Position numbers and translations under genes: made by a program | Notes under the pieces: model-generated | What the model saw: the letters and a program-made list of their open reading frames with translations, nothing else | The model's database searches: none | Told to the model about the DNA's origin: nothing | Assembly (NCBI GenBank): GCA_963786955.1 | Contig: CAWBAT010000005.1 | Location: 256,001-320,000 of the forward strand | Direction: 5' to 3' | Length of the DNA stretch: 64,000 nt | Origin: an uncultured Acidimicrobiia bacterium | GTDB lineage: Bacteria > Acidobacteriota > Terriglobia > Versatilivoradales > Versatilivoraceae | In this document: in pieces, positions 1 through 64,000 of the stretch | How the letters are laid out: every line of letters begins with the position of its first letter | Position numbering within the stretch: position 1 is the first letter of the stretch

Positions 1-1196
1 GCTTTTCCCCACCCTCCCATCTGCACGAAGCCTGGCTGCAACTCTCTCACTTCCCTTTTGAAAGACTCCCCAAAGCCCTTGAGGGTCCTGGCTTGATAAG
101 GAAACATGAAGCCTGCGTAGTTCAGTTGGTAATGGTATCCACCGACGTAATTCTTCTTTTTCTTTTCAAGTTGGTTAAACCGGGGGATATAGGTGTGATC
201 GGTAGCGCCGTCGTTGTTGACTGACGGTGTCCCGATCAATTTTTCCAGATACCCATTGATCCCCCCCGCGACATTGCCATGAAGATAGCGCCCCACCATA
301 TCGTTTGAATTGGCCAGCCCATTTGGAAACTGCGGGGAGCGGGAGTTCAGAAGCAATCGGGCGGATTCCGGTGCGCCACAACACACCGCAAAGATCGACG
401 CTCGAATTTGTTCTTCTTTCTTCGTGACATTGTCAATCACCGAGACGCTCTTGATTTTGCCCTCACCGTCCACAAGCAGTTCCCGAGCGATCTTGTTTTC
501 CAGCAGAGTAAAGTTGCCGGTCTTCAGCGCCTTTGGAAACATCGCTACCGGCACGCTAAAGATGGCCCCCACATCGCATCCCCGCATGCAGCGTCCACAA
601 TAGTGGCAGGCTGGACGGCCGTCGTATGGCACGGTGAGAACCGCTTTGCGAGTCGGGATCATTCGAATTCCCATTCGCGTACACGCACGTTCGACAATTT
701 CTTCGCTGCAACGGGGTTTTAGGGGCGGGAGGAATACCCCGTCCGGAACGATCTCTAAATTCTCCCGTGAACCAGTGACTCCAATCATTTTTTCCACATG
801 GGAATAACACGGTGCCAATTCCTGGTAGCTGAGTGGCCAGTCCTCTTCAACGCCTTCCAAGCTATATTCGCGGAAATCTCGCTCGGCAAAACGCAAACAG
901 ACCGCATTCCAGTGAATACTCCGGCCACCCACTGCACGAATGCGATCAACAAGAATATTGTCACTATCTTCATACCGAATGGCTTCCGTCACTTCTTTGG
1001 GGTAGGCAGGAGGAGGAGATCCAGGACGCCGGGTTCCCCGAAAGGGAAGCTCGTAAGGCCAGGCGTGATATTGAAAATCTTCGGGCTGCATGGTGCGTCC
1101 CGCTTCGACGAGTGCCACCTTAGCCCCAGACTCTGCAAGTTCCTTTGACAGGACCCCGCCTGCAGGTCCTGAACCGATGATGCAGACATCAAACAT
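1..1196 (-). CDS. GMC family oxidoreductase (FAD-dependent); 3' end runs off the left edge
   Basis: Not in the ORF track; translated by hand. ATG at 1196 after GGAGG. MFDVCIIGSGPAGG (GxGxxG FAD fold), GGRSIHWN, CHYCGRCMRGC, ESARLLLNSRSPQFPNGLANS. Same motifs as the paralog at 43871-45586. Confidence 0.92.
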   Translation of the reverse strand, partial: MFDVCIIGSGPAGGVLSKELAESGAKVALVEAGRTMQPEDFQYHAWPYELPFRGTRRPGSPPPAYPKEVTEAIRYEDSDNILVDRIRAVGGRSIHWNAVCLRFAERDFREYSLEGVEEDWPLSYQELAPCYSHVEKMIGVTGSRENLEIVPDGVFLPPLKPRCSEEIVERACTRMGIRMIPTRKAVLTVPYDGRPACHYCGRCMRGCDVGAIFSVPVAMFPKALKTGNFTLLENKIARELLVDGEGKIKSVSVIDNVTKKEEQIRASIFAVCCGAPESARLLLNSRSPQFPNGLANSNDMVGRYLHGNVAGGINGYLEKLIGTPSVNNDGATDHTYIPRFNQLEKKKKNYVGGYHYQLNYAGFMFPYQARTLKGFGESFKREVRELQPGFVQMGGWGK

Positions 1197-1246
1197 CCGA
1201 TAACCTCCAGATTTCTCAAAGACTCACGCGCTGCCAGCGTAGAAGG

Positions 1247-1357
1247 TAGAGCGGGCGCTCCTGCGCACGCTCAATGAAAGCGCGTGGGACTACCGTCCCA
1301 CTGCGCACGCTCAAACGCGCGCGTGGGGGAAAGCGGTCCCACGCTCGCGTTCCACCT
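1247..1357. repeat. REP-like hairpin element (GTAGAGCGGGCGCTCCTGCGCACGC family)
   Basis: Reverse-complement copies AGCGTGCGCGGGAGCGCCCGCTCCAC occur at ~13227 and ~49039. Confidence 0.7.
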
Positions 1358-1413
1358 AAACGGTCAGACCGTCAAAAACACGTGACCGCATCTATGCAAC
1401 AGAGCATTTACTA

Positions 1414-2040
1414 TTAGCGACTCTCTTTGCCCCCACTTGTATGCTTATCGTGAATACAGCCCGGGAATTCGGCTAAGGAAACATTGCCCTGATATTCCAA
1501 ATCCTGATGGATGCCAACTTCCGAAAGGTAGTAGCCATCTATTGTGGACTGTTTCAGGGCCACGAAAAATCGTTCTTCCAGTGTCTCAGGGTGTTCTTCT
1601 CTTTGACCGATTTTGGTTAGCACGTCAAGCTGTTGTTCGGCATTGCACAGGAGAAATTCTTTACCACTCGCACGTTTGGACAGCTCGTCCAGGGCCGCCA
1701 GTCCCTCAGTCCAGAGCTGCTGGGTCGCTTCCTCTGAAACGGCAACGATTTCATCGATGAATTGATCAACGCCCGCCGCCTTTGCGCCCGGAGAATGTTG
1801 GTCTCGAGGAATGATCATTTCGGCGAGTGCTGCAATGGTGTCCAGCTGGTGTTTATTGAAAATTGTAGCCGATGGTGTTTTCAGAACTGAGGCCAGCTTG
1901 GCCGGACTATGGAGATGGGATACGCAAGCGGGAGTGGCGCCCAGAAGAACGCGACCCTGCATCGCATAATAAGTTGACCCCGCGATGAAGGACAGCATGC
2001 TCCGGCGGGAGATCTTGTTCCCTTTTCGATGGTCCTGCAC
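1414..2040 (-). CDS. Gluconate 2-dehydrogenase subunit 3 family protein (Tat-exported partner of the GMC oxidoreductase)
   Basis: SRRSML twin-arginine motif; IIPRDQHSPGAKAAGVDQFID; TIDGYYLSEVG; AGGAGA RBS; lies upstream of the GMC gene. Confidence 0.9.
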   Translation of the reverse strand: MQDHRKGNKISRRSMLSFIAGSTYYAMQGRVLLGATPACVSHLHSPAKLASVLKTPSATIFNKHQLDTIAALAEMIIPRDQHSPGAKAAGVDQFIDEIVAVSEEATQQLWTEGLAALDELSKRASGKEFLLCNAEQQLDVLTKIGQREEHPETLEERFFVALKQSTIDGYYLSEVGIHQDLEYQGNVSLAEFPGCIHDKHTSGGKESR

Positions 2041-2070
2041 GACCTTTGTCTCCTATAGGCGTAGTCTGAG

Positions 2071-2129
2071 GTTGTAGCCGGCCTCGCTGAGGCCGGCACC
2101 TATCCGGGGCCAGCGGCCCCGGCTACAAC
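2071..2129. repeat. REPIN-like GTAG doublet (GTAGCCGGCCTCGCTGAGGCCGGC ... CGGGGCCAGCGGCCCCGGCTAC)
   Basis: Two hairpins bounded by GTTGTAG/CTACAAC. Near-identical copy at 11117-11175; half copies at ~43111-43135 and ~49093-49115. Confidence 0.85.
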
Positions 2130-2404
2130 AATAGATTACTTCAATATAACAAAGTACATAGTCGCCTGTCGTTACCAATCAGGCGTCGTGCGCCGTGCGG
2201 CGTACTTCCACCCTCCACTTAATACCACCCACCCCTATAGCCTAAAGGCTCCCTCCCCTCCGGAGGGGAATAGAAAGGGTCATCCATGATTAGTAAGACA
2301 CCTTCTTACTGATTGGCAGGGAATGGTCAGATCGTATAAAATAAGAGAAGTACTAGTTAGGTTTTTTATCCACTAACACTGCTTCACGAGAAACTCTCCA
2401 CCGC

Positions 2405-3427
2405 ATGTATAAAGCTGGAACCCGCCTCGAAGTCATGCGCCACCTCGATCCCTTCATCGCGGAACAACTCCCCATCCTTTTGCGTGATCCTGAGCATAAC
2501 TGGCAACCCATGGATTTCAGCCCCGACCTGAGCACAGAAGAGGGTTTTGAAGAGTTGCGGAGGCTGCAGGCGGAGGCGCGGGCGATTTCAGACGATGCGA
2601 TGACGGTACTGGTGGGCGATATGATTACGGAGGAGGCACTTCCCACCTATGCCTCCTGGATCAGCACGATCGAGGGGGCCGGCGTGCAGGGCGAACCCGA
2701 AACAGCATGGGGTGCGTGGAACCGCGGATGGTGCGGTGAAGAGAACCGTCATGGCGACATTCTCAACCGCTACCTCTATCTTAGCGGCCGGGTGAATATG
2801 AAAGAGGTCGAACTGACCGTCCAGCATCTCATCAGGGACGGTGGCGACACGCAGACCGAGAACGACCCGTATAAGACCTTCATCTACACGAGCTTTCAGG
2901 AAATTGCCACGCGCATTTCACATTTAAACGTAGGCAATATTGCCCTGCAATCGGGCGCGACTCGTCTATCTAATATTTCCCGGAAGGTGGCGGGGGACGA
3001 GAACCGCCACGCTCGGGCGTACAAACTGTTCATCTCGAAGATTCTGGATGTAGACACCAGCGAAGCGGTGATTGCCTTCCAGGAAATGATGAAGAAAAAG
3101 ATTATCATGCCAGCCATGTACATGCGCGAACGCGGCAAGCAAGTGGGCGAGACCTTCAAGAAGTTTGAGATAATTGCGAACCGCTCTGGCGTCTACACGC
3201 CCTGGCATTACGTCGAGATCATTGAGAATCTCGTCGAAGACTGGGACATCCAGCACCGCACGGGCCTTACCCCCGCTGCAGAGAAGGCGCAAGAGTATCT
3301 CTGCACGCTTGCCGATCGTTACAAGAAGCTCATCGAGCGGATGAAGCAGCCCACGGAAGTGGAAGCAGTCCAGTTCAGTTGGATTTCCCCCGCCCAGATT
3401 AAGGGCACTGCCACGGTCAGCATGTGA
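2405..3427 (+). CDS. Acyl-ACP desaturase (soluble di-iron, FA_desaturase_2 family)
   Basis: GDMITEEALPTY, WCGEENRHG, YTSFQEIAT and DENRH iron-ligand motifs; WQPMDF. Confidence 0.92.
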   Translation: MYKAGTRLEVMRHLDPFIAEQLPILLRDPEHNWQPMDFSPDLSTEEGFEELRRLQAEARAISDDAMTVLVGDMITEEALPTYASWISTIEGAGVQGEPETAWGAWNRGWCGEENRHGDILNRYLYLSGRVNMKEVELTVQHLIRDGGDTQTENDPYKTFIYTSFQEIATRISHLNVGNIALQSGATRLSNISRKVAGDENRHARAYKLFISKILDVDTSEAVIAFQEMMKKKIIMPAMYMRERGKQVGETFKKFEIIANRSGVYTPWHYVEIIENLVEDWDIQHRTGLTPAAEKAQEYLCTLADRYKKLIERMKQPTEVEAVQFSWISPAQIKGTATVSM

Positions 3428-3849
3428 GAATCATCTCCTTCGCAGGTTTGAGTCTATTAAGCGTCGCAGAGCTTCGCCTTCCAATAAACCTGTTGTCACA
3501 AAGCGGGAGTATTAGAGAGTCAATTGGCGACAGGAAAGGATCCGCTCAGGATTCCCTGTTGCTAGAAACGGCGTTAGCTCTCTACTGGCCCACGCGGAGA
3601 ATTTAATTTCGGCCGGCCTTAAAGACAGCTCGGAGTTGGGTGGAATCCCCTGCAAAGTAGAATTAGCCTGCCAATTGGTTGGGGTTGAAGTCTGGTGACG
3701 TGGGATCGGCGGCCACCCGTTTCAGTATCGAGGGACCCGTCTCGGGAACCATTTCCATATTCTGGCTGAGGAGTTCACTAAAACCCAAAGTGTAGATTCA
3801 AATCTTGGTGGGTCTCGAGGTGTCCCCTCCGAGCAAGGGAGTTGTTACA

Positions 3850-6258
3850 ATGTCGAGCGAACATTTCTTTTCCGAATTGAACTACACCGTTCCGGTGGAT
3901 CGGCTCAATGAGGGCCATTCCTATGGCAATAGCCATATATATTTGTCCCTTGATCATAAGACTGATGTAAAGAGCGATCAGAGTACGGTCCGGTATGGCG
4001 TAAGAGAATCTCTCAATCAGCAATACTACCTATTGGGTTGGGAAGTTAGCCTACAGTCATCGGACGGAAAGGTATTTTCCCCTATCAGCACTACCTTCGC
4101 TCCCGTATATCAGGAAACACAGATCCAGATGGCGGATGTCACCATCAGCAAGAAGGTCTTTGTTCCCTTCGAAAATAACTACCTGCGCTCAGTCCATTAT
4201 CTGCTGGATTCAAACGGGGTCGCTCTTCATCTTCTCATCAAGTCGCGTGCGTTCTTTCCCGCAACAGCGAGGGTAAACGAGGGGAGTTATCGGGGACATC
4301 GTCATTTGATCGTAAGGTACGGAGATGGAGGCAAAGCCGTCCTCTGGGGAAGCGGGAACCTCCTATCCTTTAGTGTTAAGGAAGTGCAACAAAAGATAGA
4401 AGTCCTCGCCGAGTTTGCTTGGGAGTCCAGTATCAATAGCCCTGAATATAGTCTCTCCTTCTCCCATGCAGCAGGGGTTTATGGCACTTCAGCAAGTTCG
4501 CTCAGTTCTCTTTCCAATGACTCGGCAACACTTCCTACTGGCAGCGATATGTCATCAGTTGAAATTGCACCACTCAATGCCGTTGTTGACATCTTTAGCC
4601 GTGACGATCCCAGCTATAAAAGCACCATTACTCGTGTCCAACTCCTTGAACAGGAAACACTGTCGGCCATGAACCGGTATCTCAATTTGGGCCGGTTGTT
4701 GACTCCCGACCGCTTGCTCAATCGCGCCGTGCAATGGGCAAAGATAAACCAGCTACGCGATCAGCAGGAATACAAGTGGGGATCGGGCTTTAGTAACAGT
4801 CCTCCATCCGATACGGTAGTTGGCAGAGATTCGGTCTGGTACTTGATGGGCAGCAGTTATTACGCCCAACCGTGGTCTAGAAGACTTTTGGACCTTTGGT
4901 TTACCAAAGGCCTGGATGTCAATGGCAAATTTACCGAATATATGTCGGCCTCTCGTGATCCCTTCTTCAAAGACGATTATGGATTGAACATCAACGATAG
5001 CACCCCATTGTTCATGATTGCGGCCTATCATTATTATTCGCTTACGAAAGACCGTGATTTTCTTCAAAGGGTATATCCTTCGCTTCTCAACTCGGCGAAT
5101 CTAATCCTGGACCAGAGAAAGGTAGGAACGAACAACAAATACAATCTGGTATGGTGCACGTCCACCGAAACTTTTATACGGGGTCTATGCGGATGGCGCA
5201 ACGCGATCCGGGATTACAATCTTTCCGGCGCCGTCACAGAGATCAATGTGGAATGCCATTGCGCTTTGAAGAAGACCGCCGAACTGGCCAAAGAAGTCGG
5301 TGACCAACTGAACCAGGAAAGGCTAGAAACAGCGGCCGAAGATCTGCGAGGAGCAATCGAAAGGCATCTGCGTTCTTCCACAAAGAAGAATCCTTTTTAT
5401 TACTTGAACATTGCCCCCACGGGAAAACCCGTAGACGATCTCACCGCCGATCTCCTTTTTCCGGTGTTGTTTGAGTTGACGGATTCCGAAACTGCAAAGG
5501 CGATCCTCGAGACTTTATTCAGTGATCAATTCTGGATAAGCTCAGACAATGGCGGTGGTGGGGTGCGCACTGTGAGCTCCAAAGAGGAGAAATATACTCC
5601 GAGGGCTGACCCTGATACCTACGGCCTCATGGGAGGTGTATGGCCCAATGTTGCCTTATGGGTCGCCCGTGCGTCCGCCGCTCAAGGTTTTCCAGATCTG
5701 GCATTGAAGGCTCTGCGAAGCACCTATCTGCTTTCCGAGAGAGACGACCCTGCCCGATACAATGTAATGCCCGGCCAGCTTCCCGAGTACTTCAACGGAG
5801 ATGACCTCGTGCAGAGAGGCCAACCTCGGAGTACGTTTCTATTTGGAATCTTCATTTGGGCAGCGCTAGAGAGCTTCCTGGGGCTCAAACCCTCCCCTGC
5901 CGGTCTCGAAGTCGCGCCTCAATTTCCCGAAGGCTGGGAATGGATAGCCGTTTCAAACCTGCCTCACAACGGCTACCCTGCGTCTATGATCGCAGTGCGC
6001 AATGAAAAGACAATCTATTCAACGATGAAAATTCGTTCAGGATGGAAACAGGTCACGGCACCTCAGATGCTTCAAGAGAAATATGCGCTTCGATCTGAAG
6101 GGCAGCCGTTCTGGATGGTAGTCCCAAATGGTGACGCCTATGAAGTATTGGCCGTATCTTCAGAGAAAACAACTAGCCAGCTGATTGAGGTTAGAAGCGG
6201 TCGCGTGGTGACTGAATTAGCAATACCAGAGAACAGGTTGGTAAGAAAAATGCTGTAA
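3850..6258 (+). CDS. Glycoside hydrolase with (alpha/alpha)6 six-hairpin domain (amylo-alpha-1,6-glucosidase / GH63-like)
   Basis: GRDSVW, DSTPLF and GGVWPNV motifs. ATG at 3850 preferred (GGGAG RBS) over TTG at 3805. Confidence 0.75.
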   Translation: MSSEHFFSELNYTVPVDRLNEGHSYGNSHIYLSLDHKTDVKSDQSTVRYGVRESLNQQYYLLGWEVSLQSSDGKVFSPISTTFAPVYQETQIQMADVTISKKVFVPFENNYLRSVHYLLDSNGVALHLLIKSRAFFPATARVNEGSYRGHRHLIVRYGDGGKAVLWGSGNLLSFSVKEVQQKIEVLAEFAWESSINSPEYSLSFSHAAGVYGTSASSLSSLSNDSATLPTGSDMSSVEIAPLNAVVDIFSRDDPSYKSTITRVQLLEQETLSAMNRYLNLGRLLTPDRLLNRAVQWAKINQLRDQQEYKWGSGFSNSPPSDTVVGRDSVWYLMGSSYYAQPWSRRLLDLWFTKGLDVNGKFTEYMSASRDPFFKDDYGLNINDSTPLFMIAAYHYYSLTKDRDFLQRVYPSLLNSANLILDQRKVGTNNKYNLVWCTSTETFIRGLCGWRNAIRDYNLSGAVTEINVECHCALKKTAELAKEVGDQLNQERLETAAEDLRGAIERHLRSSTKKNPFYYLNIAPTGKPVDDLTADLLFPVLFELTDSETAKAILETLFSDQFWISSDNGGGGVRTVSSKEEKYTPRADPDTYGLMGGVWPNVALWVARASAAQGFPDLALKALRSTYLLSERDDPARYNVMPGQLPEYFNGDDLVQRGQPRSTFLFGIFIWAALESFLGLKPSPAGLEVAPQFPEGWEWIAVSNLPHNGYPASMIAVRNEKTIYSTMKIRSGWKQVTAPQMLQEKYALRSEGQPFWMVVPNGDAYEVLAVSSEKTTSQLIEVRSGRVVTELAIPENRLVRKML

Positions 6259-6423
6259 TTCTCCCACGCGCGATTTGTCGTTGAAAGGGGTCAGCGTTGA
6301 AGGGAATAAGTTGAAGAGGGCAGAATCGACAGTAGACAATAGAGCGGTGGCTGCCTGCTGGACGAGTCGTTCTATTTTCCTGTCCCAGTAACTAAGCGTC
6401 GCAGAGCTCCGCCCTCCAGACGC

Positions 6424-8919
6424 CTATTTCTCTACGACGACTTCCAATTGAGCATGCCGGTCAGGTACTTTGATCCAAACGATTTTCTCCTCCGCGTCGT
6501 AGGCAGCCCCTTCCGAAACATCCTTTAATGCAACGGACGAAGAGCGAATTTCCAAGGTTCGGTTTTCTGCCTTCACTAAGTGAGGAACAGATCTTTGCCC
6601 GTGGATTTTGAAGACCAGTGCGCGTGCTGCCGGACTGTAGCCGCCGGTAATCGGTAAGACGTTAAGGGTCAGTTTGCTTACCTGGTCAGAAACACTGATT
6701 CGCTCAAGTAGAAATTTCCCTTTTTCAAAGTCAAAACTAATCCCGTCGTCCTCATAATAGTCGCGGGATGAGTTACCTCCTGGAAAGATCTCATAGGTCA
6801 ATGGATTGATGGGCGCCTGGTCGACGTATTGAACGACTTGTCGTGTTGGGACGACCGCACCGCTCCGAACAAATATCGGAATATGATCTAAAGGCGCTTC
6901 CACCGTAATCTGGACCGGCCCTGAGTAAAGCTTGTCAGACCAGTGATCGTACCATTCACCCTTGGGTAAATAGACTTTTCGCTGCACCTCGCCTTCAATG
7001 ACCACGGGGGCCACCAGGAGATCTTCCCCGAATAGGAATTCGTAGTTTTGGCCAGCTGGGGTCATATCCATCGCAGTCGCATCATCCGGATAATCCAACA
7101 GCAGGGGTCTCATAATGGGAAGGCCCGTCTGGGTCGCCTGGTAAAAAGAGTTGTAAAGGTAAGGGAGTAATCGATAGCGAAGTTCAATCGTCCGACGATT
7201 GATTTCCTCGTACTTCAGACCAAATGACCAAGGATCCAGTGTGCGCTTGGGATCGTAGCTGTGGGTCCACATGAACGGGTGGAAGACCCCGGCCTCGAGC
7301 CAACGGGTGTAAAGTTCGGCCGTCGGATAGCCCGCAAACCCGCCGATATCAGAACCTGTAAAAGGCATCCCCGAAAGTCCCATACTCATGACGACGCGCA
7401 GGCTGGCCCGCAGGCATTCCCAGGTCGAAAGGTTATCGCCCGTCCACTGGGCGGCATAGCGTTGTCCTCCTGCATAGGTGGCACGGGTAATCACAAAAGG
7501 CCTCTCCCCGGGCCGGAATCGCAGGAAACCTTCACGGGTCGCGGCAGACATCAACATCCCGTAAATATTATGATTCTTGGCATAAGGACTGTGCAAATCG
7601 TGATCCTGGAAAAGGATATTGGGATCCAGTGAACCCGGGATCCATCCTTTCTCCAGAGGAATCTGATCGATGGTGGGTTCATTCATGTCGGTCAGGATGC
7701 CGGCGATCCCGTCTTTGACATCGTTCTCCATAAGTGAGGCCCACCAGGAGCGCGTCTTTTCGGCAGTGAAATCCGGGAACACTGAATTCCCCGGCCAAAT
7801 AATGCCAATATAGAGGTTCCCGTCTTTTTTTCTGAGGAAGTGGTTACCCGGTAGACCATCCTTATAGACCCAGTAATTCTCGTCCGCTTTCAGGCCGGGA
7901 TCGACAATCTCGATAGAACGGAAACCCTGCTGCCGCAGGTCCGTCATGAGCTGCCGTGGGTTGGGGAATTTCGATTTGTCCCAGGTAAAGCTGAGATTGC
8001 TGTCCATGTGGCTGTTATCAAAGAAGACGGCATCACACGGGATATGCCTATAACGGAAGTTGGTCGTGACGAACCGCATGGTGCTTTCGGGGGCATAGAA
8101 TGCACTGCTCTGCACATAGCCAATGGACCAAAGTGGGGGAAGAAAGGTCCGCCCCACCAATTGCGTAAATCGGCCCAATACAGCCTTCGGGTCCGGGCCG
8201 GCAAAGAAGTAATAATTCATCTCGCCGCCTTCCGCCCCAAAGGAGTAGTACGATTCAGACTCCGCTCCCAAATCAAAAGACGACCGATAGGTATTATCAA
8301 AAAAGATCCCATAGGCTTTACCGGCCCGAACTCCGATGAAAAAAGGAACGGTCTGATACATCGGATCAGTGAGCGCATCGTAGCCGGCTGGGTCGGTATT
8401 CCACATGACGTAGGAATGACCGCGTTTGTCCAGCGGCCCGGCCTTCTCTCCGAGTCCGTAATAGTGCTCATCCGGCGGCAGCCATTTCCAGCAGCGAACG
8501 CGTTCCCCTTCCCAGGCCATCTCTCGGGCATCTTCTGAGATCAGCCTGCCTCCCAAGTCGTAAAAGGCCAATTGGAAGGGCGAAAGCCGAACTCGCAACT
8601 CAAGAGCAGTGGTCCTGATTACCTTCATCTGGCTGTCACCAGAGAATTGAATCGGAAATTGCGGCCAGTCCGTCTTCACCACGGCCCAGGAGTAATCCGG
8701 CCCAATCGTTGCCCCTGGAATCATCCTGACCCGAATTAGGTCAGGCGCCAGCAAGGTGATGACAACATTGGCCTCCGGACTGTTGAAGCGGATTTGGTTC
8801 CCCATAGAGACGCTCGGAACCATGGTTCCAACCCCTCGCCACTCTGCCCTCACGGAACCGGCCAGAAAAAGCAAAACAAACAACAAACTCAATTTCTTAA
8901 TGACAGAGAGCCTTGGCAT
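6424..8919 (-). CDS. GH31 alpha-glucosidase/xylosidase family, secreted
   Basis: YYGLGEK, TDMNEP (nucleophile), WTGDN (acid/base), GSDIGGF. Signal peptide follows the ATG at 8919. Confidence 0.93.
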   Translation of the reverse strand: MPRLSVIKKLSLLFVLLFLAGSVRAEWRGVGTMVPSVSMGNQIRFNSPEANVVITLLAPDLIRVRMIPGATIGPDYSWAVVKTDWPQFPIQFSGDSQMKVIRTTALELRVRLSPFQLAFYDLGGRLISEDAREMAWEGERVRCWKWLPPDEHYYGLGEKAGPLDKRGHSYVMWNTDPAGYDALTDPMYQTVPFFIGVRAGKAYGIFFDNTYRSSFDLGAESESYYSFGAEGGEMNYYFFAGPDPKAVLGRFTQLVGRTFLPPLWSIGYVQSSAFYAPESTMRFVTTNFRYRHIPCDAVFFDNSHMDSNLSFTWDKSKFPNPRQLMTDLRQQGFRSIEIVDPGLKADENYWVYKDGLPGNHFLRKKDGNLYIGIIWPGNSVFPDFTAEKTRSWWASLMENDVKDGIAGILTDMNEPTIDQIPLEKGWIPGSLDPNILFQDHDLHSPYAKNHNIYGMLMSAATREGFLRFRPGERPFVITRATYAGGQRYAAQWTGDNLSTWECLRASLRVVMSMGLSGMPFTGSDIGGFAGYPTAELYTRWLEAGVFHPFMWTHSYDPKRTLDPWSFGLKYEEINRRTIELRYRLLPYLYNSFYQATQTGLPIMRPLLLDYPDDATAMDMTPAGQNYEFLFGEDLLVAPVVIEGEVQRKVYLPKGEWYDHWSDKLYSGPVQITVEAPLDHIPIFVRSGAVVPTRQVVQYVDQAPINPLTYEIFPGGNSSRDYYEDDGISFDFEKGKFLLERISVSDQVSKLTLNVLPITGGYSPAARALVFKIHGQRSVPHLVKAENRTLEIRSSSVALKDVSEGAAYDAEEKIVWIKVPDRHAQLEVVVEK

Positions 8920-9060
8920 CTTTCCCTCCCAGCTGTTTGTTGGTCTTCCAAACGAATGTCCGGAGAAGAAAACGAAAAGGTGTGGAATTGACAATCATCA
9001 CTCTTCGTGACTATCGTAGATATTGAAGGATGCAATCCTTATTCCAACCAATGCATCTGA

Positions 9061-9375
9061 GTAGGGACCGGCCGGGAGGCCTGTCCCTACCAACTAGGCG
9101 ACTTCCGCCTGCGTTAGGTCTTTGACCCTAGCCCTCTGCTCTTAGACCTCGCAGCTTTTTTCTTTGCGTTCTTTGCGCTTTTTTACGGCAATATTTGTTT
9201 GGCTTTTCCCTTAGACTTTGGACATTCATACAGGGGTTGCCGGGGGATGTCCCAATCAGCATCAATTCGCGTTTATTTGCGCCCATTTGCGGCTATCTTG
9301 GCTTTCCCTGTGTTCCCCGTGGTTTATTGTTGTTTATCTTTGCGCCCTTTGCGTTCTTTGCGGTGAAATACGCGG
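9061..9375. repeat. REP hairpin (GTAGGGACCGGCCGGGAGGCCTGTCCCTAC) plus short low-complexity tandem units (CTTTGCGTT-like, CCCCGTGGTTT)
   Basis: Palindrome at 9061-9090; repeated CTTTGCG units at ~9162-9180 and ~9338-9365. Confidence 0.65.
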
Positions 9376-9487
9376 TTAGAAAAGCCCGCGTCTCGCAAAA
9401 AATGCTCAACGTGGCTCCCAGCTTGTGGCATAGTCGCCCATCCAGATAGATTCGAAATTAGAAAGGGAATTTCTTCTGATTTCACGA

Positions 9488-9736
9488 GTGCCTATCATGC
9501 CGGCTCACACTTGGCACGAAAAATTCAAATTTTTCTCGCTGCTCGTATGGTGGTATCTTTGTTTAGGAGCCGGTTTCCTGTTGATGGGGTTTTATCGGCT
9601 TATTCATGGTGAGAGGTTTTGGCTGGTCTTGTTGCGGTGGATGCTTGCCGCCGGATTCTTGGCTCTCGCCTATTTCGAAAACCGGTCAAAATCAGGAAGG
9701 AATAAGAACGATAGTCCTGGTGACAACCTTTCTTAA
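9488..9736 (+). CDS. Small two-TM membrane protein, hypothetical
   Basis: Two hydrophobic segments; start may be the ATG at 9497. Confidence 0.6.
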   Translation: MPIMPAHTWHEKFKFFSLLVWWYLCLGAGFLLMGFYRLIHGERFWLVLLRWMLAAGFLALAYFENRSKSGRNKNDSPGDNLS

Positions 9737-10040
9737 GGTCTCGTTCCAAATCAGACGAAAGTGAAGACAATTTGTGGAAGAAGTCATCTCAAGCCACTAA
9801 GAAAATCTCAATAGATCCGTGCCTGGCTGCGGAAAATCCCCAGCCGATGGGCGATATCACACGTTTCCTAAAGACCAAGAAGAAGTTAATGCTTTGGAAA
9901 TAAGCCATTTCAATTGATCTCGATCTCTGACCCAGTTGGAACATCAGATGCATTCCTTACGAAAGATAGAGCCACCGGTTAAAGCATGCTCTATTTTCAG
10001 GTCATCTCGTTCCTGCGTCAAAGCTTATAGGAGAACCTCC

Positions 10041-10457
10041 ATGAATCAATTCCCCCTGGTCCTGGTTTTGTTTGTGTTGTGGTCAGGGCCTAAGGAATTT
10101 AGTGCGGAGACGGAACCCCAAGGCTCAGACGCCGGAAAGAGCGCTGCGGCCGCTTCTAAGAACCCTGAGGAACAAAAGAAGATTGGCAAGGAAGCGGCCA
10201 TCCAGCCGCAAGGGAAGAAAAAGAAGGTTGCCAAAAAAGATGAAGATTGCGGCTGTGAGACGACGTTATTTGGTGAACCTGTACCACAGCCGGTTCGGAA
10301 GCCGGCTCAAGGGAAATCAAACACTAATGCAGGAAAGCAAACCGCAAAGCCCAAAGTAAAGAATGTTGATACCAGTAAGACAGCCACAAAGTCCGACCTG
10401 AAGGAGGGGACTCTCCAGAATTCTGAAAAGCAGCCGGCTCGACCCAGTGATCAGTGA
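10041..10457 (+). CDS. Hypothetical exported, Lys-rich low-complexity protein
   Basis: AGGAG RBS before ATG 10041; hydrophobic N-terminus; DCGCE motif. Confidence 0.6.
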   Translation: MNQFPLVLVLFVLWSGPKEFSAETEPQGSDAGKSAAAASKNPEEQKKIGKEAAIQPQGKKKKVAKKDEDCGCETTLFGEPVPQPVRKPAQGKSNTNAGKQTAKPKVKNVDTSKTATKSDLKEGTLQNSEKQPARPSDQ

Positions 10458-10565
10458 TTGGTTCCTTGAAACTACGGCATGAGATACCTCCAATGTGTCA
10501 AAGCCAAAGGACGATCACACTAATTGCCCTCTCCCTGCCATGATCTATTTTGAAGGGGAAATGCC

Positions 10566-10985
10566 ATGAATCTCGCCACGGTTTCAGGAGTAAATAAAAG
10601 CATACAATATGGCCATCGACGGGCTTTAACAATTCCGTTCGAGAAGGCTCTACAAGACACGAAAGAAGCGCTATTAAAGGAAGGTTTTGGCGTTCTTAGT
10701 GAGATTAACGTCCGCGAAAAATTTCGAGAAAAGCTGGGAGTGGACTTTCACAATTACGTGATTTTGGGAGTTTGCAATCCTCTATTGGCTTTCGAGACCC
10801 TGCAGCTGGAAATTGACATTGGGTTATTTCTTCCGTGTAATGTGATTGTGTATGAAGAACAGGGTCATACCGTGGTAGCCGTCATCGATGCCGAAAAAAT
10901 GCTAGCCCTGGCGGGCAATCCCAAGCTTGAGTTGGCAGCTTCCGTAGTCAACGAACGGCTGCAGAGAGTGCTCGAATCGGTTTAA
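10566..10985 (+). CDS. DUF302 domain protein
   Basis: EGFGVLSEI...ILGVCNP...IGLFLPCNVIVYE signature. Confidence 0.9.
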   Translation: MNLATVSGVNKSIQYGHRRALTIPFEKALQDTKEALLKEGFGVLSEINVREKFREKLGVDFHNYVILGVCNPLLAFETLQLEIDIGLFLPCNVIVYEEQGHTVVAVIDAEKMLALAGNPKLELAASVVNERLQRVLESV

Positions 10986-11145
10986 GATTACCGCTGAATT
11001 TCTGCGAGACCATATTCTATGAAAGGCCAGGAGGCCTGTCACTACCATACCGGCGTCGTTCGCCGTGCGGCGGACGAAACCCAATGCTCAACAATCCTGG
11101 AAGGCTGTCGTCCGAGGTTATAGCCGGCCTCGCTGAGGCTTGTCC

Positions 11146-12468
11146 CTATCCGGGGCCAGCGGCCCCGGCTACAACTCCCTTTGATTCGAGCAGACCTACG
11201 CGCGCCAGATCGCGCTTGATGTAACGGACGTACCCGTAGACAAGAATCAATGCCGCCAGAAGAATAATCCCCGAGACCCCTGCAAAAACTCCCTTCAGTC
11301 CCATATATTTCTTCAAAAACCCAGCCAGCACGACCCCTGCACCAGCCGCAAGGCTATTGACCATATTCATGAATCCAAAGCAGGTCGACCAGGTATTCCG
11401 TTTCAAGACTTCGCAAATAATTGGGCTGGAATTGGCTTGTCCCATTGAACGAAAGAAATTAAAGGCAAAGATCGAAACGGCAATCAAGACGTAGTGCCCC
11501 GTAATAAGGAAGAGAAGCGGAAATGGAACTGAAAAAAAGATCAAGACCGTTTCCAGGGAGAGCCGCTGGTGGAGCCCGTATTTCACAATCCAGTCAGAGA
11601 GGTAGCCACCCAGCATGATGCCTAGAATGACCCCCGACGTCATATAAACCGTAGCTGAAAAGCCAGAGGCCGCTAACCCTAAGCTGAAGGATTCCTGGAA
11701 ATAAAGCGGCAGCCAGTTCAGGAAGATCCAGGCCCCAAAATTCAGCACGATCCCGTCAATCGCCAAAATCCAAAATGTTGGGACTCGCATGATCTCGGCG
11801 AGAGTCCCCCACAAAGGTGCAGGGGTTTCGACAATCGCTGGAGCTTCTTCTGGCGCCTCCGCTTTTTTGATGAGATAGATATAACCCAATGCCAGGAAGA
11901 CGAGGCCTGATCCTCCCAGCAACCGAATGGCTAACCGCCACCCATAATGCTCACCGATATAACCGGAAAACGTGCCCCCACAAACCAGCCCTAAATTAAT
12001 CCCTGCCACAAAGAGGCCCATAGCGGTCCCCCGGGATCGAGCACCATGATACTCCCCCAAGAGTGCAATGGCATTGGGAACGAAGATGCATGTACTGGCT
12101 CCCAGTGCAACGCGCAAAGCCAGAAGTTGATTGGCACTGGTCGCAAAGCTCGACAGGAAAGTAATCAAGGTCCAACAGAGGATGCTGAAAAGCACAAGAG
12201 CGTGCCGGGAAACACGATCCCCCAAATAACCGGCAAACGGAGAAGCCAGGGCAAAGCTCCAGAGATAAAAGGCGCTGATAGCCCCTAATCCCAGCTCGCT
12301 AAAACCAAGATCTCCCCGCAAGAGTGGAAAGAGAGTCGCATAGGCAGTCGGGTCGGAATAAAAAAGCGTAGCGACTAAGAACAGGAATATCGCGAGAATC
12401 CATCGATAGGGAATGATCGGTGAAGCGCTGGGAGATCTGCTTGTTTGATTTAATTCGTGTGAGTTCAT
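11146..12468 (-). CDS. MFS transporter
   Basis: About 12 TM segments; GYLGDRVSR and GYLSD motif-A loops. Confidence 0.92.
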   Translation of the reverse strand: MNSHELNQTSRSPSASPIIPYRWILAIFLFLVATLFYSDPTAYATLFPLLRGDLGFSELGLGAISAFYLWSFALASPFAGYLGDRVSRHALVLFSILCWTLITFLSSFATSANQLLALRVALGASTCIFVPNAIALLGEYHGARSRGTAMGLFVAGINLGLVCGGTFSGYIGEHYGWRLAIRLLGGSGLVFLALGYIYLIKKAEAPEEAPAIVETPAPLWGTLAEIMRVPTFWILAIDGIVLNFGAWIFLNWLPLYFQESFSLGLAASGFSATVYMTSGVILGIMLGGYLSDWIVKYGLHQRLSLETVLIFFSVPFPLLFLITGHYVLIAVSIFAFNFFRSMGQANSSPIICEVLKRNTWSTCFGFMNMVNSLAAGAGVVLAGFLKKYMGLKGVFAGVSGIILLAALILVYGYVRYIKRDLARVGLLESKGVVAGAAGPG

Positions 12469-12819
12469 GAGCTCCTTTCCGGCAGAGGGGCCACTCGAGG
12501 CGGGCCCGCCTGTGGGTGGAGTAGCCCCTTGAGAGCGATTTCCCCCACTTACGGAATCCGTTATGGCGATGCTGCAACTCTGAAATGATCAGTTCAGATT
12601 GAGGCAACAAAAAGACTTAAGGTTTTTGGACCCAAGATAAGCGCCGTTCGCCTTGAGAAGATACAGCTTGAGAAATTGCACATTGGTGGCCATGTTCCTG
12701 GAGTAGGGACAGGCGTCCCTGCGTATTTATGTAATCACGAAAAGCTGTTCTAAGTAATCAGTTTGCAATTTTTCTTTGCTCATTAATTTGCGTTGAAGAA
12801 CATGCCCCAGGTTTTCTTC

Positions 12820-13136
12820 AGCCTGAAAGAGCTGAAACACCGCAGCCGGGGGCAACGCCCCCCGGTTTCAGACCCAAAGTGTCCATTGCCCTGTAAGGGC
12901 AACACAAAGTGCCCTTCAACACCAGATGGTGCATTCGTCATAGCTAAGCTTGTATTTCCTGAGATTTCCCGGCACCTCCTCTATATAAAGAAAATCCTGG
13001 TGATGCTCTTCTTGGTTGAGGAGCTGTTGACGATCTGCCTACCAGGTTGTGTTGCCCTTACAGGGCAACGGGTATTTGGGGGACATTACCGAGGGCGTTG
13101 CCCTCGGCTACGTTGTCGGAGGCCTTTCAGGCCGAT
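12820..13136 (-). mobile_element. Non-autonomous IS200/IS605-like relic: inverted hairpin ends enclosing a Y1 transposase C-terminal fragment
   Basis: Ends GCCTGAAAGAGC..AGCCGGGGGCAACGCCCCCCGG..GCCCTGTAAGGGCAACA and their inverse at 13049-13136. Interior minus-strand frame 12916-13035 reads DRQQLLNQEEHHQDFLYIEE..RKYKLSYDECTIWC*. Confidence 0.7.
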
Positions 13137-13769
13137 GGGGGGCAGGCGAGGACGCCTGCGCTCCCGTCGAGCTCCTGCGAGACTTAATGGGATCAAGGGG
13201 TGGAACGCGAGCTCTGCGCCCGTTCGAGCGTGCGCGGGAGCGCCCGCTCCACCTGAGGGCGGAGTCCGCCGTGCGGCGGATTCCGCCCTCCAAGGCAATT
13301 CTTTGGGGGACTCAACTCCGGAAGAATTCTCTACAATGTGGGCGTTTCATGGAGCATTGAACCTTAGATTGGAAGATTGGATTCGTGAATTACTTCACTT
13401 TTTCGTAACGATCTTCAGGATTTCGTATAAATCAGCCTTCGCAAAGAGGGAATTTGTTTCAGCAAACCAGTCGCTAGCAAGTTTTATTCTCATTTATTTT
13501 CATGTAGATAAGCATGACCCGATTAATCCTTGTACAGCAAAGGACACAAAATTGCTTTAATATTACAGTAGTGTGACAACTTAGCTGCCCATAGGCCTGG
13601 GTTTATTTCAAATTCAGTTAGTGGTACCTGTCAATTAATCAATTATTCCCTATCCTTCAGAACCTCCGCTTATTTAATGCTTTTTCAGCGTGACCATCTT
13701 TGAAAATTATTTTTTCTGTCAGTTATAAAACGTAGAAATAAACTACAAGTTAATAAGGAGGAAATACCG

Positions 13770-16700
13770 ATGAATCGAACTCGATTAATCATAGGGTTTC
13801 TACTAGTCCTGGCTTTAGGGTTTACGGGCCTGTTGTTTGGCCAAAGCGACCGCGGTACCATTTCTGGAGTCGTATCGGACTCCAGCGGTGCGGTTGTACC
13901 TGACGCGACCGTGACAGTCATGAACGTAAAGACTGATTCCAAGACAGTTGCCAAAACCGGCACAGGAGGTAGTTACACGGTTCCTCAGTTGCCGGCGGGA
14001 ACCTACAAGATCTCAGTTGAAAAGCAGGGATTTAAGCTGGCAGTGCGAGAGAACTTCCCACTTCTGGTCGGTCAAACCACGCGTGCAGACATCACACTCG
14101 AAGTCGGCCAGGTTTCCCAGACGGTTGAAGTCGAAGCCGCAGCGCCACAGCTCAAGCCGGAGACTTCCGAATTGAGCACATCGGTCGGCCAAAAACAGAT
14201 TCAGGACTTGCCGTTGCCCATGTCTGGAGAGGCTCGCAGTCCCATTAATTTCATCGCTTTGGTCCCCGGTGTGACAGGAGCTCAAAGTGGTGGGGGATAT
14301 GGCAACAATACTACGGGTAGGACTTTTGCCACCAGCGTGAATGGTGGACAGACCTTTGCTTTTGAGATTCAGGTGGATGGAGCGACGGTCCAGAACACGA
14401 ATGTTTCTGGGGACTTCCGAAACATCGCCTTCCCTCAGGACGCCGTCCAGGAATTCAAAGTGGAAACAGGGAACTTCGCAGCCGAATACGGACGCACGGG
14501 AGGCGGCATCGTTAGCTTTACAACCCGTTCTGGGACGAACGATTATCATGGTTCGGTATACGATTACTTCCGCAACAACGTCCTCGATGCGCGCGGATTT
14601 TATGCTGCCACTAGGCCCAAGCTCAATCAAAACGAATTCGGCGGGAATATTGGCGGTCCGGTTATTATCCCCAAACTTTACAACGGCAAGAACAAAACCT
14701 TTTTCTTCTTCTATTATGACGGTTTCCGATACCGATCGGGAGCAGCTAACTTTCTGGTGACCGTTCCGACCCAACTGCAAAGGGGCGGAGATTTTAGTGA
14801 TCTCAGGTCTTCTAACGGAACATTGATCCCCATTTATGACCCGACGACAACTCGAACAGTCAACGGGCAACTTGTTCGTGACCAGTTCCCCGGAAACGTC
14901 ATCCCCGCGAATCGAATCAGTTCAGTTGCCAAGAACATCATAGGCTATGTTCCAACTCCTAATTACAATGGAACCAGTCCCTTTGACAATTACGCCTCAA
15001 CCCAGGGCGGTACGAATGATACCAACATGTGGGGTTTCAAGATTGACCAAATGATTGGCACAAAGCATCGTTTGAGTGGCTACTGGGGCCAGAACAAGTT
15101 CACCGGGATTGACGCTGCCGGGGCAGGCGCGCTTTCGGGGCCCGTCAGTACGGCTGGTGTCACCGAACACCCCCAAAAAATCTTACGGCTCAACTGGGAC
15201 TATTTCATTCGTCCCAACCTGATCAACCATGGTACCTTTGGCTTCAATCGGAGCACACAGGCTGGTGTCCCGCTCGTTTATGATAAAGATTACAACCCAA
15301 TTTTGGGCATCACGGGGACTGAGGTTGCCAACGGCTTCCCACGCATCAACTTCTCAGAAATTTATACCCCTTATGGAAGTGGAGGAGGAGAGAACACCAA
15401 CATCGAGAATGGTTTCGTTGGGGCAGACAATGTGACCTGGATCAAGGGGAACCACTCGTTTAAATTCGGCGGGGAGATGCGCAAGAATCAAGAAAACATC
15501 ATATTTAATGGTTCGGCGCTCGGAAATTTTGGGTACAGCACCCTTGAGACAGGCCAGCCCAACGTGACGGGCACGGGAAGCCCCTTAGCCAGCTTCATGC
15601 TGGGACTGGTCAACAACGGCAACATGTTAGTTAACAACACCGTTTTCGGGTGGCGCTACGAATATTATAGCTTGTTCTTCCAGGACACCTACAAGATGAC
15701 TCCCAAGCTGACCCTGAATTATGGTTTGCGCTGGGAGGTTCCTGTCCCCAAAGGCGAGGCGTATGATCGCATGTCAAACTTCGATCCCAATATCGCGAAC
15801 CCCGCCGCAGGCGGCATCCCCGGGGCCCTGGATTTCACCGGGACCGGCACGGGGCAGAACGGACAAGCAAGGTTTTATCCGGCTGCCAAAAACGAGTTCG
15901 GTCCACGCGTAGGAATTGCCTACCAGCTCAAACCCACTACAGTGGTCCGTGCCGCCTACGGCATCTATTATGTGGGCGCCGGCTCGGTACTCGATAACGG
16001 AGAGCGTACCAGCTCCGGGATCGGCTACTACGCATATGTCAATCGGAACAGCCTCAATAATGGAATCACGCCCGCCTTCCAAATCGATAACGGCTTTCCG
16101 CAGAACTTCATCCGCCCACCATCGCTCGATCCTTCCTTCCAGAACAACTCTACTGCTACTTGGATGGAGCCTGGAAGTCAGAATCAGCCCTACGTTCAGA
16201 ATTGGAACTTGAACGTCCAGCACCAGTTCGGTAAAAACCTGCTCTTGGATGTGGCCTACGTGGGCAACCATGGCACACACATGCCCAGCAATGTGACCGT
16301 TCCCGACCAAGTCAACCCCTCCTGGCTTTACTTGGGCAGTGAACTGAGCGCAAACATCAGTTGCCTCAGCGATGGGAAATGTCCGAATGCCGCTGCGGCC
16401 GGCGTCAAGAGTCCCTACCCTGGGTTCAATAGCAGTATCGCCCAGGCGCTGCGACCTTACCCGCAGTATGCAGGTGTTAACAATGTGTATGAACTGGCTG
16501 GCTTCTCCACTTACAACGCGTTACAAGTGAAGTTGGAAAAACGTTTCGCTAATGATTTCAACTTCCTGGTGTCCTACACCGCAGCCAAGACGATGGACTT
16601 GGCTGGATCGCAATTTGCAGCTTACTTCTCGGCGGGCGCCCAGGACTCCTTCAACCGGTTAGCGGAAAAGAGTGTCAGTGAAAACGACATTCCACAGAGC

Positions 16701-17246
16701 CTGGTATTTAGCTACAACTACGAACTGCCTTTTGGGCCCGGGAAGAAATTTGCTACCAAGGGCGGAGTTGCCGGCAAGTTTACCGGCGGGTGGAGTTTTA
16801 GTGGCATTCAAACCTATCAGAGCGGGTATCCACTCTGGTTGAGGGTGAATAACACCCTGCCGATATTTAACGCGAGGCTCCGTCCCAACGCCAATGGATC
16901 GGTAAACAAGGTGAATTCGACCTCGAATTTCGATCCGAACAGGGACCAATATCTCAATCCCGCAGCCTTCTCGGGTCCGGCTCCTTTTGCCTTCGGGAAT
17001 GCTGCTCGTACCTACACTGACATGCGGGGCTTTGCTTACTATAACGAGGACTTCAGCATTATCAAGCGGACTCCCTTCAGTGAGGCAGGGTATGTTGAAT
17101 TTCGAATGGATATGTTTAACGCTTTCAACCGCGTTTGGTTTGGCAGCAACGTGACAAGCAACTGGAGTTCCGGTAATTATGGAAAGGTCAGCGGACAGGC
17201 CAACGGTCCGCGACTCATCCAATTTGCTTTAAGGGTTAGTTTCTGA
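13770..17246 (+). CDS. TonB-dependent receptor with N-terminal carboxypeptidase-regulatory-like domain (acidobacterial type)
   Basis: AAGGAGG RBS; signal peptide; GTISGVVSDSSGAVVP; AEYGRTGGG; TLNYGLRWE; C-terminal PRLIQFALRVSF. Confidence 0.95.
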   Translation: MNRTRLIIGFLLVLALGFTGLLFGQSDRGTISGVVSDSSGAVVPDATVTVMNVKTDSKTVAKTGTGGSYTVPQLPAGTYKISVEKQGFKLAVRENFPLLVGQTTRADITLEVGQVSQTVEVEAAAPQLKPETSELSTSVGQKQIQDLPLPMSGEARSPINFIALVPGVTGAQSGGGYGNNTTGRTFATSVNGGQTFAFEIQVDGATVQNTNVSGDFRNIAFPQDAVQEFKVETGNFAAEYGRTGGGIVSFTTRSGTNDYHGSVYDYFRNNVLDARGFYAATRPKLNQNEFGGNIGGPVIIPKLYNGKNKTFFFFYYDGFRYRSGAANFLVTVPTQLQRGGDFSDLRSSNGTLIPIYDPTTTRTVNGQLVRDQFPGNVIPANRISSVAKNIIGYVPTPNYNGTSPFDNYASTQGGTNDTNMWGFKIDQMIGTKHRLSGYWGQNKFTGIDAAGAGALSGPVSTAGVTEHPQKILRLNWDYFIRPNLINHGTFGFNRSTQAGVPLVYDKDYNPILGITGTEVANGFPRINFSEIYTPYGSGGGENTNIENGFVGADNVTWIKGNHSFKFGGEMRKNQENIIFNGSALGNFGYSTLETGQPNVTGTGSPLASFMLGLVNNGNMLVNNTVFGWRYEYYSLFFQDTYKMTPKLTLNYGLRWEVPVPKGEAYDRMSNFDPNIANPAAGGIPGALDFTGTGTGQNGQARFYPAAKNEFGPRVGIAYQLKPTTVVRAAYGIYYVGAGSVLDNGERTSSGIGYYAYVNRNSLNNGITPAFQIDNGFPQNFIRPPSLDPSFQNNSTATWMEPGSQNQPYVQNWNLNVQHQFGKNLLLDVAYVGNHGTHMPSNVTVPDQVNPSWLYLGSELSANISCLSDGKCPNAAAAGVKSPYPGFNSSIAQALRPYPQYAGVNNVYELAGFSTYNALQVKLEKRFANDFNFLVSYTAAKTMDLAGSQFAAYFSAGAQDSFNRLAEKSVSENDIPQSLVFSYNYELPFGPGKKFATKGGVAGKFTGGWSFSGIQTYQSGYPLWLRVNNTLPIFNARLRPNANGSVNKVNSTSNFDPNRDQYLNPAAFSGPAPFAFGNAARTYTDMRGFAYYNEDFSIIKRTPFSEAGYVEFRMDMFNAFNRVWFGSNVTSNWSSGNYGKVSGQANGPRLIQFALRVSF

Positions 17247-17254
17247 CCTTCCTT

Positions 17255-17307
17255 ACCTCCAGCCTTCTCCTCTGTGTTCGTACGGAGGAGAAGGTTGGCA
17301 GGTTTTT
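17255..17307 (+). terminator. Rho-independent terminator of the TonB-dependent receptor gene
   Basis: CCAGCCTTCTCCTCTG / CGGAGGAGAAGGTTGG stem followed by GGTTTTT. Confidence 0.8.
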
Positions 17308-17353
17308 CCCCAGCAACTATAAACGCTTTTAAAAATGTCATAAATCCGGCGTG

Positions 17354-17605
17354 AGCCCCCCAAGCCTCCCCTGAAGTTGTGAAAGAATTGGGTTCGGTGT
17401 CGCGCTGCGAGTGTCCCCCTTGGTTAAGGGGGACTCCAGGGGGTATGGTAGGGCGGTCTCGCTGAGACCGCCGAATCCAGTTTGGGCATGGCGGCGCGCA
17501 CGGCTGCGCGCCCTACCAGAACGACCACCCCCTTGCCCCCTCCTTAACTAAGGAGGGGAACCAAAATTGAATTCCTTCACACCTTCCCTTGTCAAAGGGG
17601 GGGCT
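17354..17605. repeat. Nested composite repeat (CCCC..GGGG hairpin > GAAGnTGTGAA inverted-repeat wrapper > CCCCTCC family > GTAG REPIN)
   Basis: Inverted repeat at 17373-17389 / 17570-17586 (15/17 match); internal GTAGGGCGGTCTCGCTGAGACCGCC..GGCGCGCACGGCTGCGCGCCCTAC. Confidence 0.7.
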
Positions 17606-17909
17606 ACTGGCAAACAACATTTAATGGGTCTGCACTACTAACCAATTGCCCCCTGCTCTCCCACCACTCTTCGCCGCTGCTAGTCACTTCAAATGCGTAA
17701 GTAAATTCCACTAAACCTGAAGTACAATATGCTGGTGAGGAGATGGCGCGATTATTTTTGAAATATTCCAGAAGCGTTGCGATAACGGCGAGACTCTCTG
17801 AGGGCAGGTGGGTAATATCGACGACTTGTTGGGAACATTCGCTGTTCAGTCCCCTGTCAATCGGCATTTAATCGTCTAGGCTTGAATTAAGACGGCTATT
17901 CGTGATTAA

Positions 17910-18060
17910 GGTGACGTATCTTTAAGATAGGCGCCGCGTGGGGTCACGCGGCCTACAAAGGTGTAGGCCGGGCCACCGACCCGGCGTTAACGTCACCATA
18001 TTTATAAAACCCAGTACTTAGCTTCATATTAAGTGGAACGCTACGGCGAGCGTTCCCTAC
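17910..18060. repeat. GTAG-type REP hairpins
   Basis: GGTGACGT/ACGTCACC flank CCGCGTGGGGTCACGCGGCCTAC and GTAGGCCGGGCCACCGACCCGGC; GGAACGCTACGGCGAGCGTTCCCTAC follows. Confidence 0.65.
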
Positions 18061-18238
18061 ACTGTAATCAAGATTATTGAATAATCGGGATAGAATTACT
18101 TTAGATTGATGAGATCATTTATGGGTTTAGGCTCGTCCTCTCTTGAGTATGCAGGTAATAATACAACTACAAAAAGTCCGGGCTGTAGAAATTCATTATT
18201 AGCTTTGATTTATAGGGTAGAGGCCTTTCTTCTTAAAT

Positions 18239-19474
18239 ATGCACGCAATCAAAAGACTCCGTACTAGATGGATTGGGGCAGTAGCGTTCATCCTTTTCTG
18301 GATGCCGGTAGACAGTAGTCTGCTGACAGCAGCCCAATCAGACCCGGACGAGCAGGTTCGCGTTCACTTCTCGGCCGCGCGCCAAGCCGAAAAATCCGGG
18401 GACCTCGCTAAAGCAGCCTCTGAATACCAGGCTGCTCTCAAACTCCGACCCGATGAGCCCGTGATTTACAATAATCTCGGTCTCGTTTATCACTTGCAGC
18501 TAAGATACCGTGAGGCGATCGATGCTTTCCAACAGGCCTTAAAGCTCAACCCCGAATTACTGGGCGCCAACCTGTTTCTGGGTATCGATTACTACCGGAC
18601 CAATCAGTCTGAAAATGCTCTCGCGCCTCTTAAGAACGCCATTGCGACCAACCCGAATGATGTTCAGGCGCACCTTTATTTGGGGCGTTGTTACTTGGAT
18701 CTAGGCCGTTACGAAGAGGCCTTAGAGGAGGTTAGAAACGCCGTCAGGCTGGCGCCTAAGGATGCCGACGCCTTGTACACATTGGCGCAAGTCTACGGGA
18801 AGCTCATGGGTGCCTCCTATTTGAAGATGGCTGAGGCTGACCCTGATTCCTATCGAGTCCACCAGGTGCTTGCGGAATCCTATGATAGTCAAAAGAACAT
18901 GGAGAAAGCGATTGACGAATACAAGAAAGCCATTGCCCTAAAACCCGGACTGCCGGGCTTGCATTATGGTCTGGGGGACGTGTATTGGCGCGCGGGAAGA
19001 GTCGACGAAGGGTTAAAGGAACTCCAGGACGAACTCAAACTGAATCCGGAACACTACTTGGCTATCTGGAAAATAGGAAACCTGTACATGTTGAAGAGTA
19101 GCTGGGATGAAGCCATTCCATACTTAGAAAAGGCTATTCTTTATGCGCCCAACCTGGCCCAGGCACATCGAGACTTGGGGAAGGCCTATTTCCAAAAAAA
19201 TGAACTGGAGAAAGCTGTTCAACATTATCTGAAAGTTGTCCAGCTTGATCCCGAAGAGGACACATCCCATTATCGTCTCGCGGCAATCTACAGAAAGCAG
19301 GGGCGGACACAAGAAGCCCAGGCAGAAATGAAAATTTTTGAGACTCTCGCCAAGAAGGTTAAAGCTGCTCAGAACCCACTTTTACCTGGTCTGGGGGGGG
19401 CAACTGAAAAGGAGAAAGAACAGATCGAATCGCCTGTTCCCCCGCCCGCGGAGCCTGTTCAGAAAGCACAGTGA
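18239..19474 (+). CDS. Exported TPR-repeat protein
   Basis: Signal peptide; many 34-aa TPR units (YNNLG..AL.LNP). Confidence 0.92.
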   Translation: MHAIKRLRTRWIGAVAFILFWMPVDSSLLTAAQSDPDEQVRVHFSAARQAEKSGDLAKAASEYQAALKLRPDEPVIYNNLGLVYHLQLRYREAIDAFQQALKLNPELLGANLFLGIDYYRTNQSENALAPLKNAIATNPNDVQAHLYLGRCYLDLGRYEEALEEVRNAVRLAPKDADALYTLAQVYGKLMGASYLKMAEADPDSYRVHQVLAESYDSQKNMEKAIDEYKKAIALKPGLPGLHYGLGDVYWRAGRVDEGLKELQDELKLNPEHYLAIWKIGNLYMLKSSWDEAIPYLEKAILYAPNLAQAHRDLGKAYFQKNELEKAVQHYLKVVQLDPEEDTSHYRLAAIYRKQGRTQEAQAEMKIFETLAKKVKAAQNPLLPGLGGATEKEKEQIESPVPPPAEPVQKAQ

Positions 19475-20676
19475 CCAAGACCTCCCCAGCAGCCTGCGGC
19501 ATGAAAGCTTATCAAACCTTCATCCCCATTCCAAGGGGGACTCTTTTCAATTCCCCTCAGCTGGAGGGGTGTAGGGGTGGGTTCGTTAGTGACAAAGAAC
19601 AGGCAGGATGCCCGCGCTCCCACCGAGGACTAACTCGACTGAGTGTATCCATTTGTTTGCAGCTTAGCCTGAGATTCCTTTTCGCAGTCTTTTTCCTGTC
19701 CTCTCTGGTACGGGGGAATACGTTCAGCCAGTCCAGCTTTTTTTATGATGAGGGCCTCAACCAGCTTGCCAATAAACAATTCGACCAGGCTGAAAAAAGT
19801 TTCCTCGAAGCGTTGAAAGACCCGCACGTGCCAGTGGAAGTCTATTATCAATTGGCCTGGGTGTATCTTGCCAAGGGACAGTGGAATCAAGCAGAGGATT
19901 CTGTGTCCCGGTTTCTTGTGGTTCGTCCTGGATCCGCCGACGGGCTGTATATTCGTGGATACGCGCTGTTTCGTCTTGGGAAATATGACGGGTCAATTAC
20001 TGCGTTGCAGAAATCGTTGGGGATCAAAAGCAATAACGCGGACGCCCATAAAATCTTAGGTCTTTGTTTTTTTCAAAAGAATGAAAATGAGTTGGCAGAG
20101 CGGGAATTAACCACGGCCGCTCAGTTAGATCCACGCTCTGCAGAAACGCAGTATTTTCTCGGACGTTACAACTATTCCGTGGATCGGTTTGAGCGGGCTC
20201 AACAGTCCTTCCAGGCTGCCATCAAGCTGGATCCCCAATATATGAAAGCCTATGACAATCTGGGCCTGACCTTGGATGCCCTGGGCCAACCGGATGCGGC
20301 CCAGAAAGCATTCCACAAAGCGATTGAACTCAATGAGCGCAATCATTTGAAATCGGCCTGGCCATACGAGAATCTGGGTGAGTTGTTGCTGAAACAAGAC
20401 GAGGTCACCGAAAGCATTTCTTATTTCGAAAAGGCTTTGTTGATCAATCCCGGGTGGCCGAAGGGGCATGTTTCCCTGGGGAAAGCTCAGGTTCGGATTG
20501 GCAAGATTGAAGAAGCCAAAACGAATTTCCTGGCAGCGATTCAAGCAGATCCTGAGTTTGGGGATGCCCATTACCAACTGGGGCAACTTTATAGAAAGCT
20601 AGGACAGAAGGAAGAGGCTCTTCGGGAACTGAAAATTTTTCAAAATTTGAAAGTAAAGACTGCGCCGATTGAATGA
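19471..20676 (+). CDS. Exported TPR-repeat protein (true start uncertain, possibly TTG near 19657)
   Basis: TPR units. The N-terminal ~60 codons cross a CCCC..GGGG hairpin repeat before the signal-like hydrophobic segment. Confidence 0.85.
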   Translation: MTKTSPAACGMKAYQTFIPIPRGTLFNSPQLEGCRGGFVSDKEQAGCPRSHRGLTRLSVSICLQLSLRFLFAVFFLSSLVRGNTFSQSSFFYDEGLNQLANKQFDQAEKSFLEALKDPHVPVEVYYQLAWVYLAKGQWNQAEDSVSRFLVVRPGSADGLYIRGYALFRLGKYDGSITALQKSLGIKSNNADAHKILGLCFFQKNENELAERELTTAAQLDPRSAETQYFLGRYNYSVDRFERAQQSFQAAIKLDPQYMKAYDNLGLTLDALGQPDAAQKAFHKAIELNERNHLKSAWPYENLGELLLKQDEVTESISYFEKALLINPGWPKGHVSLGKAQVRIGKIEEAKTNFLAAIQADPEFGDAHYQLGQLYRKLGQKEEALRELKIFQNLKVKTAPIE

Positions 20677-20789
20677 CCCCATGTCGCCGTCACGGGGCTA
20701 TAAGAATCCTTAGAACCCAGATTAGCTCCTTGTGTAATTATTATCTTGTAAGAAGTCTTCAAGGTTTTTGGCAATACCCACCCTCCCCA

Positions 20790-20922
20790 GCCCCTCATCT
20801 AGATAAGAAACATCCTGGTGATGCTCTTCTTGGCTGAGGATCTGTTGACGAACTGCCTCCAAGGGGAACATTACCGAGGGCGTTGCCCTCGGCTACGTTG
20901 TTAGGGGCCTTTCAGGCCGATG
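20790..20922 (-). mobile_element. Second IS200-like Y1 transposase relic with one hairpin end
   Basis: Closely similar to 12990-13136; minus strand reads LEAVRQQILSQEEHHQDVSYLDE. Confidence 0.65.
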
Positions 20923-20993
20923 TTTGCTCGCAAGCACCGTGGCTCTTACCTTCGATAAAGAAGCAGAGCTCCACCCTCCAACCAACCGTTTTC

Positions 20994-21151
20994 CTGGGTC
21001 GAGCTCCTCGAGACCGGATTCTCGAAATAGTAGGGACAGGCATCCATGCCTGTCCAGTGGCTGAAAGCCACCTCCGGCCACGCCACAGCGTGGCTCGACA
21101 GGCCGGGAGGCCTGTCTCTACCAAACCGGCGTCGCGGAGCTCCGCCCTCCA
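20994..21151. repeat. Composite REPIN (copy 1)
   Basis: GGGTCGAGCTCCTCGAGACC > GTAGGGACAGGCATCCATGCCTGTCC ... GACAGGCCGGGAGGCCTGTCTCTAC > GCGTCGCGGAGCTCCGCCCTCC. Repeated at 31436-31593. Confidence 0.8.
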
Positions 21152-21437
21152 TACACGTACAATTCCCCCTCACCTCCAACTCCTCTCCCGCGCTGGGGAG
21201 AGGAGAGCCGACAATTTGTTTCCTGGAATGGAGCCCGAGTCTTGCGAGCCCGGAATTCCCGACAGGCTGGGAGACTTGTCCCTACCAAGCCGGTGTCAGC
21301 AAAGAAATTTCCGAACTCCTCTCTTGCCTTCCTCTCCAAACCAGGCACAATAAAACAATGTGCCATGCGGTAAGATTCTTCCAGGGCACTCCCTCGGGTA
21401 TTGATTCAATTTCTTGTGAACTCAGGTAGACGGAGAC

Positions 21438-22493
21438 ATGTTTCCGGCAGCGCCAAAACGACTCATTCTGGGGATCCTGTTCTGTTTCTTTTCTGGGAAC
21501 GTTTGCGTTGCCAATGCGCTCGAACAAACAGCCGAGCCAAACGCCTACGAACAAGGGCTCTCGCATCTGAAAAAAGGGAATTTAAGCCAGGCCGAAAAAG
21601 CCTTTCGTGAAGCAGTTGAAGATCCCGCCACCCGAGCAGAAGCCAACCATCAGCTTTCCCTTATTTACGTCAAGCGGGGCTACTGGCATGATGGTGAGGA
21701 GGCGATCCGTCAGTATTTGGAGACTCACGAACAATCGGCAGAGGGGTTCTTTGTCTTGGGTTTTTGTCTATTTCGGCAGGGGCAGTACCAAACCGCAGCC
21801 GAGGCGTTGGGGACTTCCTTAAGAATTGAGCCCAATCATCCAGAAACCCATCTCATCCTTGGGCTGGTCTATTTCCAATTGAAACAGAATCCGGAAGCGG
21901 AAAAGGAATTACTGGCCGCGATTCAGTCCAATCCGAAGCTTAGCGAAAGCCATTATTACCTGGGCCGCATCTATCATGACTCTAATCGCTATGAGCTGGC
22001 CAAACAGTCGTTTGAGTCTGCCATTCAACTCAATCCTCAATCCATTGAAGCCTATGACAGCTTAGGCCTCAGCTTGGAGGCTCTTGGGCAATTGGACGAG
22101 GCTCAAAATAGCTTTAAGAAGGCCATCGAGCTCAATGAGCTTTCCAAAGCTAAGTTCAAGTGGCCTTATTTGAATCTTGGGGAACTCCTGCTGAAACAAA
22201 AACAATATGCTGAAAGTATTCCCTATTTTGAAGAAGCCCTGAACGTGTCCCCCGGTTGGGCCAAGGCACAATTTTCACTCGGGAAGGCTTTGTTTCAATT
22301 GGGTAAACTGGAAGAGGCTAAAGAGCAATTCATCTCGGCAACACAGTCCGACCCGTACTATGCAGACCCCCACGAGCAACTTGGGCAGATCTACCTTCAG
22401 CTAGGCAAGAAAAAAGCTGCTGAAAAAGAGCTCAAACTTTATAAAAAGATAAAAGACAAACCACGACCTCCTCCCCTCTTACCGGGATGGTGA
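21438..22493 (+). CDS. Exported TPR-repeat protein, paralog of the preceding gene
   Basis: GGAGA RBS; signal peptide; shares AYD(N/S)LGL(T/S)L, KAIELNE, WPY.NLGELLLKQ and PGW.K with 19471-20676. Confidence 0.92.
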   Translation: MFPAAPKRLILGILFCFFSGNVCVANALEQTAEPNAYEQGLSHLKKGNLSQAEKAFREAVEDPATRAEANHQLSLIYVKRGYWHDGEEAIRQYLETHEQSAEGFFVLGFCLFRQGQYQTAAEALGTSLRIEPNHPETHLILGLVYFQLKQNPEAEKELLAAIQSNPKLSESHYYLGRIYHDSNRYELAKQSFESAIQLNPQSIEAYDSLGLSLEALGQLDEAQNSFKKAIELNELSKAKFKWPYLNLGELLLKQKQYAESIPYFEEALNVSPGWAKAQFSLGKALFQLGKLEEAKEQFISATQSDPYYADPHEQLGQIYLQLGKKKAAEKELKLYKKIKDKPRPPPLLPGW

Positions 22494-22741
22494 GATTCAA
22501 GGAACCAAGCGTTTGTTCCGAATGCCGAAGGTAAGCGGGCGCGATTTCGATCTATTTGCTGACATGCCTGAGACTTGTAAGACGCTCAGGAAAGGGGAAA
22601 AGAATAGTGGTGACCTGCGGATTCAGGCAGAACGCGTGCGTGGGAGCGCTGCCCCCGTCGTGCCTTCATTGAGCGACGTACACGGATTTTGGAAGGAGAG
22701 CACGCGAAAAACGACCCGGATTAGAGATAATCATTCGCGCC

Positions 22742-23074
22742 TTAGACACCGCTATTGGAAAGCATGAGGCTGATGGAATTTACAATCTCAACCAATCTCG
22801 GATGCGACGCCTCGAACCCTTTCGCGGATGAAGACAGACCTTCCAGAGAAAGTTCGAGGAGCTGCGGATTCCTATCCTGACGCGTGGCTTCATGCGCTGA
22901 GACGTCGGCGAAGCCCGTGATGCTCATGGCTTCCTCTCCATGAGTCTGAGAAAGCTTCGTAATCTCGGTCTTCAACTCTGCGAGCAGGCTGAGTATTTCG
23001 CCCTTGTTTTCCGATTTGATGGATTCCGCATTTTCGATCTTCGATCGGATTTTCGCAATCGTCTCTTGAATCAT
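22742..23074 (-). CDS. DUF4404-like small protein
   Basis: C-terminal FEASHPRL..IVNSI...LSNSGV signature; GAGGT RBS. Confidence 0.75.
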   Translation of the reverse strand: MIQETIAKIRSKIENAESIKSENKGEILSLLAELKTEITKLSQTHGEEAMSITGFADVSAHEATRQDRNPQLLELSLEGLSSSAKGFEASHPRLVEIVNSISLMLSNSGV

Positions 23075-23213
23075 TACCTCGCTCCTTTAAGCCTGGGAAT
23101 CATCAAATTCTCCGAGTCATCACTTGAAAAATTTGACTCGGGCCAACATCCCTACAACCCGGATGGAACAATGATAATTCTCCTTGGCCTGCATCGCAAA
23201 CAACGCATTGCGA

Positions 23214-23468
23214 CTATATGCAGAACTCATCAGAGGATAACGCCTGCACTCCTAAGGGAATGGGATCCGCGATCACAACAGGACATCTCACCCCTAGTTT
23301 CCGCAGGATATCTTCCATTAGGCACCAGCGGGTGAGGGCCGATTGGAAGAGATTCAATCCCACAAAGGCTGTGAACAAATACCAATAGGGACTTACCCAG
23401 TGTCCCAGCGCCAAACTGCCCATAACAAATGTGCCAGCTATCAGGCGAATATATCTTTCGAGTGTCAT
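23214..23468 (-). CDS. DUF2892 (YgaP-like) membrane protein
   Basis: ERYIRLIAG...FVGLNLFQS..TRWCLM; GGAGG RBS before ATG 23468. Confidence 0.88.
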   Translation of the reverse strand: MTLERYIRLIAGTFVMGSLALGHWVSPYWYLFTAFVGLNLFQSALTRWCLMEDILRKLGVRCPVVIADPIPLGVQALSSDEFCI

Positions 23469-23488
23469 ATTGATGGACCTCCACCTAA

Positions 23489-26400
23489 TCAAATTGTAGC
23501 GCGTTTTCGGTTGCCCATGAAGAAGAGTATGGGCACGACCATTCGCGAAAGCAATAATGAAGCGACCTCGCCGGCCATGAGTGAGAGGGCCAACCCTTGA
23601 AAAATCGGATCGAACAAGATGACCGCGGATCCAACGATCACCGCTGCGGCCGTCAACATCATCGGACGAAACCTCACGGCGCCGGCATCCACAACAGCTT
23701 CATCCAGTGGCATCCCCTCCCTCAACCGCAGTTCGATAAAATCCACCAGAATGATGGAGTTCCTCACCACAATCCCGGCTCCTGCAATAAATCCAATCAT
23801 CGAAGTGGCTGTAAAAAAAGCGCCCATCAGGCCATGGGCCGGCAAAATGCCAATCAGAGAAAAAGGGATGGCCATCATGATGATGACTGGCGTCTTGAAC
23901 GATTGAAACCAGGCCACTACCAGAACATAAATCAATACCAGGACGGCGGCAAATGCGAGCCCCAGGTCACGAAAAACTTCGTAAGTAATGTGCCATTCAC
24001 CGTCCCACTTCATGGCAAGTTTTTGGGTTGTCGGAGGCTGGGTCGATGTATACCGTTCGATTTCATAGCCCTCAGGGATTTTCAAATTTTGGATCTTCTC
24101 ATTCATCTCGAATATGGCATAAACAGGGCTTTCGACTTCCCCGGCGACATCGGCAGTCACATACACAACAGGCATCAAATTCTTGTGATAGATGCTTTTG
24201 TCGGCTATCGTTGACTCCAGCTTCGCGATTTCCCCCAGAGAAATCATATTCCCCTGGCTCCCGGCCAATCGGATGGTCTTGAGTAAATCAGGATTCGAGC
24301 GCTCCGAAAGCGGTAATCGAAAGAGAATATTCACGTCCTCTTTTTCTTTGGGCAGATGAAGCAGCCCGGCATTTACCCCTTCTACACTCAACCGCAAAGC
24401 CTGAGTGACTTGCTCGGTGGAAACACCATGAATCGCGGCTTTCTCCTTATCAACGATAAAGCGATACTTCGTCTGGTCGTCTTCAAGATACCAGTCTGAA
24501 TCGACAACGCCTCGGCTGGATTCAAAAACTTGCAGGATTTGCTTGGCGACCTGTTGCTGGCGTTCATAATCAGGACCATAGATTTCCGCAACCAGTGTCT
24601 GCAAGACGGGAGGCCCAGGCGGAACCTCTGCCACTTTGACTCTAGCCCCATAGGACTGCGCAATTTGTTGGAGTCTGGGCCGTACCCGCTTGCTGATGTC
24701 GTGACTTTGGGCCTTTCGTTCTTGTTTGGGTAGCAGGTTGACCTGAATATCGGCTACATTCTGGCCGCGACGGAGATAGTAATGGCGTACCAGACCGTTG
24801 AAGTTGTACGGAGAGGCGATCCCAACGTAGGTTTGATAATCTGTTACCTCCGGGACCGTTTTTAGATAATCACCCATTTGACGGGCCGCCTGGGCGGTCC
24901 TCTCCAAAGTTGTCCCTTCCGGCATGTCAATAATGACCTGGAACTCACTCTTGTTATCAAAGGGAAGCATTTTCACCGTGACAAACCTAAAATAGACGAG
25001 AGACAAAGAACACAATAACAGGATCATGACCCCGAGGAGGAACCCCCAACGCAAGAAAGGACGGTGAATCAGCGGGTTCATCAGCCGGCGATAGAGGCGA
25101 GTGGTCCAGTCTTCATAGGAATGGAGAGCCGGGAAGGCTGGACTTGGGGGATCACTCTTTGGAGTTCCATTATCCCCCTCACCGCTCCGGATGGATCCTT
25201 CTTTAGGATTCGCACGATGCAATAACCGCAGGGAAGCCCATGGGGTCACAACGAAAGCCACCAACAATGAGAAGATCATGGCAGCGGAAGCACCCACGGG
25301 AATGGGACGCATGTAGGGTCCCATTAAGCCGCGCACAAAGGCCATCGGAACAATTGCGGCAATGACCGCAAAAGTAGCCAGAATCGTGGGATTGCCGACT
25401 TCATCCACGGCCTCACAAGCGACTTCCAACAATTTTCTTCCCAGGTTTTGAGGAAGTCGATAGTGTCGCACGATGTTTTCCACCACAACGATGGCATCGT
25501 CCACCAGAATTCCAATGGAGAAGATCAGCGCAAAGAGTGTGATGCGATTGAGCGTATAGCCGTAAAGATAAAAAACCGCCAAGGTAAGGGACAACGTCAC
25601 CGGGATAGCCACTGCCACGACGCCCGACTCCCGGAAACCCAGCGTGAACCAGACCAGCGCGGTCACTGAGAGAATCGCAATGGCCATATGAAAGAGCAGT
25701 TCGTTGGATTTCTCAGCGGCAGTCTCTCCGTATTGCCGGGTGACGGTCATTTGGACGTCTCCGGGTATCCAGTTCCCCTTATAGGCATTGACCTTTTCGA
25801 GCACTGCATCGGCAACCTGGATCGCGTTGGTGCCTTTCCGTTTGGCTACGGCCAAGGTTACTGCGGGGAAATCCTGCCGACCGTCAGACAGGATCGGGAT
25901 TTTCTTGGATTCAGCAGCGACGCCAGCTCCAAAAAAAACATATTGGCTCGGCTCTTCGGGACCATCTCGCACCTCGGCCACATCGCGCAAATAAATAGGC
26001 TTTTGGTTTTCTGCACCAATGACGAGAGCTCCAACGTCTTCGGCACTTTCAAAGAAGCCCCCGGTTTCAACAAGAAACTCCCGGTTGGCCTGGATCAAGG
26101 CTCCCGCCGGCAGGTTTTGATTTTCCTGCCGCAGTCGTCCCATTACCGTCAGAGGTGATAACCGATAGGATGCCAGTCTTGCATTGTCCAAGCTGACCAA
26201 GACTTGCCTTTTTTGCCCTCCGATCAAGGTCGTAGCTGAAACATTATTGACCTGTTTGACCACATCTTCTAATTGGGCAACCATGCGCCGCAAGGTGTAA
26301 TGGTCATAGCGTTGGCTCCAAAAAGTGAGAGCCAAGATAGGGACATCGTCAATATACCGTGGCTTGATGAGCGGGCCGGAAGCCCCTGGCGGGATCAAAT

Positions 26401-26767
26401 CAAAGTTCGCAAACATTTTCTGGTTGAGGCGAACGATGCTTTTCTCTTCGTCCTCTCCCACATAAAAGCGGACCACGGCCATCGCGAATCCGGGGCTGGA
26501 GGTAGAGTAGATATACTCCACACCTGGAATTTCCCAGATCAGTTTCTCCATCGGCTTCGTGACGCGTTCCTCAACTTCCTTGGCGGAGGCGCCAGGCATC
26601 TGGACAAAGACATCAATCATGGGAACAATGATTTGGGGTTCTTCTTCACGCGGGAGGACTAAAATAGCACCTATTCCCAGCAGGATGGAGCTGACAATAA
26701 TCAGCGGCGTCAGTTTGGAATCAATGAATGCCTGTGCGACTCGACCGGCGAGCCCCAACGATTTCAT
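23489..26767 (-). CDS. Efflux RND transporter permease (AcrB/AcrD/AcrF family)
   Basis: [39 protein letters not shown] overlap with the adaptor gene at 26764-26767. Confidence 0.95.
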
Positions 26768-27927
26768 CGTGAAGCCTCCACCAGACATCCGTCGCAGAGT
26801 TCTGGACTAAGCGGGGTGACGTAGATTTCGCCTCCCTCGAGCCCGGAAAGAACTTCGACCCCCCGACCGGTGATTTCCCCCAGTTTCACCAGACGTAATC
26901 TGATGCGATTGTCCTTGTCCAACACATAGACTCCTTCCAATTGGCCCTGGTGGATGACGCCAGCCGGTTGAATCCAAATCCCTTTCGATATTTCTCCATC
27001 AAAAAAAGCTTCACCATACATCCCTGCTCGCACTTGGTTATTCTGCGGGAGCTTCAGTTTAACGATAAAGGTCCGACTGGCAGGATCTGCGGCAGGCTGG
27101 ATCTCCGCGATGGTCCCCTTCAATTCTGAAGGTTTCAGTGAATCAATTCTAAGAGCAACGGTTTGTCCATTCTTCAAGCCCGCCATCCTACCTTCCCCAA
27201 CCGTGACTTCCAACTGGTAATGATCAGTCTCCTCAACGGTCAGCAAGGGCACCCCGGGCGCTGCAAGCATTCCTACCTCCGCTTGGCGAGCTAGGACGAC
27301 GCCATTCAAGGGAGACGTAACCTGGGTGTAACTGAGCAATGCCCGGGCTGATTGGACATCGGATTCAGCCTGCCGCATGCGGGCTTCGACTTGATTTTTC
27401 CTGGCTTGCAAGGCTTCTAAAGATGCCGCTGCCGATTGTTGCTTTGTTCTGACCTCGTCAAACTCCTGTGGGCTAACGGATTTTTGGCTCGCCAGTTCCT
27501 CGTAACGCTTCAGCGTTGTCGAAGCCAGTTGATGGTTGAATTGGGCCGATTCAATATTCCGATCCATTTCCTGCAAGGCTTGCCCGGCCTCCGCTAAACC
27601 CGCTTCGGATTTCTGGACCATGGCATTTGTTTCGCGGGAATCCAGAGTGACGAGCAACTGGCCTTTTTGAACACGATCTCCGGCTCGAACTTTAACTTCG
27701 AGCACTGTCCCCATAATCTTACTGGACAGCGGAGCAACCGCAACCGATTTGACCGTACCTGGAGCCTTGTAAAGCATTGCACCCTCAGTGAATGCAGCCA
27801 CATCGGTTTTAACGGATATAGGCCGGGACACTCCTTCCTTTGCAGCTTCCTTCGCGGGTTTCTCGCCGCAACCCGGCAAGAAGAGCAAAAGAACAAGCAG
27901 AGTTCGGAACATATGAGTTTGTTTCAT
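26764..27927 (-). CDS. RND efflux periplasmic adaptor (MFP), lipoprotein
   Basis: Lipobox LPGC; [13 protein letters not shown]; SPLNGVV. Confidence 0.93.
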
Positions 27928-27968
27928 TGCGACTCCTGTGATTCGGAGTAATCAATTCCATCCACTAT

Positions 27969-29474
27969 TCATTCTTTTACAATCCGCGAATCGGCCGACA
28001 ATCGCCCGACCTGAAGTTCCAGATTTGCCACGCTGATTCGCTGCTCGAACAGGGATCTTAAGAATGATGTCCTCGCGCGTACCAATGCCGTCTCGGCGCG
28101 AAGGAGCTCCGTAACGGTCGTGAGGCCGGCTTGGTAACGGTTGCGAACTATCCTGAGGCTCTCTTCAGCTTGAGAAACAGACTTTTGACTGACTTCCGTA
28201 ACACTCGTCGCGGTCTCAACCTCAAGATAGGCTTTCTCTACCTGAAGCCGAATCGCCTGCGCCAAATGCTCCTGCATGACTGTCTGACGCTTTTGAAGGA
28301 GATGGGCTTCGGCCAAATGAGCTTGATTCTCACGGCCATTGAAAATATTGACCCGCAAATTAATTCCCACTAACCAGCTGTTGCTGTCGGCGGAGGCGAA
28401 GTTCTGGTCGTCCGTTTGCCAACTTCCAAAAGCACTCAAGGTGGGCCAGAATTCCGAACGTGCCGAACCGAGAGCCGCCTCATTCGATTGAGTAGCCAAT
28501 TGCGCCTGCTTGAAGTCAGGCCGCAGAGTAAGGGCAATTCCCTGTAATGCCTTCAGATCCTGAGCCTCCAAAGGGAATGGTTTTAAAGGCTGAACGAGTT
28601 CGAAGGCTCTATCCAACGGCATCCCCATTTCAAAATTGAGATTGGCCAACGCAAGTTTGGCTTGATTCCGGGCACGAACCAGCTCTTCCAATTGGGCTGC
28701 ATGGTGGACCTTTACGCTCAAAAGGTCCGACTCAACAACCAACCCCACTTTAAACATATTCTCAACTTCCTCGTTGTCGGCAACCGCGCTTTGGACAGCA
28801 TCCTCAGATACCTTAACCATTTCCTTCGCCAGTAAGGCTTCCAGGTAGCATTTGACGACTCGGAAAATAAGATCGGATTGAGTTCTCTTGAGTTCCTCGT
28901 CTGAAATCTGGCGACCTAATCGGAACTGAGTTCGGATATTCCGGGTGCGTCCCCCGTCAAAGAGAAGCTGATTCAGAGAGAACTTGTTTTGGAAATTGGA
29001 CAGTGGATTTGGATAGTTCAAGTGGTTGAGGGCGAAATCTGCAGCCGTGAAACGGCGTTGGTTGAGCAGACTTCCAAATACGTAGACTGGATTATTCCCT
29101 TGGGTAAAGTTGTAGTCAAAACTTACCTTTGGAAGATAATTCGAGAAGGTCGCGCGGGACCGGACTTCCGCCACTTCAACGTTGAATCCCGCAGCTTTGA
29201 TCAATGGACTGCCGTCCAACGCCTGCGCAACGGCTTCTTCGAGAGTTAAAATCTCTGTTTTATCTTGGGCTGCCGCGGCAAAGTTCCTGGGCCCCAAAAG
29301 GATTCCAACCAAAAGCAAAATGCGCGCGCAAATTGACCAATAGGTGTCAGTCTTCCGGAGGCCTATACAACAGGATTGGAACAAGTCGCCCTCGGAGACA
29401 TGTTCCCTCGAATTCAGACCTGCCTGAGGAGCAGCAAGGGTTTCAGCACCATTTAGAGAGGGGAGGATGTTCAT
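27969..29474 (-). CDS. TolC family outer-membrane efflux protein (start uncertain)
   Basis: LTLEEAVAQAL, NYLPKVS, RYQAGLTTVTELLRAE. The frame is open upstream to 29687. Confidence 0.88.
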   Translation of the reverse strand: MNILPSLNGAETLAAPQAGLNSREHVSEGDLFQSCCIGLRKTDTYWSICARILLLVGILLGPRNFAAAAQDKTEILTLEEAVAQALDGSPLIKAAGFNVEVAEVRSRATFSNYLPKVSFDYNFTQGNNPVYVFGSLLNQRRFTAADFALNHLNYPNPLSNFQNKFSLNQLLFDGGRTRNIRTQFRLGRQISDEELKRTQSDLIFRVVKCYLEALLAKEMVKVSEDAVQSAVADNEEVENMFKVGLVVESDLLSVKVHHAAQLEELVRARNQAKLALANLNFEMGMPLDRAFELVQPLKPFPLEAQDLKALQGIALTLRPDFKQAQLATQSNEAALGSARSEFWPTLSAFGSWQTDDQNFASADSNSWLVGINLRVNIFNGRENQAHLAEAHLLQKRQTVMQEHLAQAIRLQVEKAYLEVETATSVTEVSQKSVSQAEESLRIVRNRYQAGLTTVTELLRAETALVRARTSFLRSLFEQRISVANLELQVGRLSADSRIVKE

Positions 29475-30083
29475 TCTTGTGACAGACCAGGTTGCGTTTG
29501 TGCGGGAAGCCATTAGGAGACTCAAGGGTCGCCCACGATATACACCTACCGATTGGATCTTAGCAAAGATGTAACCACTTCCCATCGGGGGTTGTAAATG
29601 GGAAAAAGGTCTGTAATGGGATGAGTTCGACAACTCCAAACAGGCGGTATCATCCAATTTCAATTTCCGCTGGGGGAATTTCCCCAAGGGTATGGGTGAT
29701 ATCAGCAGACATCAAAGCCGAAACGAATCAGGCTTTAATGTTCTGAAAACGCTTGAACCTATTGTAAACTGGTCGGTGGGAAAGCACTTAAACTGGTCAT
29801 TGACGTGCATGACTTGACTCGTGGATCTAGACAAGTGCACCTGACGTCCCGAGAGGCTTTATGGATGGCTGCGCTGGATGTCCCCGTTCTCCAAGAATAA
29901 GAGCCCATTGCCCAGCGATTCAGGGCACCGGATCTAGTTTGAAATCATTTCTCGAACGCGAACGGAAATGAGTGGGGATCTATCGTCCTCAGCAATTCCC
30001 GGAATTGCCTCTCTGCAACGGGAACAGTCCCTGATTTTTTTGATGCAATCACTTAAAAAGAAGAAGAAAAGGGGGTCGATGCG

Positions 30084-31376
30084 ATGGTTGCCAACACTTT
30101 GAGTCTGACCGATAACCGCACGGGCAAGGAGTACACGATTCCCATTGAGAACGGCACCATACGCGCTATGGATTTGCGCAAGATCAAGGTTTCTGATGAG
30201 GATTTCGGTTTAATGACCTACGATCCGGCATTCATGAACACTTCATCCTGCCGGAGTCGCATTACTTTCATTGACGGGGACAAAGGAATCCTACGCTACA
30301 GGGGATACCCCATCGAACAATTAGCCGAAGGGAGCAACTACCTGGAAGTGGCTTACTTGATTCTGAACGGTGAACTGCCGACGGAATCTCAATTGAAAGA
30401 GTGGACGCTAAATGTTACCCACCACACGTTTATTCACGAAAACATTAAGAAGTTTATGGATGGTTTCCACCACGATGCCCATCCCATGGGCATGTTAGTC
30501 GGAACCATTGGGGCTCTGTCGACCTTTTACACAGATGCCAAGAACATCCTGAGTGAGGAATCGCGCAGAAAGCAGACCTTTCGATTAATCGGCAAAGTCC
30601 CCACTATTGCAGCCTTCGCCTACCGCCACAGCATGGGAATGCCTTTTATTTACCCTGATAATGAATTGAGCTACGCTGGAAATTTTCTGAACATGATGTT
30701 TAAAATGACCGAGATTAAATATCGCCCCAATCCGATCCTCGAGCATGCCCTGGATGTCCTGTTTATCTTGCACGCCGATCACGAACAAAATTGCAGCACC
30801 AACGCCATGCGGTGTATCGGAAGCTCCCACGCCGATCCTTTCTCCGCGGTCGCCGGTGCGGCGGCGGCTCTTTACGGACCTCTTCATGGCGGAGCCAACG
30901 AAGAGGTGCTCAAGATGCTCAAGGAAATCGGCTCCAAGGACCGGGTCCCTCACTATATTCAGCGTGTGAAGGCGGGCGAGTTTCGGTTAATGGGATTTGG
31001 CCATCGCGTCTACAAAAATTACGACCCGAGAGCCAAAATCATTAAGCAGGTCGCGGACGAAGTTTTTGAAGTCACGGGAAAGAATCCGCTCATTGAGATC
31101 GCCCTGGAATTAGAGCGGATTGCCTTGCATGATGATTACTTTGTCAGCAGGAAACTTTATCCGAATGTCGATTTCTACTCAGGAATTATTTATGAGGCCA
31201 TGAAATTCCCCGTGGAAATGTTTCCGGTACTTTTTGCGATCCCTCGAACCTCTGGCTGGAATGCGCAATGGGCCGAAATGCTGCTCGATCCAGAACAGAA
31301 GATTGCACGGCCGCGGCAGATTTACGAGGGGTACGACCAAAGGGATTTTATCCCGATCGAAAAACGGAAGGGGTAG
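30084..31376 (+). CDS. gltA: Citrate synthase
   Basis: ITFIDGDKGILRYRGYPIEQL, HADHEQNCST, GPLHGGANE, MGFGHRVYKNYDPRA, YPNVDFYSG. Confidence 0.97.
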   Translation: MVANTLSLTDNRTGKEYTIPIENGTIRAMDLRKIKVSDEDFGLMTYDPAFMNTSSCRSRITFIDGDKGILRYRGYPIEQLAEGSNYLEVAYLILNGELPTESQLKEWTLNVTHHTFIHENIKKFMDGFHHDAHPMGMLVGTIGALSTFYTDAKNILSEESRRKQTFRLIGKVPTIAAFAYRHSMGMPFIYPDNELSYAGNFLNMMFKMTEIKYRPNPILEHALDVLFILHADHEQNCSTNAMRCIGSSHADPFSAVAGAAAALYGPLHGGANEEVLKMLKEIGSKDRVPHYIQRVKAGEFRLMGFGHRVYKNYDPRAKIIKQVADEVFEVTGKNPLIEIALELERIALHDDYFVSRKLYPNVDFYSGIIYEAMKFPVEMFPVLFAIPRTSGWNAQWAEMLLDPEQKIARPRQIYEGYDQRDFIPIEKRKG

Positions 31377-31435
31377 ACGATGACGGCGGAGTCCACCAGC
31401 CAGCAGACCCTTCTCTCCAGGCACGTTGATTCACA

Positions 31436-31593
31436 TGGAGGGTCGAGCTTTCCGAGACTCAATTGCCGACATTGTAGGTACAGGCATTCCTGCCTGTACC
31501 TTGGCTGAAGGTCAACCTCTGCCACGCCACAGCGTGGCTCGACAGGCCGGGAGGCCTGTCGCCACCGAACTGGCGTCGCGGAGCTCCGCCCTC
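31436..31593. repeat. Composite REPIN (copy 2)
   Basis: Same architecture and spacer (GCCACGCCACAGCGTGGCTCGACAGGCCGGGAGGCCTGTC) as 20994-21151. Confidence 0.8.
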
Positions 31594-31677
31594 AAAACGG
31601 GATCATTGCCCTGAACGAGACTCGGAGAGTCAACCGCAAGTGAATGAGCCGAAAACCCCCTAGAATAGAGGATATAC

Positions 31678-32796
31678 ATGCCCCAGTATAAAATAGCCTG
31701 GCTCCCCGGAGACGGCATTGGAATTGAGGTCTTGGAGGCCGCTCGCTGCATCTTAGACAAATTAAAGTTTGATGCCACCTATCTTCCCGGCGATATCGGA
31801 TGGGAATGTTGGCGGAATGAAGGAGACCCTTTCCCGCAGCGAACCATTGAACTCTTGAAAAATGTCGATGCTGCTCTGTTTGGAGCCATCACTTCCAAGC
31901 CTGGCAAGGTAGCGGAAACGGAATTGGTTCCTGCACTTCAAGGAAAAGGTATTGTCTATCGCTCTCCGATTGTTCGGATGCGCCAATTGTTCGATCTCTA
32001 TATTTGTCTTCGCCCCTGCAAGGCTTTCCCGCAAAATCCTCTAAACCTGAAGGAAAACATCAACCTCGTGGTCTTTCGTGAAAATACGGAAGACCTTTAC
32101 GCCGGCGTAGAATTCCGTCCCGTTCCTCGAGAACTTTCTGAGACGTTAAGCCGGTTATCCGGGCAATTCGCTCCATACCGCGATTTAAAACCTGAGGAAT
32201 TCGCCATTTCCTGCAAGATCAATACGCGCCGCTCCAGCAATCGCATTATCCGCGCTGCATTTGAATACGCCAGGGAGAATGGGCGAAAGAAGGTGACCGT
32301 TGTGCATAAGGCCAACGTTGTTAGAGCCACCGACGGGATTTTTCTCGAAGCGGGATACGAGATTGCAAAGGAGTATCCTGAGATCCAGTGTGATGACGCC
32401 AACATCGATGCCATGACCATGTGGCTTTTGAAGAACCCACTCAACTATGAAGTTTTGGTAGCTCCAAACCTTTATGGAGACATCGTTTCCGATCTGTGTG
32501 CACAAATGGTCGGTGGGCTGGGCTTTGGCTGCTCGGGAAACATCGGAGACAAACTGGCTGTGTTTGAACCAACCCACGGGTCTGCACCCAAATATGCCGG
32601 GCAGCTCAAAGTGAATCCCATTGCGACCATCCTGGCGGCCAGAATGATGTTGGAATGGCTGGGCGAAGCGGAAAAAGCGGAGAGACTTCAAGCTGCCGTG
32701 GCTTCGGTGATACGTGCGGGTCAGGTCAGAACATACGATATGGGAGGCAGCGCCAGCACTCTGCAAATGGCTCAAGCCATTGCCGATGAACTCTAA
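31678..32796 (+). CDS. Isocitrate/isopropylmalate (possibly homoisocitrate) dehydrogenase family
   Basis: LPGDGIGIEV, RENTEDLY, VHKANV, NLYGDIVSD, FEPTHGSAP. Confidence 0.92.
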   Translation: MPQYKIAWLPGDGIGIEVLEAARCILDKLKFDATYLPGDIGWECWRNEGDPFPQRTIELLKNVDAALFGAITSKPGKVAETELVPALQGKGIVYRSPIVRMRQLFDLYICLRPCKAFPQNPLNLKENINLVVFRENTEDLYAGVEFRPVPRELSETLSRLSGQFAPYRDLKPEEFAISCKINTRRSSNRIIRAAFEYARENGRKKVTVVHKANVVRATDGIFLEAGYEIAKEYPEIQCDDANIDAMTMWLLKNPLNYEVLVAPNLYGDIVSDLCAQMVGGLGFGCSGNIGDKLAVFEPTHGSAPKYAGQLKVNPIATILAARMMLEWLGEAEKAERLQAAVASVIRAGQVRTYDMGGSASTLQMAQAIADEL

Positions 32797-32800
32797 GCCG

Positions 32801-33958
32801 CTATTCTCGCAATGCATCAATCAGCTTGATGCGGGCGGCCCGCAGGGCCGGGAGCCCACCACCCAGAATACCGACAATGGCCGCGAAGATCATCCCTTGC
32901 AGGAGGATTTTTGGGGTGATTCGAAAGTTAAACAAGATTTCAGTGAAGGTAGAAAAATTGGCCGTCCCTGTCGATAACCCGTGCAAAGGTAACGCCATCA
33001 CGCAGCCGAGAATTCCGCCCAAAAGAGCCAGCAGCGTCGACTCAATGATGAATGAAGACCAGATACTCCAGCCTGAAAATCCCACCGCCCTTAAAGTTCC
33101 GACTTCCTTAATCCTCGACATCACAGTCGCATACATCATGTTCATCGCGGCAAAACAGGACCCAACTCCCATGACGAGGGCAATAAACACGCCCAGAGCC
33201 TTAATCCCGATCGAACTGACGGTTTGACCGCGGAAGTATTCTTTCTGCGAGACTGCCTGGAGATGGATGCGCCGGTCATCCGCAATCCGGTGCGTCATGT
33301 CCTTGGCGGCAACCGCATCGACGGCTTCAGCTAGAAGCGACGAGTAGACGGGGCGGTCCCAATCCTGCGCGACGTCTTCCGCATCGGTCCACACTTCAGA
33401 GTCGTAAGCGGTACCTCCAGCATTAAAAATGCCAACCACTTTCCAATTGCTCCGCGACATGTGAAGAGTATCTCCCAACCGCATGTTTTGGAATCGACGG
33501 GAGAGGGATTCGCTGACGACGATCTCCCGCAGGCCTCGTCGAAACCATTCGCCCTGGACTAGCTTAGCTTCCGGCCTCAATCGAAGACCCATGGGAGAGG
33601 TTCCCCGAACCATTACATTTGAGGACTCCCCCGTAATCCTGGGGTGGCTGATCACCACCAAAATCTCACCACTGACCATTGGCTCATTGTTGCTGTCAAG
33701 GCGAAAGCCTGCTAGAAGTCGAATGGTCCCCAGCAAATCCCGATTAAAGTAGCTATTGACCTCATTGAGAGAGCCATCGCGAATGATAATCAGGTAATTT
33801 TCGTGACCGGTCTCCACAAAGGTAGTATCCAACCCGTTGACCAGGGCCATCATGGTGATGACGACTGCCACAGTCAGTCCTATCCCCAAGGCGGTCATCA
33901 AGGTCCCAACCCAGCGGACCCACAAGCTACCGATGTTGTATTTCAGTGGAATCCTCAT
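32801..33958 (-). CDS. ABC transporter permease (FtsX/MacB-like)
   Basis: RIKEVGTLRAVGF; one N-terminal TM, large periplasmic domain, three C-terminal TMs. Confidence 0.92.
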   Translation of the reverse strand: MRIPLKYNIGSLWVRWVGTLMTALGIGLTVAVVITMMALVNGLDTTFVETGHENYLIIIRDGSLNEVNSYFNRDLLGTIRLLAGFRLDSNNEPMVSGEILVVISHPRITGESSNVMVRGTSPMGLRLRPEAKLVQGEWFRRGLREIVVSESLSRRFQNMRLGDTLHMSRSNWKVVGIFNAGGTAYDSEVWTDAEDVAQDWDRPVYSSLLAEAVDAVAAKDMTHRIADDRRIHLQAVSQKEYFRGQTVSSIGIKALGVFIALVMGVGSCFAAMNMMYATVMSRIKEVGTLRAVGFSGWSIWSSFIIESTLLALLGGILGCVMALPLHGLSTGTANFSTFTEILFNFRITPKILLQGMIFAAIVGILGGGLPALRAARIKLIDALRE

Positions 33959-34000
33959 AAGGTGGTCATTATGAAACGAAACATTTCTCGCCTTTTAGGA

Positions 34001-34217
34001 TTTTTCATTGGTCATTGTTCAATTGTCATTTAACATTTTCTCGCAAAGTTCCAACATCTATGACTTGGCAATCACAAAGATTGCCTAAGTCATCTCTTTG
34101 GAAATCCCGCCGTCTGGTAGGCCGTCAATCGGCCAACCTCTCCTCAATCAGCAAGAGACGAAGAGATTAAGCTCAATGGCAAATGACAAATGAAAAATGA
34201 GCAATGAACAATTAAAA
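34001..34217. repeat. Inverted arrays of AATGACA-like heptamers enclosing a hairpin
   Basis: AATGGCA AATGACA AATGAAA AATGAGC AATGAAC at 34175-34209; complementary array at 34001-34030. Confidence 0.75.
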
Positions 34218-34253
34218 CATTCCCAAAAGTTGGAGAATCCTCCTTCCGCAATT

Positions 34254-35399
34254 TCAAGCAACCCGGCGCAGCGCCTCAACTGCCGGCCGATGGGCAGCGC
34301 TCCAAGCGGGCACTGCGGCAGCCAAAATGCCGACCCCTACGCCAATTCCAACACCCATGCCAATGATTCGAGGCCCCACATGAAGGTTCTGAACAAAGCC
34401 GCTCGTGATGACCGCCAGGTTTAAGTTCGAATAGGCCGCGCGGGCCGCGAGAGTTCCTATCATTGCCCCTGAAAAGGAGAGCGCCACCGACTCGCCCAAC
34501 AGCAATTTCAGAATGAGCCCATCCTGAAAACCCAAGGCCTTGAGAATACCGATTTCACGCGTACGTTCCCGGATCGACATCGCCATCGTATTCGCGGCGA
34601 CGAGAATAATGGCAAAAATGACCACAGAACAAATACTGGTAATCAGGAGTTGTACGTTTCCCATCATTGAAACAAATCCCAGGATAAAGGCTTTCTCCGT
34701 CTCTGTCTTGGTCGGGACCGGAGCATTCTGGAACAAGGCATCAACCTGCTCCGCAATCCTGGGAATTTCTTCAACGGACCGGGCACGAATGGTGTAGGTG
34801 CCGGTGAAGCTTGCATTATTCATCCCCTCGTTGAAATACTCCCAATGGAAAAAGAGTGTGCTCCCCTCGTCGCCACCTCCCTCGTAGATTCCACGCAGGG
34901 TCAGCTCGGGGTCAAACTGAAATAGGGCACCCTTCAGGTGGATCTTGTCCCCAATCTTCCAGCCAAACCGTTCAGCCAAGTTATTTCCTGCAATTGCTCC
35001 GGTGCGATCTTTAATGAAGGCTTCTTGTTGGTCTTTGGGGATGATCATGTCGGAATTGACGTAAAAGAAACCCTCCGTATCGACAGAGAACTGGGCAAAG
35101 AAGTTGGACGGGTCTTTGTACACGCCGCCAAACCACATGGAACCGACCACTGTGTCTACACCTTCGACTTTGGCAATTTTCTGGCGGTAGGAAATCGGCA
35201 ACGAATTAAATAGAGATACTTTGTGACGTGTAATCAGACGTAGCGCCGATTCGGGAGTCTTCGTCGGATTCTGCAGTGAATCCAACAGGGTAAGCAGAGT
35301 GGTGATCAGAAACAGGGAGACGGCGATGCTACTCATGGTCAGCAAGGTGCGGCGTCGGTTTCTCCAGATATTCTTATAAAGGATCCAAAAAAATTTCAT
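34254..35399 (-). CDS. ABC transporter permease (FtsX/MacB-like)
   Basis: RNRRRTLLT, ANTMAMSIRERTREIGILKALGF. Confidence 0.92.
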   Translation of the reverse strand: MKFFWILYKNIWRNRRRTLLTMSSIAVSLFLITTLLTLLDSLQNPTKTPESALRLITRHKVSLFNSLPISYRQKIAKVEGVDTVVGSMWFGGVYKDPSNFFAQFSVDTEGFFYVNSDMIIPKDQQEAFIKDRTGAIAGNNLAERFGWKIGDKIHLKGALFQFDPELTLRGIYEGGGDEGSTLFFHWEYFNEGMNNASFTGTYTIRARSVEEIPRIAEQVDALFQNAPVPTKTETEKAFILGFVSMMGNVQLLITSICSVVIFAIILVAANTMAMSIRERTREIGILKALGFQDGLILKLLLGESVALSFSGAMIGTLAARAAYSNLNLAVITSGFVQNLHVGPRIIGMGVGIGVGVGILAAAVPAWSAAHRPAVEALRRVA

Positions 35400-35493
35400 T
35401 AGCCCCTCTGCAGACTCATGTGCGCTAAATCCCGGACTAATGCAGAAACATCAATTGTTGTTTGCCAGGACATTCTTCACCTCCCAGCAGTCC

Positions 35494-35610
35494 CCCTGAA
35501 GATGTGAAAAAATCGGTTGTGGCGGCGGTCTGTGACCGCCGTTTCCTTTCAAATCAACGGCTTGGTCGGCGCTCATAGAGCGCCGCTACAATTTCTTCAC
35601 CCTTTCAGGG
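35494..35610. repeat. GAAGnTGTGAA inverted-repeat wrapper enclosing a REPIN
   Basis: Inverted repeat at 35494-35513 / 35591-35610 (16/20 match); inside GTGGCGGCGGTCTGTGACCGCCG..CGGCGCTCATAGAGCGCCGCTAC. Confidence 0.7.
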
Positions 35611-35636
35611 TCGTGGCATTTCCGATCCCACAGGGA

Positions 35637-36872
35637 TTAATTCGGATGAGGGATTCCCAAGACCGTTCTTACCGTATCCCGGGCGATAAGCAGTTCTTCA
35701 TTTGTGGGGATGACCGCGACATTCACCTTGCTCTGTGACGAAGAGACCAACCCTTCCGAATGAAGAGTCTTTTCATTGAGTAAGGAGTCTATTGTGATTC
35801 CAAAGAAGTCCAGCCGTTCACAACTCTTTGCACGAACCAGTGCCGAGTTTTCGCCAATTCCCCCGGTGAAAATTATCCCATCGACTTTGCCCAGAGCGGC
35901 GCAATAGGCACCGATGTACTTCCGGACGCGGTAGCAAAAAATGTCAATGGCCAATTTCGCCCGTGGATTTCCTGCCTTCATTTCCTCCTGCAGTTCCCGC
36001 ATGTCACCAGAGATTCCAGAGATGCCATACAATCCGCTGTGTTTGTTGAGCAACGTGGTGGCTTCGTGGATGGATAATTCTTCCTTGGCCATGACATGGA
36101 GGATCACGGCGGGATCAACGTCTCCGGACCGGCTCCCCATGACTAAGCCTTCCAGCGGGGTAAATCCCATAGAAGTATCGATCGACTGGCCTTTCTCAAT
36201 GGCACAAATCGAACAACCATTTCCCAGGTGGCACGTGATCAGATTGGCCTCTTCCCGCTTCAATTGAAAGAGTTGACGAAAACGATAGGCCACAAAACGG
36301 TGAGAGGTGCCATGAAAGCCGTAACGGCGGATCTGATGACGGCGGTACAAGACGTATGGCAAGCCGTAAATGTAAGCTTCGGCAGGCATCGACTGGTGAA
36401 AGGCCGTATCGAATACAGCCACCTGGGGGACCTCCGGAAGCAGTTCGCGGCAGACTTGATATCCCCGTAGATTATGCGGATTATGCAGCGGAGCCAGTTG
36501 AATACATTCACGAATCTCCGCCACCACCGGCTCCGTCATTAATTTCGAGTCGCTAAATTTCTCTCCCCCGTGGACCACTCGATGCCCAATCGCACCAATT
36601 TCATTGGGACCTTTGACTAGTGGGTTGGGGCCTGACCGCAAAAGTTCGAGGCACTGACTAATCGCGGACTTATGATCCAAGACTTCTCGAGCAGACACAT
36701 GGGCTTTCACCCCGTTACTCTCAAAATGAATGAGTGCTTCAGTCGTTCCGATCTTCTCAACAGCACCCTTGGCCAGCAAACGATCCTGGTTGGACTGGAT
36801 GAGTTCAGCGTCGGTTTCTATGAATTGGAACTTCACGGTGGAACTGCCGCAGTTCAGAACAAAAACTTTCAT
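35637..36872 (-). CDS. ackA: Acetate kinase
   Basis: VLNCGSSTVKF, GHRVVHGG, LAPLHNP, RRYGFHGTSH, FTGGIGENS, PTNEEL. Confidence 0.96.
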   Translation of the reverse strand: MKVFVLNCGSSTVKFQFIETDAELIQSNQDRLLAKGAVEKIGTTEALIHFESNGVKAHVSAREVLDHKSAISQCLELLRSGPNPLVKGPNEIGAIGHRVVHGGEKFSDSKLMTEPVVAEIRECIQLAPLHNPHNLRGYQVCRELLPEVPQVAVFDTAFHQSMPAEAYIYGLPYVLYRRHQIRRYGFHGTSHRFVAYRFRQLFQLKREEANLITCHLGNGCSICAIEKGQSIDTSMGFTPLEGLVMGSRSGDVDPAVILHVMAKEELSIHEATTLLNKHSGLYGISGISGDMRELQEEMKAGNPRAKLAIDIFCYRVRKYIGAYCAALGKVDGIIFTGGIGENSALVRAKSCERLDFFGITIDSLLNEKTLHSEGLVSSSQSKVNVAVIPTNEELLIARDTVRTVLGIPHPN

Positions 36873-36913
36873 GATTTCGCTTTGATGAATTCAAAAAAAT
36901 CCCAAAAGACTTA

Positions 36914-37053
36914 AACCACGGGGATAATTATTTGTTATTGGCTATTTACTATTTGCTATTGAGACCAAAATTGCCTCATTTTCCAATAGCAAATATCAAA
37001 TCGAAAATAGGCAATAGCAAATTGATCAAGTCTCCCCGTGTTCCCCGTGGTTC
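36914..37053. repeat. AACCACGGGGA/TCCCCGTGGTT inverted repeat enclosing inverted AATAGCA-like heptamer arrays
   Basis: ATTTGTT ATTGGCT ATTTACT ATTTGCT versus AATAGCA AATATCA AATCGAA AATAGGC AATAGCA. Abuts the hbd stop codon. Confidence 0.7.
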
Positions 37054-37939
37054 ATTTTTTCTTGCCTTGAGTTTCAGGGTTCTCACCGTAAACAAAGAAC
37101 CCTTTCCCGGTCTTGACGCCCAGGTCGCCAGCCCGGACTTTCATTCTTAGGATTGGGCAAGGGCGATATTTCAAATCACCCAACTCTCGAAATAGATGCT
37201 CCATCCACTTCATGACTTCGTCCAGACCCATGCGGTCGGCGAGGGCCAATGGCCCAATTTCCATGTTATATCCTAGTTTCATGGCTGTATCGACATCCTC
37301 GGCGCTGGCAATCCCCTCTAAAACCACCTGCATCGCCTCGTTGATCATTGGCAGCATAATGCGAGTCGTCACATAGCCAGGATATTCGTAAACCTCGATC
37401 GGAGTTTTTCCAAGAGAGATCAGAAACTCTCGCACAAATTGGTAGGTGGCGTCCGAGGTCTTCAGCCCACGGATTAATTCAACCAGAGCCATCTTCAATA
37501 CGGGATTCATGAAGTGAACACCAATGAAGCGATCCGGATGTTGGAGTCGTTCCGCCATTTTCGTAATGCTGAGGGTCGAGGTATTGGTCACAAAAATCGA
37601 GTCCGCCGAACACACAGTGGAAAGCTGATTGAAGAGCTTAACTTTCAAATCGAACTCTTCGGGAATAGCCTCGATGAAGAGGCCGAGTCCGGAAATCTCA
37701 CCCAGATTCGTCGTCACAGAAATTTTCTTCATCAAGGCCCGCTTATCGCTAGCGGTCAGGGCCCAACGGGAAATCTCATAATCCAGTTCATCAGCAAGCC
37801 GGTTGCTTGCCGCTTCGGCAGCCTCCGGGTTCTTTTCACACAGCAGAACTTCCATTCCCGCCTGCGCCACAACCACGGCAATCCCACGACCCATCGTGCC
37901 GCCGCCTAGGATCCCGACTTTGTTCAGACGATTTATCAA
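37052..37939 (-). CDS. hbd: 3-hydroxybutyryl-CoA / 3-hydroxyacyl-CoA dehydrogenase
   Basis: GGGTMGRGIA, TNTSTLSIT, GVHFMNP, GPLALADRMGLD, LGVKTGKGFF. Confidence 0.9.
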   Translation of the reverse strand: MINRLNKVGILGGGTMGRGIAVVVAQAGMEVLLCEKNPEAAEAASNRLADELDYEISRWALTASDKRALMKKISVTTNLGEISGLGLFIEAIPEEFDLKVKLFNQLSTVCSADSIFVTNTSTLSITKMAERLQHPDRFIGVHFMNPVLKMALVELIRGLKTSDATYQFVREFLISLGKTPIEVYEYPGYVTTRIMLPMINEAMQVVLEGIASAEDVDTAMKLGYNMEIGPLALADRMGLDEVMKWMEHLFRELGDLKYRPCPILRMKVRAGDLGVKTGKGFFVYGENPETQGKKK

Positions 37940-38002
37940 ATCAGTTCTCCGGAAAATCGCGAGAAAGGGGCTGGATAAGAATTTGCTGCCGACCCTATCT
38001 CT

Positions 38003-38758
38003 TTAGGAAAGTTGATGCTGGCGAATACGCACGCCGGATTGCTCAAACAAGTGAAAAGACGTGTCGTTGAGGGGATAATCGATGTTAAAAATAACCTCCA
38101 CCATTCCGCAGTTAATGATCATTTTGGAACACATAAGACAAGGGGAAAACGTTGTATAAATCGTGCCGTCTTTCACACTCGTCCCGTGGTAAGCAGCCTG
38201 GGTAATGGCATTCTCTTCCGCGTGAGAGCAAAGACATTCCTCGAGCCGTGTTCCGCTGCTGGCAAGGCTATTACAGCGGGGGCATCCCCCTTCATTGCAA
38301 TTCTTGGTGCCCCGCGGTGTCCCATTATATCCGGTCGAGATAATTCGCCTGTCGCGCACAATCACGGCTCCGACTTTACGCTTGATGCAATTGCTACGCA
38401 TGGAAGCCACTTGTGCAATCTTCATAAAATATTCATCCCAGTCGGGGCGGGGTTGGGCTCGGGTCTCTGCAATGACCCACTGGCTGATCCGGGTCTCGGC
38501 TTCCAACTCTGGAGTCTTGATGTCAATAAAATAGGGAGTCTGGGATTCTCCTATTTCCCCAATGCCAATCAACAAGGCACCGCGATTCTTCCAATTCTCC
38601 AATATAAGCCCATCACTGGCAACATCCACCACATGGTTCTTATCTTCCTCAAGCTTTATCTCGGCATCTCCCGTAGAGAGATAAAAGCTCTTCTGTGAAA
38701 GATAATCCAGTAAAGCCGACTTCAGAGGAGAAGGACGGCCGTAAAGTCCAATGATCAT
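38003..38758 (-). CDS. dCMP deaminase family protein with N-terminal extension
   Basis: RPDWDEYFM, TGYNG, HAEENA and PCLMC zinc motifs. Confidence 0.9.
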   Translation of the reverse strand: MIIGLYGRPSPLKSALLDYLSQKSFYLSTGDAEIKLEEDKNHVVDVASDGLILENWKNRGALLIGIGEIGESQTPYFIDIKTPELEAETRISQWVIAETRAQPRPDWDEYFMKIAQVASMRSNCIKRKVGAVIVRDRRIISTGYNGTPRGTKNCNEGGCPRCNSLASSGTRLEECLCSHAEENAITQAAYHGTSVKDGTIYTTFSPCLMCSKMIINCGMVEVIFNIDYPLNDTSFHLFEQSGVRIRQHQLS

Positions 38759-38972
38759 GATCCATCCTAATGGGTATTGCCGTAAATTCCGCCAATCAGA
38801 CTACCACAAATGGAACCATTTTTCGCTTTCTACGATAGAATGAGAGAGGTTGAGCCAGGGATTCATCGGGTCGCCCTTTCCCATTTACGGGCAACGCAGT
38901 CACTCGATGCAAAGAGGCTCTAATGGGCAAGCCTTTTAAAATGTTTGGCCCCTTCTTCTATAAGGAGCATCT

Positions 38973-39599
38973 ATGGAAATCATCAATCCCGAAATCGATC
39001 ATTATCTGAAAGGCCTCCTTCCCAACCGAGACAGTGTCTTACAGCAAATGGAAACCTATGGGAATGAGAAGAACTTCCCGATCATCGGTCCTTTAGTCGG
39101 CCGGTTGCTGCTTCAACTCGCCTCTTTAACCGAAGCGAAGAAGATCTTCGAGTTGGGGTCAGGTTTCGGCTATTCGGCCTTATGGTTTTCTAAGGGTGTT
39201 CAACCGGATGCCAAAATCATCTGCACGGACGGCTCACCGGAAAACGCTGCAATGGCCGAAGGCTTTTTCAAGCAGGCTGGCATTGAGAGGTTGGTTGACT
39301 TTCGTGTCGGGGATGCATTATCTCTACTGGACAACGAATTGGGCCCTTTTGACATTATTCTCAATGATATCGACAAGCACGAATATCCGCAGGCTTTCCG
39401 AAAAGCAGTTCCGAGGCTCCGCAAGGGGGGTCTGCTCATCACCGATAATGTGCTCTGGTCTGGCAAGGTGGTTAGCGATCCTCGAGACGCAGACACAAAA
39501 GGAATCTTGGAGTTTAATCAACTGGCTTATCAGTCTCAAGACGTCCATACCGTGATCATCCCGCTACGTGATGGCGTGGCCGTGAGCATGAAACTATGA
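38973..39599 (+). CDS. Class I O-methyltransferase (caffeoyl-CoA OMT-like)
   Basis: AAGGAG RBS; ELGSGFGYS, DIDK, LRKGGLLITDNVLWSG, RDGV. Confidence 0.9.
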   Translation: MEIINPEIDHYLKGLLPNRDSVLQQMETYGNEKNFPIIGPLVGRLLLQLASLTEAKKIFELGSGFGYSALWFSKGVQPDAKIICTDGSPENAAMAEGFFKQAGIERLVDFRVGDALSLLDNELGPFDIILNDIDKHEYPQAFRKAVPRLRKGGLLITDNVLWSGKVVSDPRDADTKGILEFNQLAYQSQDVHTVIIPLRDGVAVSMKL

Positions 39600-40438
39600 A
39601 GATTGGACCTTACCAAATCGAGTTACTGGAAACAGGACATTTCTGGCTTGACGGCGGCGCCATGTTTGGGGTCGTCCCCAAGACTCTTTGGAATCAGAGC
39701 AATCCCAGTGACGAAAAGAACCGCGTGGAATTAGCGATGCGGGTACTTCTCGTTCTCTATAAAGACCGGAAAATTCTGGTAGATGTTGGAGCCGGCGAAA
39801 AGTATTCCCCCAAGCAGCAGGAAATCTTCCAGTGGAACAACGGCAAGTCTGATCTGAAGAAATCACTGCGCCAACATGGCATTAGTCCGGAACAGGTCAC
39901 CGATGTGGTCTTAACTCATTGTCACTTTGACCACGCCGGAGGCGGAACTGAATTCAGGGATCACCAAACGCAGCTCACATTTCCGCGGGCAACCTATTAT
40001 GTTCAGGACAAACATTGGGAGTGGGCCTTGAACCCCACCGACCGGGATCGAGGCAGTTTCTTGAAGGAAGACATTGAACCTCTCCAAAAATCCGAACAGA
40101 TTAAGACTATCCCGGGTGAAACCGAACTTTTCCCCGGTTTTCACTTAATCCTGTCTAATGGCCATACCCCAGCCCTTCAAATGGTCAAGATTCAGGATGC
40201 TTATCAGACTCTTTTTTATTGCGGCGACCTGATTCCGACAGCAGCCCATCTCGCCTTGCCCTATATCATGGGGTATGATCTTTTCCCGTTGACGACCTTG
40301 GAGGAGAAACGGCTCTATCTCGATCAGGCGTGTGCCGAGGAATGGATCATTGTTCTTGAGCATGACCCAAACATCGGCGCGGTTCGAATTGGGGCCGGCA
40401 GTAAATGGATGGAGATCACAGAAAGAGTAGAAATCTGA
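39596..40438 (+). CDS. MBL-fold metallo-hydrolase (YtnP-like)
   Basis: LDGGAMFGVVPK, THCHFDHAGG, GHT, MGYD. Confidence 0.92.
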   Translation: MKIGPYQIELLETGHFWLDGGAMFGVVPKTLWNQSNPSDEKNRVELAMRVLLVLYKDRKILVDVGAGEKYSPKQQEIFQWNNGKSDLKKSLRQHGISPEQVTDVVLTHCHFDHAGGGTEFRDHQTQLTFPRATYYVQDKHWEWALNPTDRDRGSFLKEDIEPLQKSEQIKTIPGETELFPGFHLILSNGHTPALQMVKIQDAYQTLFYCGDLIPTAAHLALPYIMGYDLFPLTTLEEKRLYLDQACAEEWIIVLEHDPNIGAVRIGAGSKWMEITERVEI

Positions 40439-40447
40439 AAGGACGAC

Positions 40448-41380
40448 GTGCGGGACAAACTTTACCTTGCCGGCTTTCTCGTTACGGCCGGCCTGCTGCT
40501 GTTCTTAGGCCGACATTTGGTGCAGGAGTCTGCCCTGATGACGGAGGTTTTAACCTTCGCTGCCAGTACTTCGGTGGGAGTCGTGGGCTTGATCCTGTAC
40601 CGATTGCGATTGCAATTAAAGGCCAGCCGGAGAGAATTGGCCCGAAAGGAAGCTGAAATTAGCATTGCTCATGAAGTGCAGCGGGCTTTATTCCCCCGCC
40701 AACTTCCTCGAGACGGAGGGCTTGAGTTCGCTGCCGTTTGTATTCCTGCCGGCGGGATCAGTGGAGATTTTTATGATGCCATCCAATTGCCGGACGGACG
40801 CCAGGTATTTGCCATCGCCGATATCAGTGGAAAAGGCATTTCTGCGGCATTGATCATGGCAAATTTACAAGCGGTGCTTCGTGTCCTGGCCAATTCTGTT
40901 CCCGAGCCTGGTCCAGTCTGCCGGCAGCTCAATAGTCATTTACATCAGGTCACCGATGCCTCTAAATTTGCCACGTTTTTTTACGCCATTTGGGAACCCC
41001 GAAATAGGCATCTAACCTACGTCAATGCGGGTCATAATCCGCCGTTCCTTTTGGGGAACCAGCGGCGTCAGCGTTTGGAGGAAGGAGGGATGCCACTTGG
41101 GATGTTTCCCCATACTGAATTTCAGACCGGTGAAGTGTTCTTTCATCCAGGAGAGTTGTTGGTCCTTTATTCAGATGGTTTGACGGAGGCAGCGAATGCC
41201 CAACGCGTAGAATTTGGAGAATCCCAGCTGGAGTCTCTCGTGAGCGCTCATTGTCAGAAACCTTTGCCTGAGATTCAACAGATCGTCCTGAACGCTGTTC
41301 AAGAGTGGGCAGCCAAACAGTTAGAAGATGATTTAACCTTGGTGCTGGTGCGATGCATCTCAAATACGAGTGACGTTTAG
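40448..41380 (+). CDS. Membrane-anchored PP2C (SpoIIE/RsbU-type) protein phosphatase
   Basis: SGDFYD, IADISGKG, NAGHNPP, YSDGLTE, DDLT. Confidence 0.92.
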   Translation: MRDKLYLAGFLVTAGLLLFLGRHLVQESALMTEVLTFAASTSVGVVGLILYRLRLQLKASRRELARKEAEISIAHEVQRALFPRQLPRDGGLEFAAVCIPAGGISGDFYDAIQLPDGRQVFAIADISGKGISAALIMANLQAVLRVLANSVPEPGPVCRQLNSHLHQVTDASKFATFFYAIWEPRNRHLTYVNAGHNPPFLLGNQRRQRLEEGGMPLGMFPHTEFQTGEVFFHPGELLVLYSDGLTEAANAQRVEFGESQLESLVSAHCQKPLPEIQQIVLNAVQEWAAKQLEDDLTLVLVRCISNTSDV

Positions 41381-41396
41381 TACAAGTGGAGGAACC

Positions 41397-41891
41397 ATGA
41401 AAGTCCATGGACACGGGCTTCGAGAGCATATCCGGTTTTTGACGCCTCTGCTGCTTTTCGTCTTGATTGTCTGGATTCTGCGATTGTTTCTGGGTATTGC
41501 GGAGGCTCCTTTATGGTTTTCGAAGCTCTTTAGTCTTACCGGAGCGTCGGTCGGTGCCTTGCTCATTGCGATCTTTTGGATCCATACTCGGGATTTCGGA
41601 AGTTATCCGAATGTGGTCATGGCGAGCTTCCTCATCAACACCTGGACTCACCTTCTCATTATCGTAGCCATTATTTTTGCCGTGATGACAGGAACGGAAA
41701 ATATCTTTACACGACCGGAATTCTCGATCAAAGAGGATGATGCCTTTCATGTACGCCATATTCTCGGGCACCTGACGTTTGGAATCGGGGCCAACACTCT
41801 ATTGGGCGCCGGGATGGGCTGTTTTTTGCTTTGGTTGTTGAGAGTCTTTGTTCCTGCGTCTCCCCCAAAGAAGGTGCCAGGAGACTATTAA
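41397..41891 (+). CDS. Hypothetical 4-TM membrane protein
   Basis: GGAGG RBS before ATG 41397; four hydrophobic segments. Confidence 0.75.
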   Translation: MKVHGHGLREHIRFLTPLLLFVLIVWILRLFLGIAEAPLWFSKLFSLTGASVGALLIAIFWIHTRDFGSYPNVVMASFLINTWTHLLIIVAIIFAVMTGTENIFTRPEFSIKEDDAFHVRHILGHLTFGIGANTLLGAGMGCFLLWLLRVFVPASPPKKVPGDY

Positions 41892-41892
41892 A

Positions 41893-42666
41893 ATGGGGGA
41901 TACTACACAACCCTGAAACGGGCGCTCAATTGTTCGCATTGCATTAGTCGGGGAGTATAACTCCCAAGTCATCGCCCACCAGGCAATCCCCAAAGCACTG
42001 GCTCTGGCTGCAACGTCTTTGAATTGTGAATGTGAAACGACGTGGGTCGCCACGGAGCAAATCGAATCCGATCCCCTTGCACAGCTATTCATTTTTCAAG
42101 GGATCTGGTGTGTCCCTGCCACTCCTTATCGCAGCATGAATGGGGCACTCAACGCGATTCGTTTTGCTCGAAATGGACACCGTCCCTTCTTGGGGACCTG
42201 TGGAGGGTTTCAGCATGTGGTCATTGAATATGCACGTCATGTCTTAGGCATGGCCAAAGCGGATCATGCCGAGAGCAACCCTGCTGCCCATCTGGCACTG
42301 ATTACTCCTCTCGCTTGCCCCCTGGTGGAAAAAGAAGGAACTGTTCATTTGTTACCCAATTCCCTGGCATTTTCCATTTGCGGAAATGAGAACTTAGTCG
42401 AAACTTATCACTGCAGATTCGGGGTCAACCGGAAGTGGGAGCACTTTCTGTTTGGTCATGGTCTGCAGATTGCCGGTAGAGATCAAGACGAAGAAGTCCG
42501 AGTGATTGAAATCCCCGATCACCCCTTCTTTATGGCAACTTTGTTCCAACCTGAAAGGTCTGCACTCAGAAGCGAGTCCCATCCACTCATTCAAGGATTT
42601 GTTCGAGCCGCCTGCGGAGAAGGGTGGAGCAGGCGAGTGGGACCGCCGTCCCCCGGCGCACACTAG
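41893..42666 (+). pseudogene. CTP-synthase C-terminal-like glutamine amidotransferase with an in-frame TGA at codon 8
   Basis: ATG 41893 MGDTTQP* then the same frame continues NGRSIVRIALVGEYNSQVIAHQAIP...LGTCGGFQH...ATLFQPE. The ORF track starts it too late (42019). Confidence 0.7.
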
Positions 42667-43135
42667 AACGTGCTCGTTCCTGGAGTTTAGACACAGGAGC
42701 AGGCCAAAGGCCCGCACCACAATTTTGTGGTGCAGGCGTCCACGCTTGCATCCAAGCGGCCTGAAAGGCCGCTACGGACATTTTGGAGTGCGGTAGCTTG
42801 ATACCACTTTCTGGATCACAGTCGATCCATCAAACTGGCAGCAAGCTGCCACGCATCATCAATGCCAAGTCTGATCGAGGTTCCGACCCTAGGCGCCAGC
42901 CAGCTGCCGCACAAGGGTGGGTCCGTAATCCTTGCGTTTCGTCGGGAAAAGAGCGACGCAACGTCGGTTTACACTCCCTGCAGTTGTAATACTTATTGCT
43001 GACCGCAAGATCCATGAGCGAACCAACACCGAAAATGTCCAAACTCCGGACGACAGGCGTGAACGCCTGTCGCCACACAAGACAGTAGCAACAGGCCTCC
43101 AGGCCTGTTATCCGGGCCCAGCGGCCCCGGCTACA
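42638..43135. repeat. Cluster of mixed REP-like hairpin fragments between convergent genes
   Basis: GCGGCCTGAAAGGCCGCTAC, GACAGGCGTGAACGCCTGTC, ACAGGCCTCCAGGCCTGT, CGGGCCCAGCGGCCCCGGCTAC and others. Confidence 0.65.
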
Positions 43136-43164
43136 GCAATTACCGCAATTTATGAAATGCAGCT

Positions 43165-43878
43165 CTAGGATTTTCCGAAGGGACTGCGTTGGAGGGCGTA
43201 ATCAATGCATTCCTGAGGGACTTCAAACTGAGAGAGAACACCGTTTCCTTTGTACTCGACATCTTTGATCCCAATCTCACTGGTATAAAAAGCATCTAGG
43301 GTCATTTTCCTAAGCCATTGGAAGAAATATACCCCGGGGCCGAGGTCCGTTGACGGTTGAAAACCATAGTGACCGAACCCTTGGTAATGGACCATGCCTT
43401 CATACGTGAGTCCCCTCTCCCTGTTCTCATTGGCAGTCCGTTCCAGTCGAGTGATGGAATCCAGTAAGGCAGTCTGTTGTTCTGCCTGGGCATCAAGAAA
43501 GAACGCCCCATAAAGTTTTTTCGCCTCGGCATCCAGCCATGCCAGTCCTCCTGTATAAATGTTGGCTAGTTCCGAATTCTGACTACAGAGCAAATCGATG
43601 AATTCCGGAGCGCCCGCATCCTTGGCGCTGCCGGACACTTCATCCGCGGGCACAATCAACTCAGTCAGCCGGCTGATTGTGGCATATTCATGCTCATTGA
43701 AAAGTTTGGGCTGATACGTTCCCCCTTTCTTTTTTTCTTCTTTGGCTTGCTGATGGACGTGCTCAGCCGCTTCCAGCTTGAGTTGGCCTCCGGCCACTGC
43801 CGTAACCGCCAAGGCAATATTGCGGAGCATATTCCGTCGGGACAGATCTTCGATTTGGACAAGCATAGGGTCAGACAT
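43165..43878 (-). CDS. Gluconate 2-dehydrogenase subunit 3 family protein (Tat)
   Basis: SRRNML; LIVPADEVSGSAKDAGAPEFID; DAFYTSEIG. Confidence 0.9.
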   Translation of the reverse strand: MSDPMLVQIEDLSRRNMLRNIALAVTAVAGGQLKLEAAEHVHQQAKEEKKKGGTYQPKLFNEHEYATISRLTELIVPADEVSGSAKDAGAPEFIDLLCSQNSELANIYTGGLAWLDAEAKKLYGAFFLDAQAEQQTALLDSITRLERTANENRERGLTYEGMVHYQGFGHYGFQPSTDLGPGVYFFQWLRKMTLDAFYTSEIGIKDVEYKGNGVLSQFEVPQECIDYALQRSPFGKS

Positions 43879-45586
43879 TGCCTTTTCTCATCTCCTCTGC
43901 CAGGTAGTCTGAGTTGCGCCAAGCCAGCGCATTGATCGTTAGAGTGGGATTCTTGTCAGGACTACTGACAAATATCCCTCCATCACAAACAAACAGATTT
44001 TTCACATCGTGGGCCTGGCCAAAACCGTTGACCGCGGATGAGCGCCGATCGCTCCCCATCCGGACCGTACCGACCTCATGAATGATCGTCCCCGGCACAG
44101 AAATGCCATCTTTTTCGCGCTGTTCCGGAGTCAGGTGATGGACTTTTCCACCCATCGTCTCAATAATAGAAGCAAAGGTCTGTTCCATGTGGCGCGCCTG
44201 TTTCCATTCATAGTCTGACCATTTGAAATGGAATCGAAGCACCGGGATTCCCCAGCGGTCTACTATAGCTGGATCGATTTCACAATAGCTGTGACTGTTG
44301 GGGATCATTTCACCGCGTCCGGCAAAGCCAACGTGAGTCCCGTAGGCGCGGCGCACATTTTGTTTCATATTTTTGCCATATCCCCATTTTTCACCAGCCC
44401 GCTGAAACATCCCAACCTGAGGCATATGGTAGCCGCCTCCGATTTCGATATGATATCCGCGTGGGAAGCCAATCTTGTCCTGTTGATTCCACAACCACCA
44501 GGGCATAAAGAGATGCGCGCCACCATACCCATCGCTGTCGTAATGAGGCATCCCTTCTAAAGCCGGAACTTCCCCGGATAAATCAAAGCCCACGCTATCC
44601 ATCAGGAATCTCCCCACCACCCCGGATCCGTTGGCCAGGCCATTCGGGAACAAAGCGGACTTGGAATTCAGCAGTAGGCGGGCCGATTCACAAGCACTGG
44701 CGGCAAGAACCACTACCCGGCCGTGAACGATTTTCTCGGTACGGGTATTCTTGTCAATGTAAGAAACCCCCGTCACTTTCCCCGTTTTATCAACCAGCAC
44801 TTCACGCGTCATGGCCATGTCGATAATCTTCAGGTTCCCGGTCTTAAGAGCCGGAAAAATCTGAACTTGGCTGGAGGAATAATTGGAAGCCGACAAACAG
44901 CCTCGGCCGCATTGTCCGCAGTAATGGCAAGGCGGCCGGCCATTTAATTCTTTAGTAATGATGGCCCGGCGATTCGGGACACAGGGGATGCCCAAACGAT
45001 CGCATGATTTTCTTATAAGGACTTCGTGGGCTTTGGGGGGGGGAGGCACTTGAAAAATTCCATCGGGGGTACTTCGAATCCCATCTTTTGTCCCCGTCAC
45101 ACCGATTAGCATCTCGGCTTTGTCGTAATAGGGAGCAATGTCTTCGTAAGAGATGGGCCAATTGGTCCCCAGCCCATCCCGATTGTAGGGCTTAAAATCA
45201 AATTCGGAAAAGCGAAATGACATCCTTCCATAATGATTCGTCCGGCCGCCAATAATGCGCGAGCGAAACCACTGGAATTGGCTGCCTTCGGCAACTGTGT
45301 AAGGTTCTCCCTCCAGTTGCCATCCGCCGCTTGTCGTCGTGAAATAGCCGAAGGGCTTTCCCTTTCCAAAATAAAACGCTCCGCCTTCTCCCGCGCCGCG
45401 ATGGTCGACATCATAGGGCCACATGTGCTCTTTGAATTCCTTAGCGGGATCCAACATTGGACCGGCTTCTAAAAGGGTTACTTTAATCCCCTTGGCCGTC
45501 AGAACCTGCGCGACCGTCCCCCCCGCTGCACCGGATCCGATCACAATGACATCTTGTACTTCCGAACTCTTCTTGACTTGGGACAT
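43871..45586 (-). CDS. GMC family oxidoreductase
   Basis: VIGSGAAGG, GGRTNHYG, CHYCGQCGRGC, HEVGTVRMG, NPTLTI. Confidence 0.95.
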   Translation of the reverse strand: MSQVKKSSEVQDVIVIGSGAAGGTVAQVLTAKGIKVTLLEAGPMLDPAKEFKEHMWPYDVDHRGAGEGGAFYFGKGKPFGYFTTTSGGWQLEGEPYTVAEGSQFQWFRSRIIGGRTNHYGRMSFRFSEFDFKPYNRDGLGTNWPISYEDIAPYYDKAEMLIGVTGTKDGIRSTPDGIFQVPPPPKAHEVLIRKSCDRLGIPCVPNRRAIITKELNGRPPCHYCGQCGRGCLSASNYSSSQVQIFPALKTGNLKIIDMAMTREVLVDKTGKVTGVSYIDKNTRTEKIVHGRVVVLAASACESARLLLNSKSALFPNGLANGSGVVGRFLMDSVGFDLSGEVPALEGMPHYDSDGYGGAHLFMPWWLWNQQDKIGFPRGYHIEIGGGYHMPQVGMFQRAGEKWGYGKNMKQNVRRAYGTHVGFAGRGEMIPNSHSYCEIDPAIVDRWGIPVLRFHFKWSDYEWKQARHMEQTFASIIETMGGKVHHLTPEQREKDGISVPGTIIHEVGTVRMGSDRRSSAVNGFGQAHDVKNLFVCDGGIFVSSPDKNPTLTINALAWRNSDYLAEEMRKGNV

Positions 45587-45928
45587 ATTTTTTTAATGAA
45601 CATCTCCAAGGATATTGCAGCAATCCAATGCTGCTCGCATGAGACCGCCACCAGGGTGGCAGTCTTCAAGCTTTTAGCATTGCAGTATAAGCCCAACGAA
45701 GCAATGCATTTTTGTACTATTTATTGCGTACCGCCCGATGGATCAATTATTATTCCGCAGCCAGTTGGATGGTAGCATTATGCGAAAAAAATCGTCAATT
45801 ACTTCTGAAGCCTTTGATTGGAGACATCGAGCGAGTTGTGGGGGCAAAGCGTTCGCCAAAGTATGCTGGGATGTGCATCATCCCTGCTTACAAATGCTTT
45901 TCCCCTCCCAACTTTTCTGAGGTGCCGC

Positions 45929-46963
45929 ATGAATTCCATTGAAAAATTTCCACAATCTGATCCAGAAGCCCAAATTATCATCGATTTGATGGACGGATTT
46001 CGCGCCTCCAAGGCCGTTTTTACGGCTGTCTCGTTGGGGATCTTTGACCATTTGCACGAGAAACCCCAAAATTGCGAAGCATTGAGCCGGGATCTGGGAT
46101 GCGTACCCGATGCCCTGGAGAGGCTTCTGGGAGCCTGTGCGGCCTTCCATCTACTCCGGATCGAAAAAGGGAATTATCACAACGAGCCAGTGGCTACCCG
46201 ATTCTTACGCCTCCACAGCCCCGAAAGTTTGACAGGGTACATGCTTTCTTCCGATCGCCTCCTTTATCGTCTCTGGGCACACCTGGAGAGCGCCGTTCGT
46301 GAAGGCACCCATCGCTGGAAACAGGAGTTTGGGCAAAAGGAAGGAATTTTCGACCATTTCTTTTCCACCGAAGCGGATAAGAAAACGTTCTTGGCAGGCA
46401 TGCACGGCCACGGACTCATGAGTTCCCCGGCAGTAGTGGCAGCTTTCGACCTGAGCCGCTTTAGACATCTTGCCGATCTGGGTGGAGGCACAGGCCACTT
46501 AGTGATCGAAGCCTGCCGCCGTTTTCCGCAGCTCTCCGGAACCGTCTTTGACTTGCCCTCTGTCACTCCGGTTAGTCGCGACTATGTTCGAAAGGCAAAT
46601 CTGGAAGATCGAATCCAATTCGTCAGTGGCGATTTTTTCAGTGACCCGCTCCCTCCCGCAGACCTTTATTCCATGGGAAGAATCCTCCACGATTGGTCTG
46701 ATGAAAAGGTTAAGTTCTTACTTCAAAAGACCTTTGAGCATTTGCCCGAGCAGGGCGGATTGCTGATTGGAGAGAAGATCCTCAATGAGACTCGTGACGG
46801 GCCGGCGAATGCTTACTTGCAATCACTGAACATGTTGGTCTGTACCGAGGGCAAGGAGAGGACGGCATCGGAATACGAAGCGTTAACACGAGCGGCCGGG
46901 TTTCGTCGCTTTGAGTCTCGGAGTACCGGCCAGCCCGTGGATGCAATGTTGGCCGTGAAATAA
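45929..46963 (+). CDS. O-methyltransferase with dimerisation domain (acetylserotonin-OMT-like)
   Basis: DLGGGTGH, GDFF, RILHDW, GKERT. GAGGT RBS before ATG 45929. Confidence 0.9.
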   Translation: MNSIEKFPQSDPEAQIIIDLMDGFRASKAVFTAVSLGIFDHLHEKPQNCEALSRDLGCVPDALERLLGACAAFHLLRIEKGNYHNEPVATRFLRLHSPESLTGYMLSSDRLLYRLWAHLESAVREGTHRWKQEFGQKEGIFDHFFSTEADKKTFLAGMHGHGLMSSPAVVAAFDLSRFRHLADLGGGTGHLVIEACRRFPQLSGTVFDLPSVTPVSRDYVRKANLEDRIQFVSGDFFSDPLPPADLYSMGRILHDWSDEKVKFLLQKTFEHLPEQGGLLIGEKILNETRDGPANAYLQSLNMLVCTEGKERTASEYEALTRAAGFRRFESRSTGQPVDAMLAVK

Positions 46964-47002
46964 CAATTGCCTTGGTTCCCCTCGCAGCCGCATGATATTA
47001 GG

Positions 47003-47949
47003 ATGAAAGCTCGATTTAAACGAAAGGGATGTTGCTTGATTTCACTTCTCCGACAAAAGAACAATCGACGAATCGCCATTGGCATTGGGACCATTGCCCT
47101 TATTTTTGTCTTATTCCTGGCCCTCTCCGGTTACCCAGGCCTCTTGCTAAAACGGCTCATCAATGGCCTGGCCACGATCCGCCCCACCGAAGGACTCGAT
47201 CTGACATCTCTGGGAACATTCGGATTACTGGCTCTTGGCCTTGTCTATGGGCTTAAGCATGCGACTGAGGTGGATCATATTGTTGCAGTCTCCACGATCG
47301 TCAGTGAACACCGAAAATTATCCCATGCTGCTCTCGTAGGCGCTTTATGGGGGTAGGACATACGGCTTCGCTAATCATTGTGGGAACGATCGTACTCGTT
47401 TTGCGAACCGCAATTTCTGATCAGTTAGCCGGGTGGCTGGAGTTTGGCGTCGCTTTCATGATCATTGGCTTAGGCATTAGCGCGCTCTTTAAAGCATTGG
47501 TCGCACGCTCTGCTCTCCATATTCATTCCCATGCCCATGATGGTGTCTCGCACCTGCATCTGCATTTCCACGAGCAGGGAAGCGCTCATGAAGGAACGGG
47601 GATCATCCATTCCCATGCTGTATCCCGGATTGGCTTGAAGCCGACACTGGTTGGAATGATGCATGGCCTGGCTGGTTCCGCGGCGTTGACCTTGCTCGTG
47701 CTGACACAAATTCGATCCTTTGGATTGGGCCTGCTTTATCTTGCAATTTTCGGAATTGGATCCATTGTGGGAATGATGGTGATGTCGGGGTTGGTGGGTT
47801 TACCCTTTGCTCTGAGCTCAAAAAAACTGACAGGATTTCATTATGCCCTCCAGTTGGTCGCAGGCGTATTCAGCATCACATTTGGCCTCTGGTACGCCTA
47901 TATAATAGGTATGGCCAACGGATTAAGAATTACTGTTAACGGATTTTAG
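47003..47949 (+). pseudogene. Nickel/cobalt transporter (NiCoT/UreH-like), frameshifted at ~47350
   Basis: GLKHATEVDHIVAV...GALWG|VGHT junction; His-rich loop HIHSHAHDGVSHLHLHFH; GMMHGLAGS. Split over the two ORFs 46967-47356 and 47347-47949. Confidence 0.82.
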
Positions 47950-47962
47950 TCCGCTATGGCTA

Positions 47963-48123
47963 AAAGTTCCCCTCCTGGGTCAGGAGGGGAACTGAAGGCC
48001 GTCAGGCCTTCAAGGGGGTGGTCGAGCGTGGACAATCGTATCCACCTTGGGCTTGCCCACGAGCATTACCACCCCGAAGCCCTTACGTGCTTCCGCCCCT
48101 CCTAAAATAGGAGGGGATCTTTT
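47963..48123. repeat. CCCCTCC..GGAGGGG-family hairpin doublet
   Basis: AAAGTTCCCCTCCTGGGTCAGGAGGGG ... CCCCTCCTAAAATAGGAGGGGATCTTT. Related hairpins at ~2255, ~17536 and ~19553. Confidence 0.75.
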
Positions 48124-48297
48124 GACAGGGCCCCCTTCAAAGGAGGAAGGAGACATCCCTCCCGTTTTGCAATGGGAATAAATCGCCCCGACCTCTCGCG
48201 ACTTGACCTATCGACTGTTGCTCGCCTACTATTGCGTTACTCTTGCAGGTTGGGAAAAGCAATTTCCAATGGAGCAGGCTAAAAACCTCGGTGGTAA

Positions 48298-48942
48298 ATG
48301 ATGAAACTAAAGCTGAGACTTCCAGTATTCTCAAGAACAGCTTTGGTCTGCCTCTCTTTGACGATCTTCATCGCTTGTTCCGAAGCGCCGAAATCGGAGA
48401 TTGAAAAAGCCACCCAAAATTCCCCTCCCCCTGCGCCGGTCACTGGGCGTTTCGCGTTCCAGCGAATGATCATACAAGCCAAAGGATGGGCAGTCGATGC
48501 GCAGCCGTTGAAACTTTCCGGTCTATTTCTCAAGCAAGTTCCTGTAGAACATGGAAAATGCGGGGCCTGGCAAGCGACTTTTGTTTCAGCGCAAAAATCC
48601 AAAGCCAGAACTTACACTCTGTCGGTAATCGAGATTGGAGGGATCCATGAAGGGGTCTTGGCGGGACGAGAGGAAACATGGAGTGGTCCTCGTGGCCAGG
48701 AACATCCATTTAATCCCCAGGCGTTACACGTTGATTCCAACGAAGCTTATGCCACTGCTGCCAAAGAGAGTGCTGATTTCATCAAGAAGAACCCCAACCT
48801 TCCTGTCGTCTTCCTGCTGGAACAAACTCCTCGATTTCCGAACCTCACCTGGCGAGTTTTTTGGGGCGAGACTATCGGAAGCAGCCATTACTCGGTCTTC
48901 GTCGATGCCAGCACTGGGCTGTACCTACAGACGCTACATTAA
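48298..48942 (+). CDS. Hypothetical lipoprotein
   Basis: Lipobox FIAC; C-terminal W.V.....VFVDASTG resembles a PepSY-like element. Confidence 0.75.
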   Translation: MMKLKLRLPVFSRTALVCLSLTIFIACSEAPKSEIEKATQNSPPPAPVTGRFAFQRMIIQAKGWAVDAQPLKLSGLFLKQVPVEHGKCGAWQATFVSAQKSKARTYTLSVIEIGGIHEGVLAGREETWSGPRGQEHPFNPQALHVDSNEAYATAAKESADFIKKNPNLPVVFLLEQTPRFPNLTWRVFWGETIGSSHYSVFVDASTGLYLQTLH

Positions 48943-49156
48943 ACTGAACCAAAGGATTCATGCCGATAGCGACAGGCTTCCCAGCCTGTCGAGCCACGTC
49001 TGAGCGCGGCTATTCTGGCCCCTGGGCCGCGTTCATCAAGCGTGCGCGGGAGCGCCCGCTCCACCCAATCAGGCGGCGTCCGCCAGCCAGGACCGGGGCC
49101 AGCGGCCCCGGCTACGGCTAGAGCAAGCCACACTCTCGGTAGTTTCTCGTCCTAGG

Positions 49157-52100
49157 CTATACCGAGGCGCCATTTCTGACCATTTCGTGGTATTCCTGAA
49201 GCGAGAGGACATCAATTCGGTTCTGCTGCATCGCGGCAATGCCGCTGGCGACGGCGGCGCCGCCGGACAGGGTGGTAATACAAGGAATATGATGTTGCAT
49301 CGCGGCGCGACGGATGGCTCGCTCGTCGAAGAATGAACTCTTCCCGAGGGGGGTGTTTAAGATCAGGTCCACTTTACCGCTTTTGATGAGATCCACAATG
49401 TGCGGACGCCCCTCATTGACCTTGTAAACCGCTTCAACCGCAATTCCATGCTCCTTCAAGACGGCAGCCGTTCCACGCGAGGCGAGTAAAGCGAACCCCA
49501 GTTGCTGGAGTCGTTCTGCAATCTTGATGACATTCTTCTTGTCGTGTTGGTTCACGCTGATGAATGCGGTTCCGGAACGTGGCAGTCGGACTCCCGCACT
49601 CAATTGGGCTTTATAGAAAGCAAGTCCAAAATTATCCGAAACTCCCATCACTTCACCAGTGGACTTCATTTCGGGGCCCAGGATCGTGTCCACACCTGGA
49701 AATTTCGCGAAGGGGAATACCGGAGACTTCACAAAAAAATTGCGGACCGGGAGTTCACCCGACAAACCAAACTCTTGAAGCTTGCGGCCAACCATCAGTC
49801 TCGCCGCTACCTTTGCGAGGGGGATACCCGTAGCTTTGCTGACAAAAGGCACCGTACGAGACGCCCGCGGATTGACTTCCAGCACATAGACGATGTCATC
49901 TTTAATGGCATACTGCACGTTCATCAGACCGACCACATGGAGCGCCTTGGCAAGTGTCCGCGTGTGACGACGCATCGTTTCCAAATGCTCTTCCTTGACT
50001 AAATAGGTTGGAAGCACACAGGAACTGTCTCCTGAATGGATTCCTGCTTCCTCGATGTGTTCCATGATGCCTCCAATCACGACATCTTGGCCATCGGCCA
50101 GGGTGTCCACATCGACTTCGAAGGCATCTTCCAGGAATTTGTCAATCAGGATGGGACGATCCTGAGAGACATCGACGGCCTCATCCATGTAACCCTCGAG
50201 GGTCTGTTGATCGTAACAAATGGCCATCGCCCGTCCGCCCAACACATAAGACGGCCGCACGAGAATAGGAAAGCCGATTCGCTCCGCGATGATAGCCGCT
50301 TCTTCGTAAGACACCGCCGTGCCTGAAGGCGGCTGAGGAATTTGCAGATCGGAGAGGAGTTTCCCAAAGCGTTTACGATCTTCGGCCAGGTCGATGGATT
50401 CGGGTGAGGTACCGATAATCGGCACACCCGCAGCCTGGAGAGGCAGAGCAAGGTTTAACGGGGTCTGCCCACCAAATTGGACAATCACTCCGTCCGGTTT
50501 CTCCTCGTCGACGATGTGCATCACATCTTCGAACGTTAGCGGCTCGAAGTAGAGTCGGTCTGAAGTATCGTAATCGGTTGAGACAGTTTCCGGATTGCAG
50601 TTCACCATGATCGTTTCGTAACCATCTTCCTTAAGCGCGAAAGAAGCATGGCAACAGCAGTAGTCGAATTCAATTCCCTGCCCGATCCGGTTCGGACCAC
50701 TTCCCAGGATGATGATCTTTTTCCGTGTCGAGGGATTGGCTTCACACTCCTGCTCGTAGCTGGAATATAAATAGGGCGTAAATGACTCAAATTCCGCAGC
50801 GCACGTATCCACTCGTTTGAAGACCGGTATGATTTGCTCTTGTATACGTCTGCCTCGGACGGCCTCGGCACTGGTATTCATCAATACCGCCAGCCGTTTG
50901 TCGGAAAATCCCATGCGCTTGGATTCCTTAAGCAGCGCAGGGGTGACAGTCTCAATTTTTTCATGGCGCAAGCGCAAGGCCATTTGCGCCAATTCCTCAA
51001 GTTGCCTGAGAAACCAGCGGTCGATCTTGGTATATTCATAGATTTCATCTACTGAATAGCCCGCTTCCAATGCCGCTCGGAGATAGAGAATGCGATCCGG
51101 GTTAGGCGTGATGAGCTTTTCGCGGATGCGCTCGGGATCAATTTTTTCGGATCCCACTCGACGTCCGGTTTCCAGCGAGCGGATCGCCTTCAGAAAAGAT
51201 TCCTTGAAAGTTCTTCCTATCGCCATCACTTCGCCCACCGATTTCATCTGTGTTCCAAGCACCGGGTCGGTTTCCGGGAATTTTTCAAAGGCCCACTTGG
51301 GAATTTTCGTCACCACATAGTCGATGGTCGGCTCAAAACAGGCGGGCGTTTTCAGCGTAATGTCGTTAGGAATTTCGTTCAGCGTGTATCCTACCGCTAA
51401 TTTTGCGGCGATTTTTGCAATGGGGAAGCCCGTCGCCTTGGAAGCCAGAGCGGAACTGCGGGAAACCCGAGGATTCATTTCGATGACGACAAGCCGCCCA
51501 TTTTCTGGATTCACAGCGAACTGGATATTGGACCCACCCGTTTCGACGCCCACCTTGCGAATCACCCGGATCGCGGCGTTGCGCAGATGTTGATATTCTT
51601 TGTCCGTCAAGGTCTGAATGGGAGCCACGGTTATCGAGTCTCCGGTATGGACTCCCATGGGATCAAAGTTTTCAATGCTGCAGATAATGACCACGTTGTC
51701 TTTGACATCCCGCATGACTTCCAGTTCAAATTCTTTCCAGCCAATGACGGATTCTTCGATCAGAATTTCATGATTCGGACTAAGGTCCAGCCCGCGCTGG
51801 GCTAATTCTTCAAATTCCTCGGAGTTAAAGGCAATTCCACCCCCTGAGCCTCCCATTGTAAAAGAGGGGCGAATAATGGCGGGATAGCCCACCTTTCGAA
51901 CGATTTCAAGCGCTTCCTTGAAACTGTAAGCTACTCCGCTCTTCGGCGTATCGAGTCCGATCTCTTTCATCGCTTCTTTGAAGAGGAGTCTGTCTTCTGC
52001 CACTTTGATCGCCTTGATCTGAGCCCCGATCAATTCGACGCCATATTTGTCCAGTACCCCACTCTCAGAAAGGGCAACCGCAAGATTGAGCGCTGTCTGC

Positions 52101-52375
52101 CCACCCACCGTGGGAAGCAAGGCGTCAGGCAGTTCTCCGGCAATGATGGCTTCCACATATTCCGGGGTCAACGGCTCAACAAAGGTTTTATCTGCCAACT
52201 CGGGATCTGTCATGATGGTTGCAGGGTTCGAATTGACTAGAATCACTTTGTAGCCTTCCGAACGGAGCGCTTTACAGGCCTGCGTGCCCGAGTAGTCAAA
52301 TTCACAAGCCTGTCCAATCACGATGGGTCCCGACCCAATGATGAGAATTTTCTTGATATCAGTTCGTTTGGGCAT
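49157..52375 (-). CDS. carB: Carbamoyl-phosphate synthase large subunit
   Basis: [30 protein letters not shown]; duplicated ATP-grasp domains; MGS domain. Confidence 0.98.
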
Positions 52376-52522
52376 GAAGTGTCAACGCCATAATGCATCT
52401 AGATGAAGGGGTGCTACGGTCAAAGCGCAGTATAAATGGATCGTGGGCTTGGGGTGGAATCACCAAACTGCCCACTCTTGCAAATCTCCCAAACGATTCG
52501 CTCCAAGCCGCTGCTTGCTTCT

Positions 52523-53698
52523 TCATGAGTGTGCCTGCTTCATTCCCTCGCTCTTTTCACGATAAGAGGTCATCAGATTTCGGAATTCCGTGAACAAGTA
52601 GCGGGAATCAAACGGTCCGGGGGAAGACTCCGGATGATATTGCACGCAAAAAAGAGGCAGCTCTCGATGGCGAAAACCTTCCAGTGTGTGATCATTTAAA
52701 TTGAGGTGAGTGACCTCTACTTCCCCTTTGGGGAGCGAATCCATGTCAACGGTAAAACCGTGATTCTGGGCTGTGATTTCGACTTGTCCGGTTGATTGGT
52801 GCAAAACGGGATGGTTACCACCCCGGTGTCCGAATTTCAATTTGTAGGTTTTTCCTCCAAGTGCCAGGCCAAGGATCTGATGTCCCAGGCAAATTCCGAA
52901 GATGGGCTTCTTTCCGATTAGCTGCCGCGCCGTCTGAATGGCGTAGGTGACAGGCTCAGGGTCTCCGGGGCCATTCGAAAGGAAGATCCCATCCGGATGG
53001 TAATCCAAAACCTGTGCCGCACTGGTGCTGGCAGGGACTACCGTCACGTCGCACCCGTGGTCGACGAGCAGACGGAGAATGTTATGTTTGATTCCAAAGT
53101 CAAAAGCCACCACTTTAAAAGGAGGAGACTCCTTCCGAGAATTCTGTGGGCGCCCCCGCTTCTTTCGGGCTGGGAAAAGCTCGGCCGTTGGCTCTTTCCA
53201 GTGATAGGGCTGGTGGCAGGACACTCGTTTCACCAGGTCTTGTCCAATCATGCCAGGGTGTTGCCGCGCTTTTTGCACAAGAGAATCCGGTTGGAGGTCG
53301 TTCGTTGAGATCACCGAACGCATGGCTCCATGGGTCCGGATATGTCTGACCAGGGCCCGGGTATCGATATCCGAAATCCCCAAGATGCCATGTTGACGCA
53401 GGTAATCCGGCAAGGACATCTGTTGTCGCCAATTACTGGGAATTTCTGTGATTTCCCGAACAACCAAGCCTTCGGCATAGGGCCGGTTTGATTCCGCGTC
53501 TTGAGAATTGACACCGTAGTTGCCGATGAGAGGATAGGTGAGGGTAACAATCTGTCCTGCGTAGGAAGGGTCGGTGAGAATTTCCTGGTAACCCGTCAGC
53601 GAGGTATTGAAAACAATTTCTCCAGCTATTTCTCCTTCAGCACCAAATGATTTGCCTCTAAAGTGAAGCCCGTCTTCCAAGGCGAGCAATGCTTCCAT
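52523..53698 (-). CDS. carA: Carbamoyl-phosphate synthase small subunit
   Basis: [30 protein letters not shown]. Confidence 0.98.
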
Positions 53699-53763
53699 TG
53701 ATTCTCCAACCCCTAAATTGAGACAACCTTAACAGCTTGCACGGACCATCGACCGCAGCCGCT

Positions 53764-54357
53764 TCAACCCAGGAAGCCAGCTTTGTCCACAGGCCAGTAA
53801 CGAAATACAGCCTTCCCATAAATATATTTCCTCGGGACCAACCCCCAGGATCGGCTATCATTGCTGGCGTTCCGATGATCTCCCAGCACGTAATAAAAAC
53901 CCTCTTTAACTCGAATCGGGGCATAGGAGTCCAAATCCTGGTACCCAGTGGGAACGTATCGCTCTTGTAACAATTGGCCGTTGATGTAGACCTGCCCGTC
54001 TTTGATCTGGATAACATCTCCAGGGACTCCCACAACTCTTTTGATAAATGACTTACTCGGATCCTTAGGATACCAGAACACGACAATATCTCCGCGCTGG
54101 ATGCCTTCAAAATGATACACGAACTTATTGACGAAAATCCTTTCCTGGTCCAACAGCTCGGGCTGCATGCTGGTTCCCTCGACTTTGACAGGTTGATACA
54201 GAAAGACCACCATGAGAAATGAAATCACGATAGCCAACAGAATATCCTTGACCCAACCTCTGAATTCAACCAATAAGCCTGACCGAGGTTGCACGTAGCT
54301 GCGCTCCCGTCCCGTGGACTCAGGCCCCCGTAAATTCAACCCGCCATATCGATTCAT
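53764..54357 (-). CDS. lepB: Signal peptidase I
   Basis: GTSMQP, FIKRVVGVPGD, GDHRNASNDSR. Start is ATG 54357 or TTG 54372. Confidence 0.93.
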   Translation of the reverse strand: MNRYGGLNLRGPESTGRERSYVQPRSGLLVEFRGWVKDILLAIVISFLMVVFLYQPVKVEGTSMQPELLDQERIFVNKFVYHFEGIQRGDIVVFWYPKDPSKSFIKRVVGVPGDVIQIKDGQVYINGQLLQERYVPTGYQDLDSYAPIRVKEGFYYVLGDHRNASNDSRSWGLVPRKYIYGKAVFRYWPVDKAGFLG

Positions 54358-54519
54358 AGATTTTCTTCTCAATCGCGCGTATCGGTTACCTCAAAACTCA
54401 AAAAAACTTATAACACAAAAAGCGGGGGTCCTCAACAAGGAGGATTTCCCAATCTCAATTAATGATAGGATAGATCTGATTTATCTCTTAGAAGCTGCCT
54501 TCTCTCCATCCGATAAACA

Positions 54520-55257
54520 GTGCCCAAAAGCCGACTCGCCGTAATCATCCCGGCCTTAAATGAAGAACAATCGATTGGTTGGGTCATCCGGGATATCCCG
54601 AAAGAAATAGTTTTCACAATCATTGTGGCAGATAACGGTAGCCAAGACGAAACCTGCAAAGTGGCCAGGGCGGAAGGAGCCACAGTCGTCTCTGAGCCCA
54701 AGCGAGGCTATGGAAACGCCTGCCTTGCCGGCTTAGCTGCGTTGCCTCCAACAACGGACATTGTAGCCTTTATGGACGCTGACTATAGCGACTACCCCGA
54801 GCAACTTCGACAATTGCTGACCGCAATGGAAGAGCAGCAGGCGGACCTGGCCGTTGGCTCCCGAGTCCTGGGAAAACGGCAACGTGGCTCTTTGACACCC
54901 CAACAGAGATTTGGGAACTGGCTTTCTACCCGTTTGATTTCTCTACTCTTTGGATTTCGCTACACTGATTTGGGGCCATTCCGCATGGCTCGGGTCTCAG
55001 CATTGCGAAAACTTGAGATGCAAGATTGCAGTTACGGTTGGACAGTGGAAATGCAGGTCAAAGCTCTCCTACACGGGCTCAAAGTAGTCGAAGTCCCAGT
55101 GGATTATAGAAAGAGGATTGGACGCTCCAAGGTTTCAGGAACCATTGCAGGAAATTTCAAGGCCGGTCTTAAGATCTTGTGGACGATTGGGAAACTGTTT
55201 ACAAAAGAAAAATTTCGCTATTTTCTGAAAAGTTCGTTCCATTCGAAAACACCGTAA
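54520..55257 (+). CDS. Glycosyltransferase family 2 (DPM1-like)
   Basis: IIPALNEE, DNGSQD, DAD, GSR. Confidence 0.92.
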   Translation: MPKSRLAVIIPALNEEQSIGWVIRDIPKEIVFTIIVADNGSQDETCKVARAEGATVVSEPKRGYGNACLAGLAALPPTTDIVAFMDADYSDYPEQLRQLLTAMEEQQADLAVGSRVLGKRQRGSLTPQQRFGNWLSTRLISLLFGFRYTDLGPFRMARVSALRKLEMQDCSYGWTVEMQVKALLHGLKVVEVPVDYRKRIGRSKVSGTIAGNFKAGLKILWTIGKLFTKEKFRYFLKSSFHSKTP

Positions 55258-55296
55258 AACGTCACTCGAATAGACAAACCAAGAAAGGATACGCTG

Positions 55297-56375
55297 ATGG
55301 ATGAATGCTTGAGATATCTTGTCGCCTTGTGTCAAACGGATCAGGCAAATCCGCTGCATCGGTCGGAGATGAAACGCAATACCGAATCCATGCTCCGGAT
55401 GCTGGAAGACGCGGTGGTGGGATATGCGCCCTTCATGCCGGTGAGACTTGTGGTCTTCCCGGAATTCGGACATGCCGCACCGGCCTATACTACCCTAAAG
55501 GAGCTGCGCGAGAAATTAGCTGTCCCTATTCCCAATGAGCACACGGAAAAGATGCTCTCCAAAGCCAAGGAATTTGGTTTATATATCCAGAGTGGCAGCA
55601 TGCTGGAAATAGATGAAAAATGGCCGGGCGCAGTCTTTAACACAACCTGTCTCATCGGACCGGAAGGGATCCTTTACAAGTATCGAAAAGTGAATCCCTG
55701 GATTCCCTGGGAGGTCCACACCAGCCCTCATGATATCGCGGGGTATGACGAAGAGCTTTTCCCAGTTGCCCACACGCCGATTGGAAATATCGGAGCAGCC
55801 ATTTGCTATGATTGGCTTTTTCCCGAAACTCTCCGCCAGCTCACAGCCAATGGTGCAGAGATTCTGGTGCGGGTATCCGCCTATATGGACCCATTCGGGA
55901 CGACGGAACCCATGGACTGGTGGACTGTCGTGAACCGCTGCCGCGCGATCGAAAATCTCTGTTTTGTAGTGGCTGCCAATCAGGGGGCCAGTCTTAGAAA
56001 CTATCCCCCTTTTTCTTGGCCTGGAGGAAGTATGGCCGTGGACTATGATGGACGCATTCTAGCTCAAGCATCTCCTGGCCCCGGAGAGCGAATCGTTGTG
56101 GCCTCGTTGGATATTGAAGCTTTAAGGCAAGCCAGAAAGACCCGCAGGGCCCATCAGATGCTCGCTCATCTAAGGACAGAATGCTACCCTTCCTCAGGAA
56201 ACAATACTATCCTCCCCAGACATTCAACTCGAAAGCGGAACTGAGGGTTTCGGAATTGGAAACGAGAATCGATGACGCAAAGCGAAGGATAGGTTATCTG
56301 GGGAAGGAAGAAGTCTCACCCACGCACAACATTGAGAGAGCTCTAAAGAAATCGGGTGCCAGTGAAAATTCTTAA
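55297..56375 (+). CDS. Nitrilase-superfamily carbon-nitrogen hydrolase; C-terminal tail probably frameshifted near 56188
   Basis: VFPEF, YRK and ICYD (E-K-C triad). The frame ends at 56244, but an alternative frame continues as a protein-like tail to 56375. Confidence 0.85.
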
Positions 56376-56440
56376 GGTGAATAGGTTGAGATGTACAGGC
56401 AGTCGGCTTGAGGGCAGAGGCCCCCCCGGTCTTTGCCCTC

Positions 56441-56476
56441 AAAAAAGAAAAAGGCAGGAAGAATCTCCTGCCTTTA
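56441..56476 (-). terminator. Rho-independent terminator (minus strand)
   Basis: AAAGGCAGGAGATTCTTCCTGCCTTTTTCTTTTTT on the minus strand, downstream of 56516-56848. Confidence 0.75.
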
Positions 56477-56515
56477 TGAACCGTTTGCCCAGTTCAGATC
56501 ATGATCGATCTTTAG

Positions 56516-56848
56516 TTATTTCTTTTCCTTGGGCATTTCAATCTTGCTGATGGTGATTGTTTTTGCGTCTTTGTCTTCCTTTCCTTCCACGATAACCTGG
56601 TGTCCTTCATGCCCGGCAGCCTTTTCTGGATTGGTAATGACAAAGAGATCATCTCCAACGAGCAACGCCAACTTGGCACCTTTGCTGGCTACGCAACTTT
56701 TAATGCAGGCAATATCCTTATCGGTCCCTGCTTTGTGAGCTGCGCCGCATTTGTTTTCAACAATCACGCCGGTGATTTTGCTAGCCATCACCATCGACGC
56801 ACCCAATGTGAGTGCCAGTACTAACGACAGAGCGAATGTCCGCTTCAT
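56516..56848 (-). CDS. Small secreted protein with CxxxH..CxxxC motif (DUF5818/OB-fold-like)
   Basis: GAGGAG RBS; signal peptide; ITGVIVENKCGAAH..ACIKSC..V.VEG. Confidence 0.8.
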   Translation of the reverse strand: MKRTFALSLVLALTLGASMVMASKITGVIVENKCGAAHKAGTDKDIACIKSCVASKGAKLALLVGDDLFVITNPEKAAGHEGHQVIVEGKEDKDAKTITISKIEMPKEKK

Positions 56849-57496
56849 AGTGTAGTTTTCTCCTCTTCAGTCTTGCATTTTTTACTGGATTTTTTAGACG
56901 CCCACTTAGATTATGCTAAACGGATGATTGGGAGATGTCAAGCGCGGAGATATGAGCCCAATTCAATTTCAATGTGAACACCCCATGGATGCTTGAAGCG
57001 TCTCCAGGATCCAGAAAGGTTGAGCTCGCCGACTCTTAAGTTCTAGAAAATGCCCCGCCGTATCTTCAGATTTGTCAACTGCTGTGAAAGGCCTCGCCCA
57101 GAGGTGGGAGAGGTCAAAAGAGGAGACTGCCATTGAAACTACTCAGTGGAAAACCAAGGCGACGGGGCATGCACAGTAAATCATCTTTCTAAGGGATATG
57201 CAATTTCTTTTAGCCTCTGAATAAGTGAAAGATCGGGTGTCCTTAATGGGTTCCTGAATCGGCTTTCATAGAAGTTCGTCCACTTTGTCTGAATATGAAT
57301 CCATTGCGCCTGTCAAGTGCGGACATTCTATTTGACAGTTTCTTGGATCTTGCGTTAGGCTGACCGCTCAAATTGCTGTCCTTTTCGAAAATTGGCAGTC
57401 TTTTATGGCATTCTGCTCTAGAGCCGCCAGATCCGTCTCTGCAACCGAGTTTAATTTCCCCGGGCTGCACCCAACGATAGGTCGGAAGGAAATTCA

Positions 57497-58852
57497 ATGA
57501 GTTTACCCTCTGGTCATGATCAACATGCCGGCTATAGTAAGAGTAAGTTATTTCTAGTTAGTGTCCTTGCATTGACCACGGCGGGGATGGGATTTGCCCT
57601 GCGAAGCGGTATTGCCGGTGATTTGCAAACCCGCTTGTTTGATCCCATTGACAAACTGCGATCGGCTGAAATGGTTGGAAGCGCGTTGGGAGTGGTGTTT
57701 CTGGGATTCGCGTTTACGATTGCGATTGGCAGCCCCCTACTGGATTACCTGGGGATGGGCCGTCTCCTGGGGCTTTCGAGTTCCTGCTTTATTGTGGGCA
57801 GCATCATTGTTATCTTTGCGGAAAAACTGAGTGGGAGCGTCCCACTTTTCTGGGTAGTGTGGGGCGGAATGCTGGTAATCGGGGTTGGCCAGGGGTTAGT
57901 GGAAACAGTGATTAATCCGCTGACAGCCACTTTGTACCCTGACGACAAAACCCATAAACTCAACGTCCTTCACGCCTGGTGGCCTGGAGGAATCATCCTC
58001 GGAGGGGTCCTGGGACTTTTATTCGGTGTGCTGCAGCTCGGTTGGCAAGCTAAGCTAGGGATCGTTATTTTGCCTGCAGCGGTATTTGGAACCCTGTTAA
58101 TTGGAACAAAATTCCCTCCCACCGAACGAGTCGCTTCAGGAGTTTCGGCACGCCAAATGTTTCGCGAAGTTCTACGCCCTTTCTTTCTGGTTTGGTTTTT
58201 CGCCATGTTTCTCACGGCGGCCTCAGAGCTGGCTCCAGGACAATGGGTTGATATTGCTCTGACTCGCACAGTGGGGATGCAAGGGATCTGGCTCTTGATT
58301 TATGTGAGTGGGATGATGTTTGTCATGCGGCACTTCGCTGGGCCTATCGCTCATAAATTATCTCCCGTCGGACTCTTGTGGGTTTCCAGCCTGCTGGCTT
58401 CCGTTGGCCTTTTACTCTTGAGTACGGCCAACTCTCCCTTCACGGCTATTCTGGCAGCCACAGTCTGGGGAACCGGTGTCTGCTACATGTGGCCTACCAT
58501 GTTGGCTTCGGCTTCTGAACGATTTCCCCGTGGAGGAGCGTTGCTCATTGGTTTGATGGGTACTGCCGGGACGTTATCGATCTATTATGTGCTCCCCCAG
58601 ATGGGGATGATCTTTGATCATTCTAAAATCAAAGCTGCCGGAGGCGAGGAAGCCTTCAAAATGCTAAGAGGAGAGGAACTCAACAAAGTGTTAGCTGTTG
58701 CTTCCCAAATGTCTTTCCGGTATGTCGCCATTTTGCCGGCAATCCTCCTCTTGGTTTTTGGAGCGATCTGGGTATACGATAAGTCTCGAGGCGGTTATAA
58801 GCCAGTGAAGCTCTCTGCCCAGCCGGTTGACGGCCATTCGCAGCAGCTATAA
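57497..58852 (+). CDS. MFS transporter (fucose/glucose permease-like)
   Basis: About 12 TM segments; GLVETVINPL, LHAWWPGG, WPTML. Confidence 0.9.
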   Translation: MSLPSGHDQHAGYSKSKLFLVSVLALTTAGMGFALRSGIAGDLQTRLFDPIDKLRSAEMVGSALGVVFLGFAFTIAIGSPLLDYLGMGRLLGLSSSCFIVGSIIVIFAEKLSGSVPLFWVVWGGMLVIGVGQGLVETVINPLTATLYPDDKTHKLNVLHAWWPGGIILGGVLGLLFGVLQLGWQAKLGIVILPAAVFGTLLIGTKFPPTERVASGVSARQMFREVLRPFFLVWFFAMFLTAASELAPGQWVDIALTRTVGMQGIWLLIYVSGMMFVMRHFAGPIAHKLSPVGLLWVSSLLASVGLLLLSTANSPFTAILAATVWGTGVCYMWPTMLASASERFPRGGALLIGLMGTAGTLSIYYVLPQMGMIFDHSKIKAAGGEEAFKMLRGEELNKVLAVASQMSFRYVAILPAILLLVFGAIWVYDKSRGGYKPVKLSAQPVDGHSQQL

Positions 58853-58931
58853 ATTTAATTGTTTTGACCCCCGTTCATCCTTAATTTATTTTCGTTTGAC
58901 TCCAAATTTCTAATATTCAGGAGATCCTAAG

Positions 58932-59747
58932 ATGCGTAAATTGATCATCCTCATAGGGGCACTCCTATTGGTGCCGCTGGCTCTGCAGGCTGCAAAAGTC
59001 AAAGCCTTGTTTATTGACCATAACAAGAAACCTGTCACCCTTGTTGACTGCAAATTAGTCAACAAAGCCACTGGACAAGAATTCATCTCGAAAGCCAACA
59101 AGAAAGGCGAGGCGGATTTTGAGAAGGTCGTGGCAGGGGATTATGTCGTCCAGGCTACCGGGAAAGGGTATTTCGATGCGTCTTCTGAGAAATTTTCTGT
59201 TACTGATTCAGAAAAGGATGTTTCCGTAACTGTGCAGTTGATTGATGCAAAAGTTTTCAAAGCCAAAGAAGATGAGGCTAACAAGCTCTTGACCAATTCA
59301 AAATTCAAAGAGGCCGCGGAAATCTACAGGGAAATGCTAAAAATGGCTCCGAAAGAAGCCGTAGTATGGGGCAATCTGGCCAAAGCCGAAGCTGGGATGA
59401 TGGATCATCAAGGGGCTCTCGAAGCCGTAACGAAGGCCGCCGAGCTTGATCCTAAGGAGTTTGGTAGTCTAAAATTACAGATGGCAACCTGGGTGAACTT
59501 TAACGAGGGGCTGCAAGCCCTACAGAGAAAGGATTATCCCAAAGCAATCAAGTTGTTGACGGAGGCTTTGAAAACCCAACCCGAGAACCCTGACGGTTAT
59601 TACAATCTAGCTCTGGCTTACGGACATCAAAAGAAATATGACGAAGCACTGAAAAATATCAACGAGGCCTTAAAACTGAAGCCAAACGAAAAAGCTTATT
59701 TGGAAGTCAAACGTATCCTCGAAAATAATGCAAAGGAGGATAATTAG
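58932..59747 (+). CDS. Exported protein with N-terminal beta-sandwich (carboxypeptidase-regulatory-like) and TPR repeats
   Basis: AGGAGA RBS; signal peptide; TPR units. Confidence 0.88.
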   Translation: MRKLIILIGALLLVPLALQAAKVKALFIDHNKKPVTLVDCKLVNKATGQEFISKANKKGEADFEKVVAGDYVVQATGKGYFDASSEKFSVTDSEKDVSVTVQLIDAKVFKAKEDEANKLLTNSKFKEAAEIYREMLKMAPKEAVVWGNLAKAEAGMMDHQGALEAVTKAAELDPKEFGSLKLQMATWVNFNEGLQALQRKDYPKAIKLLTEALKTQPENPDGYYNLALAYGHQKKYDEALKNINEALKLKPNEKAYLEVKRILENNAKEDN

Positions 59748-59894
59748 TCACAACTCCTCGGAGACTTCTACCCCGACTGGGCCCGCAGTTTTTTCACTCC
59801 ACCCCTGCCCAAAAAGTAGGAAGGCGCAATCTGATCTTTTCGTTCCATATGGCCTTTGTATTATAGGGCCCTTATTCATGGATTAATTCTGCCC

Positions 59895-60857
59895 ATGACC
59901 ACCAAAGTCATCCTCAATGGCAATCGCTACCTGAAGGCCGACTTACACTGCCATTCTTATTTCAGTGGAAAGACCGCTCATGTGAAGGCCCTTGAGCCCA
60001 TGGACTGCTATTCTTCGCCGCAGGGAGTCTATAGACAGGCTAAAGCTCGTGGGATGGACCTTGTGACCATCACTGATCATGATTCCATCGACGGCTGTCT
60101 CGATTTCTTGGAAAAATTTCCAGAAAAATTGGACGAGGATTTCATTATCGGAGAGGAAGTCACTGCCCAACTTCCGGAGTTTGGATCTAAGGTTCATATC
60201 GCAGTCTATGATATTACCGAAACCCAACACCATGAGATTTCCCGTTTAAAAGCAAATTTTGATGAGTTGATCTTATTCCTTCGCTCGAATCGCATCCTCT
60301 ATGTGCTCAATCACACCTTTCACGGCTTTCCCAAACGCCAGCATGGACTCAAATTTCTGGAGAAGATGCTCGATTCGTTCGAGATTTTTGAAGGATTAAA
60401 TGGTGCCATCGGGCCCTGCCAAAACGGTGTGATTTCCCAAATGATTCAAAGATTTCCAAACAAGACGCTCGTAGCCGGCAGTGATTCCCATACTCTGGTG
60501 CGATTGGGTTCGTGCTTTACGTTAGGGCAGGGTGAGAATCGGCGAGAGTTCCTGCAAAGCCTGCGGACGGGAAGTGTTGCCATGGCAGGGGAAAGCGGCA
60601 GTTTCATCCATATCTTTGGCGATGCGATGGGAGTCTACCTGGCTTATTTCAGAGATGTGGCTTTCCGTAACCAGGTCCATCGCGAGTGGTCTATACCCAA
60701 AAAGGTCAGGAATGGGTTGGGCTGGGCAGGGTATTTGCCAGTCTTTTTCATACTTTCCCTTGCTTATGCCATTGTCTATGACCGGCTCGAAGCTCGAAAA
60801 TACCCCTACTATCGAGAACTCATGCAACAGGCGATGATTCGCCGAGGAGTGGGTTAA
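59895..60857 (+). CDS. PHP-domain metal-dependent phosphoesterase
   Basis: ADLHCHS, ITDHD, GEE, NH, GSDSH. Confidence 0.9.
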   Translation: MTTKVILNGNRYLKADLHCHSYFSGKTAHVKALEPMDCYSSPQGVYRQAKARGMDLVTITDHDSIDGCLDFLEKFPEKLDEDFIIGEEVTAQLPEFGSKVHIAVYDITETQHHEISRLKANFDELILFLRSNRILYVLNHTFHGFPKRQHGLKFLEKMLDSFEIFEGLNGAIGPCQNGVISQMIQRFPNKTLVAGSDSHTLVRLGSCFTLGQGENRREFLQSLRTGSVAMAGESGSFIHIFGDAMGVYLAYFRDVAFRNQVHREWSIPKKVRNGLGWAGYLPVFFILSLAYAIVYDRLEARKYPYYRELMQQAMIRRGVG

Positions 60858-60870
60858 ATTCAGCCTAGAA

Positions 60871-60928
60871 ACAAAAAAACCTGCCTCATCTGACCATATA
60901 ACAGAAAACTGGATGACAAGGCAGGTTT
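60871..60928 (-). terminator. Intrinsic terminator downstream of the micro-protein gene (possibly bidirectional)
   Basis: Minus strand AAACCTGCCTTGTCATCC...AGATGAGGCAGGTTTTTTTGTTT. Confidence 0.7.
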
Positions 60929-60944
60929 GAATGGTTCTGGGGTC

Positions 60945-61004
60945 TTATTTCTTTTTTGCTGCTTTCTTGGCTGGTTTCTTCGCCGCTTTCTTAGCTGTAG
61001 CCAT
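60945..61004 (-). CDS. 19-aa Lys/Ala-rich micro-protein MATAKKAAKKPAKKAAKKK (histone-H1-tail-like)
   Basis: AGGAAAGGAGG-AAAAA-ATG; repeats use varied synonymous codons; TAA followed by a terminator. Below the ORF-track size cut-off. Confidence 0.8.
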   Translation of the reverse strand: MATAKKAAKKPAKKAAKKK

Positions 61005-61130
61005 TTTTTCCTCCTTTCCTCAAAAATAAAGCAGAGAAAGTTCAAACCGTCAACCCAGGGGATTAGCACTTCAAAAGAGAGAAGAACAGGAACGAGTCAA
61101 ACGAGAGCTGGAGCATTTGAACTTGAGCAG

Positions 61131-61388
61131 TCAGGTCGCTTCTTTCTTCTTACCAGGAACTGCGGAGGATTCATCAGGCTCAACTTTTTCGGACGCAGCT
61201 GCCTTCCCCTCAGTTACCGGCTTCCCTTCCTTTGAACTTTCTTTTGCCTCCCTAAGTAACCTTTCTTCCTTCAAATAGCTTGTGATCAATTTGTTAACAA
61301 TCTTCTTGATGGAAGTCCTGTGACGAGTGGAACTCAACTTCAGTTCAATGTGATCCTCATCGTCAATCTCTACATTTATTTTTGCCAT
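61131..61388 (-). CDS. Ribbon-helix-helix (ParG/CopG-like) DNA-binding protein with charged C-terminal tail
   Basis: MAKINVEID beta-strand, followed by two helices DEDHIELKL / SIKKIVNKLITSYL. Confidence 0.7.
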   Translation of the reverse strand: MAKINVEIDDEDHIELKLSSTRHRTSIKKIVNKLITSYLKEERLLREAKESSKEGKPVTEGKAAASEKVEPDESSAVPGKKKEAT

Positions 61389-61395
61389 CAGGATA

Positions 61396-61482
61396 ATTGT
61401 ATGTTATTAGATAGCTACATATGAAAGTAGCTTAGTAATAAGATTCATACAAACTTATAATGCTACTTTTAGTATTTGTCAA
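61396..61482 (-). promoter_or_regulatory. Sigma70 promoter with palindromic operator-like repeats
   Basis: TTGACA (61482-61477), 17 bp spacer, TATAAG (61459-61454). AAAGTAGC/GCTACTTT inverted pair and a long palindrome at 61396-61452. Confidence 0.7.
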
Positions 61483-61891
61483 CAAAAATTTTAAGTTTGC
61501 TAACCTGTTTAATACATTTGTATTTTCACATCGACTCGCACGACAAAAACTTTAGTACAAAAATCTGTTTTTCCATGACACGTATTCAAGAATTTTCCTG
61601 GAGTGGAATTTGCGGCTTAAGCCGGTGGGCGACGTCCAGTTCAGGATGAAGCCCTCCTTCTCGATGCCGTCGAGGCCTAGGTCCGGCATGAAACATCAAT
61701 CAAATTTGGTGCCGGCGAAGGAATTGAAATTTCTTGAGGCGGAGAGGTGCGTCCTCATTGGACGCGAGCCTGAAGAAGCAAAAGATTTTTTAATCCAAAT
61801 CTTAATTCGTGCGATGAGTAATAGCAGTTAGGTCGCAGAGATAGAAGCGCCCAACGTAGATTTTTTGATCTAAGCTAGGTGCCGGGCAAGC

Positions 61892-62320
61892 ATGAATAAC
61901 CAGAAAATTAACATGGGTGTAGATAGGCGATCGGCTGACCGAGTCAATGACAACTCTTTGCTCGTGGTTGCAGGGAGATTGGTGGGGGGAGAAACCTTCA
62001 GTGAAATGACATCGATCCATGACGTGAGCACAGGGGGTATCTCTTTTTACTTAAACACTCTGTTGGGCGTTGGCGATCTCGTCGATTTGAGCATCTATAC
62101 GGAGAAATGGACCAGTACCGAAGCCGTCCCCCGTTACTATATCCAAGCGAGAGTGTTAAGGGTTTCACCCAATCTCCATAGTAAGAACCAATTTTTTGTC
62201 GCTGCCGAGTTCGCCAGCAACTTTGTCAACTTAAGCTGTGAGGAAGATTTCGATTCGATCGTGCGGCATTTACAACAGGCCGTCGCAAACGACGAAAACC
62301 AGAAACAGCAGTACGAATAA
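61892..62320 (+). CDS. PilZ domain protein
   Basis: RSADR (RxxxR) and DVSTGG (DxSxxG). Confidence 0.82.
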   Translation: MNNQKINMGVDRRSADRVNDNSLLVVAGRLVGGETFSEMTSIHDVSTGGISFYLNTLLGVGDLVDLSIYTEKWTSTEAVPRYYIQARVLRVSPNLHSKNQFFVAAEFASNFVNLSCEEDFDSIVRHLQQAVANDENQKQQYE

Positions 62321-62338
62321 ACGGACCCGGAGCCAGAT

Positions 62339-62680
62339 ATGTTTGAAGACAAGAGACGTCAAAAGAGGGTCTGCGTTAGTCTCCCGATTCGAGTAAAATG
62401 GTCTGACAACAAAGGCAATCGATTTGAAGAAGTAACCCGATCCATCGATGTCAGTGCCGACGGGGCACTTTTCCCCTTGAAGGTTCGCCTCACAGCGGGA
62501 ACTCTACTGGAGTTGTCATTACCCTTGCCAAGAAATTTTCAGAAGTCAGCCTACCCAAAACCAGTTTACGAAACCACCGGACTGGTGGTCCGAGTCGAAC
62601 AAACTGGCGATCCGAATAGCTACCGCATTGCTGTTCGTTTCCGGGCCGTGAATGTCAAACAGTACCGCGCCGAATCATAG
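62339..62680 (+). CDS. PilZ domain protein
   Basis: RRQKR and DVSADG; GGAG RBS. Confidence 0.88.
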   Translation: MFEDKRRQKRVCVSLPIRVKWSDNKGNRFEEVTRSIDVSADGALFPLKVRLTAGTLLELSLPLPRNFQKSAYPKPVYETTGLVVRVEQTGDPNSYRIAVRFRAVNVKQYRAES

Positions 62681-62701
62681 GACCCCCGCCTCAGACAAAA
62701 C

Positions 62702-63652
62702 TCACTGCTTTTTTACTGCTGGCTGATATTTTTTCTCTCCGGCAGGAATCGGAACCTTCAACCAGTTCTGCAAAGGCGGGATCTGGCAGGTACTGTACTT
62801 TGTGTAAGCGCAATAGGGGTTATGGGATTGGTTAAAATCAAGGATCACCTTCCCTGCTGATGGTAAGTCAGCGTAAAGGTAGCGCCCCGCTTCGTAAGTC
62901 TGGTTCCCGTTCGTTTTATCCTTAAACATGAAGAAGAGTTTGTCTGCGTCAGGGGATTCAAGGACCGGTTCCAACTGCAAGGATTTCCCTTGCAGGCTAA
63001 ACCGAACGACACCGGGACACTCCAATTCTTCAACTTGACCGAGGACATTGGCGACCTGAATTTTCTTGGGAGGATGATACGGGGAAAACCTTCCGACGAC
63101 ACGAAAGGCAGAGTTAATTTGGAAAAATGCCAATCCATGGTAGTTCAGCAAGGCTGGATTTTTGGAATAGGAGATGCGAAGTCCCAGCCGGTCTCCACGC
63201 TTGATCATCTTCATCCGCAGTTCCCCCACGCTGAGAAGGTCAGGAACGGCGCCGGATGCATCACTCTGCAAATCCCGGGTTGTGATGCGGGAACCCCGAA
63301 ACAGAACGATGGCGCCTGGGTCCGACTCAAAATGGACCCGATCGGATTTGAGGAACAATCGTCCGACCTTGGCTGGAGCGCTTCCCGGCGGCAGAATGAT
63401 TTGATTGGAGGGCTCAGTCCCTAGAGTATTCTCCCCGGGCTTCAACCAAAAAAGACCCGCCAAAGCCAGAGGACTTTCCTCCGATCTCATCCATTGGTCT
63501 CTTTCCTTTTGGTAGCGAAAGGATTGTGGGTCGGAAGAATTTAATAGGGATTGTGTCCGTCTGGTCTCAGGCACGAAACACCCACACAAGAAGACAATTA
63601 AAATAAACCTTTCCCCGAACCCCAGCCTTAACCTTCGAAAACGATCATTCAT
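62702..63652 (-). CDS. DUF1684 domain protein
   Basis: LAGLFWL, FKDKTNGNQTYEAGRYL, DFNQSHNPYCAY..C.IP..QN.L...AGEK. Confidence 0.9.
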   Translation of the reverse strand: MNDRFRRLRLGFGERFILIVFLCGCFVPETRRTQSLLNSSDPQSFRYQKERDQWMRSEESPLALAGLFWLKPGENTLGTEPSNQIILPPGSAPAKVGRLFLKSDRVHFESDPGAIVLFRGSRITTRDLQSDASGAVPDLLSVGELRMKMIKRGDRLGLRISYSKNPALLNYHGLAFFQINSAFRVVGRFSPYHPPKKIQVANVLGQVEELECPGVVRFSLQGKSLQLEPVLESPDADKLFFMFKDKTNGNQTYEAGRYLYADLPSAGKVILDFNQSHNPYCAYTKYSTCQIPPLQNWLKVPIPAGEKKYQPAVKKQ

Positions 63653-63892
63653 TCCAACTTCCTCTAATGCGTGTCCGATGGGAATGATGCATCCCGTTCC
63701 GTTTCCGTTTCAGCTGCATTACTCCCACAACTCTAGGACGCAAAATTCCGAAACGCAGCAGGCTACTTTCTGGGGCGAATTCTATCATGGCGGGCAAAAT
63801 TCGGTGCGAACAGCGGGGAGAACCAAGTAAGATAGTTGACGAGCGGGGCGCCTGTCCTGCCTAGAAACTGGATAGAAAAGGAAATTCCTTTC

Positions 63893-64000
63893 ATGCACAT
63901 TGAAACTTTAGCCATCCATGCGGGATTAGCCGTGGAAGCAGGCACGGGAGCTCTTACTCCTTCGATCCACTTATCCACTACTTTTGAAAGAGACTCGGAC
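63893..64000 (+). CDS. Cys/Met metabolism PLP-dependent enzyme (cystathionine gamma-synthase/lyase family), 5' fragment
   Basis: MHIETLAIHAG...TGALTPSIHLSTTFERD; runs off the right edge. Confidence 0.82.
   Translation, partial: MHIETLAIHAGLAVEAGTGALTPSIHLSTTFERDSD

Follow-up and report, generated by a model that had tools for sequence, protein, structure and literature searches.

A conserved Lys/Ala/Pro micro-gene of Acidobacteriota encoding a candidate stand-alone counterpart of histone H1-type tails

Results

The micro-gene and its locus

The window analysed here, a 64-kb stretch of DNA taken as a whole, carries on its minus strand a very short open reading frame that starts with ATG at 61004-61002 and runs through 18 further codons to a TAA at 60947-60945 (Table 1). 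Its product, MATAKKAAKKPAKKAAKKK, is built of 9 Lys, 7 Ala and one each of Pro, Thr and Met (47% Lys), with no acidic residues and no hydrophobic residues beyond Ala and Met. The motif KAAK is found at residues 6-9 and 14-17, and PAKK at residues 11-14. The original prediction had read the Shine-Dalgarno (SD) site, the AAAAA spacer, the ATG, the codons and the TAA from the minus strand, and this transcription was confirmed base for base; on re-reading, its further statements that Ala uses all four codons and Lys both, and that Lys makes up nine of the 19 residues with no acidic residue among them, were also correct.

The SD site has the core AAGGAGG, a motif which is followed by an ATG after 4-10 nt at two places in the window and at 170 in the 5.65-Mb genome (93% complete). 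As the micro-gene has one of these two sites, its description as having one of the strongest SD sites in the window is a fair one. The stem-loop with a U tract that had been noticed after the reading frame is an intrinsic terminator with a 14-bp stem and a T7 tract; it starts 16 bases past the stop, with 60928-60915 pairing with 60890-60877 and the T7 tract at 60879-60873. A promoter and terminator consensus scan called neither a promoter nor a terminator for the micro-gene, and the terminator was missed by this simple scan because its hairpin loop is longer than 8 nt. When the whole 271-nt region was folded and compared with shuffled sequences there was no extra stability (z = 0.60), the meaningful part being the terminator hairpin only, and a search of 60500-61900 against Rfam with E-values up to 10 gave only chance-level matches, the best at 16 bits against cut-offs of 38-80, and thus no known RNA family. 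In a six-frame scan of the whole genome, no second micro-ORF of such composition was found, and a search of this genome for a SET-domain methyltransferase was negative.

The upstream neighbour encodes a small ParG-like ribbon-helix-helix (RHH) protein. An alignment of 10 such sequences, from at least 9 genera, has 45 invariant columns, the first 50 residues being almost invariant and the tail variable and charged. No ParA/ParF partner of this chromosomal ParG-like gene was seen in the neighbourhood examined. Beyond the RHH gene lie two stand-alone PilZ-domain genes, while the gene on the other side, past the micro-gene, is convergent with it.

Table 1. Features of the micro-gene locus and RNA-library contigs placed on it (positions in the window; contig depth is no measure of expression and does not rank genes)
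Feature	Position	Strand	Description
Intrinsic terminator	60873..60928	-	14-bp stem, 24-nt loop region, T7 tract
Micro-protein CDS	60945..61004	-	19 codons + TAA; product MATAKKAAKKPAKKAAKKK, net charge about +9
Shine-Dalgarno site AGGAAAGGAGG	61010..61020	-	AAAAA spacer, 5 nt before ATG; AAGGAGG in 12/12 family loci
Possible own promoter	61025..61053	-	TTGACG, 17-nt spacer, TTTATT; found by eye, graded weak
Conserved leader block GAACTTTCTCTGCTTTAT	61026..61043	-	Same place in L002-L012; candidate translation-control hairpin
ParG-like RHH gene	61131..61388	-	85 aa; upstream neighbour; Pfam PF09274, 27.9 vs 21.4 bits
Two tandem stand-alone PilZ-domain genes	61892-62320, 62339-62680	+	Divergent from RHH gene; first one syntenic in 9/12 loci
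X3 contig	60400-60517		Depth 2.6, 6 other letters; PHP gene
X3 contig	60681-60908		Depth 4.7, 8 other letters; PHP gene 3' end
X3 contig	60945-61033		Depth 108, 1 other letter; 89 nt, whole ORF and SD
X3 contig	61004-61150		Depth 60.6, 2 other letters; leader, spacer, RHH 3' end
X3 contig	61121-61336		Depth 49.1, 3 other letters; RHH gene
X2 contig	60939-61224		Depth 7.4, 1 other letter; ORF, spacer, RHH 3' end (bridging)

Conservation and selection in the family

A DNA search of 41 related genomes returned 12 loci, and three further genomes were checked separately. In every one of the 12 loci, AAGGAGG, an ATG and a Lys/Ala/Pro reading frame ending in KKK and a stop are found in the same place and orientation, and the terminator hairpin with its T-run also keeps its place in all of them, its stem differing on both arms between loci. 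The SD, ATG, frame, stop and terminator are likewise kept in the three further genomes, so that the conservation of SD, ATG and frame on which the original prediction had made the gene depend was found in 15/15 genomes. These are all the family genomes that bear the neighbouring RHH gene, and in the 12 loci the gap between that gene and the ATG of the micro-gene is 112-140 nt.

The 15 genomes fall into two length classes. In five of them (G000, G001, G002, G007 and G014) the peptide has 19 aa and is identical to that of the window, and in the other ten it has 36-43 aa. The 19-aa orthologs L001-L004 differ in 7 nucleotide columns, all of them (7/7) third codon positions, with no non-synonymous change. 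The peptide is under purifying selection. Synonymous bias of this kind was what the original prediction had proposed to look for, and variation that is synonymous only also bears out its view that the repetition is held at the level of the protein and does not come from DNA slippage. The 38-aa forms L005, L009 and L012 show 9-12 changes in third positions, 1-2 in first positions and none in second positions.

The two classes are related by an exact indel of 57 nt (19 codons) between two AAGAAA repeats, the 19-aa peptide corresponding to residues 1-6 plus 26-38 of the 38-aa form of L009. In the long forms (L005-L012, L085 and L086) an invariant internal Met opens a sequence that resembles a complete short-type peptide of other families, and because of this Met and the short-type second half the long form looks like a head-to-tail fusion of two units. 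Alternatively, the short form looks like the product of a repeat-mediated deletion of the long one. Genus g6 holds both 19-aa and long forms.

The opposite strand also has an open frame at this place, at 60931-61029 (plus), which would encode a Phe/Ala/Leu-rich small membrane peptide of 32 aa, and since both frames share their wobble positions the third-position test alone cannot exclude that this is the real gene. The frame is open in 12/12 family loci, as is expected from the Lys and Ala codons opposite, but neither its start nor its end is conserved: the three loci of the window's genus alone have an ATG, the others lacking a start or having a distant one. Moreover, no SD is conserved on the plus strand, whereas in every locus, and outside the family too, the SD, ATG, stop and T-tract terminator are all oriented for reading on the minus strand. 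We have thus rejected the antisense frame, to which we give almost no credence, and the minus-strand locus is in our view very probably a genuine gene.

The micro-gene was not found in 16 of the 31 genomes of its own family, namely 14 genomes of genus g4 (92-100% complete) and two of g8, by any of the searches made, which were by DNA, by profile and by the whole-ORF pattern described below in both genera, and by a C-terminal pattern in g4. As half of the family is without the gene, its role must be an accessory, dispensable one. Searching 201 genomes of the class with a long-form profile gave 7 matches, all in the own family, and missed the known positive G004; since this genome was present in the alignment, profile negatives are weak, and DNA patterns were used instead.

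Distribution across Acidobacteriota

The search across the phylum that had been proposed was made in 401 sampled Acidobacteriota genomes with a pattern for the whole ORF (ATGGC ... AARAAR ... GCN AAR AAR AAR stop), the reversed pattern serving as control. In-frame versions were found in 24 of the 401 genomes (25 matches), against 0/401 with the control. All 25 are 45-75 nt long, in multiples of three and with no internal stop, and thus encode 14-24 aa. They span at least eight families (f1, f9, f37, f43, f44, f61, f90 and f92), f9 being represented by 9 of its 33 genomes. Translation of 24 of the matches showed a GGAG-type SD before 21 of them and AAAGGTGGTGA before 3, with a strong hairpin downstream in all. 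Because the whole-ORF pattern is narrow, the 6% of the phylum's genomes recovered in this way is a floor.

A second pattern, for the C-terminal end (KK-x-A-KK-x-A-KKK-stop), matched 11 of the same 401 genomes and none with its reversed control. Ten of the 12 non-self matches are micro-ORFs of 20-23 aa, such as MATKKAAKKAAKKPAKKAAKKK from f9, each with a downstream hairpin and with an SD that is of the GGAG type in nine and of the AAAGGTGGTGA type in L053. The remaining two matches are to the ends of long proteins whose N-terminal half is acidic and whose C-terminal half is rich in Lys. Taking all relatives together, the micro-peptides are 14-43 aa long and vary by repeat units.

With respect to gene order, synteny with the RHH and PilZ genes had been proposed as a check. 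Within the own family, f1, the order PHP, micro-gene, RHH, PilZ is kept, with PHP in 10/12, RHH in 12/12 and PilZ in 9/12 loci, but this arrangement is not general: the f9 micro-genes lie beside genes for a thiolase and an RsmE-type methyltransferase, and those of f61 and f44 beside different ORFs. Because the neighbours in other families are unrelated, the micro-gene is an independent unit and its link with the RHH gene is a local one.

Two observations were made in passing. A 33-aa basic ORF with an SD (L033, G029:C43, minus strand) is Lys-rich in its first 20 residues; it was rejected as a member of the same family because of its non-repetitive C-terminal end. In addition, the metagenome-assembled genomes with a highly similar locus are titled Terriglobia, Acidobacteria/Acidobacteriota or 'Acidimicrobiia', of which the last label looks inconsistent.

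Traces in RNA libraries

Seventeen metatranscriptome runs, from many studies, contain 23-45% of the words sampled from the stretch 60860-61400 (541 nt, with the RHH gene included), and contigs from four of these runs were placed on the window. In run X3, a contig that spans the whole ORF and its SD is much deeper than those on the convergent PHP gene, the contigs on the spacer and the RHH gene lying in between, and in run X2 a single contig bridges the ORF, the spacer and the 3' end of the RHH gene (Table 1); such depths are no measure of expression and cannot rank genes, and DNA can occur in RNA libraries. Many loose-ended short contig pieces at 60948-60992, which come from Lys/Ala genes of other organisms, were not counted as support. 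Stretches that lack contig cover, among them the terminator region past 60939, were left out of the interpretation.

These contigs hint that the micro-gene unit is transcribed, possibly jointly with the RHH gene, and that its transcription is probably well above that of its convergent neighbour. The original prediction had suggested a highly expressed product. The part of this that concerns expression agrees with the RNA-library contigs that cover the ORF; as to a high level, contig depth lends it weak backing.

The leader and the promoter

The sole conserved block in the spacer between the RHH gene and the micro-gene is formed by the ~40 nt that immediately precede the ATG. The pyrimidine run of this block, CUUUCUUU, shows complementarity both to the SD (AAAGGAGG) and to Lys codons near the start of the ORF, and RNAalifold gives an 8-bp consensus helix of the leader block with the SD, at -4.75 kcal/mol. 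Since 0 of the 8 pairs covary, the anti-SD hairpin is kept as a candidate only; judging by its complementarity, the leader block may be an SD-masking hairpin or an RNA-thermometer-like element. As for the possible promoter of Table 1, its -35-like hexamer is confined to the three loci of the window's genus.

In f9, the micro-genes L063 and L066-L068 have a TATACA-type -10-like box ~90 nt upstream, and after it a leader that forms two hairpins. From one genome to another both sides of the stems change (ctgcaa...ttgcag, ctgcag...ctgcag), and this folded leader is different from that in the window's family.

A conserved leader block able to pair with the SD, together with the fact that some f9 genomes run the micro-ORF, the terminator and a downstream gene on the same strand, could also speak for a purely regulatory unit, in which the ORF is a leader peptide or Lys-codon sensor, or the whole unit a small RNA, and the peptide has no function. 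In the window, however, the next gene is convergent and there is nothing downstream to attenuate, and the downstream genes vary between families; a leader-peptide attenuator was rejected on these two grounds. Furthermore, in families that differ in their codon usage, selection acts on the amino acids, the Pro, the Thr and the C-terminal AKKK among them. Such a regulatory explanation is in our view highly improbable.

Annotation status of the peptide

The prediction that gene callers miss this gene was borne out, in that the ORF is conserved and selected while five long-form peptides of its relatives, looked up exactly, are absent from a collection of 15 billion proteins. The 19-aa peptide is too short for every protein tool used, the minimum of the Pfam scan being 20 aa, and family models were scored on long forms of 43, 39 and 38 aa. 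Against a cut-off of 40 bits, Pfam HC2 (PF07382) scored 17.1 with the 43-aa form and 12.2 with the 39-aa form and did not match the 38-aa form; the score of 17.1 reflects composition. No other Pfam family, Linker_histone included, scored with the long forms. In NCBIfam, NF038053 reached 14.7 bits against a cut-off of 80 with the 43-aa relative and did not match the 38-aa and 39-aa forms, NF038052 reached 11 bits against a cut-off of 135, and among the matches with E-values up to 10 of the three long forms there was no ribosomal protein family. Judged by every one of these models, the micro-peptide is a member of neither the Hc2 nor the H1 families.

A protein homology search with the 43-aa relative gave 863 candidates, none at E <= 0.01, a null result that says nothing on relatives because short low-complexity queries defeat HMMER. 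The 30 nearest clusters in the ESM Atlas consist of unnamed hypothetical proteins 32-38 aa long, and the low recognition value (1396) makes them a lead only. In those parts of the literature that came up, stand-alone Lys/Ala micro-genes are not described, and the tails of HupB, Hc2, AlgP and HBHA are. The micro-gene is best described as a minimal stand-alone variant of the known Lys/Ala/Pro tail sequence, with no domain attached. In its sequence traits it fits a working class, not a curated family, of stand-alone Lys/Ala polycation micro-genes, which is delimited by a length up to about 60 codons, a Lys content from 40% upwards, no acidic or hydrophobic core, an SD with ATG, a terminator of its own and coding conservation in relatives.

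Discussion

A stand-alone polycation as the proposed explanation

The best explanation for the micro-gene is, by analogy with known Lys/Ala/Pro tails, that its product is a nucleoid- or nucleic-acid-coating polycation, i.e. a stand-alone H1-type tail, a reading to which we give a probability of about one half. The gene would be expressed as a short mRNA, started at a promoter of its own or made by read-through of the upstream ParG-like gene, and this mRNA would carry little more than a very strong ribosome site, 19 codons and the intrinsic terminator. The product would be an unstructured peptide with a net charge of about +9 and the KAAK and PAKK spacing. A cytoplasmic location is inferred from the lack of a signal peptide and of any hydrophobic face or segment, and an abundant polycation in the cytoplasm would be expected to bind the phosphates of nucleic acids without sequence specificity. 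Non-specific electrostatic action, and not a fixed pocket, is also likely because the length varies by repeat units between 14 and 43 aa. The most probable target would be chromosomal DNA, on which the peptide may bring about charge neutralisation and compaction as HupB, Hc2, AlgP and histone H1 tails do, thus acting like a tail with no folded domain attached. From the composition and the analogy with Lys/Ala/Pro tails we infer polyanion binding, with the nucleoid as the target. A role in the nucleoid could be redundant, because the own genome also encodes a longer H1-like protein (see below).

By its composition the peptide could just as well bind RNA, ribosomes or polyphosphate. There is a known precedent in ribosomal proteins so small and basic that gene callers miss them, and a very small, very basic gene with a strong SD and its own terminator would fit a ribosome- or RNA-associated protein that binds rRNA or mRNA and not DNA, all the more as it adjoins the RsmE-type rRNA methyltransferase gene in some f9 genomes. 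Integral ribosomal proteins have fixed sequences, though, whereas the peptide is of low complexity and changes in length by repeat units; in addition, half of the own family seems to do without it, no ribosomal family came up in NCBIfam, and the neighbours are not consistently translation genes. We regard this explanation as an unlikely one, clearly less probable than a polycation on the nucleoid. Binding to another polyanion, such as polyphosphate granules, draws on the same argument from composition as DNA does, and also on the H1-like AlgP of Pseudomonas, which the available part of one report ties to the spacing of polyphosphate granules (PMC9239181). Nothing in the locus or its neighbours indicates polyphosphate metabolism, however, and we consider such a role improbable.

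A more general proposal can be put forward, which we hold only tentatively and with the odds against it: that Acidobacteriota make a genetically encoded oligolysine 'protein polyamine', an abundant stand-alone H1-tail peptide of ~15-40 residues with its own tightly signalled micro-gene. Charge on the nucleoid or on RNA would then be controlled by a further layer, unrecognised until now and invisible to current annotation, and the proteome and chromatin inventories of these organisms would all lack an abundant class of polycations. To our knowledge, the Lys/Ala/Pro 'H1-like' segments of bacteria are known solely from larger nucleoid or granule proteins, in which they form tails or repeats. A free-standing 19-residue version that occurs in at least eight families of a phylum dominant in soil and sediment alters this picture. 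It would also allow the action of an H1-type tail by itself to be studied in a minimal natural system, and it makes a case for lower length cut-offs, or an added model, in annotation pipelines.

Comparison with known Lys/Ala/Pro systems

A close likeness in sequence is to the C-terminal tail of mycobacterial HupB, whose motifs are named as PAKK and KAAK in the part of the literature seen here (PMC5676037). Like that tail, the micro-peptide consists of Lys, Ala and Pro with no acidic residues, and it holds KAAK twice and PAKK once. HupB carries its tail on a folded HU domain, whereas the micro-peptide is the whole product of a gene with its own SD and terminator; no HU domain is possible, because the entire ORF is the 19 codons between the SD-ATG and the TAA. 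The same holds in comparison with the eukaryotic linker histone H1, which has a central winged-helix globular domain for which the 19-aa product is too short.

The variation in length recalls chlamydial Hc2, which according to the section consulted has 165-237 aa and varies by pentamer repeats (PMC2848022). Both consist of short lysine-rich repeats that differ in number from strain to strain or from lineage to lineage, but the micro-protein is ~10 times shorter (19 aa, relatives 14-43), belongs to another phylum and lacks the context of a developmental cycle.

AlgP and the Burkholderia-type H1-like proteins (NF038053) have Lys/Ala/Pro repeats in common with the micro-peptide. These proteins are hundreds of residues long, whereas the micro-peptide is a stand-alone micro-protein.

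Within the bacteria studied here there is a further point of comparison, since a longer Lys/Ala/Pro protein is encoded in the own genome, outside the window (contig C8:34567-34995, plus strand). Such proteins were also observed in relatives (L035, L036, L031, L034 and L058), and they too have SD sites and terminators. These longer proteins, of about 100-245 aa, combine an acidic N-terminal half with C-terminal repeats of the KKAAKKP and PAKK types as in the micro-peptide, and they look like a second, larger H1-like family in these bacteria. The micro-gene is not a fragment of them, as it lies at another locus and forms a separate transcription unit.

Follow-up and report, generated by a model that had tools for sequence, protein, structure and literature searches.

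A conserved two-gene module of uncultured Acidobacteria couples a predicted ribbon-helix-helix protein with a lysine/alanine micro-protein

Does a 19-codon open reading frame that is rich in lysine and alanine form a genuine genetic unit with the putative ribbon-helix-helix (RHH) gene preceding it and, if so, what could such a unit do? The question was raised by a first-pass annotation of the window (the whole stretch of 64,000 nucleotides analysed here), which had proposed a candidate two-gene system at this locus. All of the elements that it had listed were found in their places, on the minus strand (Table 1).

Table 1. Positions of the elements of the two-gene locus in the window.
Feature	Position	Strand	Basis or remark
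Candidate regulator-binding blocks, upstream	61513..61555	-	conserved in most of 15 orthologous upstream regions
Block CTAAAGTT	61555-61548	-	upstream conserved block
Block TCGATG	61534-61529	-	upstream conserved block
TACAAATGTA box	61522-61513	-	upstream conserved block
Predicted promoter	61454..61492	-	read from sequence; invariance across 15 loci
UP-like A/T-rich tract AAAATTTTTG	within 61454..61492, 5' of -35	-	
-35 hexamer TTGACA	61482-61477	-	
17-nt spacer between -35 and -10		-	contains AAAAGTAGCA
-10 hexamer TATAAG	61459-61454	-	
Imperfect palindrome, 57 nt, in leader	61396..61452	-	begins at predicted transcription start
Predicted RHH ORF, 85 aa	61388-61131	-	profile matches
Pyrimidine-rich spacer, 126 nt	61005..61130	-	without terminator
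Conserved block GAACTTTCTCTGC	61043-61031	-	within spacer
Shine-Dalgarno AAGGAGG	61016-61010	-	in 15/15 loci
19-codon Lys/Ala ORF, MATAKKAAKKPAKKAAKKK	61004-60945 (ATG 61004 to TAA 60945)	-	
Intrinsic terminator, 14-bp G+C-rich stem and U7	~60928-60873	-	fold statistics

The RHH gene was sought in 41 related genomes, 17 of which gave a match. Full-length orthologues (75-96% identity) occupy 15 loci, and one further homolog (locus L016) shows 47% identity. In all 16 of these loci a Lys/Ala ORF with its own Shine-Dalgarno (SD) sequence follows on the same strand, 61-140 nt downstream. Among 50 metagenome loci, both genes are complete in 44 (44/44 of those that can be assessed), five end too early to be judged and one (L093) is an exception. 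At the latter, the RHH-like gene is a truncated paralog that shares its frame with a NarL-type response regulator, and no Lys/Ala ORF is present, nor does one accompany a fragment (L018) similar to this truncated paralog. In L016 the RHH homolog is located in a different neighbourhood, beside a ParB gene, and is still followed by a Lys/Ala protein of 63 aa. The concern that homologs of the RHH gene might lack the micro-ORF was thus not borne out. Since the arrangement recurs in every genome locus and in every assessable metagenome locus, it exceeds chance; the two-gene module is real, and both the pairing and its conservation are firmly established. In the article listings and abstract openings that we surveyed, no RHH protein is described together with a Lys/Ala micro-protein, and no such peptides are reported from Acidobacteria; as far as these sources extend, the pairing has not been described.

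The short frame itself is under strong coding constraint. The 19-mer contains nine Lys and no Arg, and carries a net charge of +9. Sixteen distinct DNA versions of the gene show 737 nucleotide differences in 120 pairwise comparisons and not one amino acid difference, and the SD sequence and ATG are conserved in 15/15 loci, which establishes the micro-ORF as a conserved coding gene, as the first-pass annotation had supposed. The opposite strand of the same region contains a hydrophobic frame (60931-61029, plus strand; MVLGSYFFFAAFLAGFF...) that is open in 15/15 loci, and it may be asked whether a membrane peptide similar to type I toxins is the real product, with the Lys/Ala frame as its mirror image; the two frames share wobble positions and most substitutions are silent in both. 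This explanation is very improbable. Neither start codon, N-terminus nor SD sequence is conserved for the antisense frame, its start sits inside the terminator stem, and the 16 versions differ in it by 30 amino acids, whereas the promoter, SD, ATG, stop codon and U-run are all oriented for the minus strand. The variation of the antisense frame, together with the invariance of SD, ATG and terminator polarity, identifies the Lys/Ala frame on the minus strand as the gene.

In the relatives, the peptides are 19, 36-39, 43, 48 or 63 aa long, and the length changes by repeat units, even inside one genus. The long forms of 36-43 aa each contain exactly 18 Lys, the 19-mers contain nine, and Arg occurs in none; Lys makes up 47-49% of the residues, and aromatic residues are absent. 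The genome holds no second micro-ORF of this Lys/Ala type. Comparison of the peptide with Pfam, NCBIfam, PADLOC and PHROG gave no family at threshold. Its only family resemblance would be to Hc2 (PF07382) and Burkholderia H1-like proteins (NF038053), and this is compositional and below threshold, with 17.1 bits against a cut-off of 40 and 14.7 bits against a cut-off of 80, respectively; NF038052 gave 11 bits (cut-off 135). The peptide has in common with Hc2/HctB, the Burkholderia H1-like proteins and AlgP of Pseudomonas a composition of Lys/Ala/Pro repeats without Arg. It also has in common with Hc2-like proteins the gain or loss of repeat units as the mode of length change; Hc2 ranges from 165 to 237 aa and varies by repeat units, according to an excerpt of PMC2848022. 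In contrast to these proteins, the peptides described here are 3-10 times shorter (19-63 aa), the 19-mer is unchanged, residue for residue, in many lineages, they are always paired with an RHH gene, and they are missed by gene callers. By analogy, the micro-protein resembles the tail of histone H1 and proteins of the Hc2/AlgP type, a likeness that may extend to DNA binding and nucleoid condensation.

For the 85-aa product of the first gene, the assignment as an RHH protein is supported by three independent profile sources, namely (i) the Pfam ParG model (27.9 bits versus a gathering cut-off of 21.4, residues 3-42), (ii) the ParG structure PDB 1p94 (E 1.6e-7, query residues 3-42 aligned with chain residues 36-75) and (iii) PHROG 3180, an Arc-like phage repressor (E 2.9e-6). 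The RHH homology predicted by the earlier annotation thus holds at the level of sequence. The RHH core comprises residues 3-42, the helix reaches approximately residue 53, and the remainder (residues 54-85) is a disordered C-terminal tail with a net charge of +1. An AlphaFold2 (AF2) monomer model, built from an alignment of 12 rows, contains strands at residues 4-8 and 14-18 and a helix at residues 24-53, i.e. the strand-strand-helix order instead of the strand-helix-helix order of RHH folds, in a protein that is an obligate dimer modelled as a monomer. The model is confident for residues 1-50; residues 54-85 have pLDDT values below 50. A Foldseek search with it gave no matches at E <= 0.001, and in a VIA fold search the best Z was 4.3, with none >= 5. 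RHH domains fold solely as intertwined dimers, and a monomer model is a poor test of this fold. A complex prediction that combined a relative's 38-aa peptide with two copies of the RHH protein, performed without control runs, scored 0.00 against a mark of 0.32 and speaks neither for nor against an interaction.

The protein shows profile homology to the Arc/CopG/ParG autorepressors (ParG of TP228, PDB 1p94, and Arc-like proteins of phages) over the 40-residue RHH core. The loci are also alike in that the RHH gene opens the operon and is preceded by a promoter and a leader in which short boxes are repeated; the parH site of ParG likewise consists of arrayed short, degenerate boxes separated by AT-rich spacers, as an excerpt of PMC3130281 describes it. 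The downstream partner is different, being here a polycationic micro-protein, and DNA binding and autoregulation are predicted from the sequence in the present case. A ParG-type partition protein would account for the Pfam ParG and PDB 1p94 matches, and one source labels a homolog 'plasmid partition protein ParG'. This identity is nevertheless exceedingly improbable. No ParF/ParA gene is adjacent, the neighbours being PilZ and PHP genes, and the flexible N-terminal tail of ~30 residues that characterizes ParG is missing, since the RHH core starts at residue 3; the protein has a conserved helical extension and a disordered C-terminal tail of ~30 residues. The locus is, in addition, chromosomal, syntenic and single-copy. 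The RHH protein is, on these features, not a ParG orthologue.

The hosts of the module are uncultured soil and sediment Acidobacteria of one family. Half (15/30) of the other genomes from the window's family, representing 10 of 11 genera, gave a match in an alignment search with the RHH proteins; one genus was negative throughout (0/14) and another gave one match in two genomes. Outside the family, the same search was negative in all 370 genomes, which represent 13 further families of the class. Genomes with the pair have a single full-length copy of it. Two divergent PilZ genes are retained upstream in 10/15 loci and a convergent gene for a PHP-domain protein downstream in 12/15, and a DUF1684 gene is found in the flanks of 8/15. 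The single copy and the conserved flanks indicate a chromosomal locus that is inherited vertically and is not a mobile module.

These data bear on the suggestion, also made in the first-pass annotation, that the locus is an atypical toxin-antitoxin-like pair. In a domesticated version of such a pair, the RHH protein would derive from an antitoxin, and the peptide would be a growth-arresting, nucleoid-condensing effector that is repressed or bound by it. The layout is antitoxin-like, with an N-terminal RHH domain, a disordered C-terminal tail and a partner gene downstream, and there is a weak match to an NCBIfam VapB model (E 0.031). A search of another 400 genomes of the phylum yielded just four RHH matches, all weak, these being the best ones outside the family, and in the two that were examined (L095, E 4.3e-8, and L097) the RHH gene is directly followed by a PIN-domain gene, as in VapBC. 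Type II operons with RHH antitoxins (VapBC, RHH-PIN) therefore contain the nearest out-of-family relatives of this RHH protein, and are comparable in gene order, in the combination of RHH domain and disordered tail, and in probable autoregulation. The present locus differs from them in having no gene overlap, no recognisable toxin, and neither mobility nor multiplicity, together with strongly conserved synteny. The genes are separated by a gap of 105-140 nt and the peptide has its own SD, instead of the overlap or translational coupling of toxin-antitoxin genes; comparison with Pfam, NCBIfam, PADLOC and PHROG links the partner to no toxin fold or family that is known; over 10 genera, the pair is inherited vertically, in one copy and with conserved synteny; and the RHH tail, with its net charge of +1, cannot neutralise a +9 peptide by charge. 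We consider a toxin-antitoxin pair distinctly unlikely. Most of the defining features of the earlier suggestion (spacing, partner family and distribution) did not stand, and what is left of it is an evolutionary echo in the RHH-PIN relatives. The locus is a likely example of an antitoxin-type RHH protein that was recruited to control a non-toxin partner.

The near-consensus sigma70 promoter noted in the first annotation is real, as judged by conservation: the -35 hexamer and the flanking upstream TTTTTG are identical in 15/15 orthologous loci, and the -10 variants TATAAG, TATAAA and TATATA cover all 15. A consensus promoter scan missed it, because the scan demands T at the last position of the -10 hexamer. 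Transcription is predicted to start near 61447, and the conserved leader keeps a fixed register relative to the promoter. The imperfect palindrome described earlier is present and folds beyond chance (-15.5 kcal/mol, z -4.9, 0/200 shuffles as good), and it could act either as an operator, at the level of DNA, or as a hairpin at the 5' end of the RNA. The complete dyad is restricted to the window's genus (L001, and weaker in L002 and L003), so that the long palindrome cannot be upheld as a general feature of the system; in the other genera, boxes of the AATGTAATTATAAAG type occur at the same register of the leader. A search of 60800-61900 against Rfam at E <= 1 gave no family.

What, then, might the RHH protein bind? 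The three copies of GTAGC/GCTAC to which the first-pass annotation had drawn attention are present in the window, but a role as the family-wide operator could not be sustained, since the motif is confined to the window's genus as a repeat and was found in 3/9 genera (z 2.7). We therefore counted 5-mers without prior bias, using one locus per genus, leaving out the promoter core and comparing the result with shuffles. Four words stood out, although the values are inflated by the shared descent of the loci: ACAAA (21 observed versus 6.4 expected from shuffles), TACAA (17 versus 5.3), ATGTA (14 versus 3.7) and AATGT (15 versus 4.5), with z of 5.0-6.5 and presence in 7-9 of 9 genera. They assemble to TACAAATGTA, the box found upstream of the promoter, variant forms of which occur at the start site and within the leader. 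The RHH beta-strand, KINVEI, does not vary among the 15 orthologues or between genera, which makes a box of this type a more likely candidate for the family-wide operator than GTAGC. It is probable that the RHH protein represses the shared promoter and thus its own synthesis.

Downstream of the RHH gene, the spacer contains neither a terminator nor excess structure (z 0.2; 108/200 shuffles fold as well). The intrinsic terminator behind the micro-ORF folds with -29 kcal/mol (z -5.0, 0/200 shuffles as good), and its stems vary between genera yet stay complementary and are followed by T-runs. Among the 24 runs listed, 20 contain part of the stretch, with 19 recorded as RNA, in 17 studies of sediment and freshwater samples, and contigs were mapped for four runs from four studies. 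RNA-library contigs of two studies (60939-61180 and 60939-61224) connect the micro-ORF, across the spacer, with the RHH gene, and further ones cover 61121-61336 and 61250-61418, so that the leader is reached at 61414-61418. No RNA-library contig of the four runs lies over 61422-61620 (promoter and upstream DNA), and 60850-60927 is without contig cover in three of the four; these gaps are a weak hint as to the ends of the transcript, given that contigs carry no strand, end or single-molecule information and that RNA libraries can contain DNA. The view of the two genes as one unit is supported by the lack of a terminator between them and by the contigs that bridge both. The contig pattern fits one transcript running from the predicted start to the terminator, from which we infer co-transcription.

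One part of the spacer requires separate consideration. A block of the form GAACTTTCT(T/C)TGC, located ~35 nt 5' of the micro-ORF start, is near-invariant in 15/15 genome loci while the remaining spacer drifts, and it was matched in 41 of 42 metagenome loci examined by script. It may act in translation, as the binding site of a protein or as a second promoter. The block pairs with the SD in the minimum free energy fold of 14/15 leaders, and shuffled leaders of the same composition do about equally. An anti-SD switch is not proposed here: SD accessibility is not below that of shuffles, and in only 2/15 loci are no more than 1 in 100 shuffles as low. The fold of the window's own leader is unremarkable (z -1.14). 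Compared with the sigma-54 consensus, the GG-to-GC spacing in the block is one base short, and most loci have GA, not GG. A sigma-54 or ECF promoter was accordingly put aside, since spacing and base identity disagree with the consensus sequences.

The block is nonetheless the starting point for a rather improbable alternative, in which the two genes are separately transcribed neighbours, the block serves as the micro-ORF's own promoter or translational control, and the RHH protein mainly regulates other genes, for instance the PilZ pair. Such a scheme would explain why the block is the sole strongly conserved part of the spacer, and it agrees with the presence of conserved blocks in the ~400-nt region that the operon shares with the divergent PilZ genes. 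It is opposed by three observations: on inspection of the sequence, no correctly spaced pair of sigma-70-type hexamers fits the block, RNA-library contigs are unbroken from the interior of the RHH gene to the micro-ORF, and the linkage of the two genes survives the changed neighbourhood of L016. A second promoter at this place would loosen the idea, set out below, that the dose of the peptide is coupled to the RHH protein.

The reading that we favour, with a probability of approximately 0.5, is a single operon producing little RHH repressor and much of a polycation similar to an H1 tail, which would bind nucleic acid and whose dose would be set by the RHH protein. In this scheme a strong housekeeping-type promoter would drive a single transcript. 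Its first product would be the RHH DNA-binding protein, which is probably scarce because its ORF has no SD sequence (none precedes the ATG in 15/15 loci). The second would be the free-standing Lys/Ala micro-protein, translated from behind a perfect SD and probably abundant. As an encoded oligocation, it would most likely associate with DNA through its charge, without sequence specificity, and might also bind RNA or polyphosphate. The most likely targets of the RHH dimer would be the short TACAAATGTA-like boxes around its own promoter and leader, and this binding would set the dose of the polycation. Autoregulation, unequal translation and nucleic acid binding by the peptide are steps that we infer from the sequences.

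A more far-reaching version, which is doubtful, treats the operon as a minimal chromatin module. The RHH protein, being sequence-specific, would mark or nucleate sites and control the supply, and an oligolysine whose charge is fixed at 9 or 18 Lys would spread on nucleic acid; the locus would then be one case of an overlooked class, present in several phyla, that combines small DNA-binding proteins with unannotated micro-genes for polycations.

It is also conceivable, if unlikely, that the peptide acts on RNA, ribosomes or polyphosphate, as a ribosome-associated protein, an RNA chaperone or condensate component, or a granule protein similar to AlgP, with the RHH protein merely as its regulator. 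The strong translation signals and the extreme constancy of the 19-mer are reminiscent of ribosomal micro-proteins, and the H1-like protein AlgP organises polyphosphate granules, according to an excerpt of PMC9239181. A fixed ribosomal site is opposed by the lack of Arg and aromatic residues and by the tolerance of halved or tripled length (19 to 63 aa), which are better explained by charge-driven coating. The module is, moreover, absent from a well-sampled genus of the family, in which neither the RHH nor the peptide query gave a match (0/14); the search with the 38-aa peptide, positive in 8/31 genomes of the family, missed the window's own 19-mer and is therefore too insensitive to prove absence in this RHH-less genus.

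If the favoured reading of a dose-controlled polycation is correct, bacteria would possess dedicated genes for free oligolysine peptides, complete with a regulator of their own, and a new and very small class would be added to the nucleoid-associated or nucleic-acid-coating proteins. The strict coupling to the RHH gene provides an experimental handle, as one small operon specifies two products that are easily synthesised or purified. The locus also points to a systematic blind spot of gene callers. A collection of 15 billion proteins contains none of the exact sequences of four peptides (37, 38, 43 and 63 aa), and in a homolog search with the 43-aa peptide none of the 863 candidates scored, yet the 19-mer is invariant and the locus is represented in metatranscriptome assemblies. 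The matches of the peptide in the Atlas are exclusively to unnamed clusters of 32-38 aa.

Outside its own family, the nearest relatives of the RHH protein are found in RHH-PIN pairs at two loci (L095 and L097) of other families of the phylum. The coordinates of these pairs, and of the other features described here, are summarized in the table.

Coordinates of features related to, or located in the vicinity of, the RHH operon
Feature	Location	Strand	Remarks
RHH-PIN pairs	L095:1501-2158; L097:1501-2195		VapBC-type; other acidobacterial families
Two tandem PilZ-domain genes, then DUF1684 gene	window 61892-62680; 62702-63652	+; -	PilZ pair divergent from RHH promoter
Mirror-image ORF of the K/A gene	window 60931-61029	+	32-aa hydrophobic peptide, Phe/Ala/Leu-rich
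142-codon open frame	G000 contig C8, from about base 34731	+	
892-codon open frame	G000 contig C6, reverse-complement offset about 1001774	-	
Truncated RHH-like paralog	L093:687-1436; L018:1327-1500		about 41-52 residues; 71-75% identity to RHH core

The arrangement of the PilZ pair and the DUF1684 gene beside the RHH operon is kept in most relatives. The 400-nt intergenic region common to the RHH and PilZ sides contains the conserved blocks CTAAAGTT and TCGATG, which could serve either promoter. In the most divergent relative (L016:1501-3152), a convergent ParB/Spo0J-like gene adjoins the pair formed by the RHH gene and a 63-aa K/A ORF, and occupies the place where the PHP gene would be.

In all relatives the Lys/Ala codons leave the mirror-image ORF open as a side effect, and it could be erroneously called as a membrane micro-protein. 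Lys/Ala-rich tails terminate the two larger ORFs of the window's own genome (G000), which may represent the kind of tailed proteins that the K/A micro-protein resembles.

The truncated RHH-like paralog, which is not followed by a K/A ORF in either L093 (a metagenome locus) or L018, may have arisen by gene fusion or be what is left of a gene. A NarL/LuxR-type response regulator is encoded directly downstream of it at both loci, and in L093 the two share one reading frame.
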